From Myxococcota bacterium (GTDB lineage: Bacteria > Myxococcota_A > UBA796 > UBA2385): a DNA stretch of 64,000 nucleotides. A program made the position numbers and the translations under genes. Where the stretch lies: NCBI GenBank assembly GCA_044344255.1, contig JBIJDH010000009.1, positions 160,001 to 224,000 of the forward strand. Direction: 5' to 3'. Shown here piece after piece: positions 1-64,000 of this stretch (positions are counted from its first letter, which is position 1; each line of letters opens with the position of its first letter). The notes below the pieces were generated by a model. That model was not told where the DNA came from. It worked only from the letters and a program-made list of their open reading frames with translations, and did not search any database.

Positions 1-2100
1 GAGACCGTCACGATCGTCGGTCCGGCGCTCCACCGTGTCCCCCCACAGGAGGCGGCGGCGGCCGAGCGGTCGCCCCCCGCGGACGCGGCGACCCGTGATG
101 GGGCGGCGATCACCTTGCCGGAGCCATGGTCCTTCACACCCGGAGGCGGTCCCGATCAGGTCGCCATCGCGCAGGGCGGGCTTCGGGTGGACCTGCGCCT
201 GTCCGCGCTGGTGGGGTGGGACGACCTTCGTCGGTGTGTCAAGCACCTCCAGCTCAAGATAGGACCGACGGACGACGCGTTCCACCTCGGCGAGATCGAC
301 GCCACCCTCCACACCGCCCCCGGGCCGTTGACCCTCCGCGGCGTCCACGAGATCATGGTGACCCTACGCGGGCTCACCCCTGCCTCGGGCCCGGCCTTAC
401 ACACGGGGATCCTCTCCACGACGGTCCCCTGGGTGACGCTCGAACACAGCTCCCCGCTCGCCCGCCAGGAGATCCACCTCCTCGGCTTCGCGCTCGACCG
501 GCGCCTCCAAGCAGCGGGCCAGCACCACCTCGCCAGCGGCCGTGCGGGGGCCTGGATGGCCCGATGGCGCGCCGCGAGCCTCCGTCTGGGTCTCAGCCGG
601 CCCCTGACCACGGCCGGAGCCCACCTGCTCTCCCGCGTGATCCACCTGCTGCGGGACGACATCCCCACCTTCGCGGCGCTGGTCGGGGTCGTCGACCACC
701 TGCTGCGGTACGCGGAGGGCGCGCCTCCCCCTCATGTCGTCGAGACGGACCACAGAGACCGGCCCCCGGATCCCCGCGAACAGCTCATCCACCTCCTCGA
801 CACGCTCGACGACTTTCTGTCGCTCCGCGAGCAGCGGGGCACACCGGTGCGCCGCGCGCCGAGCCCCTCCTCCCGCTTTGAGAGCCTGATCGGCTTCGAT
901 GTTTCCCGGATGGCCCTCGCGGCCGTGGTCTCGGCGGAGGCGCGCCGGCTCGGCGGGCTCACGGTGCTGATGGTGGAGGACCTTCAGGAGTTCCTCCGGG
1001 CCACACATCGCCCGAGCGGCGTCATCGAGCTCGCGGTGCCGAGGGGCTCCTACTTCCAGCCAGAGACATGGATGATCGGACACGAGCTGGCGCACGGACG
1101 CTTCCGCTCGCTGGAATACGCGAGCCTCGCCACCGATGACCGTGTGAAGACGAGCTGGGACGCCCTTTGGTCCGTTTACTCGATGCACGCACCCAAGCAG
1201 CGGCGCAAACAGCCGAGTGTCCTGCATGACCTCTTCGCGACGCTGCACCATTGCGCAACCTCCCTCGCCGCCGAGGCGGGCGACCAACAGGTGAAGCTGA
1301 TGAACGCGCTGACGACCTGCTTCGTGGAGGTGGCCGCGGACCTCGTGGGGCTCCATCAGTTCCGCATCCTCAATGAGCGGAATCGGCCAGCTTCAGCCGA
1401 AGCGCAGCGGCGCTTCTGGTGGGCGACCGGCACGCTCATGGTGCGCGAGGTCCGTGCGCAGCCGCGGGCAACCCAAGGGCCCGATCCGCTGCTGCTGCAG
1501 ACCATCCTCCGCGTCTACCTGGTGTCCATCGTACTCCGCGGCAACTCGCGCACCTTCCTCCAGCAGCGGGGCGCATGGATCACGGAGCTGTGGAGCTTCC
1601 TCGACCCCTCCAGCAGCCCGAAGCCTTCGGATCCGATCCGTCGGCGCCTCGGCTGGCTCTGCCGAGACCTCGGCTCCGACCGACCCGACGTCGCCCAGGC
1701 GCTGAGCCAGGTCCTGCTCTTCATTCAGAAGAGCGCGAGCATCACCCTGGACGCCATCACCCTCGACAAAGGGAAGGGGAGCCATGACCTGATCCGCGAG
1801 GCCCTCCGGCTCTGCGTGGCCCTCTTCGAGCGCGCCGAGTGGACGCAGATCGATCGAGAGGACGACTCCATCCGTCGCGAGCTCGCGAACCACCTGCAGC
1901 GACAGATCTCCCGGGCCGAGCCCGACCGCCCTTGGGCATCGCCGACAGACTCCTCTCCAAGCGCCGACCAGACGCCCATCCTCAATCGGGCGACGATCAA
2001 CACCCTGCTGGGCCTCGCGCACCAGACCCGCATCCACAACATCGAAGTGGTGCGCCGGTTCATCGCCGAGGTGCCGACCGCCGCAGAGGGCGCCCCCTGA
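1..2100 (+). CDS. Large hypothetical protein with HExxH zincin-like motif (5'-truncated by window)
   Basis: Frame 1 is open from base 1 to TGA at 2098-2100. Contains IGHELAHGR and a downstream FVEVAADL. Confidence 0.6.
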   Translation, partial: ETVTIVGPALHRVPPQEAAAAERSPPADAATRDGAAITLPEPWSFTPGGGPDQVAIAQGGLRVDLRLSALVGWDDLRRCVKHLQLKIGPTDDAFHLGEIDATLHTAPGPLTLRGVHEIMVTLRGLTPASGPALHTGILSTTVPWVTLEHSSPLARQEIHLLGFALDRRLQAAGQHHLASGRAGAWMARWRAASLRLGLSRPLTTAGAHLLSRVIHLLRDDIPTFAALVGVVDHLLRYAEGAPPPHVVETDHRDRPPDPREQLIHLLDTLDDFLSLREQRGTPVRRAPSPSSRFESLIGFDVSRMALAAVVSAEARRLGGLTVLMVEDLQEFLRATHRPSGVIELAVPRGSYFQPETWMIGHELAHGRFRSLEYASLATDDRVKTSWDALWSVYSMHAPKQRRKQPSVLHDLFATLHHCATSLAAEAGDQQVKLMNALTTCFVEVAADLVGLHQFRILNERNRPASAEAQRRFWWATGTLMVREVRAQPRATQGPDPLLLQTILRVYLVSIVLRGNSRTFLQQRGAWITELWSFLDPSSSPKPSDPIRRRLGWLCRDLGSDRPDVAQALSQVLLFIQKSASITLDAITLDKGKGSHDLIREALRLCVALFERAEWTQIDREDDSIRRELANHLQRQISRAEPDRPWASPTDSSPSADQTPILNRATINTLLGLAHQTRIHNIEVVRRFIAEVPTAAEGAP

Positions 2101-2104
2101 GCGC

Positions 2105-4069
2105 TCAGGGCCCGGCCAGCCAGTCGGCGAGGATCTGCTGCCCTTCTACCTCTCGCCAGAGGCAGGAGTGGGGATCGTAGTCCGTCGCGGTTGGTACACA
2201 GTCTTCCACGGTGACGTCCGGTAGGGCCAGCGAGAGCGCGTCGGTGGTGAAGTTCGGGACCTGGTGATCGCCCACCCCCTTCAAGATCCGCGCCGGCAGG
2301 AGCTCGTCGCGGGCGACGGCCATCGGATCGGAGGGGTCCATCGTCCACTGGAAGAGCGTGATCACCGGATGCAGGCGGTCGATGTTGCCCCAGGCCGCCT
2401 CGGGGAGGCCGAGGGCGGCCCCCAGCGCCGCCTGGGTGGTGACCTCCGCGGGCTCCTCGGCGCCGAAGAGCGCGAACAGCGCGGCGATGACGGCCGGATC
2501 GATGTCTCCGAGGAGGCCGGTGTCGAGGAAGTAGTGCGCGAAGACACCACCGGTCCCGGAGAGGAAGGCGGCCTCGTACCGCTCCGGCTCGGCGGAGAGG
2601 CCGAGGTTGGCGGTGACGGAGCCCATCGAGTGCCCCGCCCGGCGCAGGCGGTTGATGTCGACCGCGCCGGCCGGGAGGTAACTGTTCAACTCACCGTCCA
2701 CGACGAAGCGGAGGAGCTGGTGCCCCTCGATCGCCGTCTCCCGCTGATTGTCGCGAAAGGCGGGGAGGTTGACGATGTTGTAGAAGCCGAGCGAGTCGCC
2801 GTAACCTTCATCGATCAGAGGGTATCGACGCCCGTAGAGCGCGGCGTCCCGGCCGATCACCGCGTAGCCCGCCTCGGCGTAGACCTCGGCCACCGCGCGG
2901 CCCTGGTCGAGGCGGCTGCGGCGCTGGATGGGCTCGTAGGCGTGGCCGGCGGTGCCGTGATCCCAGAGGACCACCGGGGCGCCGTCCAGCGGCTCACCGT
3001 CTTCGCCGCGGGGGAGCGAGACGGTGATGCGCATGGTGTCGAGGTCGGGCTCCGCGGTGAGCTGGCCCCCCTCGAAGGCGATCCAGCCAGAGTACCGCGC
3101 ATAGTCGGAGACGTGCTGGAAACCCGGCTTCATGTACGGTTGATCGTCGAGGCCCGAGTAGTTGAAGACCGGGATCTCGGCCTGGTAGACCACCATCGGC
3201 CAGGTGTCATCGAGCTCGACGGTGTGGGTCCCGAGGTCGGGCTCGATGGGGCCGAGATAGGTGACCTCCGTTCGACCGTCCTCAAAGGTCGCCGTACAGA
3301 GGGTGGAGTCCTCACCGGAAGGGGTCGTGCCAACCGTGAACTCGAGGCGGATGACCCGGGTGAAGGTGACATCGCCGAAGCCACCGCGGTCGTCGATGCG
3401 CGCGTCTACGTCTCGAACGAGCTGCTGGAGCTGATCGGTGGCGTCCTGAACGGTGTAGACCGTGGCCACCGCGGCGGCCCCGCTCACATGGGCGAGCGCG
3501 AGCGCGTCCTGCACGCCATCCGGCAGGTGGTAGCCCTCCGGGGAGGCCGCGCCGGCCGAGCCCATCACCACGGCGGCCAAGGTGGCCCCCGAGCGGGGTG
3601 GGTGGCCGAGGGCGGGGGCCATCGCGAGGGTGTAGGGCGCATAGTAGGGGTCGCCCTGTGGATCCACGATGAAGCGGGTGGCGAGCGGGATGAGCTCGCC
3701 GGTGGCCATGTCGATCAGCAGCGCGGCGTCGGTGGGGAGCCCCTCCGTCTCTTCCGGCACGGAGATGAGGCCCTCGAAGCGGAAGTAGGCCGCGGTGTTG
3801 TTGCCGAAGCCCTGGGCCATCATGCCCAGGCGGGTCGCCCAGCCGGCGACGATCGGCGCCGCGATGTCCGTGCCAAAAGCCGGGTAGCCGACGAGGTCGG
3901 GCAGCCCGTCGCTCGTGCGGAGCGCGTCCGAAGGCCAGGGGGTGTCGAAGAAGCTCTCGGGCCGCGCCGGATCGACGATCGCCGGCGTGCCCACCAGGAT
4001 GTCGCCCACGTCACCCTTGTCACTCTTGCAGGCGGAGAGGAGGGCGAGGGTGACGAGGGAGGCGCGCAT
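2105..4069 (-). CDS. Lipoprotein, alpha/beta-hydrolase fold (lipase/esterase-like)
   Basis: Lipobox LLSAC, HGTAG oxyanion-like motif, GHSMG nucleophile elbow, late D (GDHQVP) and H (DPHSC). Confidence 0.75.
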   Translation of the reverse strand: MRASLVTLALLSACKSDKGDVGDILVGTPAIVDPARPESFFDTPWPSDALRTSDGLPDLVGYPAFGTDIAAPIVAGWATRLGMMAQGFGNNTAAYFRFEGLISVPEETEGLPTDAALLIDMATGELIPLATRFIVDPQGDPYYAPYTLAMAPALGHPPRSGATLAAVVMGSAGAASPEGYHLPDGVQDALALAHVSGAAAVATVYTVQDATDQLQQLVRDVDARIDDRGGFGDVTFTRVIRLEFTVGTTPSGEDSTLCTATFEDGRTEVTYLGPIEPDLGTHTVELDDTWPMVVYQAEIPVFNYSGLDDQPYMKPGFQHVSDYARYSGWIAFEGGQLTAEPDLDTMRITVSLPRGEDGEPLDGAPVVLWDHGTAGHAYEPIQRRSRLDQGRAVAEVYAEAGYAVIGRDAALYGRRYPLIDEGYGDSLGFYNIVNLPAFRDNQRETAIEGHQLLRFVVDGELNSYLPAGAVDINRLRRAGHSMGSVTANLGLSAEPERYEAAFLSGTGGVFAHYFLDTGLLGDIDPAVIAALFALFGAEEPAEVTTQAALGAALGLPEAAWGNIDRLHPVITLFQWTMDPSDPMAVARDELLPARILKGVGDHQVPNFTTDALSLALPDVTVEDCVPTATDYDPHSCLWREVEGQQILADWLAGP

Positions 4070-4156
4070 GGGGAGCTCGGGGGGGAGGGGATCGAAGGGG
4101 TGCGGGGACGGCGGGGTCGCGCAGAGGCCGATGTCAGCTCCACGGCCGGCGGCAGC

Positions 4157-5026
4157 TCAACGGCCCGTGGCGTAGGCGCCGCCCGGCTCTGGCTCGAAGC
4201 GGCCCTCGGCGAAGCGGAGGCGGCGGACGTCCGAGATGCCCTGACCATCCACTTCGTAGACGTTGAGGTGAGCGGTCCGGTCGCGGGCGGGATCGGGCGC
4301 GTAGCCGGTCGCGCCGGGATCGAGGATGGGGATGTCGCCGCCGCCCGAGGGGAGGGTGGCACGAAAGCCGTGGTGCTCGTGGCCGTGCAGGATGGCGCCG
4401 AGCCGGTCTGTGCTGGCCACCCAGCGCTCGACATCGGCGGCGTTGGACAGGGCGCGGGTCCAGGGGCCGTAGGGCTCTCCGCGTCGCCCGCGTAAGGGGT
4501 AGTGGATGCAGAGGAAGGTGAAGGCCCCCGCCGCCTCGGCGAGCAGGGCTGAGGCGGCCTCCAGCTGCGTGGGCGCGGTGTAGCCGCTCGACAGGGGGTG
4601 CGCGCGGCAGGTCTCGAGGGTGAGGAAGGCCACGTCGCCGAACCGATGGAGGTGCGGCGTGGCCGCGCCCATCCAGGGGTGGAACACCTCGCGCATCCGC
4701 GCCCCGGGGTAGGCCTCGCTCACATAGGTGTCGTGGTTGCCCGAGATCATCACCGTCGGGAAAGCGGACAACACAGGGTCGAGCAGCTGCCGGGCCTCGG
4801 CGAACTCAGCGTCAAGGGCCTGGGCGGTGAGGTCGCCGGTGATGACGACCACATCGGGCCGCTCGGCCACCGTGGTGACCACGGCGGCCTCTTGGACCAC
4901 GCGGGAGAACTTGCTGCGCCGGCAGAGCAGGTAGAGGTTGGCCGTCGAGATGAGCCGCTTGCCCAGGAGGTCAGCCGCGCGAGGGGCCGTCTGCACGTGG
5001 AGGTCGGTGAGGTGAACGATCTTCAT
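4157..5026 (-). CDS. Calcineurin-like metallophosphoesterase (Icc/CpdA-like)
   Basis: Motifs DLH, GDL, GNHD, HYP, HGHEH. Confidence 0.9.
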   Translation of the reverse strand: MKIVHLTDLHVQTAPRAADLLGKRLISTANLYLLCRRSKFSRVVQEAAVVTTVAERPDVVVITGDLTAQALDAEFAEARQLLDPVLSAFPTVMISGNHDTYVSEAYPGARMREVFHPWMGAATPHLHRFGDVAFLTLETCRAHPLSSGYTAPTQLEAASALLAEAAGAFTFLCIHYPLRGRRGEPYGPWTRALSNAADVERWVASTDRLGAILHGHEHHGFRATLPSGGGDIPILDPGATGYAPDPARDRTAHLNVYEVDGQGISDVRRLRFAEGRFEPEPGGAYATGR

Positions 5027-5084
5027 GGGTGGACCTTTCGCGTCGGCCTAACCGGCTGGGAGAGGAGCGAGGTTAGGGGGGGGG

Positions 5085-5717
5085 ATGTACCCTGATCCAC
5101 GACGCGTCCTCGAGGAGGCTGCGCAGCAGCGGGCCGCAGTGGAGATCCTCCCTCGTGGCGGCGGCCTCGTCCAGGGTCGCGTGGTGCGCATCGAGCGGGG
5201 CGGCGTGGTCGTGACCGCCCCCACGCGGCGCTTCCTCGGCGGCGAGGACGTGCGGGTCTGGCTGGCCACCGCTCGCCAGTCGTGGACCTTCGAGGCCAGC
5301 GTCATCCGGGCTGGCGTCCCGGTCCCGGACCGCAGCCAGGACGGCATCCTGCTCGGCTTCATCGACCGCTTCGCCGAGGGCGGTCTGGGCGGGCGGAGCG
5401 GTGGGCGGACGATCGAGCTCGTCCCTCCCTCTGGCCAGCCGATCTCCCTCATCTCCGAGCCGGCGCGCGTGGTCCACCTCGCCGTCGACGGGATCACCTT
5501 CACCCTCCCCTCGAGCTCGAAGCTCATCTGGGTGGAGCAGGGCACCGTGGCCATCCGCCTCGGGATCATGAATGAGGCCCCCGTGGTCGTGGCCGGGCGC
5601 ATCCGCACCCTGGCCCCGGAGGAAGGCTACCTCCTGTACGACCTCGTCTTCGAGAAGGTCGAAGATCCCGCGGCCCACCGCGCGCTCATCGAAGGCTTGA
5701 ACAAGACCCTCGAATGA
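5085..5717 (+). CDS. Hypothetical protein, possible YcgR/PilZ-like two-barrel architecture
   Basis: 210-aa ORF rich in beta-strand-like segments. C-terminal half has Rxxx R and HLAVDG in place of the PilZ DxSxxG motif (degenerate). Confidence 0.45.
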   Translation: MYPDPRRVLEEAAQQRAAVEILPRGGGLVQGRVVRIERGGVVVTAPTRRFLGGEDVRVWLATARQSWTFEASVIRAGVPVPDRSQDGILLGFIDRFAEGGLGGRSGGRTIELVPPSGQPISLISEPARVVHLAVDGITFTLPSSSKLIWVEQGTVAIRLGIMNEAPVVVAGRIRTLAPEEGYLLYDLVFEKVEDPAAHRALIEGLNKTLE

Positions 5718-5735
5718 GCCCAGGCCCCGCTGGCC

Positions 5736-6488
5736 TTAGAGCGTCCCGACCTCGTCGAGCTTCGAGCGGCCGAGCACCCGCTTCTTGTCGCCATCGACGA
5801 TGATCATCTCCTCAAAGGAGCACCCGTTCTGGCCGACGACGAGCCGGGGCTGGAGCGCAAAGAGGCCGCTCATCCGCCGGTGATTGTACCACTCGACCTG
5901 GTTGCGCCGCATCAAGGTGGCAGCGCGGGCCAGCCGGGGCCATGCAAAGGCGACGCGACCCTCGGGGGGCAAGCAGCGGTGCCCCACCGCGGTGGCGTCA
6001 CCCAGCGAGTAGCCGTGGTTGTTCGCCCACGCATGCGCGAAGACGAAGACCTCACCCGTACACTTCCAGCGGTTCGAGAAGCCGCAACAGCCGGTGACGA
6101 GCTCACGGGCCCGAGAGAGGACCTCGGGCTCGGGCCCACCGCCAAAGACGAAGGCCACGCCAAAGTCTCCGAAGGCTTCGGCGTTGCAGGGGGCCAGATC
6201 GAGCTCGACCACCGTCCCCTCGTGGAGCTCCGCCTTTCGGGAGGCCCGCAAGGGGTGCTCGATCGGCGCGTCGAAGCGCACCTCAGGCTCATGGAACCAC
6301 CCGGTGAAGCCAGCGCTCTTCGCTCGGTCGGTGAGGAGACCGACGATGTCGGCCTCACTCATCCCCTCGCGGAGCTGCGCGGCGACCGCGCGCGCGACCC
6401 CGATGGTCATGGATTGGGCGCGCTCGAAGGCCTCGAGGACCTCGGGCGCGACAGAGGGCGTGGCGGGGGTGGCGGCTTCGTCAGACAC
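5736..6488 (-). CDS. M24 (pita-bread) peptidase-like protein
   Basis: LREGMSEADI, ELDLAP...GDFG, VGH, FEEMI pattern. Start reassigned to GTG at 6488. One Glu ligand appears replaced by Gln (ALQP). Confidence 0.65.
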   Translation of the reverse strand: MSDEAATPATPSVAPEVLEAFERAQSMTIGVARAVAAQLREGMSEADIVGLLTDRAKSAGFTGWFHEPEVRFDAPIEHPLRASRKAELHEGTVVELDLAPCNAEAFGDFGVAFVFGGGPEPEVLSRARELVTGCCGFSNRWKCTGEVFVFAHAWANNHGYSLGDATAVGHRCLPPEGRVAFAWPRLARAATLMRRNQVEWYNHRRMSGLFALQPRLVVGQNGCSFEEMIIVDGDKKRVLGRSKLDEVGTL

Positions 6489-6532
6489 GGCGAGCGTATA
6501 ACTCCAGTCGGTGGGCGCGGCCCGCGGCCGCG

Positions 6533-9500
6533 TCAGCGACGCGGGGGGCGAGGGGGCAGGTCGGTGGGATCGGCCTCGCCGCCGGCCGCGGGGAGGCCGA
6601 GCGCCGGGATCGCCGACATCTGGGTGGGGCCGTCGTCCTGCGTCGAGTCCGAGAGGGGGACATGGCGCTGGTAGTCCTCCACGCTGTAGTTGTGCTCGGG
6701 GACGAAGATCTCGTCGTCCAGCCGCCGCGGCTCCATCGAGCTCTCGATCTGCCCTGACTCCTCCTCGAGGGACTCCTCTTCGGGGGACTCCTCCTCGTGG
6801 TCCAGGTCCCCTTCGCCGACGGCGATCGGGCCGGTGGGATGCTCCATCGGCGGACGCGGCGGGGCGACGGGTGGGGCGACGGGTGGGGCGACGGGTGGGT
6901 TGACAGGTGGGGCGGTCCAGACGCCGCCCTCCGAGAAGCAGGTCCATCCCCAGCGGATCCAGGAGATGAGCTGCGTGGCCAGCCAGAGGGACCAGGCGAG
7001 CATCGCCGCCTGCCAGGCGATCAGCGGCGCCGACACCATCACTGGCCGGGGGAGGGGTCCCGCGCTGCGATCGACGAACCAGCGCAGCAGGCTCGCCGAG
7101 GAGCCGTTGCCCTGGATGTCCATATCGGGGCTGCCGACGAGCCCCGAGACCACGCCGGAGACGAGGCAGAGCGCGGCGATGGGCGTGAGCAGCACGAGGC
7201 CGACCTGCACCAGCGGGCGGAGGTTCCCGCTCGGCGGGCGGCGACGACGCCAGCCCAAGGCGACGATCCACAGCACCACCACCGCCGGCACCACCACGGG
7301 CACCTGGGTCATGCCGAGGCCGAGCAACAGCCAGTCCCCCGCGCCGAGCGGGACCAAGGCTGGGGCTCCCGGCGCCGGTCGGAGCGCGCGGCCGAGCAGC
7401 AGCGCCGCTCCGACCACCACGAGCACGCTCGACCAGAACAGGGGCACCGGGCCCCAGCGCGGGCCTTGAAGGGCCAGCAGCCAGCGATCCGGGGAGGGGT
7501 GGACGGTGACCGTGACGTTGACCGCGGGGCTGCCGAGGTCGACCTCCGGCACCCGATCGACGAGCCAGCCCTCATGGTCCTGCTGCCAGCGCACGCTCAC
7601 CCGCTGGCTGCCGGGCCGGAGCGGGATCGGGAGCGAGCGCCCCCGGGCGGCGGCAGGGACCGCGACGCCGTCGATGTCGACACCCTGCAGGCGGATCCCC
7701 TCGGGGAGCGTGATCGAGAGCCGACCACCTTGGCTCGTGCGGACCTGGGCGACCAGCGTGAGCTCCGAGAGGCTCTCCCCCGGGGTGTAGGACAGCTCGG
7801 CCGCGTCCACGGTGATGACCTGCCCGGGCACCGGATCGGGGCGGCTGACCGCGATCTCCACGGCCTCTCCCGGCCATGGCCGCCACTCCGGGGTCACCCG
7901 CCCGGCCTGGACGTGGGTGAGGGGAGCGAGGCCGCCGGCCTCGGTCACACAGCGGTAGACCGGCGAGCAGGAGAGCGTCCACACCTCGGTCCAAGGGACG
8001 GCGCTGGGGGCGACGAGGCGCAGGCTGTCTGCCTCTTCGAGGGTGGACAGCCAGGTGAGGCTGTCCCGACCGGCATCGAGGGTGACGAGGGCCGCGCCGC
8101 CTTGCACCTGGATGCCCTGCTCGGTGACCGCCTCGCCCGGGAGGAGGGGCACCTTCAAGGCCACCGGGGCCCGACCGGCGCCCACCCGCACCACCTCGGT
8201 GCGCACCCGCCAGGGGATGCCGAGATCGAGGAAGCGCCGCACCTCGAGCCAGGGTGAGAGCGGATCAGCGGCCCGCGCCTCGCCCGGGGCGGCCTTCCGC
8301 GTGCGGGTGAGCTGGAACGAACGCTCCGTGCTGCCGTCTGGGCGGATGCCGTCGAGCGACCATCCGTCGCCCGCAAAGTCTGCGGAGCGCGGCAGGTCGC
8401 CGAGCTGGAGCGTGAGGGCGTCGGTGAGGGGGAGGGGGCCCTCGACGTAGACGTCGTGGACGCCCGCGGGGACGCGCAGGTAGAGGAAGCCGTCCGGGCG
8501 GCGCTGCAGGGCGACCGAAGGCTGTCCGTCGAGCAGGACGGAGGCCGGCACCCAGGTCGCGGTGGGCCCCGGGATGATCCAGGCCCCCGGGCGCGCGGCG
8601 TGGAGCTCGGCCTCGACGGTCAGGAGATCGCCGCCGTCCGGCGTGGCGGCGGAGGTGGCCCGGAAGCGAGCCGAAGAGACGGAGATGCAGTCGGGCTCGC
8701 AGTCTTCGGGGGTGGTGAGGCGGGCCTCCAGCTCGGCGAGGAGCTCAGGGCTCGGCGCGGCGGCGGCCGTGTGAGGGGTGAGCAGGCCGGTCGCGAACAT
8801 CACCAGCAGCAAACCGGAGGCGCCCTCGCGCCAGCGGGACCAGACGGAGCCCGCGCCGCCGCCGAAGCCTGCGAAGCGCAGCGTGAGGGTGAGCAGGAGG
8901 CCCACCCGCGCGAGGCCCAGCAGGAGGTTGCCGATGGGCCCGAGGAGCCAGAGGCGAGCTTCGTGGTCAGCGGACACCGGGCCGGACCAGCTGAGCTGGT
9001 GCGAGCTCCAGGACCAGCGGGGGACGCCCGGGCCCGTCTGAACGACGGCGGTGGGATCGACCTGCAGGCTGAGCTGGGCGTAGGAGCCGTCCCATCGACC
9101 CTCTCCCCCTTTACCGCCGCTCACCTTCGCCGAGCGGCTGAAGGAGCCCACCCGGTCGATGTTCACCTTGCTCTCGACGGAGGCGCCGTCCAGGCCTCCG
9201 AACGCGGCACCGCTGGGCGGCGGAGGAGGAGGAGGAGGGGCCTCGGGGACCGTAGCGGAGGCGGGCAGGACGGTAACGTCCTGCACCTCGGTGATGCCCG
9301 GGCGCTGTTCGAGATCATCTACGAGGCCTCCGCCCGGAGCGTTGGCGTCCTTCACGCCGAGCGTCAGCGGGGCGGTCAACCAGTCGAGCGAGTCGGCCTG
9401 GCTCCAGGGGCGGGAGAGGCTCGGGAAGAGCCCCGTGCGGAGCTCGTTGAGCGTGAAAGGGACGAGCACCAGCAGCACGACCAGGAGGAGGCCGCCTCGG

Positions 9501-11107
9501 AGCCAGCGCAGGGCGACCTCGAGCCGGCCCTTGGGGAGGACGCTGCCCAAGGCCTGGAGCCCCATCAGCGCGGCGAAGCTCCAGCCAGGGGCGTCGGCGA
9601 CGTGGCGGGTGCAGGCGAGGCCGACGACCGTGACGAGGCCCCAGCGCCACCCCCACAGGCGGGAGAGCCCGAGGGAGACGACCAAGACGAAGAAGAGGTC
9701 AAAGAGGGACCACTCGTCGACCAGCGAGCCGCTCGTGGAGTCGACCCCCCACGCGTGGAGCAGGGTCCAGCCGGGCGGGAGGTGCAGCGTGGCGGAGAGG
9801 CGGTGAACGTCGGTGTTCCAGCCGACCGCGGGGAGGGCAGAGGGGAGGGGAGCGATGCGGGACTCGGCCACCATCCCGAGCGACTGGCTGCGGAGCTCGA
9901 CCCCGGCCCCCACACCCTTTGTGATGACCTGATCGACGCCCTGGTCGGAGACGTGGCCGGGCTCACCCGGAGCCAGCATCTCGAGCCGCCAGCCCTGGTT
10001 CATCGTCCCGCCGAAGTGATCGCGGACCGTGAGCCCGCCGCCATCTTCGTCGAGCCAGAGCTCGCGGTTCAGCGTGAGCTGGTTCGGGGCCGGCTCCGCC
10101 TCTCCGCGTCGCAGCTCCTCGAAGTGGAGGCGCTGACCGGGCTCGACGACGTAGGTGGGCAGCCCTCGCCAGCCTTCGGGGAGCGAGGTGCGGGCTGGAT
10201 CGACGGAGGGCGGGCCGCTCAGGTTCACCGCTCGCACCCGGTCGTCCTGCTGTACGGCCCAGTACTCCCGCTCCGGCCACACCTCGGAGGTCGAGGCGGG
10301 GGCCTCGAGATCGGCGGCGGGGCCCTCGAGCACCGCCTCCACGGTCACGGTCCAGGTGCCGGGGCGCACCTGGACGACGAGGCCGCCGCCCTCGGTGAAG
10401 CGGGCGGGCAGATCGGCCTGCAGCGAGACCGCGCGGGTGCCGGAGAGGAGCACGGCGCCGAGGTCGATCTCTCGGCTGGCCCCCGCCGAACGGAGCCCGA
10501 TGCGGGTTGTGACGACCACCGGCACGCCGTCCTGGATCCTCCGCGAGACGTCGAGCTCTACGCGGCTCGCTTCGGCGGCGCCGACCTCCCCCGCGCCGAG
10601 GCGCAAGGTGCCGTCCGGATCGAGGTGAGGCCAGGGGACCACCTCGCCGCGCACCCGCAGGCCCACCCGCCCCACGCTCGCGGGCATCCGGATCGTGGGG
10701 GGCAGAGCGTCCCACCGAAAGCGCCCGCTCAGCCGATGCTCCCCCGGGGACAGGCGCACCCAGGGGCTCCCCGCCCGCGCCACGACCACGCCTCGCTCGC
10801 CGTCCACGCGAAGATCGAGCGGCCAGGCACCCTCTCCGCCGGGGAGGGGCGCGTCGAGCTCCCGGTCGACCCGCACGGCGTAGCTGAAGCGGCCACCTCC
10901 GCCCTCGACGTCGAGCTCGAGCAGGCCAGGCCAGAGACAGGCGGCCTCACCGGCGACGACGGGGCAACGAAGCTCGGGGTGGGCGGCCTCCACCCAGCCG
11001 ACCCAAGGCTGGAGCTCCGGCGGGAGGGAGGCCCCGGTGGGGCGCGCCTGCGCGGTCGGGAGCCAGCCCAACGCGAGGAGGAGATGGGCAAACCAGGCCA
11101 GGACCAT
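6533..11107 (-). CDS. 1524-aa exported/multi-pass membrane protein of unknown function, internally duplicated
   Basis: Signal peptide (…PTAQA), two beta-rich regions each followed by a TM bundle, Pro-rich and acidic C-terminal tail. Confidence 0.8.
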   Translation of the reverse strand: MVLAWFAHLLLALGWLPTAQARPTGASLPPELQPWVGWVEAAHPELRCPVVAGEAACLWPGLLELDVEGGGGRFSYAVRVDRELDAPLPGGEGAWPLDLRVDGERGVVVARAGSPWVRLSPGEHRLSGRFRWDALPPTIRMPASVGRVGLRVRGEVVPWPHLDPDGTLRLGAGEVGAAEASRVELDVSRRIQDGVPVVVTTRIGLRSAGASREIDLGAVLLSGTRAVSLQADLPARFTEGGGLVVQVRPGTWTVTVEAVLEGPAADLEAPASTSEVWPEREYWAVQQDDRVRAVNLSGPPSVDPARTSLPEGWRGLPTYVVEPGQRLHFEELRRGEAEPAPNQLTLNRELWLDEDGGGLTVRDHFGGTMNQGWRLEMLAPGEPGHVSDQGVDQVITKGVGAGVELRSQSLGMVAESRIAPLPSALPAVGWNTDVHRLSATLHLPPGWTLLHAWGVDSTSGSLVDEWSLFDLFFVLVVSLGLSRLWGWRWGLVTVVGLACTRHVADAPGWSFAALMGLQALGSVLPKGRLEVALRWLRGGLLLVVLLVLVPFTLNELRTGLFPSLSRPWSQADSLDWLTAPLTLGVKDANAPGGGLVDDLEQRPGITEVQDVTVLPASATVPEAPPPPPPPPSGAAFGGLDGASVESKVNIDRVGSFSRSAKVSGGKGGEGRWDGSYAQLSLQVDPTAVVQTGPGVPRWSWSSHQLSWSGPVSADHEARLWLLGPIGNLLLGLARVGLLLTLTLRFAGFGGGAGSVWSRWREGASGLLLVMFATGLLTPHTAAAAPSPELLAELEARLTTPEDCEPDCISVSSARFRATSAATPDGGDLLTVEAELHAARPGAWIIPGPTATWVPASVLLDGQPSVALQRRPDGFLYLRVPAGVHDVYVEGPLPLTDALTLQLGDLPRSADFAGDGWSLDGIRPDGSTERSFQLTRTRKAAPGEARAADPLSPWLEVRRFLDLGIPWRVRTEVVRVGAGRAPVALKVPLLPGEAVTEQGIQVQGGAALVTLDAGRDSLTWLSTLEEADSLRLVAPSAVPWTEVWTLSCSPVYRCVTEAGGLAPLTHVQAGRVTPEWRPWPGEAVEIAVSRPDPVPGQVITVDAAELSYTPGESLSELTLVAQVRTSQGGRLSITLPEGIRLQGVDIDGVAVPAAARGRSLPIPLRPGSQRVSVRWQQDHEGWLVDRVPEVDLGSPAVNVTVTVHPSPDRWLLALQGPRWGPVPLFWSSVLVVVGAALLLGRALRPAPGAPALVPLGAGDWLLLGLGMTQVPVVVPAVVVLWIVALGWRRRRPPSGNLRPLVQVGLVLLTPIAALCLVSGVVSGLVGSPDMDIQGNGSSASLLRWFVDRSAGPLPRPVMVSAPLIAWQAAMLAWSLWLATQLISWIRWGWTCFSEGGVWTAPPVNPPVAPPVAPPVAPPRPPMEHPTGPIAVGEGDLDHEEESPEEESLEEESGQIESSMEPRRLDDEIFVPEHNYSVEDYQRHVPLSDSTQDDGPTQMSAIPALGLPAAGGEADPTDLPPRPPRR
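6861..6915 (-). repeat. 12-nt coding tandem repeat (PPVA/PPVN)
   Basis: GGGGCGACGGGT repeated on the + strand, encoding PPVNPPVAPPVAPPVAPP. Confidence 0.8.
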
Positions 11108-11173
11108 GCGCGCGCTCCGGGGTCGCCACCTCTATCGACGCCGGCCCCCCGCGTGCATGTCCCAAAATCGCGA

Positions 11174-13471
11174 TCAGGGCCGACCTGCCGACCGATGGTT
11201 CGTATGGGACCAGTCGGGGAAGACCGGGCCCTCTCCGTAGAGCACCCGGTAGAGCTGGTAGGTGCCGAGCACCCGCTTGACGTAGTGGCGAGTCTCGCGG
11301 ATGGGGATGGACTCGATGTACTCGTCGGTCGGGCGCTCCCCGTTCCCCGCCAACCACTTGCCCACGTTGCCCTCACCGGCGTTGTAGGCCGGTACGGCGA
11401 GGAACATGTTGTCGTGGAAGTAGACCCTGAGGTATTCGAGGTATCGGGAGCCGATCTTCAAGTTGGTGAGGGGATCGAAGATCGTGGCCGGGGTCACCTT
11501 CATCCCCATCCAGCCGGCGACCTGCTTGCCGGTGGCCGGCATGAGCTGAGAGAGGCCCTTCGCCCCGGCCCAGGAGACAATATCCTTGTTAAAGCTGGAC
11601 TCTTCCCTCACCAGCGCGTGAAAGACCCGGGGGTCATAACCGTACGCGCCGGCCGCCACCTGCACCTCAGGCCAGTACAGATCGGGGAAGCCCTGGCTCA
11701 GGATGCGGTCCCGATCGACGCCGAGCGTAGAGGGCGGGTGATCGATGATGTAGTGATGAAGCCGATCGTGAGCGACGATCGGGTTCTTCTTCTCCTGGAT
11801 CGTCGTGAGGAGCGCGTACTCGGAGCTGGTGAGGCTCTCCTCGGGGAGGGCGTCGAGCTCCGACATGGCCTCCACCACGAGGCCGAGGCGGGCGAGCGCG
11901 AGGCCCCGGCTGACGCCCGGATCGTCCAGGAAGGCGCCTCGCACCGTCCAGGTGTCGGGGCTGCCGGAGGGAGAGGGCCGCCGGAGCCCCGCCGCGCGCT
12001 CGGGTGCGAGCTCCTGGACGCGGCCCGAGGCGAGCAGGGCGTAGAAGGAGGTCGGCTGGGACTGGCAGAGGGTGATGAGCTGATCGACCCCCTGACGCAG
12101 GGCCTCGGGGTCCCGCGTGAGGCGGCGGGGCTCGTTGACGTCGGGGTAGAGCCGCCAACGCGCGGCCCAATAGGCGCCCGCGCCGACGTGCACGGGATCA
12201 GCGGAGAGCGGGATCTCAAAGGTCAGCTTCTCCGCCCAGCGGATGGCCTCCTCGGGCTGGCCGCTCCGGTAGGCGTCCCAGGCGAGCCGCCACATCCCCT
12301 CGGCGGCGAGATCGCCGTGCTGCTCCCGATCGGCCTCCCAGCGCCAGAGGGCCCGCGCGCGGGTGGACTCGCCCGCCTGCTGGAAGGCCACCCCGCCGAG
12401 GACGGCGCCATCATCGGCCATCCCGTGGGTAGGGTAGAGCTCTGGGATGTGCGCAAAGGCCCGCCCGGCGGCCGCCCACTCCTTCTTTCGCTCGAGCGCC
12501 TTGCCCGCGATGTAGAGGCTGCGGGCGCCCCGATCGAGGTCGATGCCCGCGCAGCGCGTCCCCGCCGGCACGAGGATCTCGGCGGCCTTCGAGACGTTGT
12601 TCCGCTTGAAATGCGAGCGCCCGAAGGAATACCAGGCCTTGCAGGAGGGGCCGTTCGCCTCGGTGAAGCGGGCGGCGTGCTTCTCGTAGAGGGCGATGAC
12701 GTCGCCATAGTCGTCGGCGTCCATCTCGCGCAGCAGGCGGGTGGCCAGCTCGTCGGCGGTGGCCTGGTGCTCCGCGCCGCGGGCCTCGAGGACGGCGAGC
12801 GCGCGGCCCGCCTCACCCGCCTCGGCGCTGTTGGGGTACTGACTCCAGATCCGCCGCAGGTGTGGATAGGCGCGGGGTGACTCGAGGCCGCTCTTCCGGG
12901 CCAGGGCGAGCAAGGCCGCGGCGGTGCCCTCGGCGGGATCGGGGCGGACGGCGAGCTCGGTCCAGAGAGTGGTGGCGAGGGCGGTCGAGCCCGCGCGCTG
13001 GCGCGCGTCGGCCTCGCGGAGGCGAGCGCGCGGGCCGACGAAGGACAGGGTGGGGACGAGCGCCAGCTCCGTGGCGGCCTCCACGGGCTGCTCCCGGGCC
13101 AGCAGGAGCTCCCCCAAGGTGAGGTGGAGGTAGTCCGCCGGCACATGATCGGCGTGGCGGACGACCTCGAGCAGCTTCGCCGCCTCGGCGCCCTTACCGA
13201 GCCGAAGCGACACCCAGGCGGTGAGGAAGGCGTGATCCCCCACCTGGTGCCCCTTCAGCGAGGTCGGGTCGATCGCCTTAAGGCCCTCGAGGGCGGCGGC
13301 GTGATCCCGCCGGGCGAGGGCGGCTGACACCGGAGGCGGGAGCGGCAGGGAGGGCTCGAGGAAGGCCGGCCCGATCAGCACCGTCTCGATCAGGGAGTCG
13401 GGCGTAGGAGGGGCGAGCGCGGACGCGGGGCCAGCGGCCAGGCCGAGGGCCAGGAAGAGGAGGGCAGGCAA
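11174..13471 (-). CDS. Soluble lytic murein transglycosylase with TPR-like helical region (Slt-like)
   Basis: C-terminal SLT motifs REES, GLSQLMP, AYNAG, ETRHYV. Signal-peptide-like N-terminus from TTG at 13471 (start uncertain). Confidence 0.9.
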   Translation of the reverse strand: MPALLFLALGLAAGPASALAPPTPDSLIETVLIGPAFLEPSLPLPPPVSAALARRDHAAALEGLKAIDPTSLKGHQVGDHAFLTAWVSLRLGKGAEAAKLLEVVRHADHVPADYLHLTLGELLLAREQPVEAATELALVPTLSFVGPRARLREADARQRAGSTALATTLWTELAVRPDPAEGTAAALLALARKSGLESPRAYPHLRRIWSQYPNSAEAGEAGRALAVLEARGAEHQATADELATRLLREMDADDYGDVIALYEKHAARFTEANGPSCKAWYSFGRSHFKRNNVSKAAEILVPAGTRCAGIDLDRGARSLYIAGKALERKKEWAAAGRAFAHIPELYPTHGMADDGAVLGGVAFQQAGESTRARALWRWEADREQHGDLAAEGMWRLAWDAYRSGQPEEAIRWAEKLTFEIPLSADPVHVGAGAYWAARWRLYPDVNEPRRLTRDPEALRQGVDQLITLCQSQPTSFYALLASGRVQELAPERAAGLRRPSPSGSPDTWTVRGAFLDDPGVSRGLALARLGLVVEAMSELDALPEESLTSSEYALLTTIQEKKNPIVAHDRLHHYIIDHPPSTLGVDRDRILSQGFPDLYWPEVQVAAGAYGYDPRVFHALVREESSFNKDIVSWAGAKGLSQLMPATGKQVAGWMGMKVTPATIFDPLTNLKIGSRYLEYLRVYFHDNMFLAVPAYNAGEGNVGKWLAGNGERPTDEYIESIPIRETRHYVKRVLGTYQLYRVLYGEGPVFPDWSHTNHRSAGRP

Positions 13472-13659
13472 GGTGGGAGCCCCGAGGCGGCGGGAGGGCG
13501 GAGGCCGAGAGGCCCCAGGTAGCGGGAGGGCAGCGGAGGGGGGGGCGGAGCGGGGGCGGAGCGGAGGCGGGACCGAGGGGTAACGAAGAGAGATCCCGCT
13601 GCCAAGCCGCTGGGCCGCACATCCTCCAACCCCCGGGCGCGCCGCCGCCGGGGGGCCCT

Positions 13660-14625
13660 TCACCACCAGTGCGTCTCGTTGAGCCGACACTCGCCGGCGG
13701 CGGCGGCGGCCCAGGGGCGGGCGGGGAGGTACTTCCAGCCGCTGTCCGAGAACATCACGACGATGTTGCCCTCGTCGATGCGCTCGGCGTAGCGGAGGGC
13801 CGCGACCAGCGCCGCGCCGGCCGACACCCCCGCCATGATCCCCTCCTCGGCGATGATGCGGCGCATGGCGAGCAAGGCCTGATCGGCCGAGACGAGGAAG
13901 CGCCCATTGAGCTGTTCGAGGTCGAGCAGCGGCGGCCGGTAGCCCTCATCGAGGCTGCGGAGCCCCTGCAGGTGCTCCCCCATCCGGGGCTCGACGCCGA
14001 TGATCTTGAGGTCCGGGTTCCGCTCGCGCAGCCGACGGCCGACGCCCATCAGGGTGCCCGCGGTGCCGATGCCGGCCACGAAGACGTCGACCCGCTCGAT
14101 CTGACGGGCGAGCTCGGCCCCGGTGACGTTGTAGTGGGTGGCCACGTTGATGGGGTTGTCGAACTGCCGGACCGGGTGCCAGCCCGGGTTGCGCGCCGCG
14201 ATGTCCATCGCGGTGTTGATCGCGCCGAGCATCCCCACCCGGGGCGGGACCCAGATCACGCCCACCCCGTACAGCTTGAGGAGGTCGGGGATGCTGTCGA
14301 CCACGCCCTCGGGGATGACCACCTTCAGCTGGTAGCCCCGCTGCCGCGCCACGGTGGCGAGCGCGATCGCGGTGTTCCCCGTGCTCGCCTCGACGAGGGT
14401 GTCGCCGGGGCGCAGGCCACGGTTGATCTCCAGGTCTTCGACCATCGCCAACGCGATGCGGTCCTTCACGCTGCCGCTCGGGTTCTGGCCCTCCAGCTTG
14501 GCGAAGATCCGGACCCCCTTCCGCGGAGAGAGGCGGCAGAGCTCGACGAGCGGCGTCCCGCCGATGGAGTCGAGGAGCGGCGCACAGCAGGGCGGGGCGG
14601 GCGGCGGGGCTTCCGTGCGGGACAT
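13660..14625 (-). CDS. cysM: PLP-dependent cysteine synthase (CysM-like)
   Basis: KLEGQNPSGSVKDR, STGNT, GIGTAGT, DSGWKYL. ATG at 14625 preceded by GAGG. Confidence 0.85.
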   Translation of the reverse strand: MSRTEAPPPAPPCCAPLLDSIGGTPLVELCRLSPRKGVRIFAKLEGQNPSGSVKDRIALAMVEDLEINRGLRPGDTLVEASTGNTAIALATVARQRGYQLKVVIPEGVVDSIPDLLKLYGVGVIWVPPRVGMLGAINTAMDIAARNPGWHPVRQFDNPINVATHYNVTGAELARQIERVDVFVAGIGTAGTLMGVGRRLRERNPDLKIIGVEPRMGEHLQGLRSLDEGYRPPLLDLEQLNGRFLVSADQALLAMRRIIAEEGIMAGVSAGAALVAALRYAERIDEGNIVVMFSDSGWKYLPARPWAAAAAGECRLNETHWW

Positions 14626-14790
14626 GGCGACCTCGATGGGGCAGGGCGTGGCATACTCCCCGAAAGACCCACCCGTGACTACCCTACCGCGTTCAGGGGA
14701 GCGCACCGCGGCGCGGCGCCGGGCCGCCCGTTCATCGCGCACCCCTTTCGCCCTCCCTCCCTCCTCACGGCCGCTGACCTCGGGAGCTCC

Positions 14791-15411
14791 GTGCAAGATC
14801 GTTCACCGGTCCTTCGCTTCCTCTGCAGGCTCTCGCTCGCGGTCGCCTTGCTCTCGCCGTTCGGCGTCGCCTCCGCCGCGCCCAAGGGGAGCCCCCCGGC
14901 GCCCCTCGCCTTGAGCGCCGAAGAGCAGGCCGTGATCGCGCAGGCCGGGATCGTGATCCGCCACGACCCCAACTCGGGCGACACCATCGGCGTCGTCGAC
15001 GTGAAGGCCCCGCCCGCCTCGACCCTCGCCGCCGTGCTCGACCTCTCCGCCCGCGCCAAGGAGGTGACGGGGCTGCGGGCCGTGGAGATCTACGAGCGCG
15101 GCCCCAGCACCTTGGCCGCGCGGATGGAGATGGGGCTGGCGGTCTACCAGGCTCGTTTCCACGTCACCTACGCTTGGGACGAAGCCTCGGGCTGGTGCAC
15201 GTGGGAGCTCGATCCTCGGCACCCGAACGACATCACCGACACCGCTGGCTCCTACCAGGTCCTCCCCCAGGGCAGCGGCACCCGCCTCGTCTACCGCTCC
15301 CACAGCGGCGGAGGGGCGATGACCCCCGACTGGCTGAAGCGGAAGCTCGCCTACAGCGCGGCCCGCGAGATGCTCAGCGGGATGCGGACCCGCGCCGAGC
15401 GCGGCGGCTGA
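14791..15411 (+). CDS. Exported SRPBCC/START-like protein
   Basis: Signal peptide then helix-grip pattern (W.LD…GSY.V…TRLVY…PDWL + C-terminal helix). It is the 3' end of the tracked 13669..15411 ORF. Confidence 0.65.
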   Translation: MQDRSPVLRFLCRLSLAVALLSPFGVASAAPKGSPPAPLALSAEEQAVIAQAGIVIRHDPNSGDTIGVVDVKAPPASTLAAVLDLSARAKEVTGLRAVEIYERGPSTLAARMEMGLAVYQARFHVTYAWDEASGWCTWELDPRHPNDITDTAGSYQVLPQGSGTRLVYRSHSGGGAMTPDWLKRKLAYSAAREMLSGMRTRAERGG

Positions 15412-15417
15412 CACGGC

Positions 15418-15801
15418 TCAGGCTGCGGATCCCCAGTCGCCGGGCCCAAGGGGCGGCATCCCCCAGCGGGCGCGGGCCTCGTCACAGCGCTCGTTCGGCG
15501 TCCCGTCTTCATAGGAGGGCGGGAATTCGCGGCACACGCTCGAGCGCAGCGGGTGGATCCCACAGCGGGCGAGGACGCCGATCTCCCCCTCCAGGGCCAC
15601 GCAGCGCGGGTGCTCCTGGTTCATGCCCCGCATCACCACCCGAAAGGGGGTGAGCGGCTCGACGAGGGCCTCGGGCACGGTGCCGCCGTTGGCGTCGGTC
15701 TCGCCCCAGAAGAAGGAGCAACGAAAGGTGGCGCAGCAGGCCCCGCAGCGGAGGCAGGGGTGCAGCGGCGAGGGAGGGGAGGGGTCAGGGGAGGCAGGCA
15801 C
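15418..15801 (-). CDS. YkgJ family cysteine-cluster protein
   Basis: CLRCGACC…RCVAL…CGIHPLRSSVCREF pattern. Confidence 0.85.
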   Translation of the reverse strand: MPASPDPSPPSPLHPCLRCGACCATFRCSFFWGETDANGGTVPEALVEPLTPFRVVMRGMNQEHPRCVALEGEIGVLARCGIHPLRSSVCREFPPSYEDGTPNERCDEARARWGMPPLGPGDWGSAA

Positions 15802-16003
15802 AGAGACACACCGCAGGCAGGGGGAGGTTGTCCAGCCGATCCGGACCGATGGGAGCGGGAAGCCGCACCGGGACTATCCGATCGCCCGACCAGCCGCCTC
15901 GTGACCCCGCTTGCCGCGGCGGGGGTCGGCGCTTAACGAAGGGGCCCTCACCCGCCGGCGACGCCCCTCGAACGCGGAGCGCCCCGGAACACCGGAGCCC
16001 ACC

Positions 16004-17284
16004 ATGGCCAGCACCCCCGCCCGCCGCGCTCGCCCCCGCGCCTTCATCGCCGGAGGCGCCCACACCACCTACATCGGCAAGGGCAGCCCCGACTATATCT
16101 GGAAGAAGCACCCCGACTTCGGCAAGCGCGACAACCCGGACATCGAGCAGCTCCTCAAGCAGGCGGTAGACGGCACCCTCGCCGACACCGGCGTCGATCC
16201 CGCGGATGTGGACCGCCTCTACGTCGGGAACTTCGTGGGTGAGCTCTTCGTTAACCAGGGCCACCTCGGCGCCGCGCTCGTCGGCTCCCACCCCGCCTTC
16301 GCTGGCAAGCCCGCCTCCCGCCTCGAGGCCGCGTGCGCGTCGGGCGGGCTCGCCGTCCTCTCCGGCCTCGACGCCATCGCCGCTGGCGCCGACATCGTGC
16401 TGATCGCCGGGGTCGAGGTGCAGACCACCCAGTCCGCCCGCGTCGGCGGGGACTATCTCGCCCGCGCCGCCCACTACCGCCGCCAGCGCGGCATCGACGA
16501 CTTCACCTTCCCCGCGCTCTTCGCCGCCCGAATCCGAGCCTACCGCGAGCGCTACGGCCTCACCGACGAAGAGCTCGGCCGGGTCGCGATGAAGGCCTAC
16601 GACAACGCGAACCGCAACCCCTTCGCCCACATGAAGGCGAAGAAGATGACGATGGAGGTCGCCGGCTCGGTCAACGAGGAGAACCCGACCTTCCTCGGCA
16701 ACGAGGAGCTCCGCCCCTACCTCAAGGTCACCGACTGCTCCCAGGTGAGCGACGGCGCCAGCGCGCTCCTTCTCGTGAGCGAGGCCGGCCTCGAGAAGCT
16801 GGGCCGCAGCTACGCGGACGTCGTCGAGATCGTCGGCCAGGGCCACGCGGTATCCAGCCTGTACGAGGACGGAGACCCCACCTCCCTCCCCACCGTCCGC
16901 CTCGCCTTCGAGAAGGCCTACAAGGACGCCGGCATCCGCGCCGCGGACGTCGAGATCGCCGAGGTCCACGACTGCTTCACCATCGCCGAGATCATGGCGA
17001 TGGAGGCCGCGGGCTTCGCGGCTGCGGGGCAAGGCGCCCAGCTGATCGGTGAGGGCATCACCGGCCTCGGCGGCTCGCGTCCGGTCAACACCGGCGGCGG
17101 CCTCGTCGGCTTCGGCCACCCGGTCGGCGCCACCGGCGTCAAGCAGCCGCTCGAGCTCTTCCGCCAGATGAAGGGCCGCTGCGGCGACTATCAGGTGCAG
17201 CGCCCCCTCTCGGTCGGCGTCACCTCGAACATGGGCGGCGACGACAAGACCGTCGTCTCCCTGGTCGTCCGCAACTGCGGGTGA
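16004..17284 (+). CDS. Thiolase, SCP2-thiolase type (acetyl-CoA C-acyltransferase)
   Basis: EAACASG, HDCF, GHPVGATG, NMGG fingerprints. Confidence 0.92.
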   Translation: MASTPARRARPRAFIAGGAHTTYIGKGSPDYIWKKHPDFGKRDNPDIEQLLKQAVDGTLADTGVDPADVDRLYVGNFVGELFVNQGHLGAALVGSHPAFAGKPASRLEAACASGGLAVLSGLDAIAAGADIVLIAGVEVQTTQSARVGGDYLARAAHYRRQRGIDDFTFPALFAARIRAYRERYGLTDEELGRVAMKAYDNANRNPFAHMKAKKMTMEVAGSVNEENPTFLGNEELRPYLKVTDCSQVSDGASALLLVSEAGLEKLGRSYADVVEIVGQGHAVSSLYEDGDPTSLPTVRLAFEKAYKDAGIRAADVEIAEVHDCFTIAEIMAMEAAGFAAAGQGAQLIGEGITGLGGSRPVNTGGGLVGFGHPVGATGVKQPLELFRQMKGRCGDYQVQRPLSVGVTSNMGGDDKTVVSLVVRNCG

Positions 17285-17829
17285 AAGCGCGGGCGCTGCC
17301 GGCCCTCGTCGTCGGGCTCCTGCTCGTCAGCGGGGGGGTCGCGCTGTGGAGGGAGGTCGGCGCGCCTGAGCCCGCTCCGCCCGCCCTCCCTCCCGCGGAC
17401 ACTACGAAGGGGCCCGCACCCCTCCGGCGCCCCGGTCGGGGGCCGGAGAGCCCGCCCGCGCTCCCCTCGGCCGAGGAGGTCTCCCGCGCCGAGGCGCCGC
17501 CGGTGGACGACTTCGCGGAGCACCTCGAAGAGGTGAGGCCGCTCTGGCGCGACACTGCCGAGATCGTGGCCCACTCGACCATCCCTGAGCTCGTCGACAT
17601 CGTCGTCGGAATGGAGGAGAGGGTCACCCAGGCCGGCGCGCTCCCGCCGCTCGAGCGCCGAGCGCTGGTCGCCGACGAGCTGCAGCTCGTCTCCTTCTTG
17701 CGCATGCGCTACGCCGGCTTCGCCCCGCTGGAGGCGCCCCTCGACCGCCTCGACGCCGCCGTGCGCGAGATGTTGCCGCCCGCGGAGGTTCAGGAGGCGG
17801 CGAGCGGCGCCGCAGCCGGCGGGGGCTGA
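17281..17829 (+). CDS. Hypothetical membrane-anchored protein
   Basis: GTGA overlap with thiolase stop. N-terminal TM, Pro-rich linker, helical domain. Confidence 0.6.
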   Translation: MKARALPALVVGLLLVSGGVALWREVGAPEPAPPALPPADTTKGPAPLRRPGRGPESPPALPSAEEVSRAEAPPVDDFAEHLEEVRPLWRDTAEIVAHSTIPELVDIVVGMEERVTQAGALPPLERRALVADELQLVSFLRMRYAGFAPLEAPLDRLDAAVREMLPPAEVQEAASGAAAGGG

Positions 17830-17871
17830 CCCAGGCCCCACGGCGGAGGCCGGGACGGGCCCGACGGCCGC

Positions 17872-18105
17872 TCAGCGCGCCCGGATCGAGCGGAGCTGAA
17901 GCGTCGGGCCCACCATCGAGAACCCGAAGGCGCCCGAGTCTTCATCCCCTTCGACCTCCACCATGCGGCCGATCAAGGCGGGATCGACCTGCCCATCGAG
18001 GCTCCAGCGCGAGCCGTCGGCCGCCTCCAGGACGATCACGCCCGGGCCGAGGTCGAGGCGGAGGAGGCGCCCCGTCAGCCGCCTGCGGGTGCTGGCGCCG
18101 CTCAC
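17872..18105 (-). CDS. Small hypothetical OB-fold-like protein
   Basis: GTG overlaps the S8 peptidase stop. 77 aa with LTG.L…G..V.VEG…G pattern. Confidence 0.55.
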   Translation of the reverse strand: MSGASTRRRLTGRLLRLDLGPGVIVLEAADGSRWSLDGQVDPALIGRMVEVEGDEDSGAFGFSMVGPTLQLRSIRAR

Positions 18106-19799
18106 TTTGCCTCCCGGCTGCGGGCGATGCCCGTCGCGGCGAGCGCGCAGACCACGCAGACGGCGCCCTGGAGGCCGAGCCACACGCCGCCCATCGCCCC
18201 GCTCAGGCCCCAGGGGACGAGCGAGCCCGTGACCGCGCCGTAGAAGAAGTGTACGGCGGCGCCGATGGAGACGCCGGCCACGAGGGCGCCGAAGGTCCGA
18301 GTGGGGCCGAGGAAGAAGGTGAGCACCATCGGCACGAGGGCCGACAGCAGCAGGGGGAAGCGCCCCACGGGATCCCCGAGCAGCCGCTCTGGCCAGAGGA
18401 GCAGGGGCCGAGAGAGCAGGTCCAGCGCGAGCGAGGGCGGGAGGGGCAGCCAGGGCAGGAAGAAGAGGCCCCCAGCCGTGGTCGCCGCGCTCAAGAGCGC
18501 CATGAGCCGCCAGCCGGCCGGCACCCCCTTGGCCATGCGGGTCACGAGGGCGGCGGCGAGCAAGCCGAGGCCGAAGAGCGGCGCTCGGGCTTGGAGCGTG
18601 AGGGTGCGCACGGCCGCGGAGAGATCGAGGCGACCGGCGCCGTACTTTGGGTCCCGGCCCGCCTCTCCGAGATCGACGGCCGCGCCCATCAGCAGCGCCT
18701 TCACGGCCTCCGCGTCTCCGGCGCCGGCCCCCCAGAGCACCGCCGCCGCCGCCGCCACGTGGGGGGTGGCCATGCTCGTGCCCTGGAACTCGCGGAAGGC
18801 GTGCCCATCCGCGGCGATGGTGTCCTGGAGCACGCCGCCGCCGGGCACCCGGGTGTCACCGCCCGGCGCCGAGATGCCCACCTCGGGGCCGAAGCTCGAG
18901 TAGGGCGCCAGCGCGTCCGAGGGGCCGACCGCGCTCACCGCCAGCACGCCGGGCAGGTTCGCGGGGCTCGAGACGCCCGACCGCCCGCTGTTCCCTGCCG
19001 CGGCCACCACGAGCACGCCGCGGGCTTGGGCCTTCTGCACCGCCGTCGCGATGACCGAGCTCGCGCCCCCGCCGAGGGAGAGGTTGATGATCTGCGCGCC
19101 CTGATCGGCCGCCTCGTCGATGGCCGACGCGATCCACTCGCTGCGGCCCGAGCCCTGAGCGCTCAGCACCTTGAGCGGCAGCAGGGTGGCCTGGGGCGCG
19201 ACGCCCGCGACGCCGAGCCCGTTGTCGGTAGACTGCGCGATGGTGCCGGCGACGTGCGTGCCGTGACCGTTGTCATCGGCCGAGGACGCGACCCCGGGCA
19301 CGAAGGAGTAGCCCTCGAGGAGGAGGGTGTCGGCCAGGTCGGCCACGGGGCTCACGCCGGTGTCGATGACCGCGACCACGACCCCGGCTCCTCCGCCCAC
19401 CCGCCAGCCGGCGGGCGCGCCGATGAGCGCGAAATTCCATTGCTGGTCGTAGAGGGGATCGTCCGGGAAGCCGAAGGCGGTCACCTCGACCGAGGGCTCC
19501 GCCGACTCCACCCCGGGGAGGCCCGCGAGGCGGCTGAGCGCGAGGGCGAGCTCAGGCACCTCGATCGAGGCCAAGGCCTCGTCGGCGCTGCGCTCGCTCA
19601 CCCAGGTCAGGGTCTGGTAGCCAGTGACCGCGCGGGCCTCCTCGAGCGATGTGCCATCGACGAGGTCGATCACCAGACGCCCAGGGCCGCTCGCCGACGG
19701 CGGCTCGGCGAGGGCGCCTCGCGGCGCCGTCGAGGTTTCGAAGGCGCAGGCGCTGGAGAGGAGCGCGAGCAGCGCGGGGAAGGTGCGAGACTGGCGCAT
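18102..19799 (-). CDS. S8 (subtilisin-like) serine peptidase, lipoprotein with C-terminal multi-TM domain
   Basis: Triad motifs VIDTG, HGTHVAG, GTSMATPHV. Lipobox LSSAC. Hydrophobic C-terminus. Confidence 0.92.
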   Translation of the reverse strand: MRQSRTFPALLALLSSACAFETSTAPRGALAEPPSASGPGRLVIDLVDGTSLEEARAVTGYQTLTWVSERSADEALASIEVPELALALSRLAGLPGVESAEPSVEVTAFGFPDDPLYDQQWNFALIGAPAGWRVGGGAGVVVAVIDTGVSPVADLADTLLLEGYSFVPGVASSADDNGHGTHVAGTIAQSTDNGLGVAGVAPQATLLPLKVLSAQGSGRSEWIASAIDEAADQGAQIINLSLGGGASSVIATAVQKAQARGVLVVAAAGNSGRSGVSSPANLPGVLAVSAVGPSDALAPYSSFGPEVGISAPGGDTRVPGGGVLQDTIAADGHAFREFQGTSMATPHVAAAAAVLWGAGAGDAEAVKALLMGAAVDLGEAGRDPKYGAGRLDLSAAVRTLTLQARAPLFGLGLLAAALVTRMAKGVPAGWRLMALLSAATTAGGLFFLPWLPLPPSLALDLLSRPLLLWPERLLGDPVGRFPLLLSALVPMVLTFFLGPTRTFGALVAGVSIGAAVHFFYGAVTGSLVPWGLSGAMGGVWLGLQGAVCVVCALAATGIARSREAK

Positions 19800-19925
19800 G
19801 GCCACTCCGGGTGGGAGTCTGAGGCCCCAGCAGGGCCCCACGGGCAGACTACGTTCGGAGGCCCTGGTTCCTTGCACCATCAACCGGGATTTACGCGGGG
19901 GCGGCCCGGACGAGGCGGCCTGCGC

Positions 19926-20690
19926 TCAGACCACCAGCCACTCGTCGGTCCCGAAGCCGGCGAGGGGAGGCTCCGGGGGCGGATACTGGCCGGAGACCAG
20001 GCGCCGCCGCACCCGCAGCAGGTTGGAGAAGAGGCTCGCCACCTGCCCCACGCTGCGGGGGCCCACCGGGGCGGTGCCGACCCAGTCGATGGGCACCTCG
20101 GCGATGGTCAGGCTGAGCTCGCGCGCGAGGGCCAGCCCCTCCACCTCCGCCGCCCAGCCCTCTTCGAGGGAGCGCGAGAAGACCATCACCGCCGCCTCGC
20201 CTCGGTAGGCCTTGACCACGGAGAGGGGATCTTGGATCCCGGTCGAGGCGACCACCTGACAGACCGCCGTCGAGAAGCGGCCGATCGCGTCCTGGACGAA
20301 GGGCTCCTTCTTGCGGGTGGCGCCGGACATGAAGCGGCTCCCCACCGCGACGTCCATCCCCGAGAGCGCGGGCGGGATCAGCAGCAGCACCTGCTCGGGG
20401 GGCATCGACCACGCAGGATCGAAGCACATCCGCCAGGCCCCCGACGCCGCGAGCATGCCCTCGCGGATCGCGTTTCCGCGGCCGGGCCCAGAGGCGCGGA
20501 CGAACTGCACCTGGGCCGATCGCAGGCGGTGCTCCACCCCTTCATCGGGCAGCTCGCCGACGACGAGCACCTCGACGGTGTAGGGGAGGCAGGATCGGAC
20601 CAGCCGGACGCCGCGGAGGAGGCGGTCGAGCCACGCGCCGTCCGGCCGGTCGGGGCCCTCGGGCAAGGGTGCGATGAGGGTCAGGAACAT
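19926..20690 (-). CDS. GT2 family polyprenyl-phosphate glycosyltransferase-like (degenerate)
   Basis: GRGNAIREGML, DVAVGSRF, GIQD, EVPIDW. DxD position reads FDPAW. Confidence 0.7.
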   Translation of the reverse strand: MFLTLIAPLPEGPDRPDGAWLDRLLRGVRLVRSCLPYTVEVLVVGELPDEGVEHRLRSAQVQFVRASGPGRGNAIREGMLAASGAWRMCFDPAWSMPPEQVLLLIPPALSGMDVAVGSRFMSGATRKKEPFVQDAIGRFSTAVCQVVASTGIQDPLSVVKAYRGEAAVMVFSRSLEEGWAAEVEGLALARELSLTIAEVPIDWVGTAPVGPRSVGQVASLFSNLLRVRRRLVSGQYPPPEPPLAGFGTDEWLVV

Positions 20691-20845
20691 GCGGGCAGCC
20701 TATCCCAACCACCCGCCCGTCGAGGGGCTTTGTCGCCCTCCGCCCCCCGACCCTCGATCTCCGCGCCGCCTGCCTACGCGAGGGGCTCGCTTCCGGGGGG
20801 CTGGGCGGGCTAGACTGTGCTCACTGCTTTCCGGGAACAGGTCCA

Positions 20846-21772
20846 GTGTCCGAGCTCCACCCCATCATCCAGATCGAGCTCCCCACCGGGGATGGCGTCT
20901 CGGTGGTCCGACGCCGCTTCTCTGCGGGTAAGCCAGGCCCGCGTGTCGCGATCGTCGCCGGGATCCGCGGGGACGCCCCCGAGGGCATCCGCGTGGCGCA
21001 CACGGTGGGCGCCTTCCTCCGGCGAGAGGAGCCCGAGATCTCGGGACAGGTCGACATCTACCCCTGCGCAAACCCGCTCGCGGCCCACCGCGGGACGGAT
21101 CTCTGGCCCTTCTTCGACGAAGACCTGAACCGCCTCTTCCCCGGACGCGAGGACGGCCACCCCCCCGACCGCGTCGCCTGGGCGCTCCGCGAAGACATCG
21201 CCGGGGCCGATCAGGTCATCGAGCTGCGCGGCGCCCGCCCCGCCTTCCGCGAGGCCCCACAAGCCCACGTGCGCTGGAAGGACACCGCCGCCACCGAGCT
21301 CGCGATGGGCGCCAACGTCGCGGTGGTCTGGCGTCGGCGCGGTGGCCCCGCCGCCCCGTCCACCTTCGCCCACCAGTTCCCCGGCACCATCGTGCTCGAG
21401 GGGGGCACCGGCAACCGCCTCACCGCCGGGGTGGGCCAGGACCTCGTAGACGGCGTGCTCAACCTGCTCGCCGCCCTCGGCGTGGTGCGAGAGGATCGGC
21501 TGCCCTTCCACTGGGCGGGCCTCCAGCGGCCCGTGAAGGTCAGCGACGACGAGGTGGTGCGGGTTCGGGCCAACCGAGGGGGCCTCTTCCTGCCCTCCGC
21601 CGCGGTCTGGTCCGAGGTGACCGTCGGCGCCGAGCTCGGTTCGGTGGTCGATCCCATCACCGGCGACGAGCTGGAGCTCATCCTGAGCCCGACCGACGGG
21701 CGGCTGCTGGCCGTCCGCGAGCACCCCGTCGTCTTTCCGGGCAGCATGGTCGCCCGCGTGGTGAGCCTATGA
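20846..21772 (+). CDS. M14 AstE/AspA (succinylglutamate desuccinylase/aspartoacylase) family, Zn ligands lost
   Basis: GIRGDA in place of GxHGDE, DLNRLFPG, VLEGG, C-terminal biotinyl-like domain. Confidence 0.8.
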   Translation: MSELHPIIQIELPTGDGVSVVRRRFSAGKPGPRVAIVAGIRGDAPEGIRVAHTVGAFLRREEPEISGQVDIYPCANPLAAHRGTDLWPFFDEDLNRLFPGREDGHPPDRVAWALREDIAGADQVIELRGARPAFREAPQAHVRWKDTAATELAMGANVAVVWRRRGGPAAPSTFAHQFPGTIVLEGGTGNRLTAGVGQDLVDGVLNLLAALGVVREDRLPFHWAGLQRPVKVSDDEVVRVRANRGGLFLPSAAVWSEVTVGAELGSVVDPITGDELELILSPTDGRLLAVREHPVVFPGSMVARVVSL

Positions 21773-22671
21773 CCGTGGTCTTTCGCCTCGAGGCCCCCTA
21801 CCGAGGGGACTACGAGCTGCACCGCCTGACCTTCGGCGCCGGTAGCCCGACGGTGGCCATCGTCGCCGGCCTCCACGGCAACGAGCTGAACTCGATGCAC
21901 GCGGTCAACCTCCTCGCGGCCGTCCTCCGCGCGCAACGGCCCCGCGGGACGGTGCACCTCTTCCCCCTCGTCAACACCTTCGGGGCCGACGAGGGGCGTA
22001 AGCGCTGGCCCTTCGATGATCGCGACATCAACCGGGCCTTCCCCGGTGATCCGGAGGGCATGGCCGTCGAGCGCATCGCCCATGCGATCATGCAGGCCTC
22101 CGAGGCAGACATCTGCGTGGACGTCCACTCCGGCGCGCCGCACGTCCGGGAGCTGCCGCAGGTGCGCGCGCCGATGAGCGGTCGGGAGCTCGAGCTCGCG
22201 CGCGCGATGGGCCTGCCCCTGGTGTGGCGGCGCCCCGGCGATCGCCTCGAGGCCACCGGCCTCGTCGGCGCCTGGCGGGAGGCGGGCCGCCTCGCGCTCC
22301 ACGTGGTGGGGGGCCGCGGCGTCACCCTCGACACTACACACTCCGCCACTCTCGCCCGAGGCCTCGGGCGGCTCCTCTCCCACCTCGGCATCGTCGCCAA
22401 GACCGCCGACTCCGAGACCGTGGCCGACGTCACGCACTCCGAGGTCGAGAGCCACCGCGCCGCCTGCGGCGGCTTCTTCGTCCCAGAGGTTCGGGTGGGA
22501 GACCGCGTCCGCGTCGGCCACCTGCTCGGCTACATTCAGTCCCCGCTCGGCGGGGAGCGGCTGGAGGAGGTGCGGGCCTTGTCGGTCGGCGTGGTGGTGA
22601 CGGTCCGCGCCTGGCCGATGGTGCACGCCGCCGAGCTCGTGGTGCGCGTCGCTGGCATCCGGGAGAGCTGA
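21769..22671 (+). CDS. M14 AstE/AspA family protein
   Basis: GLHGNE, DINRAFPG, VDVHSG. ATGA overlap with the previous gene. Confidence 0.85.
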   Translation: MTVVFRLEAPYRGDYELHRLTFGAGSPTVAIVAGLHGNELNSMHAVNLLAAVLRAQRPRGTVHLFPLVNTFGADEGRKRWPFDDRDINRAFPGDPEGMAVERIAHAIMQASEADICVDVHSGAPHVRELPQVRAPMSGRELELARAMGLPLVWRRPGDRLEATGLVGAWREAGRLALHVVGGRGVTLDTTHSATLARGLGRLLSHLGIVAKTADSETVADVTHSEVESHRAACGGFFVPEVRVGDRVRVGHLLGYIQSPLGGERLEEVRALSVGVVVTVRAWPMVHAAELVVRVAGIRES

Positions 22672-23247
22672 GTGTCGGGCGTCGTGCTCGTCGTCGGATT
22701 TGGCCCCTTCAAGGACGTCTCCGACAACCCGGCCAGCCGGCTGGCCCTCTCGGTCGATGGACGAGAGGCCGGCGGCCTGCGCTTCATCGGGCGGGTGATG
22801 CCGGTGAGCTACGATCGCGGGCCGGCCTTCACCGAGGGGCTCTTCGAGGAGCTCGACCCACAGCTCATCTTCGGGGTCGGGGTCGCCGTCGGCCGGGGCG
22901 AGCCTGCGCTGGAGCGGGTGGGGAGGCGGGCCCTCGATCCCGCGCACGCCGACGTCGATGGGGTCCACCTCGCGGACGCCGAGGAGGGCGGGCCCGCCGA
23001 GATCGACGCCAGCGCAGCGGTCGGGCCGATGGCCGAGGCGCTCGGCCTGCTGGTGAGCGACGACGCCGGGCGCTATGTGTGCAACGCCTGGCTCTACCGG
23101 GTGACCCGTCGCCTGGGAGCGCGCCTCCCCATCGCGTTCTTGCACATCCCCTCCGAGGGGTTCTCCGCCGATCGACTGGTGGATGGGCTGGCGCGGTGCC
23201 TCGGCGACGGTGGATCCGCCCCCACCGTGGAATGCCCCCCCGCATGA
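22672..23247 (+). CDS. pcp: Pyroglutamyl-peptidase I (C15)
   Basis: GFGPF…NPA, LER, SDDAGRYVCN, FLHIP. Confidence 0.85.
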   Translation: MSGVVLVVGFGPFKDVSDNPASRLALSVDGREAGGLRFIGRVMPVSYDRGPAFTEGLFEELDPQLIFGVGVAVGRGEPALERVGRRALDPAHADVDGVHLADAEEGGPAEIDASAAVGPMAEALGLLVSDDAGRYVCNAWLYRVTRRLGARLPIAFLHIPSEGFSADRLVDGLARCLGDGGSAPTVECPPA

Positions 23248-24302
23248 GCGACCGGAACCGCACCGCACCGAGCCCCTTCGACAACCTGATGGCCCAAATG
23301 GGGGTCAAGCCGATCGGCGGCGCTGGCGCGAAGGGCTCCCGCCCGCCCAAGGCGCCAGAGGGCAGGGGCCGACCCGCAGCCAACGCCGCCCAGCCAGCCC
23401 CGATGGCCCCGATGGCCCCGATGGCCCCGTCGGGCCCCGCGTTCCCCGTCTCCCGCCCGGGAGCACCCGCGACGCCGTCCCTCGCCGAAGATCCGCGCCT
23501 CGTGCCTCTCCGCGCCGAGGCCAGCGCGCTGCGGGCGTCCCTCGCTGAGGAGCGGGCGCGCGCAGAGGGCCTGGAGGCGGAGCGAGACGCCCTCCGACAG
23601 CAGCTCGAGGCCGCCGCGGTCGAGCGCGAGGAGCTCGACGAGCACCGTAAGAGCCTCCAGCGCGCCCTCTCCGCGGCCTCCACGTCGGGTCCGAAGGCGC
23701 CGCCCGAGCTCCAAGAGCTCCTGATCGAGCGTGGCTTGAAGCCGGCCACAGAGGCAGACACCCTCCTCCGCGCGGTGGCCGAGGCCCACGTCGGCGGCGA
23801 GCTGGTGGCGCTGCTGCAAGCCGCCGACGGCGCCCGCGCCGAGGGCTGGCTCGAAGATCACGTCGCCCTCGTCTGCGGTGGCGAGCGCTGCCCGCCGCCG
23901 CCGGGGAGGGCCATCTTGATCGTGCCGTCGGCTCGCTGCGAGATCTGTGGGGGATCCGACGTTCGGCGCGCCGTCCGCCTCTTCGTCGACGCCACGCTGA
24001 TGAGCGGCGCCACGCGCGTCACCATCGTCGGGGGCTCCCCCAAGTACCACCGCACCCTCCGCGAGCTCGTCTCCCACCGCAGCCTGACCGTCGACCTCGT
24101 GCCGGGGAACGCGCGCCGGACCATGAAGCAGGCGCAGGCCGACCTCAACCGCTCGAACCTCGTCATCATCTGGGGGGGCACCCTCCTCGACCACAGCACG
24201 AGCGAGCTCTATGAAGGCGGCGGGCCCGCCCGGGTCATCAGCATCCCCCAACGAGGCATCGCGCGGATGCTCGAGCGGGCCACCGAGCTCCTCAGCCCCT
24301 GA
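23244..24302 (+). CDS. Coiled-coil protein with Cys4 motif and C-terminal DUF2325-like domain
   Basis: ATGA overlap. Low-complexity N-terminus, coiled coil, VCGGERC…RCEICGG, then TIVGG…LDH. Confidence 0.6.
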   Translation: MSDRNRTAPSPFDNLMAQMGVKPIGGAGAKGSRPPKAPEGRGRPAANAAQPAPMAPMAPMAPSGPAFPVSRPGAPATPSLAEDPRLVPLRAEASALRASLAEERARAEGLEAERDALRQQLEAAAVEREELDEHRKSLQRALSAASTSGPKAPPELQELLIERGLKPATEADTLLRAVAEAHVGGELVALLQAADGARAEGWLEDHVALVCGGERCPPPPGRAILIVPSARCEICGGSDVRRAVRLFVDATLMSGATRVTIVGGSPKYHRTLRELVSHRSLTVDLVPGNARRTMKQAQADLNRSNLVIIWGGTLLDHSTSELYEGGGPARVISIPQRGIARMLERATELLSP

Positions 24303-24336
24303 GCCCACTGCGACCGCGTCGCCCGACGAGGACCCG

Positions 24337-25053
24337 ATGAACGACGAGCACGACGAGCCGGAGGTCGCCGCTGAAGGGGGGGGGGCCGCGACCCGCCCCG
24401 CGGGGCCCCCCACCGTGCGCATCGCCGACCGCCTCCGCGCGGCCCTCCGCGCCCGCAGCTATGACCTCGGACCGGGACGCTACTACCAGCCGGCCTATCG
24501 CCACATCGCAGCCGCCATCGACCTCCAGGAGGGCGCCTTCCTCGACGTGGGCTGCGGGCCGGGCTGGCTGTCGATCCACCTCGCCGCGGGCAAGCCGGAG
24601 CTCGACGCGGTCGGCCTCGATCTCTCCGAGCCCATGCTCCGGCTCGCCGGACAGAACAAGGGGACGCGCCTCAACGTCACCTTTCGGAAGATGGACGCGG
24701 CGGCGATCGTGTACCCAGAGGCCACCTTTGACGCCGCCGCGGCCGTGCAGTCCGCCCACCACTGGACGAACCCCGCCGGGGTCCTCGCCGAGGTCCACCG
24801 CGTGCTGAAGCCCGGGGGCCGCTTCTTCATCTACGAGGCAGAGGCCGAGCTCGACCGGGTGCCTGAGGGCTGGATCGAACGAAGGGGGCTGCTCCCCCCG
24901 GACGCCTGGCTGCGCTACAATTGGCGACGCTTCGGCATGGACGAGGCGCGCTGGGGCGCCCTCAAGGCAGAGGTCAAGCAGAGCCCCTTCGGCGGCGGAG
25001 AGGACGGCCGACACGGCTTCTACCGCCGGCTCGTCCTTCGAAAGGTGGGATGA
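24337..25053 (+). CDS. Class I SAM-dependent methyltransferase
   Basis: LDVGCGPG, GLDLSEPM, EVHRVLKPGG. Confidence 0.9.
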   Translation: MNDEHDEPEVAAEGGGAATRPAGPPTVRIADRLRAALRARSYDLGPGRYYQPAYRHIAAAIDLQEGAFLDVGCGPGWLSIHLAAGKPELDAVGLDLSEPMLRLAGQNKGTRLNVTFRKMDAAAIVYPEATFDAAAAVQSAHHWTNPAGVLAEVHRVLKPGGRFFIYEAEAELDRVPEGWIERRGLLPPDAWLRYNWRRFGMDEARWGALKAEVKQSPFGGGEDGRHGFYRRLVLRKVG

Positions 25054-25832
25054 ACCTCGGCCCCTGGGTTGACGCCGCCCTCGTCGCCTCCATCGTCGGC
25101 GGGGCCGGCGTCGCCCTCTTCATCCTCGCGTGGCGCCGGCGCCACGGCCCGCGCTGGACCCTGCTCGACGTCGCCATCGCCTTCGCCACCTTCATCGGCG
25201 CCGCCTCGGTGGGCTCGCTGCTGGCGCTGCACTGGAGCACCGGCCACTACGTGCCGGTCGGGGAGCCCCCCGTGCTGCCTGCGGTCGCCGCCACGGGGGT
25301 GGGCTCGGGGATCGCGGTGACCGGCGTCTTCTTGAGGGCGAGGCCGCGAGAGCTGGCCCTCCGGGGGCCCGTCCCCTGGGGCTGGGTGGGGTGGGCCCTC
25401 CTCGGGGTGCCGCCCTTCCTCCTGCTCTCCGCGGCCTGGGTGGCCCTCCTGCAATGGATCGGCCTCAGCGCCGAGCCCCAGCGCCTCGTGGACTGGCTGG
25501 GCGGTGGGGCGGAGGGCAAGCTGGCCGTGGCCTTCTACGCGGTGCTCTACGCTCCCTTCGTCGAAGAGCTGCTGTTCCGCGGCTTCCTGCTCCCGCCCCT
25601 CCTCCGCCGCCTCGGCCCGTCCGCCGGGCTCGTCGTCGGGGGGGCCCTGTTCGGCCTGCTACACGCGAGCGACCCCACGGCGATGGCGCCGCTGGCCGTG
25701 CTCGGGCTCGCGCTCGGGTATCTGCGCCACCGCTCCGGCTCCCTCTGGCCGAGCCTCTGCCTGCACGTGGCCAACAACACGGTCGCGCTCAGCCTCACGC
25801 TCTGGAGCGCGGCGCAGGCCGGGGCGAACTGA
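25050..25832 (+). CDS. CPBP (CAAX/Abi) family intramembrane glutamic endopeptidase
   Basis: EELLFRG, FGLLH, HVANN, multiple TMs. Confidence 0.9.
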   Translation: MNLGPWVDAALVASIVGGAGVALFILAWRRRHGPRWTLLDVAIAFATFIGAASVGSLLALHWSTGHYVPVGEPPVLPAVAATGVGSGIAVTGVFLRARPRELALRGPVPWGWVGWALLGVPPFLLLSAAWVALLQWIGLSAEPQRLVDWLGGGAEGKLAVAFYAVLYAPFVEELLFRGFLLPPLLRRLGPSAGLVVGGALFGLLHASDPTAMAPLAVLGLALGYLRHRSGSLWPSLCLHVANNTVALSLTLWSAAQAGAN

Positions 25833-25841
25833 CCCGGCGGC

Positions 25842-26315
25842 TCAGCGCGGCAGCGCCCGGAGCGCGCCCAAGACCTCATCGACGTGCCCCTTCACCTTCA
25901 CGGGCGACCACCAGCGGGCCACCTTGCCATCGCCGTCGATGAGGAACGTGCTGCGGACGATGCCATCGAAGACCTTGCCGTAGAGCTTCTTCTCGGCCCA
26001 GACTCCCCAGTCCTCACAGACCACCCCGTCGGCGTCGGAGAGCAGGGCGAAGGGGAGGGACTCCTTCTGGCGGAACTTGGCGTGGCGAGCCGCGCTGTCC
26101 TTGCTCACGCCGACCACGACGGCGCCTTCAGCCTCGAAGTGCGGGATCCGATCGCGGAAGTCTTGGGCCTCCGTCGTGCAGCCGGGGGTGAGGTCTTTTG
26201 GGTAGAAGTAGACGACGACAGGGTGGCCGCGGTGCTCACCGAGATCGAAGCGACCCTCGTCGGTGGGGCCGGCGAGGGTGGGAGCGGCAGCACCGACGGA
26301 AGGGAGGGAGGGCAT
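25842..26315 (-). CDS. bcp: Peroxiredoxin Bcp/PrxQ
   Basis: YFYPKDLTPGCTTEA, RSTFLID. Confidence 0.92.
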   Translation of the reverse strand: MPSLPSVGAAAPTLAGPTDEGRFDLGEHRGHPVVVYFYPKDLTPGCTTEAQDFRDRIPHFEAEGAVVVGVSKDSAARHAKFRQKESLPFALLSDADGVVCEDWGVWAEKKLYGKVFDGIVRSTFLIDGDGKVARWWSPVKVKGHVDEVLGALRALPR

Positions 26316-26430
26316 GGAGGGCTCCTGTGGGCCGCCGTCCCTAACGCGAGCCCGACCCCCGTCGTGCAGGCCCCGACGTGGACCTCCCAGGTTATCGGGG
26401 CGGTTCGAACCCCATCCAGAGGGAGTGGAA

Positions 26431-27324
26431 ATGGGTGCCCGTCCCGACCGTCCCGACCGTCCTGACACCAACGCAGCCGATCGGGGCACCGAGCGCGGGC
26501 GGCGAGAGCGGCCGGAGCGTGGGCGCGCCGGGCCGGGCGGTGAACGTCCCCCTCCCCGCGGCGCATCGGCCCGCGGGGGCCCCACCCGCGGCCCTTCGAA
26601 AGAGCAGAGCGCCGCCCGCACCCGGGTCGATCAGCTGATTCGGAGCTCGGGCCTCCCCGAGCCCCTGGCCTGGCAGGTCGAACAGGGGGCGCTCACCTTG
26701 AACGAGGCCCTCCAGCAGATGGCCAACCGCGACGCCGTCGAGGCGCTCATGCGCCGTCACGCGCTGCCGAAGTCGCTGGCGGTGCAGGTGTCCCTGAAGC
26801 AGGTCGAGCTTGAGGACGTGCTCCGAGCCCGGCGGATGGACGCTCACGCCTTGCAGTGGCGAGAGTGGAGCGTCCTTGAGGATGCCCAGCGGTCTGGCAA
26901 GGTCATCGTGCTCGCCCTCCACAACAAGCGCTTCGTGACCGGAACGGTGGTCTCCGTAGCGCCCTACGAGATCACCTTTCAGCCCCGAGAGGAGAGCGCG
27001 ATCACGATTCACAAGCTGCAGATCAAGTTCGCCTGTGGTCAGGCTGACTTCTCGAAGGTCCGATCTGCGGCCAAGCGCGACCCCGACACCGACCGCGCCA
27101 TTGACCCCATCAGTCGTCCCCAGGATCGCCCGGGCTGCTCCGACAAGCGCCTCTTCGGCTACGTGGATGACGAGGCTCGGGTGGTGGTCACCACCCAAGA
27201 AGGTGAGGTGCTCAAGGGCACGCCCACCTGGATGGGTCGGTGGGAATTTGGTCTCAAGCTCGACAAGGGCGCCATCCCTGTCGTGGTTTTCCGGCACGCA
27301 GTCTTGGATGTGAGGAAGGGTTGA
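26431..27324 (+). CDS. Protein with RG-rich N-terminus, two helical repeats and two tandem Hfq/Sm-like domains
   Basis: By-eye alignment to Hfq Sm1/Sm2: ITIHKLQI and VVFRHAV versus MVYKHAI. Confidence 0.6.
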   Translation: MGARPDRPDRPDTNAADRGTERGRRERPERGRAGPGGERPPPRGASARGGPTRGPSKEQSAARTRVDQLIRSSGLPEPLAWQVEQGALTLNEALQQMANRDAVEALMRRHALPKSLAVQVSLKQVELEDVLRARRMDAHALQWREWSVLEDAQRSGKVIVLALHNKRFVTGTVVSVAPYEITFQPREESAITIHKLQIKFACGQADFSKVRSAAKRDPDTDRAIDPISRPQDRPGCSDKRLFGYVDDEARVVVTTQEGEVLKGTPTWMGRWEFGLKLDKGAIPVVVFRHAVLDVRKG

Positions 27325-27984
27325 ATGGGGGTCTTCAAAGGTTCGCTCACGGTCCGCCGATACCGTGTCATCGGCGAGGTCCCCGAGGACTTCCGCGTCC
27401 GCTATCCGGACGCCATGAACGATCACGCTCACAAAGAGCCCCGGAGCTGGGAGGTCGGCGTCGAGGCGGTCGGCTGGTGCCATGTGCACAACCTGCTCGA
27501 CACTGACTTCACCGTCCGTGACCGCTGGCTCTACAACCACTACATCACCGCCGCGGTGCGGGTCGACAAGAAGGCGCTGCCAGCGAGGCTCTTCAAGGCC
27601 CACATGGAGAAGCGGATCGCGGCCTGGTGCCAAGAGAACGGGCGGGCTCGGGCACCGAAGTCTGTGCGGGAGGAGCAGAAGCAGCTGCTCGAACAAGAGA
27701 TGCTCGTCAAGACGCTCCCCAGCGTGGCCACCACCGAATTCTGCTGGAATGTGATCGACGGCTACGTGACCTACCACGCCACCGCCGAGGCCTCGAACGA
27801 CCGCTTCCGGAAGCTGTTCCGCGCCACCTTCGGCTTGGTGTTGGCGCCGTTCTCGCCGCTCGACTTCCTCACCGATCAGCCAGAGATCGCCCACCTCCTC
27901 GAGTCTGCGGGAATCAGCGAATACCGTCCGGCTCCGAGCGAGGATGAGCACAGCGAGAGTGACCGTCGGGGAGGGCAGGACTGA
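27325..27984 (+). CDS. rdgC: RdgC-like protein, N-terminal part
   Basis: EAVGW, RVDKKALPA, K..REE.K..L…TLPS, FRKLFRATFGL, which resemble the RdgC N-terminal region. Confidence 0.7.
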   Translation: MGVFKGSLTVRRYRVIGEVPEDFRVRYPDAMNDHAHKEPRSWEVGVEAVGWCHVHNLLDTDFTVRDRWLYNHYITAAVRVDKKALPARLFKAHMEKRIAAWCQENGRARAPKSVREEQKQLLEQEMLVKTLPSVATTEFCWNVIDGYVTYHATAEASNDRFRKLFRATFGLVLAPFSPLDFLTDQPEIAHLLESAGISEYRPAPSEDEHSESDRRGGQD

Positions 27985-28541
27985 TGGAAGGAAGCACCGC
28001 GCAAGAGGGCACACCGGCCCATCCCCACCTCGCCACCGAGTTCTTCGTGTGGCTGTGGTACGTCACCGAGCGGGAGGGGGGCACCGTCAATCTCGGCGAA
28101 GAGGGCGGCGTCATCGAGGTCTTCGTCGATGAACGGATCTCCTTTCGCACCCGGGACGAAGACAAGGCCCGCGCCGTCCTCACCGGCGAGGACGCCTCCA
28201 CCTCCCTCGAGGCCCGCGCCGCGATGGCCAGCGGGAAGGTCGTGCGCGACCTCCGCCTCCGGATCCGTAAAGAGGAGCGGGAGTACTCTTTCACCCTCAA
28301 GGGGAACAACCTGGATCTCGCCGGCCTCAAGCTGCCCGCCCACTCCCCCGAGGGGGAGGACGAGCTGCTCTACGAGCGGATGTTCCTCTATGAGGAGGTC
28401 TGGTTTCTTCTGCGCGCCTTGTACCGGCGTTTTGCGGCGGAGCGCACCGCCGCAGAGTGGGGGCCTGGGATCCTTCACGACATGCGAGCGTGGGTCGGTG
28501 GCGCGCCGGCTCGGCCAGACCCCGACGAAGTCGAGGCTTGA
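27984..28541 (+). CDS. RdgC-like protein, C-terminal part
   Basis: EFFVWLW, EARAAMASGKVV…YSFTL. TGATG overlap with the previous gene. Confidence 0.6.
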   Translation: MEGSTAQEGTPAHPHLATEFFVWLWYVTEREGGTVNLGEEGGVIEVFVDERISFRTRDEDKARAVLTGEDASTSLEARAAMASGKVVRDLRLRIRKEEREYSFTLKGNNLDLAGLKLPAHSPEGEDELLYERMFLYEEVWFLLRALYRRFAAERTAAEWGPGILHDMRAWVGGAPARPDPDEVEA

Positions 28542-28566
28542 CCTAGGCGGGGATGCACGATATCAG
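28538..28566 (+). promoter_or_regulatory. Sigma70-like promoter for tRNA-Arg
   Basis: TTGACC-N17-TATCAG, 14 nt upstream of the tRNA. Confidence 0.55.
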
Positions 28567-28580
28567 GCCCCCGCCTTCGA

Positions 28581-28657
<77 letters not shown>

Positions 28658-28695
28658 CTTCAGTCTCGACGACCTTGAGCTGTATTTGAACGATG

Positions 28696-28728
28696 AACGG
28701 CCGGGGCACCCCCCGGCCGTTGTTGCTT
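28696..28728 (+). terminator. Intrinsic terminator after tRNA-Arg
   Basis: AACGGCCGGGG-CACC-CCCCGGCCGTT 11-bp stem followed by a GTTGCTT tail. Confidence 0.6.
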
Positions 28729-28747
28729 GCCGAATTGAGGGGTCTCC

Positions 28748-29257
28748 ATGCTCAGCGCCCTCCTCTGCACGCTCCTCGCCTCTGGCCCCGCCGTCGCCCA
28801 GGTCGCGGTCCCGGTCCCCACCCGCGGAGAGAAGGCCGGTGACGAGCGGCCGGGCGGCCCCTTTGGCCTCGGCGTGGCCCTGGGCTCCCCTACGGGGATC
28901 GCCACCTCCTTCTGGTTCAACGACTGGTCCAGCGTCCAGTTCTCGGTCGGCGGAAACCTCGGCCGTTACGGTGACGTCGGCGTGACCGGGGACTACCTCA
29001 TTCACTTCCGCCCCTTCCAGACGGAGAGCGCCGAGTACTCGGTCCCCCTCCACATCGGCGCGGGCATGAAGCTCGGCTCCAATATCGAGGAGCTGAGCGG
29101 CCTCGTGATGCTCGGCCCTCGGCTGAACGTCGGCGCCACGGTGATCGTGAAGGAGCTCCCGGTAGACCTCTTCGTGGACGTTGTCCCGACGCTGTTTGTG
29201 TACGAGGAATTGAGCTGGGCCTTCGACGGGCAGATCGGACTGAGGTACTACTTCTAA
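28748..29257 (+). CDS. Small outer-membrane beta-barrel-like protein
   Basis: Signal peptide, alternating beta strands, C-terminal GLRYYF. Confidence 0.65.
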   Translation: MLSALLCTLLASGPAVAQVAVPVPTRGEKAGDERPGGPFGLGVALGSPTGIATSFWFNDWSSVQFSVGGNLGRYGDVGVTGDYLIHFRPFQTESAEYSVPLHIGAGMKLGSNIEELSGLVMLGPRLNVGATVIVKELPVDLFVDVVPTLFVYEELSWAFDGQIGLRYYF

Positions 29258-29418
29258 GCGAGCCCTCCTTCGGAGCCCTTCGTCCAAGGGTCGCTCGACA
29301 AGACACCGAGTGAATCGCGCGCGAGCGCTGCCGGAGCGAGGAGAATGACGGCACCCACCGCCCTCCCTTGGTTCCCTTGCCGTGGCCCTACCTCGCCGCA
29401 GACGGGACTGGAGCCCAG

Positions 29419-30276
29419 GTGAAGGCGCGCTTCTGGGGCGTGCGAGGGTCCATCCCGGTGCCCGGCGCGGAGACCAGCCGCTACGGCGGCAACTCTTCGT
29501 GTATTGAGGTGACGGCCCGTGACGGCGGCGCGCTGGTGTTGGACGCCGGGACCGGCGCGCGTGCCCTCGGCCGAGACCTCCTGCGGCGCCGAGAAGGGAA
29601 CGTGAACGTACTGTTCACGCACTTCCACATGGACCACTTGTTCGGCTTCCCGTTCTTTGCGCCGATCTACACCCCCACCTGCGAGGTCACGGTGGCGGTG
29701 CCAGCCTACAGCGGTGTGGACGCCCAGAACAAGCTCGGGCGCTACCTGAACGGGGTGTTTCACCCTGTGCGGATCGGAGATGTGGCGGCTCGGATGCGCT
29801 TCGAAGGGGTCCGGCCAGGGCGGGCCTTCGAGCTCGGGCCCTTTCGCATCCAGGGCGTCAGCTTGAACCACCCCGGCGGCTCCATCGGCTACCGGGTGGA
29901 GGTGGACGGGCGGGTGATCGTGTACCTCACGGACACGGCCCCGCTCGCCAGACCGGACGAGGGGCTGGCCGCCGACAAGCCCGCCCCCGCCCCCGAGGCC
30001 CGCGTCGTCGAGGCCATGCGCGACGCCGACCTCGTCATCATGGACACGATGTTCTCGTGGGAGGAGTACATGGAGAAGATGACCTGGGGTCATTCTTATC
30101 CAGCCTACGCCGCCCGCCTGGCCGAGGAGGCCGGGGCCAAGGAGCTGGTGCTCTTTCACCACTCCCCAGAGGCCGAGGATGAAGAGCTCGACCGGCTCGG
30201 CGAACGCTGGGCCCAGTACGAGCCGCTCCGTGTCACCATGGCCAGGGAGGGGAGGATCGTGGACCTCGAGGGGTAA
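29419..30276 (+). CDS. MBL-fold metallo-hydrolase
   Basis: FWGVRGS, THFHMDH, HPGG, WGHS, LFHH. Confidence 0.9.
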   Translation: MKARFWGVRGSIPVPGAETSRYGGNSSCIEVTARDGGALVLDAGTGARALGRDLLRRREGNVNVLFTHFHMDHLFGFPFFAPIYTPTCEVTVAVPAYSGVDAQNKLGRYLNGVFHPVRIGDVAARMRFEGVRPGRAFELGPFRIQGVSLNHPGGSIGYRVEVDGRVIVYLTDTAPLARPDEGLAADKPAPAPEARVVEAMRDADLVIMDTMFSWEEYMEKMTWGHSYPAYAARLAEEAGAKELVLFHHSPEAEDEELDRLGERWAQYEPLRVTMAREGRIVDLEG

Positions 30277-30284
30277 CAAGCTGG

Positions 30285-30635
30285 GTGGACGTTTCGGTGG
30301 CGAGCAGCGTGCTCGCGGGGCCCCTCGTGCTCCTCGCGGCGCTTTGGGCCTGGTACATGCTGAACCGCCTCTGGCAGATCGAGGTCGAGGAGCGCGCCGC
30401 CGCGGCCCTCGCCTCGGTGGGTGAGCTCGGGCTGGTCCTCCGGCCGGCGGGCCTCCGCGCGCGGCGGGTGGCCGTGGGTCGCCTCTCCACCGGGGAGGAC
30501 GCGCGTGTGGTGTGGCGAGGAGGGCTCCGCGGGTTGCGCTGCCAGGTCTCGGTCCACGACCGAGAGGCCGAGACGCCGCTCCTGCTCGACCGGGAGGCCC
30601 TCACACAGGCCATCCAGGGCGTCCAAGGCCGCTGA
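30285..30635 (+). CDS. Small hypothetical membrane-anchored protein
   Basis: 116-aa ORF 8 nt after the MBL gene, with an N-terminal TM. Confidence 0.5.
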   Translation: MDVSVASSVLAGPLVLLAALWAWYMLNRLWQIEVEERAAAALASVGELGLVLRPAGLRARRVAVGRLSTGEDARVVWRGGLRGLRCQVSVHDREAETPLLLDREALTQAIQGVQGR

Positions 30636-30647
30636 AGCAGATGTGCC

Positions 30648-31811
30648 TCAGGCGCTCTGACGGAGGGCGCCCAGCTCGCGGGCCGTTCGTCGGTGGGCGT
30701 CGCGCTCCCGCGCGTAGGTGCGCAGCTTTCCGAGCACGTCGTCCAGGCGCGCCGGAGACTGATCACCGGGCTGGACCCGGGCCAGGGCGAGGCCGGCGCG
30801 GGCCTCCTCGAGGTAGGCGGAGGCGTAGTCCACGAGGGACTGCGTGCGCTGCCGCTCCATGACCAGCGCCGCGCGGTGTTCCTGGAGCTGGCTGAGGTGT
30901 CCCGCCGTGGCCACCTTACGGTCGCGGGTGAACTCGTCGGTCGTCGCCGCGGCCTCCTCGGTGAGGCGGAGGATGCGGGCGGGGAGGTCCTGCACGTCGA
31001 TGCCCTCGATCTCGACGTCGAGCCCCTGCAAGGTGACCTGGAGGCGGAAGATCCAGGCGGCCACCTCGCCGAGGCCGTCGCGGGTGTCGCGGTCCGGGGC
31101 GCGCTGCGCGAGGTCTTGATCGAGCTGTCGGGCGTGAAGACACACCCCCCGGTAGAGGGGCTGGAGGCTGCGCTCGATGACCGCGAGGCTCGGGATCCGC
31201 TGCGCGCTCAGGTAGCGGAGGCCGGCCACCGCGAGGCACTGAGCGCCGATGGCCCCGGAGACGAGGCCCCGCAGCAGCTCGCGGGGGGTGTCGAGGAGCG
31301 TCTCGGGCACGAGCGCGGTCGCGACCACCACGCCGAGGCCCACCGACGCGGCCCCGGCGAGGGCGCCCTGGAGCAGACGCTCCCTCTCGCGGGGCCCACC
31401 GTCGAGCCACACCGCGCCCAGCCCGGCCATCGCGCCGCCGACGACCACCTGGAGCGCCGTCAGGCCGGAGGTGGCTCCCCCGCCCACACCGGCGGACGAG
31501 AGGAGCACGGAGAGCGTCGAGGGGCCCCGGAGCAGGGCGCCGGAGAGCAGCGTCCCCGCGAAGACCAGCCCACCGACGCCGAGCGCCGGCCCAGGGCGGG
31601 TGATGAAGGCGGCGACGAGGCCGGCCGCCAGCACGAGCGCGAAGCTGATGTCCGGCCAGGCGGCGCCCAGCCCGGCCAGCGAGGTGGCGCCGGCGACCCC
31701 GGCCGCCGTGAGGGCCCAGGCCGCCTCCCGTCGGTACAGGCTGCGGGCCGAGGCGGGATCGAATCGATATCGCCCGACCGTCTCGACGGCGGGCTCAGCG
31801 GCTGTCGGCAC
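30648..31811 (-). CDS. Membrane protein with C-terminal coiled coil
   Basis: Several TM segments then a helical cytoplasmic domain. Overlaps the vWA gene stop. Confidence 0.65.
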   Translation of the reverse strand: MPTAAEPAVETVGRYRFDPASARSLYRREAAWALTAAGVAGATSLAGLGAAWPDISFALVLAAGLVAAFITRPGPALGVGGLVFAGTLLSGALLRGPSTLSVLLSSAGVGGGATSGLTALQVVVGGAMAGLGAVWLDGGPRERERLLQGALAGAASVGLGVVVATALVPETLLDTPRELLRGLVSGAIGAQCLAVAGLRYLSAQRIPSLAVIERSLQPLYRGVCLHARQLDQDLAQRAPDRDTRDGLGEVAAWIFRLQVTLQGLDVEIEGIDVQDLPARILRLTEEAAATTDEFTRDRKVATAGHLSQLQEHRAALVMERQRTQSLVDYASAYLEEARAGLALARVQPGDQSPARLDDVLGKLRTYARERDAHRRTARELGALRQSA

Positions 31812-33204
31812 GGGCCTCCTCCTTCGACTTCTTCAGCTGGTAATTTCCCGCCTCGGAGGAGGCCGGAGCCGCCGCGAAGGCCCCTCGCTGGCTGGCGTAA
31901 TGAGCGGCCTGCTCACCGAGGCCGGCGTCGCCCAGGGACACGCTGGCCTCGGTCAGCAGGTCCTCGGCCTCTTGGATGCGGGCCTGGTTGGCGAGGAGGT
32001 CGCCGTCCTGCCAGGCCCGGGCGCCCGCGTCGAGGAGCTGGGCGGAGCGGGCCTGCACCGCCTTACGCGCCACGCCCCGATCGACCGAGGCCCGCGCCTG
32101 CCCGGGGTCGGGGGTGATGGTGGCCACGACGCGGTCACCGGTAGACACCCCGTCGCCAGAGTCGGGATCGGCGTAGCGCAGCGAGACGTCGGCGATCGAG
32201 ACCGGCCCGAGGTCTCGGTCGGGGACGTGGACGCGGGCCACGATCTTGCGGGTCTCACCGCCGTGGATGTCGCCGAGGAAGACGTGGTAGCCGTCCCGAT
32301 CGCGGGATCCGGCGTAGCCGTAGATCTCCGCCACCTCGACGCCAGGCGGGAGCTTGAGGTCGACGGTCGCGGCCCGGCCGGCGATGCTCGTCATCTGGCG
32401 GAGCTCGGCGGTGAAGAGCTCGGCGAGCTGGCCCGGTCGATCGACGAAGCGGTAGCTCCCGCCGCCCGCGTCCCCCATCGCCGCGAGCAGGTCCTCGTTG
32501 AATTCGAGGCCGAGGCCGAGCGCGCTCACCGTGACCCCCTCTGAAGCGAGCGAGCCCGCCTGGCGGACGAGCTCGGCGGGCTGCGTGACGCCGATGTTGG
32601 CCATGCCGTCCGAGAGGATGACCACGCGCTTGACCGCCTCCTCAGCCGGATCGCGGAGCTGGGAGAGGCCCATCTCCAGGCCGTCCCAGAGGTTCGTGCC
32701 GCCGGCGGGCTTGATGCCCTGAATGAGCGTCTTGAGCTGGGGGGCGTCCACGGGGCCGGAGGGGGCGAGGAGCTTCGCCCGATCCGAGAAGGTGACGAGG
32801 GAGAAGCGGTCCTCCGGTCGGAGCAAGTCAACCAGCTCAGCGGCGGCCATCCGCGCGTTCTCCATCTTGCCGCGGGCGGCCATCGAGCCCGAGACGTCCA
32901 TCACCACGGCGAGGCTGACCGGCCGGCGGAGGTCGCCCTGCAGCTCGGGGGCGATCACCTCGACGACGAGGTAGCGGTCTTCGCCGGCCCCTTGGAGGAT
33001 CGAGCCCTGATCGAGGGAGGCATCGACCCGCAGCGCGCCCACGCCGGTCGGGACCGTCGGCGGGGCCTCGGGGGGCAGCGGCAGGTCGGGCGTCGGGGGC
33101 TGCGGTGCGCCTCCGCCGAGGCCGCCCACCCGCCAGTTAGGGACCAGGGCCGCCGTGAGGAGGGCGGCGCCCGCCAGGGCCAGGGTGAGGGACGAGCGGT
33201 TCAT
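31795..33204 (-). CDS. vWA domain protein (YfbK-like)
   Basis: MIDAS DVSGSM, GGTN, LSDG. N-terminal signal/anchor. Confidence 0.88.
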   Translation of the reverse strand: MNRSSLTLALAGAALLTAALVPNWRVGGLGGGAPQPPTPDLPLPPEAPPTVPTGVGALRVDASLDQGSILQGAGEDRYLVVEVIAPELQGDLRRPVSLAVVMDVSGSMAARGKMENARMAAAELVDLLRPEDRFSLVTFSDRAKLLAPSGPVDAPQLKTLIQGIKPAGGTNLWDGLEMGLSQLRDPAEEAVKRVVILSDGMANIGVTQPAELVRQAGSLASEGVTVSALGLGLEFNEDLLAAMGDAGGGSYRFVDRPGQLAELFTAELRQMTSIAGRAATVDLKLPPGVEVAEIYGYAGSRDRDGYHVFLGDIHGGETRKIVARVHVPDRDLGPVSIADVSLRYADPDSGDGVSTGDRVVATITPDPGQARASVDRGVARKAVQARSAQLLDAGARAWQDGDLLANQARIQEAEDLLTEASVSLGDAGLGEQAAHYASQRGAFAAAPASSEAGNYQLKKSKEEARADSR

Positions 33205-33335
33205 GGGGGCCTCCGAGGTCGCGGATCGCTGTAGTGCAGGACAACGACCGGGAGAACCAGTTCCTTACACCTGCATCATCGCCACACCGTCACCCACGCC
33301 ATCCGCCGGCTCGGCTCGGCTCGGCGACCCGGCGC

Positions 33336-34154
33336 TCAGACCCAGGCGTTGTTCATGATCTCGCCCACACCGCCCGCGCCGGGCACGATGTACTGGGTCC
33401 CGTTGAGGCCCACCTCATCGGTCCACCGCGCGCCGGGCTCGGCCTCGAGGACGTCGCCCGCGGAGAGCCCCCGATCGAGGCGGATGGCCACCACGTCGAG
33501 GTCAGGGAACTCCTGGGTCACTCGCATCAGGTATTCGGGCGTGACGATCAGGTGCACCGCCACCACCCTGCGGGGCGGCCCGCCCTCGAGGCCGTGGTAA
33601 CGGCGGATGACGGCCGAGAGGCTCGAACCGGTGGCGGCCATCGGATCGGGGATGAGGACCGTCGCGCCGGCGACCGGCCCACCGATCTTGCTGGCGTCCA
33701 TCTGCACGCCGACCACCTGGTGCTCGGCGTTCGTGGCCCGGCTCGAGACGATGTGGTCCTGGCGGAGGCCGTCGGGGTCGATGATCTGGTGGAGCCCGTG
33801 GTACAGCCGGTGTGAGGGCAAGATCCCCGCTCGGGCGATGTCGACCACCACCACCTGCTGCGCGCGATCGATACACTCGCCGCGGTAGACGGCCTCGGCG
33901 GGGTGCAGGCGCGCCATGCGGGTCGGCACCTCCACCGGCTTCGTCGTCAGGAAGCGGCTCGAGACCTCGGCCAGGAGCCAGTCATAGAGCGCGCAGACGA
34001 GGTCATTGATCTGGGGCTGCACCGTTGGCTCCGCGCAGAGCCGGGTCAGCATCGACATCGGATAGGGCTCGCTCAGGATGTGCACCCGAGGTCCGTACTG
34101 GTGCTGGAGCCCGCCGGCGGGCCGCGGGAGGTTCTGGTACTGGGAGTCGGACAT
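33336..34154 (-). CDS. upp: Uracil phosphoribosyltransferase
   Basis: IARAG, DPMAATGSS, YIVPGAGGVG. Confidence 0.85.
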   Translation of the reverse strand: MSDSQYQNLPRPAGGLQHQYGPRVHILSEPYPMSMLTRLCAEPTVQPQINDLVCALYDWLLAEVSSRFLTTKPVEVPTRMARLHPAEAVYRGECIDRAQQVVVVDIARAGILPSHRLYHGLHQIIDPDGLRQDHIVSSRATNAEHQVVGVQMDASKIGGPVAGATVLIPDPMAATGSSLSAVIRRYHGLEGGPPRRVVAVHLIVTPEYLMRVTQEFPDLDVVAIRLDRGLSAGDVLEAEPGARWTDEVGLNGTQYIVPGAGGVGEIMNNAWV

Positions 34155-34172
34155 CAGGCGCTCCGCGGCGGT

Positions 34173-36059
34173 TCAGCCGGAAGGTGAGGGGGCGTCCAGC
34201 CAATCCACCAGCAGCTCGACCGTGCGCAGCACGGTGTCGAGGGTGCCATCCTGGACGAGGCGGGTCGCGAAGGGGAGGGGGCCGGGGAGGTCACGCTCAG
34301 AGACAAGGAGGGCGGCGCCGACCTCCGGGGCCTCGACCACGCGAAGCAGCGGGTCAACCACTCCTCGATCGCGGAGCCGCGCGAAGGGGTCGCCGGCCAA
34401 GAGATCGTGGTGCTCGGCGAGGAGGTCGGAGAGGAGGGCCGGCGCTTGGGCCAGCCGCGGCGGCTCACCTTTGAGCAGGCCGCCCAGCCGATCGACGATG
34501 CGCCAGGTCTCGTCCGCCTGGAGCAGCGGCGAGGCGAGCGGGAGGAGCGTGCTCCAGGCCGAACCCTCACCGACGATCGCGGCCTCCACGACGGCGAGGG
34601 CCACGGGGAGGTCCATCGGACGGGCGCCATCTGGGCAGCCGGCGGTGTCTAGCTCGCTCGGGTCTATGATGATGTGCAGCAGGCCTGCAAAGGCGGCGTC
34701 GGCGCCGGGGGCGCCCTCCACGGCCACCAGCAAGGCCTCGATGGGGGGCAGCATCCCGCGGTCCCAGGCGAGATCGACGACACCGACGACGCTTGGGATG
34801 CGGCTCTCGTCGCCGCCGTCTTGGCGCACCGCGGCGAGCAGATCGAGCATCACCCGCAGCAGGGGCAGGGAGGGTTCGTCGCTCAGGCGGTCCACGGCGG
34901 CGAGGTCTTCGACCATGTCACTCGACAGCCCGTCGCAGACGCCGAGGTCCGCCCCGGTGCGGAGCAGGAAGTCGAGCAGCGCGTTGTCGAGCAGCCCAGC
35001 GAGGATGGGGATGCCGGCCTCTACGGTGTCAGCGGGGATGAGGGCGAGGAGGTCGAGCACGAGCACCGCGAGGTTGTCGGTCGAGACCAACCCGCAGTCC
35101 ACCGGCCCGTTCGCGCTCGCCAAGAGCCGGATGAAGCGGGAGAGGGCCGAGACCTCGCCCACACCGAGCGCGCCGCCGTCGACGTCCACGATCGCGAGGT
35201 GGGTGACGCCCGAGAGGATGGGCAACATGTCGCCCGCGGCGTCGCGCTCGATCATCCGCTCGGTGAGATCGTCGATCACCGCATGATCGGAGAGGATGAT
35301 GCGCAGATCGTCGCTCGCTGCGGCGAAGAAGGTCCCGCCCGCCGGGGAGGCGACGAGGATCCCCGTCAGGTCTCGGAGGGCCGGCGCCGCGAGGACCATC
35401 GCCGGGCCGAGGTGCTCTGCGAGGGCAGCACGCGTGTCCGCGGTGGCCTCGGACCGCATCAGCCCCTGATAAGTGCATACGGCGTCGTCCAGGTGGGGCG
35501 AGGCGGGCAGATCGGCGACAAAGGCCAATATATCGTCGCCTTCGTCGAGGAGCACCGCGGAGGAGAGGGACAACAGCGGCACAGCGGGGGCGATGAGCCC
35601 CCCCGCGACCGCGCTGCCCTCGGCCTGCCCCCAAGGGTCGAGCGCCTCCACCTGCTCGTAGGGGCGGGCATAGACGAGCTCGACGAACATCTCGGCGACC
35701 AGGGGCACCCGATCGACGTTCTCCTCATACAGCGCCATGAGCCCTTCGAACAGGCCGGCGAGATCGACCTCTCCGTCACCGGCCTCGGCCGCGAGGCCCA
35801 CGAGCTCTCCACCCACCGTCTGTCCGCCGCGGGTGGGCGCGTCGAGGGCGACGTCCAGGGAGGAGAGGGGATCGAAGTCGCCCGTGCGGTTCAGACAGTC
35901 GAAGAGCGTATGGAGCTCGGTGTTATCGGCCGCATCCACCCCGTCCCCGAGGTTGACCTCCCAACAGGGGCCGGCAGGCACGAGCTGATCGGACCAACGG
36001 GGCGTCGTGTCAGGACCGCACCCGCCCAACACAAGGAAGAGCGGGGTGGCCAGCCTCAC
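34173..36059 (-). CDS. Large alpha-helical lipoprotein of unknown function
   Basis: GTG start then lipobox VLGGC. Leu/Asp-rich helical body. Confidence 0.65.
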   Translation of the reverse strand: MRLATPLFLVLGGCGPDTTPRWSDQLVPAGPCWEVNLGDGVDAADNTELHTLFDCLNRTGDFDPLSSLDVALDAPTRGGQTVGGELVGLAAEAGDGEVDLAGLFEGLMALYEENVDRVPLVAEMFVELVYARPYEQVEALDPWGQAEGSAVAGGLIAPAVPLLSLSSAVLLDEGDDILAFVADLPASPHLDDAVCTYQGLMRSEATADTRAALAEHLGPAMVLAAPALRDLTGILVASPAGGTFFAAASDDLRIILSDHAVIDDLTERMIERDAAGDMLPILSGVTHLAIVDVDGGALGVGEVSALSRFIRLLASANGPVDCGLVSTDNLAVLVLDLLALIPADTVEAGIPILAGLLDNALLDFLLRTGADLGVCDGLSSDMVEDLAAVDRLSDEPSLPLLRVMLDLLAAVRQDGGDESRIPSVVGVVDLAWDRGMLPPIEALLVAVEGAPGADAAFAGLLHIIIDPSELDTAGCPDGARPMDLPVALAVVEAAIVGEGSAWSTLLPLASPLLQADETWRIVDRLGGLLKGEPPRLAQAPALLSDLLAEHHDLLAGDPFARLRDRGVVDPLLRVVEAPEVGAALLVSERDLPGPLPFATRLVQDGTLDTVLRTVELLVDWLDAPSPSG

Positions 36060-36069
36060 GAGCGCACTC

Positions 36070-36669
36070 TCAGTCGAACATGTAGCGGAGACCGACGTAG
36101 ACGTTCTCGCCCACGTAGAACCGCTTTCGGTACCGACCGGTGAAGGCGAGGTTCGCGGCGAGCTGGAAGTTGTCCCCAAGCATCTTGCTCACGCCGACCG
36201 CGGGCTCGAAGACGAGGAACTCGCTCTTGTCGAGGGTGGCGAAGCCAGAGCCTACCATCGTGGTCAAGATGAGCTGGGTGTCGGTGGGGTCACCATAGAG
36301 GCCCCACTGGGCGCCGATCGTCATCACGCCGACCTTCCGGATGGGCTGCTCAGCGTCGGGCGGGAAGGTGTACTCGTGGCTCTTGTCTTCCTGGCTGAGG
36401 TCAGGGGTGTTCAAGGGCATGTCGCCGAGGAAGTAAATGCGGGCCATACCGTTGACCCGGTCCTCCCGGTCACCGAGGAGGACCTCGCCGCCGAGGGAGA
36501 AGTTGGGGCGATGCTGGACGTCCACGCCCTGCTCGCCGTCGTCCCGGTAGTAGTAGGCCCGCCCCTCATGCAGTCCACCCGCGCCGAGGAGACCGAAGCC
36601 GCCCGCGTAGGCCACACCAGAGCTGAGGAGGAGGGCAAGCCCGGCACCGATCGTGGGGAGAGAGCGCAT
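36070..36669 (-). CDS. Outer-membrane beta-barrel-like protein
   Basis: Signal peptide …AYA, amphipathic strands, ends YVGLRYMFD. Confidence 0.65.
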   Translation of the reverse strand: MRSLPTIGAGLALLLSSGVAYAGGFGLLGAGGLHEGRAYYYRDDGEQGVDVQHRPNFSLGGEVLLGDREDRVNGMARIYFLGDMPLNTPDLSQEDKSHEYTFPPDAEQPIRKVGVMTIGAQWGLYGDPTDTQLILTTMVGSGFATLDKSEFLVFEPAVGVSKMLGDNFQLAANLAFTGRYRKRFYVGENVYVGLRYMFD

Positions 36670-36792
36670 GAGTCGTCCACACCAGGTCGAAGATTTGGGT
36701 CGGGATCATCGCCGTGAGATGGCCCGGGCATCTCATATAGGCATGCTTCGATTGCATAGCCGATCGGTGGGCCTTCGGGCAAGGGTAGGCCC

Positions 36793-37272
36793 TCAGCCGC
36801 TGTCCGCCGTATCACCCGCGACCGGCGCGGCCTGAACCTCGAAGGGCACCGTGTTGCTCTGCCCGTGGGCGTTTAAGATCCAGAGCGTGGTGGCCCCTGC
36901 GGGGGCCTCGGGCACCGTGAAGGTGAACGACTCCACGCAGGTCGTCGCGCAGACCTGATCGCAGTCGTCGCAGTCCCCGCAGGCGAGGCAGTCTGCGGCG
37001 GCGCGACACTCGTCACAGCCCGCGCTCCCGTCGGCCTGGTCGGCCTCACAGCTGCTTCGATCGAGCGACTCGAGCGGCACTGGCAGCCCGCCCAGGTACA
37101 GCGCGGTGTCGTAGTCGGCCGTCAGCGGGCTGCCGCGCACCGTCACCAAGGTGCCCGGCACCCCAGCCGCCGGCTCCGGCGCCTGCAAGGTGATGTCGCA
37201 GCGCTGCGCGAGGGGAGTGGAGGTGGAGGAGCAGGCCACGAGGGCCAGCACCACGAGGAGACACCGCTTCAT
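36793..37272 (-). CDS. Cys-rich lipoprotein with IPT/TIG-like fold
   Basis: Lipobox LVAC, P…GTLVTVRG…FTVP…GQSN.VPF.V, 10 further Cys. Confidence 0.7.
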   Translation of the reverse strand: MKRCLLVVLALVACSSTSTPLAQRCDITLQAPEPAAGVPGTLVTVRGSPLTADYDTALYLGGLPVPLESLDRSSCEADQADGSAGCDECRAAADCLACGDCDDCDQVCATTCVESFTFTVPEAPAGATTLWILNAHGQSNTVPFEVQAAPVAGDTADSG

Positions 37273-37285
37273 CGAGACCACCTGT

Positions 37286-40200
37286 TCAAAATCCGCCCGT
37301 CAGGAGCTCTTCCGTGGACTTCTGGCCGATCACCGCGCCATTGTTGGCGGGGGCGGTGCCGGGCAGCATCGGGACCGACCGGCCGCCGGCCGCCGCTTCA
37401 CCCGTGGACTCATCGATCGAGACGAACTCGACCCCCGGGAGGGGAGGGAAGGTCCCCGCATGTCCCTTTGGCGCGGCGACCTCCATGTATTGCATCCAGA
37501 TGGGCAGGGCCGTGTCACCGCCGGTGAAGGAGATGCCGATGCTGCGCGGCTTGTCGTAGCCGACCCAAGCGGCCGCCACGATCTTCGCTGAATAGCCCAC
37601 GAACCAGGCGTCGAAGAAGTCGTTCGTGGTGCCGGTCTTTCCCGCCACCTCGATGCCGAGCCGGTTCGACTTCGCCGCGGTGCCCCCGGTGGCCACCTCG
37701 CGGAGCAGCCAGTGACCGATGCCCGCGACGGCAGGATCCATCACCTGGGGCCATCCGCCCACGGGGGGGGTCCACTCCTCGATGACCGTGTCGTCCCGGT
37801 CGCGGACGCGGTTGATCCAATGCGGCTCGACGAGGTGCCCGTAGGTCGCGAAGGCGCTGTAGGCCCGCGCGAGCTCCACCATGGTAAGCGAGCTCGATCC
37901 AAGGCCCATGCTCAGATCGCAGGTACGACAGAGCACCTGGCCGGCCTCATCCCGGCGAGGGTCGGTGCAGTGGTCCCCCTCGGGGAACTTCTCGATCGGC
38001 AGCCAGTCGCAGACGCGCAGGTTCACGTCGCAGGAGTGACACCAGGAGTTGCCGTCGAGGGTGGAGGGCTCGTCCAAGCACTGCAGATCACCCTGGTAGT
38101 TCGCCTTGTGGCCCTGTACGACCTGTTCTCCCTGCCCGGTGAGCACCAGCGGGCAGCTCGTGGGGTCACAGGACTCACACCAGCTCATCCCATCGACCGC
38201 CGACGGCGTGATGGAGCCCTTGCAAGTGAGCTCCGCCTCATCGGTCGCGACGTGCGTGCGCGAACAGGAGGGCTCGGGGTAACCGATCCGAAGGGAGGGG
38301 CCCGCAAGCTCAAAAACAGGATCAAGGCCGATCTTGTCAAGAACCCGAACCGTACAGACGTTACGAGACATCTGGAGTGCTCGGCGGAGCGTGATGTTGC
38401 CGAGGTACTCATCCCCGTAATTCGTCGGCTTCCAGAGCTTGTTCCCGATGGTCGCGAAGACGGTGGGGGCATCCTGAACGATCGTGCCGGCGGTGAACTG
38501 CCGAGTCCCGATCGCCGCGGCGTACACGACCGGCTTGAAGGTGGAGCCCACCTGCCGTTGGGACTGTGTCGCCCGGTTGAATTCCGATCCCGCGAAGTCC
38601 GTGCCGCCCACCATCGAGAGCACCGCCCCGTCGCCGAGGCGGATGGCCAGGAAGGCGCCTTGGAGCGCCGTCGGCTGATGGAGACGAACCGCCGCGAAGG
38701 GACCTTTGCCCGCCGCGGTGTACCCGCGCAGGTTGTCGACCTCGGTCGAGGACAGGGCCTCCACCTCGACCTGGACCCGGTCGCCCTTCCGCAGGGCGGC
38801 GGTGAGGTCGCCCAGGCTGCGGCCCTTGTAGGATCTGCTGGCGTCGGGCTTATAGGCCCAGGTGGTCCAAGAGAGCGGGATGAGCGCCCGGTGCGCCCCG
38901 ACGCCGACGACCGCGTGCTTGGGAGCCACCTCGAGCACCACGGCCTCGTAGACCCTCCCCACCTCGAGGGTGGAGCGCTCCGGCGTCGGGTCGTGGCCAC
39001 CCACGGACGGATCGGCGAGCCGCAGGTGACGGTGCGAGATCTCCTCCCGCAGCTGGCCCTCCTGCTGATCGAGCCAGGGCTGGATCTGAGCGTCGTCCAA
39101 GGTCTCCGTCGCGCCGCGCCAACCGACCTTCTGGTCGCTCGTCCGCACGCCGTCCGTGACGGCAGACTGCGCCACCCGCTGGAGCTCGAGATCACAGGTG
39201 GAGTCCACGACGAGGCCGTCGTTGTAGACCTTGTCGAAGCCGTAGGTGTCGACGAGGTAGCGGCGAATATGCTCGGTGAAGTAGGGCGCTGCGACCAGGA
39301 ACTCGTTCGTCTCGGGCACGATGTCGACCGGGGCGTCGAGCGCGGCCTTCTCCTGCTCGCGGGTGATGAAGCCCTTCTCCCGCATCTGCGTGAGGACGTA
39401 CTCCTGGCGGACCCGAGCCTTCTCCCAGTGGATGTGCGGAGAGTAGTCGCTCGGGCGCTGGGGCAGGCCAGCCAGGATGGCCGCCTCCCCGAGATCGAGG
39501 TCCGCGACGTGCTTGCCGAAGTAGGAGCGCGCGGCCGCCTCCACCCCGTAGGAGTGGGAGCCGAGGTAGATCTGGTTCAAGTAGAGGAAGAGGATGTGCT
39601 TCTTGTCGAAGGCCTCCTCGATGCGCCGGGAGAGGATCACCTCGCGGATCTTCCGCTCGTAGGACTTCTCGTTGGTGAGGAGAAAGTTCCTCGCGACCTG
39701 CATGGTGATGGTCGAGGCGCCCTGGGCCTTCTTGCCCTTCGACAGGTTGCGACCCACCGCACGGACGATGCCCTCGTAGTCCACACCCGAGTGTGTCCAG
39801 AATTTGGCGTCCTCCGATGCGATGAACGCGTCTTGCACCACCTTGGGGATCTCCTCGAGCGGCACGACGTAGCGCCGCTTCTCGTAGATCTCCCCCAGCA
39901 AGCGCCCCTGGTTGTCGTAGACGACGGTGACGGTGGGCGGTCGATATCGACCCAGCGCGTCCACCGTCGGCAGATCTCGACCGTAATACCAGAAGACCCC
40001 GGCCACCCCGCCGCCCGCGGCGAGGCCGCCCAGGAGGGCGAAGACGAAGAGGAAGACGAGGCCCCTCAAGAGCCAGGACTTCGATCTCCTCTGGGGTGGC
40101 GTCGTGGGAGCCGGCGCAGGTCGATCGGCCGCGGGGCGAGCGGGTATTCGCTGGGTGTCTTCCAGGGGGTGGGGCGCCGCGGCGCGCGACGAGACGGGAT

Positions 40201-40588
40201 CCGTCGGGGGCGGAGGCGTCGAGGGCGGAGCAGGGGAGGGCCGTGGTGCCGGCGGCGGGGTCGGCGCGGCGACGGGCGAGGGCGGCGGCCCGGTTGGCCA
40301 GACCCGCTCCGGCGCCACCCCATGCATCGTCGGGCCGTCTTCGTCCTCGGGGAGGCTGGGCACGGGGAGGCTGGGCTCCGCGCTGGGTCGGGGGTGCGCC
40401 GGCGCAGGCTCCGGATCACCGGCGAATCGAACCCCCTTCGCCCGCAGCCGACCCACGAGGTCGACCGGGTAGGTGATGGTCAGCATCCGGGCGCAGCGAT
40501 GGCAGTGGACCTCCGCGCCGGGCAGCGGGTAGGGCTGATCGAGGCGGCGCGGGGCTCCGCAATGGGGGCAGGTGATCTTGAGCGCCAT
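37286..40588 (-). CDS. mrcA: Penicillin-binding protein 1A with N-terminal zinc ribbon and Cys-rich insertion
   Basis: GT motifs EDAKF, GASTITMQ, RKIRE, YLNQIY. TP motifs STFK, SRN, KTGT. OB-like insert present. Confidence 0.92.
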   Translation of the reverse strand: MALKITCPHCGAPRRLDQPYPLPGAEVHCHRCARMLTITYPVDLVGRLRAKGVRFAGDPEPAPAHPRPSAEPSLPVPSLPEDEDGPTMHGVAPERVWPTGPPPSPVAAPTPPPAPRPSPAPPSTPPPPTDPVSSRAAAPHPLEDTQRIPARPAADRPAPAPTTPPQRRSKSWLLRGLVFLFVFALLGGLAAGGGVAGVFWYYGRDLPTVDALGRYRPPTVTVVYDNQGRLLGEIYEKRRYVVPLEEIPKVVQDAFIASEDAKFWTHSGVDYEGIVRAVGRNLSKGKKAQGASTITMQVARNFLLTNEKSYERKIREVILSRRIEEAFDKKHILFLYLNQIYLGSHSYGVEAAARSYFGKHVADLDLGEAAILAGLPQRPSDYSPHIHWEKARVRQEYVLTQMREKGFITREQEKAALDAPVDIVPETNEFLVAAPYFTEHIRRYLVDTYGFDKVYNDGLVVDSTCDLELQRVAQSAVTDGVRTSDQKVGWRGATETLDDAQIQPWLDQQEGQLREEISHRHLRLADPSVGGHDPTPERSTLEVGRVYEAVVLEVAPKHAVVGVGAHRALIPLSWTTWAYKPDASRSYKGRSLGDLTAALRKGDRVQVEVEALSSTEVDNLRGYTAAGKGPFAAVRLHQPTALQGAFLAIRLGDGAVLSMVGGTDFAGSEFNRATQSQRQVGSTFKPVVYAAAIGTRQFTAGTIVQDAPTVFATIGNKLWKPTNYGDEYLGNITLRRALQMSRNVCTVRVLDKIGLDPVFELAGPSLRIGYPEPSCSRTHVATDEAELTCKGSITPSAVDGMSWCESCDPTSCPLVLTGQGEQVVQGHKANYQGDLQCLDEPSTLDGNSWCHSCDVNLRVCDWLPIEKFPEGDHCTDPRRDEAGQVLCRTCDLSMGLGSSSLTMVELARAYSAFATYGHLVEPHWINRVRDRDDTVIEEWTPPVGGWPQVMDPAVAGIGHWLLREVATGGTAAKSNRLGIEVAGKTGTTNDFFDAWFVGYSAKIVAAAWVGYDKPRSIGISFTGGDTALPIWMQYMEVAAPKGHAGTFPPLPGVEFVSIDESTGEAAAGGRSVPMLPGTAPANNGAVIGQKSTEELLTGGF

Positions 40589-40792
40589 CCCGGTTTCCCG
40601 ATGAGGAGGGGCCGCCTTAAAGGGCGCAGTGCTCCACGTCAACGGCGCCGACGAGGTCCTCAGGGCCTCCCTCGTGTGCGGAGCGCCTCCCATCCGAGGG
40701 GACGCCGCCGGGCCGAGCGGTGTTCTGAGCCCGGAGGTCTGAGCACGATGGTCCGGGCCGCCCCAGCGGCGGCTCGCTCGACCCTCGCTCGA

Positions 40793-40822
40793 TTGACAGC
40801 CTCCGAGAGGTGCCCATATGTT
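40793..40822 (+). promoter_or_regulatory. Sigma70-like promoter for the S41 protease gene
   Basis: TTGACA-N18-TATGTT. Confidence 0.5.
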
Positions 40823-40930
40823 CGCTCAGAGGGTCTCCGCCGGTCCGGTCCGGCATGAGCGCTCGGCCGCCCATCGGCCCTCCCAAGCCCGAACCCCGAC
40901 ACCCGACCCCGGTCCTCCGGCGGAGATGGG

Positions 40931-43852
40931 ATGCCCCGAATGATGAAGCACCTCGTCCTCTTCGGTCTGGCGCTCCCCGCTAGCTACGTGGGCTACCACC
41001 TCTTCGTCGAGGGCATGGGCCGCGACGGGGGCGCCGAGGCCTCTACAGGCGCTGACGACGCCGGCATCAGCGACCTCGCGGTCGGCGTGAACTACGATCT
41101 CGCAAACTTGCAGCTCTTCGAGAAGAGCCTCTTCTACGTGGAGCAGCGCTACGTCGAGAAAGAGCGCCTCAACCCCGAGCTCATGTTCCAGTCGGCGCTC
41201 GACCGCGTGGAGCGTCAGATCCCCGAGGTGATGTTCGTCCGCGAGCCCATGGGCAAGCGCTTGCAGGTGTCGGTGGGCGCCTTCACCACGGTGCTGCTCG
41301 TTGAGCCCATCGACAACTTCGCCGAGCTCAACGCCGAGCTCCGCAAGGTCGCCGCCGTCCTCAAGGAGCATCTCTCCACGGAGATCAAGCGCGAAGACAT
41401 CGAGTACGCCTTCGTGAACGGCGCGCTCTCCACCCTCGACCCCCACAGCGTCCTGCTCCCGCCGGTCGCCGCCCATGAGATGGACGTCGACAATCAAGGC
41501 GAGTTCGGCGGGCTCGGCATCGAGATCACGGTCGCCAACGGTCGGTTGACGGTCAAGCAGCCGCTGGCTGACACCCCCGCAGCGAAGGCCGGGTTGAAGT
41601 CCGAAGACCAGATCGTCCGCATCGAAGACGAGTCCACCATCAACATGGACCTCAACGACGCCGTCAGCAAGCTGCGCGGCCCCATCGGATCCACCGTCAA
41701 CATCTGGGTGAAGCGCAAGACCTTCCCCTCGCCCCAGAAGTTCGCGATCAAGCGGGATCGTATCAAGGTCAACGCGGTGGAGGGCGTCCTCCTCGAGGGC
41801 GGCATCGGCTACGTCAAGATCAAGGCCTTCAACGACAACGTCTCGACCGACCTCGAAGGCTTTCTCACGCGCTTCCGAGCGGAGAACAAGGGCGAGCTCA
41901 AGGGCCTCGTCCTCGACCTCCGAGACGATCCGGGCGGCTACCTCAATCAGGCCGTCGAGGTGAGCGACCGCTTCCTCACCGACGGCGTCATCGTCACCAC
42001 GGTGGAGGGGGCCTCCAAGCACCGGGAAGAGCAGCGCGCCACCAAGCCTGGCACCGAGCCCGCCTACCCCATCGCCGTCCTCGTGAACGGGAACAGCGCA
42101 TCGGCCTCCGAGATCGTCGCTGGCGCTCTCCGAAATCAAGAGCGAGCCATCATCATCGGCGAGCGCACCTTCGGGAAGGGCTCCGTCCAGCATCTGTACC
42201 AGAACAATGACGAGAGCAAGCTGAAGCTCACGGTCGCGAAGTACCTGACCCCCGGCGACAACAGCATCCAATCGGTGGGGATCCCGCCGGACATCGCCCT
42301 CTTGCAGAGCGTGATCAAGCCGGTCGAGAAGGCGACGAAGAAGGCGGGCGTCGCCAGCAACGATGCCGATCCGAACCCGCTCATCTCTCTCTACTGGAGA
42401 GACTGGATCAGCCGCGAGGGCGACCTCGACCACCACCTCGAGAACAGCCCGGTCCAGTTCGCCCCGCCGGCCTGGTCGGTGCGCTACCTCCGCCCGATCC
42501 GCGACGAGGATCAGAAGCCCGACCCTCGCACCGATTGGGAGGTGAGCTTCGCCCGCGAGGTGCTCCGCGCGGCGCCCGGATCCCGGCGGGCCGACGTCGT
42601 CGCTGGGGCCGCGACCGTGGTGGCCTCGCACCAAAAGGCTGAGGCCGCGCGCCTCACCGCCGCCTTCAAGCAGGTCGGGATCGACTGGACGGCCGGCGTC
42701 AACCCCGCCGCTCCCACGCTGGAGGTCCACCTCGACCTCGGTCCCGACGGCGTCATCCGGGCCGGCCAGACCGAAGACGTCGCCCTCGTCGTCAGGAACA
42801 CCGGCACCGAGCCGATCTACCAGCTCTCTGCCACCTCCGAGAGCGACAACGCCTGGTTCGAGCACCGGGAGTTCTACTTCGGAAGGCTCAACCCCGGCGA
42901 GACCCGCCGCAGCCCGCTCCGCGTGGTGCTCCACGACGGTTACGGCGCCGAGGTCGCCCCGGTGAAGCTCACCTTCCGAGACCCAGACCACACCGACATC
43001 TTCAAGGCCACCGAGCTGCTGCGCACCGAGGCCGCAGAGCTGCCCCGCTTTGAGTACACCGTGACCTTGCACGACGACGGCAGCGGCTCGAGCAAGGGCA
43101 ACAAGAACGGAATCCCTGAGGTCGGCGAGACCATCGACCTGGAGATCGCCATCACCAACGCCGGCAAGGGCGCGAGCGGCGAAGGCTTCGCCCGCGTGAA
43201 GAACCGCAGCGGGCGTGCCCTTGACCTGAGCAACGGCGGCATCCAGCTCGGCGACCCCAAGGACAAGGACGGCAAGGCCTGCGAGCCCGACAGCGACGGC
43301 TGCGAGCGCCACCTCGCCGCAGGTCAGACCTACAAGGGCCGCGTCTCCTTCGAGCTCCGCGCTCCGCCCGAAGACGGCAAGTGGAAGCTCGATCTGCAGG
43401 TGGGTGACAACGCCCGCTACGACTACGCCAGCATCCAGCGGGGCGGCTTCTACGATTACTTCCAGCTCAACGAGACCCTGGAGATGTCGCCCGGCCAGCC
43501 GCTCGAGGGGCGGGTGCGCACGGCGCCCGCGATCCAGGTGAGCCGACGACCGGAGACGAGCGTAGGCGCCCCAGGTGTGGTGATCAGCGGCGCGATCACC
43601 GACGACGCGGGGATCCGCGACGTCATGGTCTTCCACGGCGAAGAGAAGATCTTCTACCGAGGCGGGGAGGTCGGCCTGACCACCCTCCCGTTCACGGTGG
43701 AGCCCACCCTCGCCCCAGGGACGAACCTCATCTACCTGCTGGCTCGAGACTTTCAGGGCTTGACCGCCAGCTACGCGATCCAATCCTGGTACGAGGCCCC
43801 CGGCACCATCGCCGACGTCACGCCTCCCGGTAAGGTCAAGGACGTCCAGTGA
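40931..43852 (+). CDS. S41 carboxyl-terminal processing protease with PDZ and C-terminal Ig-like domains (MXAN_5808-like)
   Basis: LDPHS, GGLGI PDZ, DLRDDPGG, SASASE, FGKGSVQ, ~450-aa beta-rich extension. Confidence 0.9.
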   Translation: MPRMMKHLVLFGLALPASYVGYHLFVEGMGRDGGAEASTGADDAGISDLAVGVNYDLANLQLFEKSLFYVEQRYVEKERLNPELMFQSALDRVERQIPEVMFVREPMGKRLQVSVGAFTTVLLVEPIDNFAELNAELRKVAAVLKEHLSTEIKREDIEYAFVNGALSTLDPHSVLLPPVAAHEMDVDNQGEFGGLGIEITVANGRLTVKQPLADTPAAKAGLKSEDQIVRIEDESTINMDLNDAVSKLRGPIGSTVNIWVKRKTFPSPQKFAIKRDRIKVNAVEGVLLEGGIGYVKIKAFNDNVSTDLEGFLTRFRAENKGELKGLVLDLRDDPGGYLNQAVEVSDRFLTDGVIVTTVEGASKHREEQRATKPGTEPAYPIAVLVNGNSASASEIVAGALRNQERAIIIGERTFGKGSVQHLYQNNDESKLKLTVAKYLTPGDNSIQSVGIPPDIALLQSVIKPVEKATKKAGVASNDADPNPLISLYWRDWISREGDLDHHLENSPVQFAPPAWSVRYLRPIRDEDQKPDPRTDWEVSFAREVLRAAPGSRRADVVAGAATVVASHQKAEAARLTAAFKQVGIDWTAGVNPAAPTLEVHLDLGPDGVIRAGQTEDVALVVRNTGTEPIYQLSATSESDNAWFEHREFYFGRLNPGETRRSPLRVVLHDGYGAEVAPVKLTFRDPDHTDIFKATELLRTEAAELPRFEYTVTLHDDGSGSSKGNKNGIPEVGETIDLEIAITNAGKGASGEGFARVKNRSGRALDLSNGGIQLGDPKDKDGKACEPDSDGCERHLAAGQTYKGRVSFELRAPPEDGKWKLDLQVGDNARYDYASIQRGGFYDYFQLNETLEMSPGQPLEGRVRTAPAIQVSRRPETSVGAPGVVISGAITDDAGIRDVMVFHGEEKIFYRGGEVGLTTLPFTVEPTLAPGTNLIYLLARDFQGLTASYAIQSWYEAPGTIADVTPPGKVKDVQ

Positions 43853-43912
43853 GCGCGCCGGGCCTCACCGCTCGGCGGACCGCGGCCCTCCGTCGGGGGC
43901 AGGCCCAGGCGC

Positions 43913-44920
43913 TCAGGAGGCGGCGAGCAGCCCGCTGACCTCTCGCCGTAAGCGGTCGAGATCCGCGTCGAGGCTCCCTCTCCACCGCCCGCTCGCCACC
44001 CGGCACTGCTGCCGGCGGAAGGCGAGGGTCGTGGCCGCGCGGATGTAAGCGGCCTGGTCGATCCCCGGCGGCGCGAAGCGGCTCAGGTTGCGGAGCCGGT
44101 AGCTGGCGATGCTGGTGACGTGCTCCAACGGCAGCGTGCCGCGATCCTCCGCCTCCTGACGGAGCTCCCCCTCGATCGTGCGGCGGTCGTTCCAGGTACA
44201 CAGCTGGAAGAGGCCCATCATCCCGAGGAAGATGAAGGGGAAGAGGATGAAGTCGACCAAGGTGAGGCTCACCGGCGACTTCACCATCGCGTCCACGGTG
44301 AGGAGCCCATTCCACAGCGCGTGAATGCCCATCCCCACCCCCATCCCCACGAGGAGGGCCCCGGCTTGGGACAGCCAGCCCCGGTAGCGCACGAAGCCAA
44401 AACAAGCGCCGACGAAGGATGTCGTGGTGGCGTGCATGACCGCGCTGTAGGCGGTGCGGGCGGCCACGGTGCCGAGCCAAGCGAGGGTGCCGCCGACCGG
44501 ATCGAAGCTCGCCGTGATCGCGGCGGTCGAGAAGTAGAGGAAATTCTCCGTCATCCCGAAGCCGAAGCCGGCGGCGGCGCCGTAGACGAAGCCATCGGTG
44601 GTGTTGTCGAACTGGCGAGAGCGCGTGACCAGCAGGAGGACGAGGGCCTTGGCGGGCTCCTCGACCAGCGGTGCGACCGCGACCGGGGTGACCGTCGCCG
44701 CGGCTTCGTCGCCGAGGATCCAGGCGAGGAGCAGGTGAAGCGCGGTGTTGCCAGCCAGCGAGAAGAAGGTGGCGACGAGGCCTCCCCAGAAGAAGGTCAG
44801 CGCCACCATCCAGATGGGCTCTCGCTCATAGCGGTCCAACCACCAGACGAGGGCGAGGAACCCCACCATGGGCACCACGGCGGCGAAGACCGAGGCGATG
44901 AGCAGCACCGTGTAGAGCAT
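43913..44920 (-). CDS. PrsW family intramembrane metalloprotease
   Basis: DRYEREP, EEPAK, GFGMTEN, MH, IHALWN. Confidence 0.9.
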   Translation of the reverse strand: MLYTVLLIASVFAAVVPMVGFLALVWWLDRYEREPIWMVALTFFWGGLVATFFSLAGNTALHLLLAWILGDEAAATVTPVAVAPLVEEPAKALVLLLVTRSRQFDNTTDGFVYGAAAGFGFGMTENFLYFSTAAITASFDPVGGTLAWLGTVAARTAYSAVMHATTTSFVGACFGFVRYRGWLSQAGALLVGMGVGMGIHALWNGLLTVDAMVKSPVSLTLVDFILFPFIFLGMMGLFQLCTWNDRRTIEGELRQEAEDRGTLPLEHVTSIASYRLRNLSRFAPPGIDQAAYIRAATTLAFRRQQCRVASGRWRGSLDADLDRLRREVSGLLAAS

Positions 44921-44979
44921 GGGGAGCCGATGGTTGGCGGTCGGGCCGGCTGGGTTAACGGTTCGGCTTGGAGGGTTCC

Positions 44980-45447
44980 ATGAGCATCGTAGACCGAATC
45001 AAGCGTCGTCTCCCCATCGTTGGCGCCGGTGGCGGCAACCCCAGCCCGCCGGCCCCCACCGCCGGTCGGCCCGCGCCCCTGCCCCGCTACGAAGAAGAGG
45101 AGGCCAGCTCCGCCCGCGGCGCCGCCCCCGTCTCCGAGTTCATCGCCTCCTTCGTCAAGGCGAACCCGGTGGTCCTCTTCATGAAGGGCTCCCCGGACGC
45201 CCCCCTCTGCGGCTTCTCGGCCAACGCCGCTGGGATCCTCCGCAGCTACGGCAAGCCGATCGCCTCTTACGACGTGATCTCCGACCCCGAGGTGCGGCAG
45301 GGCATCAAGGAATTCAGCAGCTGGCCCACCATCCCGCAGGTCTACATCGGCGGGGAGTTCTTGGGTGGTAGCGACATCCTGATGCAGATGCACCAGGCCG
45401 GTGAGCTCCGCGAGCTCATTGAGAAGGCGACCGCTCCCCAGGGCTGA
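44980..45447 (+). CDS. grxD: Monothiol glutaredoxin Grx4 family
   Basis: FMKG…CGFS, WPTIPQ, GGSD. Confidence 0.92.
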   Translation: MSIVDRIKRRLPIVGAGGGNPSPPAPTAGRPAPLPRYEEEEASSARGAAPVSEFIASFVKANPVVLFMKGSPDAPLCGFSANAAGILRSYGKPIASYDVISDPEVRQGIKEFSSWPTIPQVYIGGEFLGGSDILMQMHQAGELRELIEKATAPQG

Positions 45448-45504
45448 GGCCCAAAGCCGGAGGCATCCGGCCCGCGCCCGCCGAGCCGAGCCGCGCCACG
45501 CGGA

Positions 45505-47904
45505 TCAGCCCGGCGGCGAGAGCCGGAGCTGCGTGTCCGCGACCGCCTCGAAGATCGGTGAACGGGTGGTCACCACCACCGCCGCCCCCTTGTCGCAGAG
45601 GTCGCGGAGGTGCCGAGCGAGCCGTTGGGCGTCGATCGGGTGGAGCCCGAGCTCCGGCCCGTCGAGGCAGATGAGGGTGCCGGTGGCGTCGGCACCCAGC
45701 TGGCCGAGCTCAGCGCCGAGGCGCACCCGGCCCAGCTCGCCGCCGGAGAGGCTGTCCCCGCGCTGGCCGAGCGAGAGGTACCCGAGCCCGAGATCGCCGA
45801 GCGCGCCGAGCAGGCGAGACAGCCGGGGGATCTGCGCGAAGATTTGAGCGGCCTCCTCCACCCGGGCGTCGAGCAGATCGGCCGCCGAACGACCTCGCCA
45901 CGTGCACCGCAGGGTCGCACGGTCGAAACGACGCCCTGCGCAGAGCTCACAGGGGACGCTCACCGGTGGGAGCGGCCCCAGCTCCAGGCGGCGCGCGCCC
46001 TGCCCTTCGCAGGCCTCGCAGCGGCCACCCGGGCGGTTAAACGAGAAGCGCTCCGGACCGAAGCCCTGAATGGCGGCCTCTCGGGACGCGGCGAGCAGCT
46101 CTCGAAGCGGGGTCCAGAGGCCGGACAGGGTCGCGAGGCAGGATCGAGGGCTCCGCACCGCTCCGCCGCGATCGAGGGAGACGAGGCGGGTGACCTCGCT
46201 GTCCAGGCGAGAGAAGGGGAGGGGATCTGCACCTTTCAGACCGAGCCGCTGACGGAGCGCCGGCTCGAGCGTGCCCTCGACGAGGGCCGACTTGCCCGAG
46301 CCGCTGACCCCCGTGATCGCCAAGAGCTGTCCGGGGTAGAGCGAAAAGGAGACCGGCGCGCCCCCATGCCCCACCGCCCCCTCGAGGTGAACCAACGAGC
46401 GAGCCGAGCTCGTGGGTAGCGCCGCCGGCAGGGCGCGAGGTGCGGGGAGCGCCCCGCCCGCCGGCCCCCCCTCCGCACCGGCGATGGAGCAGCCGGCCGG
46501 CGGGCCTTGGTAGGTCAATCGCCCGCCCAGCGGCCCCGCGCCAGGCCCGAGCTCGACGACGGCGGTCGCGGCTGCGATCAGTACGGGGTGGTGATCGACG
46601 ACCAGCACCGTGTTGCCCGCCAGGGTCCGCCGCAGCAGGAGCCGGGCCACGGCGGCGGCCTCCTCGGGGCCGAGCCCGGCGCAGGGCTCGTCGAGGATGT
46701 AGAGCACGCCGCTGAGATCGGCGGAGAGGGCCCCCGCGAGCTCGGCGCGGCGCCGCTCGCCGTCCGAGCAGTCCGCGAGCGGGCGCCCGAGGGGGAGGTG
46801 CCCGAGGCCCAGGTCGACGAAGGCGCCCAGCCGCTCCTGGAGGGCCCGAGCCGGCGGAAGGAGGGAGGAGGGGAGGGCGGAGGGGAGATCCGCGACCTCG
46901 AGGTGGGCCGCGAGCGACCCGAGGGGGACCTGGAGGAGCGCCCCGAAGGTGAGGGGCCGCTTGCCCGCCTCGGCCGAGTCCTCCCCCGAGCGGGGTCCGA
47001 GGGGGAGGCGAGTCAGAGCGACGATCGGCGCACGTCGAGCGCCACCACACGCACCACAGGGGATCGGCTCGCCGAGGCAGGCCGGGCAGAGGCTGGCGGG
47101 CTCCCTCCCCATGAACGACGCCGCGGTCAGCCGGGGCCAGCTCAGGTCGCAGGCCTCACACCAAGGCTCCTCGGCGAATGTGGCCCGGGCATCGCCGGTG
47201 GCACCCGCTCCCTCCACGATCAGGCGGCCCTTCCCCGCCAGCCAGGCAGCCTCCACTCCCTCGGCGAGGCGCTCCTCCCGACCGGCCTCGACGCGGACCC
47301 GGTCGACCACGAGGTCGAGATCATGGGAAGCTCGCGCGTCGACCGGGCCGAGGTCCTCGATTCGGTGGTCTACGCCGTCGAGGCGGACCCGCGCGAAGCC
47401 CTGGCGGCTGAGCTCGCGCAAGAGATCCGCGATGCCGCCCACGCGCCCCCGCAAGAGCGGCGCCCGCAGGGTGAGCCGAGCGCCCTCGCCTCGGCTCACC
47501 ATCCAATTCACGACCTCGTCGCGACGCGAGGAGGCGAGGGCGGCGCCGCAGCGAGGACAAGCCGCCCGGCCCGCGCGGGCGAAGAGCACCGCAGAGAGCT
47601 CGAGCAGGTCCGCGCAGCCGCCGAGGGTGCGACGACCTGGGGGGCCGGCGCTGAATCCGACCACGGGGGGCAGACCCCCGACATGGTCGACGGCGGGGCG
47701 AGGGAGCGCGCCGGCCCCCTCCGCGCCGAGCGCGCCCAGGAGCCGCCGGTTGCCCTCCGCGAGCAGCACGTCGATCGCCAGGGAGGACTTCCCGGAGCCC
47801 GAGCGCCCGACGAAGGCGACGAGGCACCCGGTGGGCAGGTCGAGATCGACGCCCTGCAGGTTGTTGGCGCGAGCCCCTCGGACTTGGATCGTACGCGGCG
47901 TCAT
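45505..47904 (-). CDS. Divergent short UvrA-like ABC ATPase
   Basis: GARANNL, GRSGSGKS, UvrB-binding-like region, FSFN…GRCEACEG zinc finger, LSGGE. Several motifs degenerate. Confidence 0.8.
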   Translation of the reverse strand: MTPRTIQVRGARANNLQGVDLDLPTGCLVAFVGRSGSGKSSLAIDVLLAEGNRRLLGALGAEGAGALPRPAVDHVGGLPPVVGFSAGPPGRRTLGGCADLLELSAVLFARAGRAACPRCGAALASSRRDEVVNWMVSRGEGARLTLRAPLLRGRVGGIADLLRELSRQGFARVRLDGVDHRIEDLGPVDARASHDLDLVVDRVRVEAGREERLAEGVEAAWLAGKGRLIVEGAGATGDARATFAEEPWCEACDLSWPRLTAASFMGREPASLCPACLGEPIPCGACGGARRAPIVALTRLPLGPRSGEDSAEAGKRPLTFGALLQVPLGSLAAHLEVADLPSALPSSLLPPARALQERLGAFVDLGLGHLPLGRPLADCSDGERRRAELAGALSADLSGVLYILDEPCAGLGPEEAAAVARLLLRRTLAGNTVLVVDHHPVLIAAATAVVELGPGAGPLGGRLTYQGPPAGCSIAGAEGGPAGGALPAPRALPAALPTSSARSLVHLEGAVGHGGAPVSFSLYPGQLLAITGVSGSGKSALVEGTLEPALRQRLGLKGADPLPFSRLDSEVTRLVSLDRGGAVRSPRSCLATLSGLWTPLRELLAASREAAIQGFGPERFSFNRPGGRCEACEGQGARRLELGPLPPVSVPCELCAGRRFDRATLRCTWRGRSAADLLDARVEEAAQIFAQIPRLSRLLGALGDLGLGYLSLGQRGDSLSGGELGRVRLGAELGQLGADATGTLICLDGPELGLHPIDAQRLARHLRDLCDKGAAVVVTTRSPIFEAVADTQLRLSPPG

Positions 47905-48008
47905 GCGCCTCCCCTACCCGGGCGAGGTCGCCCCGGACCGGGCGATGGTGAAAGCGAGCCGGTGGGATATCGACTCGGCCCCGGAGCACCCCCGCCCCCG
48001 GAGCCCCG

Positions 48009-49847
48009 ATGTCCGCGCCCGTCCCTTCGCCCATCCATGTGCCCGGCCCTGACCCCATGCCCCGCCCGATCCCCGCCGCCGCGCCCTGGGTGTCCCTGGG
48101 CCTCCTCCTCGCAGGGGTCTCGCTGGCGATCTCCGACGCGGTCAGGGCCCTCGCCTTCGTGCATGGCCCCAGTGAGGCTGCGTCGCTCGACCTCTGCGGC
48201 TGTCTCCGGGTCTCCGAGGTCGGCGCCCCCGGCGATGTGCCGCTGGCGCTGTACTGGGTCCCGGCCTACCTGATCCTCGTCTGGCACACCTTCATCGCCC
48301 GCGGGGAGGGTGAACGGGCAGCGGCGGCGCGGCGCGGAGTGGGCCTGCTCGTGTCCCTGATCGCAGGGGGCTCGCTCGCCAGCCTCGGCTGGTCGGTCCT
48401 GATGCTCGGCGGCGTCTGCGCGGAGCGCCTCCCCCAGGACGCGATCAACGTCGGCCTCCTCTCGCTCTTCCCGCTCGGGCTGGCTCGTCGCCCCGGCCTC
48501 CCCGCCGCTCTCGAGCGGATCGCCGCCCTGCTGATCTTCATCACCGTCACGGGGGTGACCTTTCAGCTCGCCCTGATCGCGGGAGCGCGACAGCAGCGCG
48601 CCACCGACAAGACCCTCGCCGAAGCGGCGGAGAGCGTTGCCGAGACGGCGCTCCGATTCCGCTGGGTGGAGCTCCCGCCGGTGACGCTTCCCGCACCGAG
48701 CGCCGACGTGCCCGTCGATCGATTCGATCCCAGCGACGGCCCCCTCGAGGCCACGGTCCGGGTCGTGCTCTTCGCCGACGCCACCAGCCCTGTGAGCCGT
48801 GGGATGGAGGAGCGCCTCACCGAGCTCCGCGAGCGGTACTCCGACCGCGTGCGCTTCATCTACAAGCAGCTCCCTGAAGATCCGACTTGTAACAGCGTGT
48901 ACAAAGGGCCCGCCCGCACGGAGGCTTGCCCAGCAGCCCGCGCCCAGGTCTGCGCGGCCCGCCAGAACCTCGCCCTGGCCTACCGCGAACGGCTGGTCCG
49001 CCATGTCGGTCGTTTCGGGCCGGTCGGCCTGACGACGATCGCCGCCGAGTCGGGCCTCGACATCCCCCGCTTCAAGGGCTGCGTCACCGATGAGTCCGTG
49101 ATGAAGGAGATCCTGGAGGACGAGAGTCACGCCGGCTTCCTCGAGCGCTCCGGCCAGCCGCGCGGCCCCGCCGTGTACATCCGCGGCCGTCGTTTCGGGG
49201 TCGACACCACTCTCCCGGAGCTGGACGCGGCGATTCGAGCCGAGCTCGGCGACATCGCCCCCCTCCCAGACGGCCGCTGGCCCGCCCGCCAGCGGGTGGC
49301 CGACGAGCCCGCGCTCCCGCTCGGCCTCACCGACATGGTGCCCGTCCGCTCCGATCCGACCCGCATCTTCTGGATCGATCCCATCCCGCGCTCCCGCAAG
49401 CCGGTCGGCCGCCTCCAGGCCCTCGCCGGCCAGCCCCCTGGCCTCGTGACCGCCGACGAGGCGGCCCTGACCTGCAAGCTCGGCGGCGCCCGCCTCTGCC
49501 TCCAGCCCGAGTGGGTGACCGCCTGCCAAGGTGCGGCCGCCGAGGACGACGACAGGAACGGCGATCTCGCCGACGATCGTATCGAAGGCCGGCCGTACCC
49601 CTATGGCAATCGCCGTCGAGAGGGCGCCTGCCCGGGTGGCCTCGGCACCGGTCAGGCCGGTGGCTGCCGGACCCCCGAGGGCGTCTACGACCTCGTCGGC
49701 GGCCCCGCAGAGTGGACCCTGGGCGTCGGCGGCGCCCCCGTACGAATGGGCGGCGGCCTCGCGACCTGTCAGGACCGCAGCCCGACCGAGGGGCCCGAGG
49801 CGACCGGCGCGGTGCGCTGCTGCGCGGACAAGAAGGACAAGCCTTGA
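48009..49847 (+). CDS. Membrane (VKOR-like) + DsbA-like + FGE-sulfatase-like fusion protein
   Basis: N-terminal TMs, G..A.V.VVLFAD…VRFIYKQLP thioredoxin-like region, RLC…EW..AC…GVYDLVG…EW…RCC C-terminus. Confidence 0.6.
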   Translation: MSAPVPSPIHVPGPDPMPRPIPAAAPWVSLGLLLAGVSLAISDAVRALAFVHGPSEAASLDLCGCLRVSEVGAPGDVPLALYWVPAYLILVWHTFIARGEGERAAAARRGVGLLVSLIAGGSLASLGWSVLMLGGVCAERLPQDAINVGLLSLFPLGLARRPGLPAALERIAALLIFITVTGVTFQLALIAGARQQRATDKTLAEAAESVAETALRFRWVELPPVTLPAPSADVPVDRFDPSDGPLEATVRVVLFADATSPVSRGMEERLTELRERYSDRVRFIYKQLPEDPTCNSVYKGPARTEACPAARAQVCAARQNLALAYRERLVRHVGRFGPVGLTTIAAESGLDIPRFKGCVTDESVMKEILEDESHAGFLERSGQPRGPAVYIRGRRFGVDTTLPELDAAIRAELGDIAPLPDGRWPARQRVADEPALPLGLTDMVPVRSDPTRIFWIDPIPRSRKPVGRLQALAGQPPGLVTADEAALTCKLGGARLCLQPEWVTACQGAAAEDDDRNGDLADDRIEGRPYPYGNRRREGACPGGLGTGQAGGCRTPEGVYDLVGGPAEWTLGVGGAPVRMGGGLATCQDRSPTEGPEATGAVRCCADKKDKP

Positions 49848-49889
49848 CCGATCCCAGGGCCGCCCTGCGCACCGCCCGGCGCCGGTCGG

Positions 49890-49918
49890 TTGCCGGGGCA
49901 CCCCGCGCCGCTTAGATG
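49890..49918 (+). promoter_or_regulatory. Sigma70-like promoter for tRNA-Gln
   Basis: TTGCCG-N17-TAGATG, 11 nt upstream of the tRNA. Confidence 0.45.
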
Positions 49919-49929
49919 GCGGCCGACGC

Positions 49930-50001
49930 TGGGGCGTCGACTAATAGGCAAGTCACTGGACTTTGACTCCAGTCATGCAGGTTCGAGCCCTGCCGCCCCA
50001 A
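49930..50001 (+). tRNA. tRNA-Gln(TTG)
   Basis: Acceptor TGGGGCG/CGCCCCA (U1-A72), D-stem GACT/AGTC, anticodon arm CTGGA-CTTTGAC-TCCAG, T-arm GCAGG-TTCGAGC-CCTGC. CCA not encoded. Confidence 0.95.
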
Positions 50002-50035
50002 GTCCTCTTCCCCACGCCTTCGATCTCTGCTCCGC

Positions 50036-50737
50036 TCAGGTCGCCTCGCGCCGAAACGTGCCGAGCAGGTGATCCCAGAAGGTGAGGGTCGAGGCATAGT
50101 TCCCAAGCGTGGGCCGCGAGTGGTGCAGGTCGTGGTGCTCCACCGTGGCGAACAACGGCAGCCGCTGGGCGATGGCCGAGCGGTAGCCGGAGTGGATGAG
50201 CACCTCATGGGAGTTGCGCACCACCGCGTAGGTGAGGAGGACCCAGGCGTTGACCCCCCCCAAGGCCAGACCGAGGAGCGCGAGGCCGAGGGTCGGGCCG
50301 ACCGTGCCGAACATCCACTCGAGGGGATGGACGTAAAGGTAGTCCACGGGCAGGGGAGCGAAGGCGCGGTGGTGCACGCGATGGATCAGGTTGTAGGTGC
50401 GCTTGTGCTCGTGCATCCAGCGATGCAGGAAGTAGAACCAGGTGTCGTCGAAGACCACGACGAAGCACACCTGGAGCAGGAGCGACAGCAGGCCGGGGAA
50501 GGCGGTCGGGAAGTGGTCGGGGAACATCCAGGTGGTGAGGCAGGCTCCAGCGGTGAGCATCAGAAAGTTGGCCTCAACCAAGGGCAAGCGCTCGAGCAGG
50601 GCGGCTCGATCTGCCGTGCGGACCTGCACTCGCCGGCCGAGGACGATCCCCGGGCGGGTGATGTGCCAGGACAGCGCGACCGAAGAGAGGTTGATCCCGC
50701 TGAGCACCAGCACGATCAGCACATGGACGGGGGGCAT
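50036..50737 (-). CDS. Sterol desaturase/fatty acid hydroxylase family protein
   Basis: His boxes HRWMH, HRVHH, HSGY…HHDLHH, and GNY…WD.LLGT. Confidence 0.88.
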   Translation of the reverse strand: MPPVHVLIVLVLSGINLSSVALSWHITRPGIVLGRRVQVRTADRAALLERLPLVEANFLMLTAGACLTTWMFPDHFPTAFPGLLSLLLQVCFVVVFDDTWFYFLHRWMHEHKRTYNLIHRVHHRAFAPLPVDYLYVHPLEWMFGTVGPTLGLALLGLALGGVNAWVLLTYAVVRNSHEVLIHSGYRSAIAQRLPLFATVEHHDLHHSRPTLGNYASTLTFWDHLLGTFRREAT

Positions 50738-50793
50738 GGATGGCTCCGCGATAGCGCGCAGTGTACAACCCCCGGCCCAGGCGAGGAAGGACG

Positions 50794-51639
50794 ATGGCCC
50801 GCTCCACCCCCACCGCGGCTCCCCCGACGCGGGAACCGCTGAAGACCACACTGCCGGACGGCACGGAGGTCTATTGCCTGCTCAAGAGCGAGGCCCTGGT
50901 CCTCGACCATCACATCCACGGCTACCTCACCCACGGCATCGAGATCCGGGCGGGCGACGTTGTCTTTGACGTGGGCGGCAACATCGGACTCTTCGGCGTG
51001 CGGGCCTTCCAACGCTGCAACGGAGACGTCACGGTCTACGCCTTCGAGCCGGTGCCCCCCACCTACGAGGTGATGCGGCGCAATTTCGAAGCGCTCGGCA
51101 GCGCGCGGATGGTGCCGATGTCCTGCGGGCTCTCACGGGCGGCGGGCACCGCGACCTTCCAGTACTACCCGAACAGCCCGGCGCTCTCGACCGCACACCC
51201 AGAGGCCTGGTCCGAAGATCCGAAGCGCCTCGAGAAGGCCGTCCAGAGCAACCTCGCGAACCCGCCGCCCGAGATGGCCTGGGCGAAGTGGCTGCCGAGC
51301 TTCCTCAGCCGCTTCGTGGCCCGCCACCTCCAGCGAGGGGCGGTCTCCTTCACCTGCGAGCTCCGGACCGTGTCCCAGATCATGCGGGAGGCGAAGCTCT
51401 CGCGAATCGACCTGCTCAAGGTCGACTGCGAGGGGGCGGAGCTCGAGGTGCTCCTCGGCATCGAGCCCGCTGATTGGCCGCACATCGGCGCCGTCGTCGC
51501 CGAGGTGCACGATCTCGAAGGCCGCCTCGGCGTCGTCCGTGACCTCCTCCTCACCCAGGGCTTCACGAAGCTCGCCGTGGAGCAGGAGGGGGGGATGGAA
51601 GACACCGGTCTCTACAACATCTTCGCCACCCGCGGCTGA
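50794..51639 (+). CDS. FkbM family methyltransferase
   Basis: [23 protein letters not shown]. Confidence 0.9.
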
Positions 51640-51757
51640 CCGCCTCCCGGGGCCGAAGGGGTGGTCCGGCGCCGCTGCGCCCGCCGCCGGGCCTCCCTTG
51701 ACCCACCCCCCGGTCCGGGTGACAGGGGCGCCCCTTATAGCGCCAGGGGAGACGCTC

Positions 51758-52702
51758 ATGATCGCCGACATCAAGATCTTCACGGGGAACGCCAACCCCG
51801 AGCTCGCGAACGGTATCGCCGACTACCTCGAGTACCCGATGGGGCGGGCCAGCGTCAGCCGGTTCAGCGACGGGGAGATCAACGTGGAGATCGCGGACAA
51901 CGTCCGTGGGCGGGACGTCTTCCTCATCCAGCCGACGAGCTCCCCCGCCAATGACCACCTGATGGAGCTGCTGATCATGGCGGACGCCTGCAAGCGGGCC
52001 TCCGCCGGGCGGATCACCGCGGTCATCCCGTACTACGGCTACGCGCGCCAAGACCGTAAGGCCGCCCCCCGAGCTCCGATCACCGCCAAGCTGGTGGCAG
52101 ACCTCCTCTCGACGGCCAGCCTCGACCGAATCCTCACGATGGAGCTTCACGCGGGTCAGATCCAGGGCTTCTTCAACATGCCGGTCGACAACCTCTTCAC
52201 CAGCCCGATCCTCTGCCGCTTCTTGCAGCAGGAGCTCACCCTGGAGAACCCGGTCATCGTCTCCCCCGACGCCGGAGGCGTCGAACGCGCGAGGGCCTTC
52301 GCCAACCGCCTGGGGGCCAGCCTCGCGATCATCGACAAGCGGCGCAGCGCCCCCAACGTGGCGGAGGTGATGCACATCATCGGCGACGTGCGCGGCAAGA
52401 CCGCGCTGATCGTAGACGACATGATCGACACCGCCGGCACACTGACCAAGGCGGCCAAGGCGGTCTCCGACAATGGGGCGAGCCGGGTGCTGGCGGTGGC
52501 CACCCACGCCGTGCTCTCTGGCCCCGCGGTCCAGCGAATCCAGGACAGCGTGCTCGAGCGGGTCGTCGTCACCGACACCATCCCGCTCCGCGCCGACGCG
52601 CGCGCCTGCCCGAAGATCAGCGTGGTTTCCGTCGCCTCCCTCTTCGGCGACGCCATCCGAGCCATCCACCACAACGACTCGGTCAGCCGCCTCTTCGTGT
52701 GA
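51758..52702 (+). CDS. prs: Ribose-phosphate pyrophosphokinase
   Basis: [27 protein letters not shown]. Confidence 0.97.
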
Positions 52703-52747
52703 GCGCTGGCCGGAGCGGCGGTCCAGCCTCGGTCGGGCCCGACTCGC

Positions 52748-52776
52748 TTGACGAGGCCGATCCCGTCGGCTAAATG
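52748..52776 (+). promoter_or_regulatory. Sigma70-like promoter upstream of the rplY leader
   Basis: TTGACG-N17-TAAATG. Confidence 0.5.
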
Positions 52777-52782
52777 GCCGGG

Positions 52783-53080
52783 CCAAACATCTTGAAGGCC
52801 CCAATGGCCCCAGGATGTGCGGAACTCCGACTCTCCCGAGCCGGCTCCTCGCGTGTCGGTCCTCCCCAGGGCCCGCAGTCCAAGACACGCAGAGCCGAGC
52901 CCGCCGCCCTCCGCGGTGAGCTCTACCGGCGCCGGAACACCTGGGCTGCCCGTGATGCTCGAGCATCGCGGAGTCGGACACATCTGACTCTCCCGTTCGA
53001 CGGCGTCATTTGACCCCGTCGGCTTCCCCGCAGGGTGCGGACCGCACCTGGCGCTCGAACATCGACTTCGAGGAGTGACC
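52783..53080 (+). ncRNA. Candidate structured cis-regulatory leader RNA of rplY
   Basis: At least 7 predicted helices between the promoter and the rplY SD, including alternative pairings (see findings). Confidence 0.5.
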
Positions 53081-53659
53081 ATGGACTCAATCAACCTCTC
53101 CGCGACCTCCCGCGACACCAGCGGCAAGAGCGCCAACCGCAAGCTCCGCCGCGCCGGCCAGATCCCCGCCGTGGTCTACACGTCGGGCGGCGTGGCCACC
53201 TCGGTCAGCGTCGATCCCAAGACGCTGGAGCTTGGCTTCGCGAAGACCAAGAACCCGAGCACCCTGGTCAACCTGGAGGTGGCCGACGCCACCCGGATCT
53301 GCCTCGTCAAGGCCGTGCAGCGCCACCCGGTCTCCAAGGTCCTCCGTCACGTCGACTTCTACGAGGTCCACCCCGACGACGACATCATGGTGGTGGTCAA
53401 GGTCGTCCCGGTTGGCACCGCGGCGGGCGTGAAGGCCGGCGGTGTGATGCGCCTCGTCCGCCGAAGCCTGGACATCGTCTGCAAGCCCCGCGACATCCCC
53501 CGCACCATCGACATCGACGTGTCCAACTTCGAGATCGGCACCATCCTCAAGGTCTCCCAGCTCACCCTCCCCGAGGGCTGCAGCATCCAGGGCGGCGGTG
53601 ACTTCAACATGCTCACCGTCCTTGGCAAGCGCGCCGAGACCGAGCGCGGTGGGGCCTGA
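53081..53659 (+). CDS. rplY: 50S ribosomal protein L25/Ctc
   Basis: RKLRRAGQIPAVVY, QRHPV…HVDF, long Ctc form. SD GAGGAG at 53070-53075. Confidence 0.95.
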   Translation: MDSINLSATSRDTSGKSANRKLRRAGQIPAVVYTSGGVATSVSVDPKTLELGFAKTKNPSTLVNLEVADATRICLVKAVQRHPVSKVLRHVDFYEVHPDDDIMVVVKVVPVGTAAGVKAGGVMRLVRRSLDIVCKPRDIPRTIDIDVSNFEIGTILKVSQLTLPEGCSIQGGGDFNMLTVLGKRAETERGGA

Positions 53660-53662
53660 TCC

Positions 53663-54259
53663 GTGTGGTTGGTGGTCGGGCTCGGCAACCCGGGGAAGCG
53701 CTATGAGCGGACCCGGCACAACATCGGCTTTCTGGCCGTGGAGCGCTTCGCCGAGCGCTGGTCCATCAACCCCGACGCCCGAGACCTCTTCGGAGGGAAG
53801 GTGGGCGAAGGTCGGGTGCGGGATGAACGCTGCGTGGTCCTCCGGCCACAGTCCTTCATGAACCTCTCCGGCCAGCCGGTGGTGTCCGTGGCGGGCTTCT
53901 ACAAGGTGCCGCTGGAGAAGGTCGTCGTCGTCCACGATGACGTCGACCTCCCCTTCGCCGACGTCCGCTGCAAGCTGGGCGGCGGGCATGGCGGCCACAA
54001 CGGCCTCCGCGACATCAGTCGCGCGATGACCGGGGGTCACCCTCGGGTGCGCTTCGGTGTCGGCCGCCCCCCCGAGGGCTGGGAGACCGCGGACTGGGTG
54101 CTCGGAAAGTGGAGCGGGGTCGAAGAGGCCGCCCTCCCCACCGCCATCGATCAGGTGGCCACCGTGCTGGAGTCCATCCTCCAAGACGGGGTCAGCGCAG
54201 CGATGAACCGGTTCAACACCCGCCCCAAGGCTGGGGTCGCCCCCAGCGCCTCGGCTTGA
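53663..54259 (+). CDS. pth: Peptidyl-tRNA hydrolase
   Basis: GLGNPG…TRHNIG, MNLSG, HDD, GGHNG. Confidence 0.97.
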   Translation: MWLVVGLGNPGKRYERTRHNIGFLAVERFAERWSINPDARDLFGGKVGEGRVRDERCVVLRPQSFMNLSGQPVVSVAGFYKVPLEKVVVVHDDVDLPFADVRCKLGGGHGGHNGLRDISRAMTGGHPRVRFGVGRPPEGWETADWVLGKWSGVEEAALPTAIDQVATVLESILQDGVSAAMNRFNTRPKAGVAPSASA

Positions 54260-54398
54260 CCGGTCGGGCGCTCCTCCGTCACCCTCGTCTCCGTCTATCT
54301 TGTTTCTCTGTGTCTCCTGTTTTCGAGTTTTATGTTCCCTGTGTCTCTTTATGGCTTTGGGGGCTTCGGCCCCTGAACCCCGGCCTTCGGGCCGGGCC

Positions 54399-54446
54399 CC
54401 TCCGCGGGGGCGGATCCACCGCCCCCCGAACTGGACCGAGTGGAGG
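54399..54446 (+). promoter_or_regulatory. Probable rpsF (S6:S18-binding) leader
   Basis: CCTCC (54399-403) can pair with SD GGAGG (54442-446). It encloses hairpin GGGGGCGG/CCGCCCCC and an unpaired CCG just before the SD, the architecture known for S6:S18 leaders. Confidence 0.55.
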
Positions 54447-54457
54447 TTCGAGCAACA

Positions 54458-54922
54458 ATGCTCCATCATCACGAGTACGAGACGATCTATATCGCGCGTC
54501 CTGACATGGATGACGCGGAGGTCAAGCGCTTCAGCGACAAGTTCGAGCGCATCATCGCCGAATACAAGGGCACCATGCTGGTGAACGAGGAGTGGGGTCG
54601 TCGCAAGATGGCCTACCCCATCAAGAAGCACCAGATGGGCCACTACACGTACCTCAACTACGTCGGGCCCGCCGATCTCCCCGCCGAGCTCGAGCGCAAT
54701 CTGCGCATCGAGGACAACCTCCTCCGCTTCCTGACCATCCTCCTCGCCGAGGACGTCGAAGTCGAAGAGCGCCGCACCCTCGCCCTCGATCGTCAGCGCA
54801 AGCGCGCCGAGAAGCTCGCTGCGATGCTTCAAGACGACGAGAACGAAGACCTCGGGGATGACGATCTCGGCGGACGCCGTGACCGCGACAGCGGCCGCGA
54901 CGAGGTCGAGGACGACGAGTAG
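54458..54922 (+). CDS. rpsF: 30S ribosomal protein S6 with acidic C-terminal extension
   Basis: YET.YI.RP, WG.RKMAYPI, position in the operon. Confidence 0.95.
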   Translation: MLHHHEYETIYIARPDMDDAEVKRFSDKFERIIAEYKGTMLVNEEWGRRKMAYPIKKHQMGHYTYLNYVGPADLPAELERNLRIEDNLLRFLTILLAEDVEVEERRTLALDRQRKRAEKLAAMLQDDENEDLGDDDLGGRRDRDSGRDEVEDDE

Positions 54923-54973
54923 GCTCGCTGAACCAAGGGGCGCCCGAGCGGCGTCTCCAAAGGAGAACTTCCA

Positions 54974-55204
54974 ATGTCTCGTTTCCGTCGTCTGGGTCGG
55001 CGCAAGGTTTGCCGTTTCTGCGCTGACAAGACCGTCACCATCGACTACAAAGATCCGAAGCTGCTCCGCAACTTCATCACCGAGCGGGGCAAGGTCGTGC
55101 CGCGCCGCATCTCCGGCAACTGCGCGCGCCATCAGCGCGAGCTGGCCGTGGCGATCAAGCGGGCCCGTCACATCGCCTTCCTGCCCTTCCTCGCGCTCGA
55201 GTAG
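54974..55204 (+). CDS. rpsR: 30S ribosomal protein S18 (Zn-binding C+ type)
   Basis: CRFC…IDYKD…CARHQR. Confidence 0.97.
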
Positions 55205-55213
55205 GGGGCTCAC

Positions 55214-55654
55214 ATGAAGGTCATTCTCCAGCAGGAAGTCGCCAACCTCGGCAAGACCGGGGACGTCGTGAAGGTCCGGGACGGTTACGGCCGTAACTTC
55301 CTGATCCCGCGCGGCCTCGCCACCCTCGCCGACGAGCGCAACGTCGCCCGCATCGCCCACCTCCAGCAGGTGGCCGCTGCCACGGCCGCCCGCGAGCTCG
55401 CCAGCGCGCGGGAGCTGGCCGACAAGCTCTCCAGCGTCGCCATCACCATCAAGCGGGAAGCGGGCGCCGAGAACAAGCTGTTCGGCTCCGTGACCAACCG
55501 CGACGTGGCGGAGGCCCTGGTCGCCGAGGGCTACAACATCGATCGTAAGCAGGTGATCCTCCCGGAGCCCATCCGGACGATCGGCCTCAACCACGTGCCC
55601 ATCAAGCTGCACCGCGACGTGCAGACCCAGATCAAGGTCTACGTCCTCCACTAG
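55214..55654 (+). CDS. rplI: 50S ribosomal protein L9
   Basis: MKVIL…GYGRNFLIP, KLFGSVT. Confidence 0.97.
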   Translation: MKVILQQEVANLGKTGDVVKVRDGYGRNFLIPRGLATLADERNVARIAHLQQVAAATAARELASARELADKLSSVAITIKREAGAENKLFGSVTNRDVAEALVAEGYNIDRKQVILPEPIRTIGLNHVPIKLHRDVQTQIKVYVLH

Positions 55655-55670
55655 ACCGGGCACAGCGGGC

Positions 55671-55698
55671 CCCCGGCGAGGCTCCCCCCTCGCCGGGG
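55671..55698 (+). terminator. GC-rich hairpin between rplI and dnaB (terminator or attenuating stem)
   Basis: CCCCGGCGAGG-6nt-CCTCGCCGGGG perfect 11-bp stem, weak U tail. Confidence 0.45.
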
Positions 55699-55738
55699 CG
55701 TCTGTTGAGCAGGTACCCTCCTTGAAGGAGCGCGCGGC

Positions 55739-57094
55739 ATGGAGAACAGCCGTCCCCTTCCCCGCAGCCCGGAGGCCGAACGTGCGGTCCTCGGCGGGCT
55801 GATGCTCGACCCCGAGCGGGTCGCCGGCGTCGCGGAGCGCGTGGTCGCCGAGGACTTCTATCGGGAGTCCCACCAGCGCCTCTTCCAGCTCATGGTCGAC
55901 ATGAGCGAGCGCGGTCAGCCGACCGAGATGTTCGCCGTGGTCGACGCCATCGTGAAGGCGGGCCGCGAAGAGGAGATGGGCGGGGTCGCGTATGTGAGCG
56001 CGCTGCCCGACAACGTCCCCAGCACCGAGAACATCGAGTACTACGCGGGCATCATCCGAGAGCGCGCCGTCTCGCGCCGCTTGATCGAGGGCGCTCAGCG
56101 CATCACCGAGGAGGCCCTCAGCGGCGCCCATGAGCTGCCCAACCTGCTCGACCTCGCCGAGTCGACGATCTTTCAGGTCACCCAGGACCGGTCGGCGGCC
56201 GACTGGTCCAGACTCTCCACCGTGGTCGACGGCGAGATCGTCCGAATCCAGGGGCTGAGCGCCAACCAGGGCGACGTCACCGGGCTCTCCACGGGCTTCG
56301 TCGAGCTGGACCGGATGCTGGCCGGCCTCCACCCCTCCGACCTCCTCATCCTCGCCGCTCGACCTGCGATGGGGAAGACTGCCTTCGTGCTCAACATCGC
56401 CCGCAACGTCGCGGGAACGCCGGACGGCGACCCCATCGCCGGGGTCGGGGTCTTCTCGCTCGAGATGAGCCGCGGCCAGCTCGCCACCCGCTTGCTCTGC
56501 GCAGAGGCCCGAGTCGACGCGGGGAAGATCCGCACCGGCTTCCTGTCGCAGTCCGAGGACTGGCCCGCGCTGATCAGCGCGTCGGAGCGGCTCTATCGGC
56601 TGCCAATCTACATCGATGACACCCCCGGGCTCACCCCCACACAGGTCAGGAGTAAGGCCCGTCGCCTCAAGGCCCAGGACCCCTCGCTCGGCCTCATCAT
56701 CGTCGACTACATCGGCCTGATGGGCGGTGACGCCAAGATCAACCGGGAGCAGCAGGTGAGCGCGGCGAGCCGGGCCTTGAAGGGCCTCGCCAAGGAGCTC
56801 GGCATCACCGTGATCGCGCTCAGCCAGCTGAACCGCGGCGTCGAGAGCCGGCCCGACAAGCGCCCCCAGCTCTCGGACCTCCGCGAGTCCGGCGCCATCG
56901 AGCAGGACGCGGACGTCATCATGTTCATCTACCGCGACGAGTACTACAACAAAGAGAGCACGAAGGTAGGCGAGGCCACCATCATCATCGCCAAGCAGCG
57001 AAACGGCGCCACCGGAGACGTCGACCTCGCCTTCCACGGGAAGTGGACGCGCTTCGACAACCTTCAGCGGGCCCCTGAGGGCTACTATCAGTGA
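55739..57094 (+). CDS. dnaB: Replicative DNA helicase
   Basis: AARPAMGKT, SLEM, DYI, LSQLNR, DLRESGAIEQDAD, KQRNG. No intein. Confidence 0.97.
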   Translation: MENSRPLPRSPEAERAVLGGLMLDPERVAGVAERVVAEDFYRESHQRLFQLMVDMSERGQPTEMFAVVDAIVKAGREEEMGGVAYVSALPDNVPSTENIEYYAGIIRERAVSRRLIEGAQRITEEALSGAHELPNLLDLAESTIFQVTQDRSAADWSRLSTVVDGEIVRIQGLSANQGDVTGLSTGFVELDRMLAGLHPSDLLILAARPAMGKTAFVLNIARNVAGTPDGDPIAGVGVFSLEMSRGQLATRLLCAEARVDAGKIRTGFLSQSEDWPALISASERLYRLPIYIDDTPGLTPTQVRSKARRLKAQDPSLGLIIVDYIGLMGGDAKINREQQVSAASRALKGLAKELGITVIALSQLNRGVESRPDKRPQLSDLRESGAIEQDADVIMFIYRDEYYNKESTKVGEATIIIAKQRNGATGDVDLAFHGKWTRFDNLQRAPEGYYQ

Positions 57095-57642
57095 TCGGGC
57101 TGCTCCTCCTCGTCGCGCAGGCCTGGGCGCTCGGCGGGAACGATCGGCTGGAGCTCGCGCTGATGGGCGGCCAAACCGTCGAGGGCTGGTTCTACCGGGC
57201 GACGCCGAGCTCGGTCGTGCTGTCGGGAGGCAACCGATTCACCGAGGTGCCCCTCGGCGTGATCGTCGGCGCCACCGTCAACGGCTCCCCTTGGACGGTG
57301 GCCGTGTTCAGCGCAGAGGTGGAGCGATCCGTCCCCAACATCCCGGAGCGCGCCCCGCGGCCTGCGCCCTGGGTCGCGGGTGCCGGCTCCGCCCTGTGGG
57401 CGGGGGCCGGTCAGGCGATGATCCACGACTGGCGGGGGGCCGCCGCCTGGTCGGCGGTCGAGGTCGGCCTGCTCGGCGCAGGGGCCCTGGCCCTCCACGA
57501 AGATGCGGGCTTCGGGGTGCTGATCCCGATCATCGGCCTCGACCTCTTGTTCAAGGGGACCTCTGCTCGGGACGCCGCGCGCCGCGCTCGGGCTCGGCGG
57601 ATACCCGTGAAGCCCATCCCGCCCGATCTCATCGATCGGTAG
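57091..57642 (+). CDS. Hypothetical exported/membrane protein
   Basis: GTGA overlap with dnaB. Signal peptide and hydrophobic C-terminal segments. Confidence 0.55.
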   Translation: MIGLLLLVAQAWALGGNDRLELALMGGQTVEGWFYRATPSSVVLSGGNRFTEVPLGVIVGATVNGSPWTVAVFSAEVERSVPNIPERAPRPAPWVAGAGSALWAGAGQAMIHDWRGAAAWSAVEVGLLGAGALALHEDAGFGVLIPIIGLDLLFKGTSARDAARRARARRIPVKPIPPDLIDR

Positions 57643-57663
57643 GGCTCCATCGAAAAGTGGCGC

Positions 57664-57769
57664 CGGGGTTGACAGGCTGGGTTTCTGGCGAATAGCCGAG
57701 CCTGACTTACTTCAGCCTTACCGTTCAGGGGCCTGCCTCACCGGCTAGCTCATGTACGGGGTTGACGGG
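57664..57769 (+). promoter_or_regulatory. Two CGGGGTTGAC boxes (tandem -35-like elements or TF sites) upstream of the FHA gene
   Basis: CGGGGTTGAC at 57664-57673 and 57757-57766. Confidence 0.35.
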
Positions 57770-57900
57770 GCCGCTTGCACGTCCTTCTTTGATGATCCTG
57801 CTCAGCAGGACCACACCGCCATCCGCATCGAATTAGACGCCGAACCGTGTTCATGGCCCCCGCCAGGGTGCCGGTCCTCGTCCAGGAGCTCGTCGGAAAG

Positions 57901-59241
57901 ATGGAACAGCCAGAGCTGCTCAACGAATTCAACGCCTTCCTCTCGAAGTACGCCCAGCACCGCGAGTACATCCGGCGGGCGCAGAGTCAGGCATCCCGAT
58001 TCTCGAAGGCCATCATCGAGAAGGTGATGCTGGATCACGAGGTGAAAGCCTCCCAGATCGCCGACGACATCCTCCCGCTCGTCCCGTCGTTGCAGTCAGC
58101 GATCCGGACGATCGACGACGAGAAGGTCTCGATCCACAACGACAAGGCCGCTGCCGACGAGGAGATGGAGGAGCTGAACCTCCGCCTCGCGATCGGAGAG
58201 GTCACGGACGAGGAGTTCGAGAGCCTCGGCCACGAGCTCCGCGATCACCTCGAGGCCGCCAACGGCCGGCTGGGTGATCTCGACGGCGCTCGCGAGCACC
58301 TCGCGAAGGCGCTCGACAGCTGGGTCGCCCTCGCCGCCGAAGGCCAACAGCCCAACGGCCTCGAGGTCGCCGCGCCGCCCCCTGTGGTGGCCGCCCCTGC
58401 CGTCGTGCCGGCCGTCGTCGTGCCCGCCGCGGTCCCGCCCGCGGTGGCTGAGCCCCTGCCGCAGCCGGTCGTCGAGGCCCCCGCGCCGATCGCCCCACCG
58501 GCGCCGGTCGCTGAGACGATCGTCGAGCCGGACCTCGTGTCGATCCCGCTCCCGGTCCCCGCCCACATGGCCGAGACCGTGGTGCCCCCGGAGGCGGATG
58601 ACGGGCAGCACACCTCCACCAGCCGCGTGAAGGATGACGTCTCCGCGGTCTTCGACAGCGCCCCGTCCGAGGCCGCTGTCCGCTTGACCGATGACGCGGC
58701 CGTGGCCGAGACCATCGAAGCCAACGCCGGCGAAGACGAGTTCGAGGTTGACTTCGACGAGCCGGTAGAAGCTGGCCCGCCGATCTCGCACGCGCAGGTG
58801 TCCTCGGTCTCGGCGCTCTCCCCGCCGACCGACCCCGGCGCCCCGGCCTCCCCGGAGATGGACGTCTTCATCCCGGACCCGGACCACGACACCCAGCAGA
58901 ACCTGTCCCAGGTGTCCGAGGCGCCCGCCAGCGCCGAAGATCAGGGTCGCCGCGCCATCCTCCTCTACCAGGAGAACACGGCCGACGAGCAGATCTACCC
59001 CTTCACGAACGACGTGCTCACCGTTGGACGCGGGCGGGACAACGACATCCAGATCCGCAACGACTCCAAGGTCTCCCGGTTCCATTGCAAGCTGTTCAAG
59101 CGCGGCGGCAACTTCTACGTCGAAGACAACAAGTCCTCGAACGGCACCCTGGTCAACGGCGAGCTCATCACCGAGCGGCGCCTCTTCGGCGGCGAAGAGG
59201 TCATCATCGGCGAGACCTTCTTCCGATTCCGGGTGCTGTAG
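57901..59241 (+). CDS. FHA domain protein with N-terminal coiled coil and Pro/acidic linker
   Basis: C-terminal GR…VSRFH…SSNGT.VNG. Start uncertain (57847, 57853 or 57901). Confidence 0.85.
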   Translation: MEQPELLNEFNAFLSKYAQHREYIRRAQSQASRFSKAIIEKVMLDHEVKASQIADDILPLVPSLQSAIRTIDDEKVSIHNDKAAADEEMEELNLRLAIGEVTDEEFESLGHELRDHLEAANGRLGDLDGAREHLAKALDSWVALAAEGQQPNGLEVAAPPPVVAAPAVVPAVVVPAAVPPAVAEPLPQPVVEAPAPIAPPAPVAETIVEPDLVSIPLPVPAHMAETVVPPEADDGQHTSTSRVKDDVSAVFDSAPSEAAVRLTDDAAVAETIEANAGEDEFEVDFDEPVEAGPPISHAQVSSVSALSPPTDPGAPASPEMDVFIPDPDHDTQQNLSQVSEAPASAEDQGRRAILLYQENTADEQIYPFTNDVLTVGRGRDNDIQIRNDSKVSRFHCKLFKRGGNFYVEDNKSSNGTLVNGELITERRLFGGEEVIIGETFFRFRVL

Positions 59242-59257
59242 GACAGGCAGGGCGGAG

Positions 59258-59890
59258 ATGCAACGTTCAAGTCGGGGTCGCGTCAGCGGCCCCGTCTTTT
59301 TTACGACCCACGAAGCGGCTCAGCTCCTCGGCGTGAGCCTGCCGACGATCGTGAATTGGATCAAGGCCGGCCGAATCGAGGCTCACCGCACTCCGGGCGG
59401 GCACCGGCGCATCGCCCAGGCGGAGCTCCGACGCTTCGCTGGCGCCCACGCGCAGCCGATCGAGCTCCCGCCGGAGGCCGTCGACCCGCCCGGCCTCAAG
59501 CGGGTCCTCGTCGTGCACGCCGAGCGGGACTACAGCGAGATGGTGTGCGAGTTCCTGGGAATTCGGGCAGGCGTGCAGGCGAGGCTCGCGGACGGCGCGT
59601 TCAACGCCGGATACGAGCTCGGCCGCTTCCGGCCAGACCTCCTCATCCTCGACATGACGATGCCGGACCTCGACGGCTTCCGCTTGGCCCGTCAGCTCCG
59701 CGAAGACCCGGAGGCCCGCGGGCTCCGGCTGATCGGCCTGTCCGACATCCCCGATCCGCAGTTGGAGCAGCGCTCTGTGGAGCTGGGCTTCGATCGCGTG
59801 CTGCGAAAGCCGGCGCCCCTCGACAGCCTGCTGGAGGAGGTCAAGCTCATCCTCCTCTCGGGGAGCCCCCCGATCCCGCCGCCTCGCTGA
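59258..59890 (+). CDS. Response regulator with N-terminal excisionase-like HTH
   Basis: TTHEAAQLLGVS…W…RTPGGHRR, then receiver LILDMTMP…KP. Acidic pocket atypical (VVHAE). Confidence 0.88.
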   Translation: MQRSSRGRVSGPVFFTTHEAAQLLGVSLPTIVNWIKAGRIEAHRTPGGHRRIAQAELRRFAGAHAQPIELPPEAVDPPGLKRVLVVHAERDYSEMVCEFLGIRAGVQARLADGAFNAGYELGRFRPDLLILDMTMPDLDGFRLARQLREDPEARGLRLIGLSDIPDPQLEQRSVELGFDRVLRKPAPLDSLLEEVKLILLSGSPPIPPPR

Positions 59891-60701
59891 ACGGCACCGG
59901 CTCCGCGCTCCTCCCCGCGGAGGACAGCGGGAGGGGGACTCGCTCACACCCACGCCGCCGGCGGATGAGCTCGGCGGCGACGCTCACGGCGATCTCCTCC
60001 GGGGTCTCGGCGCCGATGTCCAAGCCGACCGGCGCCGCGAGTCGCTCGAACAAGGCAGGATCGAAGCCCGCTGCGCGGAGGCGAAGGGAGAAGCGGGCCA
60101 CCTTGGCTCGGCTGCCGATCAGGCCGACCCAGGCCAGCTCTCGCGGGAGCAGGCGCTCGACGAGGTCTTGATCGAGGTCGTGGCGGTGAGTCACGACGAG
60201 GTGGTAGCAGTGCGCGCCGAAGGGCAGGCCGTCGAGCACGCGGAGCGGATCGGCCTCGAGGACGCGGACCCCCGGCGGGAAGCGGCCAGGGTCCGCGAAC
60301 TCCTCCCGCTCGTCGACCACCGTGACCGAGAAGCCGAGGCCCTGGCCCAGGCCGGCGAGCGCGAGGCCCACGTGCCCACCCCCGTAGATGACGAGCTGCT
60401 CCATCGGCTTCAAGGGCTCCACGAAGGCCTCCATGGCGCCACCACAGCACATTCCCAAGTCATGGCGGAGGTTGAGCGCCACCCTGCGGGGCGCGCCGGC
60501 GCGGATCGCCGCCTCGGCCTCCTGCTCGAGCCGGTGCTCGAAGGCGCCGCCGCCGACGGTGCCGACCCGCCCTCCGCCCGCATAGACCAGCATCCGGGCG
60601 CTGGCGGCCCGCGGAGCGGAGCCGTTGACCCCGACGACGGTGACGAGGGCGGCGGGGCGCCCGGCCCGCATGGCCGCAGCGGCGGCCTCGAGGACCTTCA
60701 A
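59847..60701 (-). CDS. xdhC: XdhC/CoxI family molybdenum-cofactor insertion accessory protein
   Basis: GSAPR, GTVGGG, LGMCCGG, GGGHVG, GLIGS, PVGLDIGAETPEEIA. TTGA overlap with the upstream gene. Confidence 0.85.
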   Translation of the reverse strand: MKVLEAAAAAMRAGRPAALVTVVGVNGSAPRAASARMLVYAGGGRVGTVGGGAFEHRLEQEAEAAIRAGAPRRVALNLRHDLGMCCGGAMEAFVEPLKPMEQLVIYGGGHVGLALAGLGQGLGFSVTVVDEREEFADPGRFPPGVRVLEADPLRVLDGLPFGAHCYHLVVTHRHDLDQDLVERLLPRELAWVGLIGSRAKVARFSLRLRAAGFDPALFERLAAPVGLDIGAETPEEIAVSVAAELIRRRRGCERVPLPLSSAGRSAEPVPFSEAAGSGGSPRGG

Positions 60702-62023
60702 AGGCCCGCTCGCCGGCGCACCCGCGCCAGGGCGCTTCGACAACCGGCCACCGTCTCGGCGTTGTCCCAGCCCCGCACCGCTCCACCCTCAACCACGCGC
60801 TCCCCGTGGATCCAGACCCGCCGGACCGCCGCCGGCGTCAGCGCGTAGACGATAGCGCTCCGCGGATCACCGCCGCCCCAGCCGGAGATGACGTCGGGAT
60901 CGATCTCGACGAGGTCGGCGGGGCGGCCGACCTCGATGCGCCCCGTGGCGAGGCCGAGGGCCTCTGCGCCACGGCGAGTGGCCATGCCGAGGACGGTGGG
61001 GGCGTCCATCCGAGCGGCGCCGACCCTCGGCTTTTGGATCAGGGCGGCGAGGCGCATCTCGGTGAAGGCGTCGAGGCGGTTGTTACAGGGCGCGCCGTCC
61101 GCTCCCAGCGTGACCCGCACGCCTCCCGCGAGGAGCTCGGGGATCCGCGCGAAGCCGCTCGCCAGCTTGAGGTTGGAGCTCGGACAATGGGCGACCGTGG
61201 TGCCGGTCCGAGCGAGCAAGCGCTCCTCGGCCGCCGTCAGATGGACGCAGTGGGCCAGGACCACGTCGCGCCCAGAGAAGCCGAGGGCGTCGAGCCACTC
61301 CACGTTGTCACGCCCCGTCATCGCGCGCACCATCGCCACCTCGTCCAGGTTCTCCGAGGCGTGGGTGTGCAACAGGCAGCCCCGACGGCGAGCCTCGGCG
61401 ACGGTCTGCCGGAGCAGCTCGGCGCTGCAAGAGGGCACGAAGCGAGGCGCAAAGGCGTAGGCGAGGCGGGGGGTGCGGCGATGCCAACGATCGGCGAGCT
61501 CACAGGCGCTCGCCATCGACCGATCTGTGGGCTCCGAGAGGCCGGCCTCGTTCTCGAGATCCATCTGGGCCTTGCCGATGAAGGCGCGGATCCCGGCCTC
61601 TTCGGCCGCCCGAAACACGGCGTCGGTGTGGGACACCGTAGCCATGTCGAGGATGGCCGTGGAGCCGCCGAGCAGGAGCTCAGTGATGCCGAGGCGGGCC
61701 GACCAGTAGACGCTGTCCTCGTCATGGGCCTTCTCGAGGGGCCAGATGCGCGTCCGAAGCCAATCGAGCAGGGCGAGGTCATCTGCCAGACCGCGGAAGA
61801 GGGTCTGGACGAGGTGGATGTGGGTCTGGACGAAGCCGGGGATCAACCACCGTCCGCCGAGATCGATGACCTCCGCCCCCAGCGGTGGGGTGCCGCCGGG
61901 CGGCCGGATCGCGTCGATCAGGCCGTCTACGATGTGGACGTCCGCCAGCTGGGAGGCGGACTCCAGATCGGGATCGTCGGCCACACATGGGATGATACGC
62001 GTGTTTCGGAGGATTCGTTTCAC
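60698..62023 (-). CDS. Amidohydrolase (5'-deoxyadenosine/MTA-SAH deaminase-like)
   Basis: PGFVQTHIH, HTHASE, AHCVH, HCPSSNLKLASG, GADG. Confidence 0.88.
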   Translation of the reverse strand: MKRILRNTRIIPCVADDPDLESASQLADVHIVDGLIDAIRPPGGTPPLGAEVIDLGGRWLIPGFVQTHIHLVQTLFRGLADDLALLDWLRTRIWPLEKAHDEDSVYWSARLGITELLLGGSTAILDMATVSHTDAVFRAAEEAGIRAFIGKAQMDLENEAGLSEPTDRSMASACELADRWHRRTPRLAYAFAPRFVPSCSAELLRQTVAEARRRGCLLHTHASENLDEVAMVRAMTGRDNVEWLDALGFSGRDVVLAHCVHLTAAEERLLARTGTTVAHCPSSNLKLASGFARIPELLAGGVRVTLGADGAPCNNRLDAFTEMRLAALIQKPRVGAARMDAPTVLGMATRRGAEALGLATGRIEVGRPADLVEIDPDVISGWGGGDPRSAIVYALTPAAVRRVWIHGERVVEGGAVRGWDNAETVAGCRSALARVRRRAGL

Positions 62024-62122
62024 CGGGGCCGCATAGCCGATTCCATCCACCTCTCCCAGGTGCGGCCTGCCCCGGCGACGCGGCGCCCTCCGAGCCTCCG
62101 CGTGCGGCCCCCTCCTTTCTCG

Positions 62123-62152
62123 TTGACCCGGTCACCCCGAGGGGAATACCAT
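62123..62152 (+). promoter_or_regulatory. Sigma70-like promoter
   Basis: TTGACC-N18-TACCAT. Confidence 0.5.
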
Positions 62153-62220
62153 GCCCCCCCGAGGTCGGAGGAGCGGAGCGCCGCCCGCCCTCAACCGCGT
62201 GATGGAGCCCCGGAGTGCAC

Positions 62221-64000
62221 ATGCCCCGAGCCCGACGGACTGCCCGGATCTCTGCGATCCTGCTCACCCTCGCGCTCTCGATCCGCCCGGCCGCGGCGCA
62301 AGGGCCCGAGGACGAAGTCCAGGCCCTCGAGGCCCCGACCGCCGAGATCCCTGACCTCCAGCCGATCGTGAAGCGCTGGTCGGAGGGGCACCGTTGGGTG
62401 AGCACCGATCTGCGCGCCCCGGTGAGGGGCCTCGTGCGCCTCCAAAGCGGCACCCTCCTCACCCTCACCGAAGACGGGCTCGTCTACGTTCGGGCCGAGG
62501 GCCAGCCCTGGCGGCGGGCCTCCTTGCCGAGCTCGACGACGGAGGCGGAAGAGGGGCCATCCGAAGAGGACCTGCTCCTCGAGGCGGAGTCTGCGGTCGA
62601 GGACGCCCTCGAGGACTCCGTCGACACCAGCCAGTCCGGTGAGTCCACCGAGCCCTACGTACAAGACGACGGGGAGATCGAGGTCGAGGCCCCAGAGGCG
62701 ATCGAGATCGACACCTCGGACGCGCTCGAGTCGGGGCTGGGCCAGCTCACCGACGAAGACGAGGGGGCGTCCGGCTCCAGCCCCGCCAGTGGCCTGTGGG
62801 TGCTCGCCGGAGACCCCGAGGTAGTGCTCGTGAGCCGCCCCGGGGGCGCCTGGCGCTCGACCGACGGGGGGCTCAGCTGGGATCCGGTGCCCACGCTCCC
62901 GCCCACCAGCACAGTGGTCAGCGTCGGCGGCGCCGCCCCCTACGCCATCGCCGCCACCGCGGAGGGCCTCCGCTACAGCGGCGACAACGGGGAGGTCTGG
63001 TTCACCATCGAGAGCCCGATCGACCAAGGGGAGGTGAGGGGGCTCGCCACGGACGGCCTGAACTTCTGGGCTGGCACCGCGGAGGGGCTCTTTCGAAGCG
63101 AGGACGGCGTCCGCTGGGTTGCGCTCCGCCCCGCCGGCCTCCCCAGCGCCGAGCTCCAGACCCTGGCCGTCGATCCCGCCTGGGAGGGCGGCCTCTGGCT
63201 CGTCACCTCCGAGTCGGTGCTCCGCAGCGACGATGGCGGCGTCACCGTGCGCCCTGTGGGGCGAAACCCCCTCAAGGGCACCCACCAGCTCCTCCCTCAG
63301 GCAGAGCCTGGCCACCTCTTCGCGGTGGGGGCCAACGGCGTGTGGGAGAGCCTGGACGGCGGCCTCCGCTGGACCCCGATCGCGGAGGGGCTCCCGAGCC
63401 CCGACCAGACCGCCCTCGTCTTCGACCGCTCGGGCCCCGTGGTGGGCGGCCAGGACGGCGTCTTCGCGCTGATGGCGCTCGAGGACTCCCCCACCGTCGC
63501 CTCCGGCATCCCCGAAGAGCAGGCGCCTCCGCCGGTCGTCGAGGTGATGCAAGCGGCGCTCCGCCGGAACGGCGCCACCATGACGCCCCTGCACATCCAG
63601 CACGCGCTGGTACGGAGCCTCCTGTCCCCCTCGCTGGTGTTGTTCGGGGCCTACAACCGACGCCAATCTTTCAGCGCCGACATCCCTGGCCTCTCCAACG
63701 CGGGCACCACCGACTCCGACGTCTCCGCCGGCCTGAGCCTCTGCTTCGGCCGGTGCGGCTCCACCACGAGCTCGACCGGCGACGAGACCGAGGTCGAGGA
63801 CATCGACATCGACTCCCTCACCGAGTCCGGGGACATCGTCGTAGTCGGCGATGACGCCTACCTCACCGAGGCCGGCGACTACAGCGCCCTGGCGGCCAAC
63901 GTCGCCAACCGCATCTCCAGCTACCGCACCACGGTCTCCGACCAGGTGGCCGATCTCTACTTCGCCCGGAAGAAGCTCGTCGCCGAGCGCAACGACTTTC
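62221..64000 (+). CDS. Exported BNR/Asp-box beta-propeller protein (3'-truncated by window; absent from ORF track)
   Basis: Frame 1 is open from ATG 62221 to the window end. Signal peptide MPRARR…PAAA. Repeats RSTDGGLSW, YSGDNGEVW, RSEDGVRW, RSDDGG, ESLDGGLRW. Confidence 0.8.
   Translation, partial: MPRARRTARISAILLTLALSIRPAAAQGPEDEVQALEAPTAEIPDLQPIVKRWSEGHRWVSTDLRAPVRGLVRLQSGTLLTLTEDGLVYVRAEGQPWRRASLPSSTTEAEEGPSEEDLLLEAESAVEDALEDSVDTSQSGESTEPYVQDDGEIEVEAPEAIEIDTSDALESGLGQLTDEDEGASGSSPASGLWVLAGDPEVVLVSRPGGAWRSTDGGLSWDPVPTLPPTSTVVSVGGAAPYAIAATAEGLRYSGDNGEVWFTIESPIDQGEVRGLATDGLNFWAGTAEGLFRSEDGVRWVALRPAGLPSAELQTLAVDPAWEGGLWLVTSESVLRSDDGGVTVRPVGRNPLKGTHQLLPQAEPGHLFAVGANGVWESLDGGLRWTPIAEGLPSPDQTALVFDRSGPVVGGQDGVFALMALEDSPTVASGIPEEQAPPPVVEVMQAALRRNGATMTPLHIQHALVRSLLSPSLVLFGAYNRRQSFSADIPGLSNAGTTDSDVSAGLSLCFGRCGSTTSSTGDETEVEDIDIDSLTESGDIVVVGDDAYLTEAGDYSALAANVANRISSYRTTVSDQVADLYFARKKLVAERNDF

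Follow-up and report, generated by a model that had tools for sequence, protein, structure and literature searches.

In the 5' untranslated region of rplY in a Myxococcota bacterium, we identified a well-supported new RNA structure, a compact H-type pseudoknot of about 110 nt (52840..52951, + strand) that consists of three covarying helices and is present in each of the order's seven families. All coordinates refer to the window, that is, the whole stretch of 64,000 nucleotides analysed here. Ribosomal proteins likely hold down expression of the operon through this leader, with S6:S18 as the predicted ligand and L25 as a less likely one. Feedback on ribosome synthesis acts mainly through the leaders of ribosomal-protein genes, and most of these leaders are, to our knowledge, unknown outside a few model phyla. 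The original prediction of a structured leader RNA upstream of rplY, transcribed from a separate promoter, holds, and part of this RNA is conserved. In contrast, the 300-nt multibranch switch drawn there is replaced by the compact pseudoknot, which that description did not contain.

The leader lies in the 378-nt spacer between prs, which ends at 52702, and the rplY start codon, an ATG at 53081. rplY (53081..53659, + strand) encodes an L25 protein of the Ctc form (192 aa) and is the first gene behind the leader, followed on the same strand by pth (peptidyl-tRNA hydrolase; 53663..54259), rpsF (S6; 54458..54922), rpsR (54974-55204) and rplI (55214-55654). Transcription is predicted to start near 52783 from a + strand promoter at 52748..52776 that combines the -35 element TTGACG (52748-53), a 17-nt spacer and the -10 element TAAATG (52771-76). 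A generic sigma-70 scan of the leader region returned no promoter match, and the promoter, proposed from the window alone, is borne out by its conservation across the order. An alignment of 25 relatives' spacers retains a promoter block TTGACR-N17-TAnnnn, equivalent to 52748-52776 here, and TTGAC-N17-20-TA is present in 24/25 and 58/73 prs-rplY spacers, compared to 1/73 for its reverse complement.

The nearest relatives are represented by metagenome-assembled genomes that carry the labels Myxococcota or Deltaproteobacteria bacterium. Their best L25 identity is only 52-53% and no closer relatives were found in genome or metagenome contig collections, so that the genus of the window stands alone in these collections. 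Behind the motif, the relatives' genes are arranged as rplY-pth-(H+-pyrophosphatase)-rpsF-(rpsR)-rplI, with rpsF on the same strand and 3' of the rplY leader throughout the relatives checked (5/5 in one set). According to Pfam, an H+-pyrophosphatase gene separates pth from rpsF in most families. Such an H+-translocating pyrophosphatase gene was seen between pth and rpsF at loci L011, L013, L024, L026, L092, L093, G011, G020, G007, G001 and G005; the genome of the window has none at this position and a pth-rpsF gap of about 180 nt. At L130-L151 (family f7) and several loci of family f4, rplI follows rpsF after ~100-200 nt with no S18 match in the gap, and rpsR seems to lie elsewhere in these genomes.

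The core motif (52840..52951) is the whole match to our covariance model R1. Its closing stem P1 is formed by GCGUGUC (52851..52857) and GACACGC (52884..52890) and corresponds to a hairpin listed in the original prediction (52851-57/52884-90). Continuous with P1 on the 5' side is the P2 hairpin GGUCCU-CCCC-AGGGCC (52858..52873; 52858-63/52868-73), and between P2 and the 3' strand of P1 lies a 10-nt 3' bulge, CGCAGUCCAA (52874..52883), the last six bases of which, GUCCAA, fit the pattern G-N-C-C-R-N. The 5' strand of the pseudoknot (52875-82) is located inside this bulge and pairs with the 3' strand UGGGCUGC (52942..52949), the bulge/UGGGCUGC duplex amounting to -14.5 kcal/mol. P1 and the pseudoknot helix are 0-1 nt apart, with P2 in loop 1 and variable hairpins in loop 3. 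In the window, this variable insert (52897..52935) comprises a P3 hairpin (52897-52923) and a weak second hairpin, and one or two hairpins of unrelated sequence occupy the insert position in every relative.

The complete + strand leader (52783-53080) folds better than shuffled sequence, with a minimum free energy (MFE) of -141.5 kcal/mol compared to -117.2 +/- 5.3 for 200 dinucleotide shuffles (z -4.60, 0/200 as good); for the antisense strand of the same region, the fold z is -2.54. The sequence strings quoted in the original prediction sit at the coordinates given there, including two occurrences of GACTCTCCCG (52829-38 and 52986-95), and most of its helices were recovered in the MFE fold. 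These comprise 52787-94/52811-18 with GGCC/GGCC, 52843-47/52892-96 and 52851-57/52884-90 in the 5' half, and 52950-58/52963-71, 52972-78/52983-89, 52997-53003/53016-22, 53033-39/43-49 and 53055-59/53067-71 in the 3' half. The proposed helix AGCCC(52898-902)/GGGCT(52943-47) clashes with the covarying pseudoknot, which uses 52942-49, and does not exceed chance level as an alternative partner (p 0.54).

Outside the genome of the window, the conserved part of the leader is only 52840-52951. The other hairpins listed earlier and the switch-type pairings compared across relatives are lineage-specific or at chance level; the either/or pairing of GAGTCGGA (52971-78) with 52826-33 or 52983-90 is a candidate in a genome for which no close relative was found. 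The 5'-terminal hairpin of the MFE fold, ACAUCUUG/CAGGAUGU around GGCC/GGCC (52787..52818, + strand), is lineage-specific and cannot be aligned with the relatives, and four further + strand hairpins of this fold (52950-71, 52972-89, 52997-53022 and 53029-53; annotated as 52950..53049) are specific to the window's genome. The first of the four begins directly behind the 3' strand of the pseudoknot; in same-family relatives, the stretch between this strand and rplY measures only 64-83 nt and holds one hairpin abutting the strand. A final + strand hairpin in the MFE fold, UCGAA/UUCGA (53055..53076), ends at the Shine-Dalgarno (SD) sequence GGAG (53072-75).

Two forms of a conserved switch were considered and rejected. 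An alternative partner within the insert for the 3' strand of the pseudoknot was significant in only 4/42 leaders, all of one genus, and a conserved anti-SD pairing of the 5' flank (ACUCC/GGAGU) in only 3/62 leaders, which is chance level. As no conserved alternative pairing was found (4/42, 3/62), a riboswitch-like switch is not supported. In the window itself, ACUCC (52824-52828) is joined to the SD sequence GGAGU (53072-53076) in the MFE fold, a pairing that closes the leader as a whole. In the leaders L176, L177, L182 and L186, all of genus g35 in family f2, the bulge sequence recurs as GCGGAGUCCG just behind P1. With this repeat, the pseudoknot 3' strand could alternatively form 10 bp (p 0.005-0.01), and this genus may possess a genuine switch.

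Because BLASTN of the spacer in 40 relatives returned one true short match only, spacers for the covariation analysis were gathered by synteny. L25 was found in 39/41 relatives, and 25 loci showed the prs-rplY arrangement with spacers of 215-421 nt. The seed alignment A3 was built from 18/25 spacers, after L010, L016, L017, L024, L031, L032 and L035 had been dropped for a poor or unclear pseudoknot. A visible pseudoknot was one of the selection criteria for these 18 seed sequences, in which base pairs fill 90.3% of cells and double changes occur in 14/23 pairs; this selection biases the seed-set statistic, while the covariation test on R1-aligned leaders and the pseudoknot test on 63 leaders were performed without it.

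The collected prs-rplY spacers share a conserved core in which all three helices covary. Covariance model R1, which treats the pseudoknot strands as unpaired, aligned 35 leaders, and in this alignment (34 sequences) 89.9% of cells are paired and 18/23 pairs show double changes. None of 500 shuffles reached any of these measures (0/500), and controls with slid partners gave 33-45% paired. Resolved by helix (34 sequences), P1 shows changes on both sides in all 8 pairs, P2 has 95.6% of cells paired with double changes in 5/6 pairs, and the pseudoknot helix is 82.6% paired with 5/9 pairs compensatory. RNAalifold independently gives P1 and P2. For the pseudoknot, the best helix between bulge and downstream sequence was compared to 200 shuffles of the downstream sequence in 63 distinct unselected leaders, and outperformed them at p<=0.05 in 31/63 and at p<=0.01 in 15/63.

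Within the covarying helices, individual positions are fixed. The G, C and C of the bulge are invariant in 34/34 sequences, and the base after CC is a purine in 51/51. Pairs around the invariant GUCC/GGAC core of the pseudoknot vary in type (position 2: CG 17, GC 8, AU 6, UA 3; position 3: AU 22, CG 11; position 8: AU 23, GC 10), and examples with switching flank pairs are GCAGUCCAG/CUGGACUGC, CGGAGUCCAG/CUGGACUCCG, ACGUCCAU/AUGGACGU and GGAGCCC/GGGCUCC.

R1 detects the element in its own 8.2-Mb genome with 68.1 bits and, bearing in mind that E-values of both R1 and R2 (the model of the order's rpsF leaders) are rough, an E-value of 2e-7, as the sole match at E<=1. Under strict filters, 23/151 genomes of the order match R1 with one match each. 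Laxer searches of fetched loci gave matches in 35/45 and in 30/65 sources, 29/30 of the latter directly 5' of rplY, and a permissive descriptor also retrieved family f4 forms missed by R1. The motif spans the seven families of the order in one copy per genome, and its hosts are all uncultured. Outside the order, R1 had 0 matches in 131 genomes of the phylum and the prs-rplY gap is only ~14-145 nt (17 loci), indicating that promoter and leader together are an invention of this order.

A search of the leader against Rfam 15 yielded no family at gathering scores or E<=10, in line with the earlier view that it belongs to no known family. In the entire 64-kb window, the only Rfam matches are two tRNA genes (28581-28654 and 49930-50001). 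The literature searched, including the Eckert and Weinberg 2020 table (PMC7247131) and PMC4408793, describes no rplY leader outside Enterobacteria. As described in Aseev 2015 (PMC4408793), the enterobacterial rplY (L25) leader is likewise a 5' UTR element behind an rplY-specific promoter, for which autogenous translational control is the expected logic. However, that study portrays a short leader with an atypical SD-like element, whereas the element described here forms a 110-nt pseudoknot and is followed by a canonical GGAG SD. The two belong to different phyla, and no Rfam model links them.

In the Escherichia coli rpsO (S15) and alpha-operon (S4) leaders, binding of a ribosomal protein stabilises an H-type pseudoknot near the ribosome-binding site. 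The rplY element would work like these systems, although its sequence and ligand are unrelated to theirs. It also differs from them in that loop 1 contains a hairpin and loop 3 hairpins totalling 40-80 nt, and in a distance to the ribosome-binding site that varies from 15 to 132 nt.

The ligand prediction derives from the RpsF_leader/S6S18CBM motif (RF02893) as described in Matelska 2013 (PMC3854524) and Fu 2014 (PMC3895269). According to these studies, S6:S18 is an experimentally shown repressor that reads the CC(R) bulge, and the motif 'invariably precedes rpsF' (PMC3895269). Both elements consist of a stem whose 5' strand runs directly into a hairpin, with a 3' bulge of ~10 nt that carries an invariant CC and a purine just before the 3' strand of the closing stem, one more base preceding P1 in the rplY element; both are set in a ribosomal-protein operon containing rpsF. 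In RF02893, the CC is found 2-3 nt ahead of the 3' strand of the closing stem H1, and this strand contains or adjoins the SD of the regulated gene. In contrast to RF02893, the rplY element precedes rplY rather than rpsF, the SD is not part of its closing stem, which in the window is 190 nt away from the start codon, and its CC is paired in the added pseudoknot.

The window also contains the S6:S18-binding-type leader of rpsF itself (54399..54446, + strand), in which P1 (CCUCCGC/GUGGAGG) holds the SD, 54406-26 forms a hairpin and the bulge ends in GACCGA. It scores 49.3 bits with R2, and G-N-C-C-R-N-G-U-GGAGG is common to 32 rpsF leaders of the order. RF02893 misses this evident rpsF leader and the 32 alike in the order even at E<=10; among 14 control genomes, its cut-off was passed only in E. 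coli.

Comparing the two kinds of leader in the order showed that both read [P1...C][GG...P2...CC][bulge...G-N-C-C-R-N][G...P1] and that their invariant and free positions coincide. In the rplY leader, P1 ends with a C-G pair, P2 opens with G-C and G-C, and the 3' strand of P1 starts with G; the C-G / G-C junction pairs are the same as in the rpsF leaders of the order. Towards its end, the bulge has a fixed G, a free N, fixed C and C, a purine and a free N. Furthermore, an ORF ends 12-25 nt before rpsF in 11/14 f2 and 5 f4 genomes, which leaves no room for an rpsF-proximal leader. Since rpsF has no leader of its own there (11/14 f2, several f4), the rplY leader is the only structured leader of the cluster in these genomes. 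These parallels point, tentatively, to an autoregulatory ribosomal-protein leader whose ligand could well be the S6:S18 heterodimer, with both ligand and mechanism inferred. That the leader is a duplicated and rebuilt S6:S18 module, locked by a pseudoknot and heading an L25-led operon in a cross-subunit feedback circuit, is a bolder proposition that we put forward with somewhat greater reserve.

Several observations speak against S6:S18. The bulge CC, which S18 reads as unpaired bases, pairs with GG in the covarying pseudoknot, and the 3' strand of P1 (52884-90) does not include the SD (53072-75). The motif precedes rplY, and rpsF is located 1.4 kb downstream with its own motif, so that a second S6:S18 site is not needed here. 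RF02893 scores no rplY hairpin at gathering score or E<=10, a weak test because the model also misses the evident rpsF leader of this genome. R2 likewise scores no rplY hairpin, and R1 in turn finds no rpsF leader. A descriptor shared by both leaders was not rare, with 460 genomic matches compared to 332 in decoys and 1537 matches for a looser version; because a loose descriptor is common in a GC-rich genome, the argument for S6:S18 rests on shared conservation and not on rarity. Two additional candidates were discarded: the purine after CC agreed between the two leaders of one genome in 26/42 cases with about 50% expected, which is unconvincing, and 16S rRNA mimicry was not seen beyond CCR, judged on two same-family relatives whose 16S has no other block in common with the leader (the window genome's own 16S being unassembled).

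Feedback by L25/Ctc itself, in which L25 would bind the folded pseudoknot, read the GUCC/GGAC helix by the P1 junction and repress its own translation, is in our estimate rather unlikely but deserves serious consideration. The original prediction had named an L25-sensing RNA as one option, and the connection to L25 stands insofar as the motif accompanies rplY in all genomes, even where the 2-kb pyrophosphatase gene splits pth from rpsF. Recognition of the paired form would also explain why both pseudoknot strands are invariant, and L25 fits simple repression near the ribosome-binding site; autoregulation via the rplY 5' UTR was shown in E. coli (PMC4408793). What this reading leaves unexplained is the one-by-one match of free and fixed positions with the rpsF leaders: the constrained nucleotides copy the S6:S18 motif of these leaders, a likeness that L25 feedback would have to attribute to coincidence or to the remains of a duplicated rpsF leader. 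Moreover, no Rfam match connects the element to the enterobacterial leader. Mimicry of 5S rRNA was considered and dropped, as the leader bears no likeness to loop E or helix IV of the genome's own 5S rRNA and a 10/12 match to helix IV in one relative is, judged by eye, not conserved.

The same fixed positions weigh against a leader that acts without any feedback ligand, by stabilising or processing the mRNA or by tuning translation through temperature or folding. Although the ligand is only inferred and 5' structures are common in long GC-rich leaders, invariant GUCC/GGAC and junction pairs within freely covarying helices point to specific recognition rather than to mere stability, and we regard a protein-independent role as improbable. 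Even less probable is a small-molecule riboswitch with the pseudoknot junction as the pocket for, e.g., a nucleotide-derived signal linked to the prs and pyrophosphatase genes. A compact H-type pseudoknot with invariant junction nucleotides is indeed found in several riboswitch classes, but the riboswitch-like RNA envisaged in the original prediction is unlikely because more than 90 genomes each have the element once, and always in one and the same gene context. An aptamer before several functionally linked genes with an alternative-pairing platform was not found; the leader has no Rfam riboswitch match, and neither alternative pairing nor an expression platform is conserved (4/42, 3/62). The length of the spacer (378 nt) could accommodate an independent small RNA or a prs 3' UTR element, the former also raised at the outset, yet we consider this explanation highly implausible: in every genome, one strand carries the conserved promoter, the element and rplY in this order, the spacing and arrangement with respect to the rplY start are maintained, and no terminator-like site was found in the leader region.

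Returning to S6:S18 as the ligand, the position of the pseudoknot suggests how the leader could act. The 3' strand of the pseudoknot ends 15-42 nt before the ATG in most f2, f3 and f4 leaders (f2, 15-24 nt, that is, 4-5 nt before the SD; f3, 31-62 nt; f4, mostly 17-29 nt), compared to 27-85 nt in f7, 64-83 nt in f1 and 132 nt in the window. In family f1, a hairpin starts right behind this strand, and an abutting hairpin is present in the window, too. Based on these distances and the abutting f1 hairpin, we propose that the pseudoknot docks the protein-binding module by the ribosome-binding site. In this model, the promoter would start the transcript and the core would fold into P1, P2 and the pseudoknot between bulge and downstream sequence, which would keep the module on the stretch immediately preceding the rplY ribosome-binding site. 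S6:S18 in excess over free 16S rRNA would then bind the P1/P2 junction and the G-N-C-C-R-N bulge, either in the pseudoknotted form or in competition with the pseudoknot, and the bound complex would impede 30S loading at rplY. Expression of the downstream genes, in many relatives including an rpsF without its own leader, would drop through translational coupling or mRNA decay.

If this model is correct, S6:S18 would govern L25, peptidyl-tRNA hydrolase and the proton pyrophosphatase, and in lineages without an rpsF-proximal leader its own synthesis would be controlled from 1.2-3.5 kb upstream. The rplY leader would then represent a rare traceable case of a ribosomal-leader motif that was copied and re-used and, as read here, illustrates how a protein-binding hairpin may act at a distance via a pseudoknot. 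Whether the small-subunit pair S6:S18 controls a large-subunit operon, or L25 evolved a second, unrelated leader, is a testable question.

Two observations concern the rpsF side of the operon. The pth-rpsF spacer of this ~70% GC genome contains a markedly T-rich stretch (54290-54350), which may be an internal rpsF promoter, and, 3' of it, two GC tetraloop-type hairpins (54360-54397). In the rpsF leaders L122, L124, L204, L230, L217, L219 and L236, a pairing site GGAC for the bulge GUCC is located right behind the SD (GGAGGAC) or, in family f3, just before the ATG (CAGGACGAUG), and these sequences hint that the canonical rpsF leader of the order may be pseudoknotted as well.
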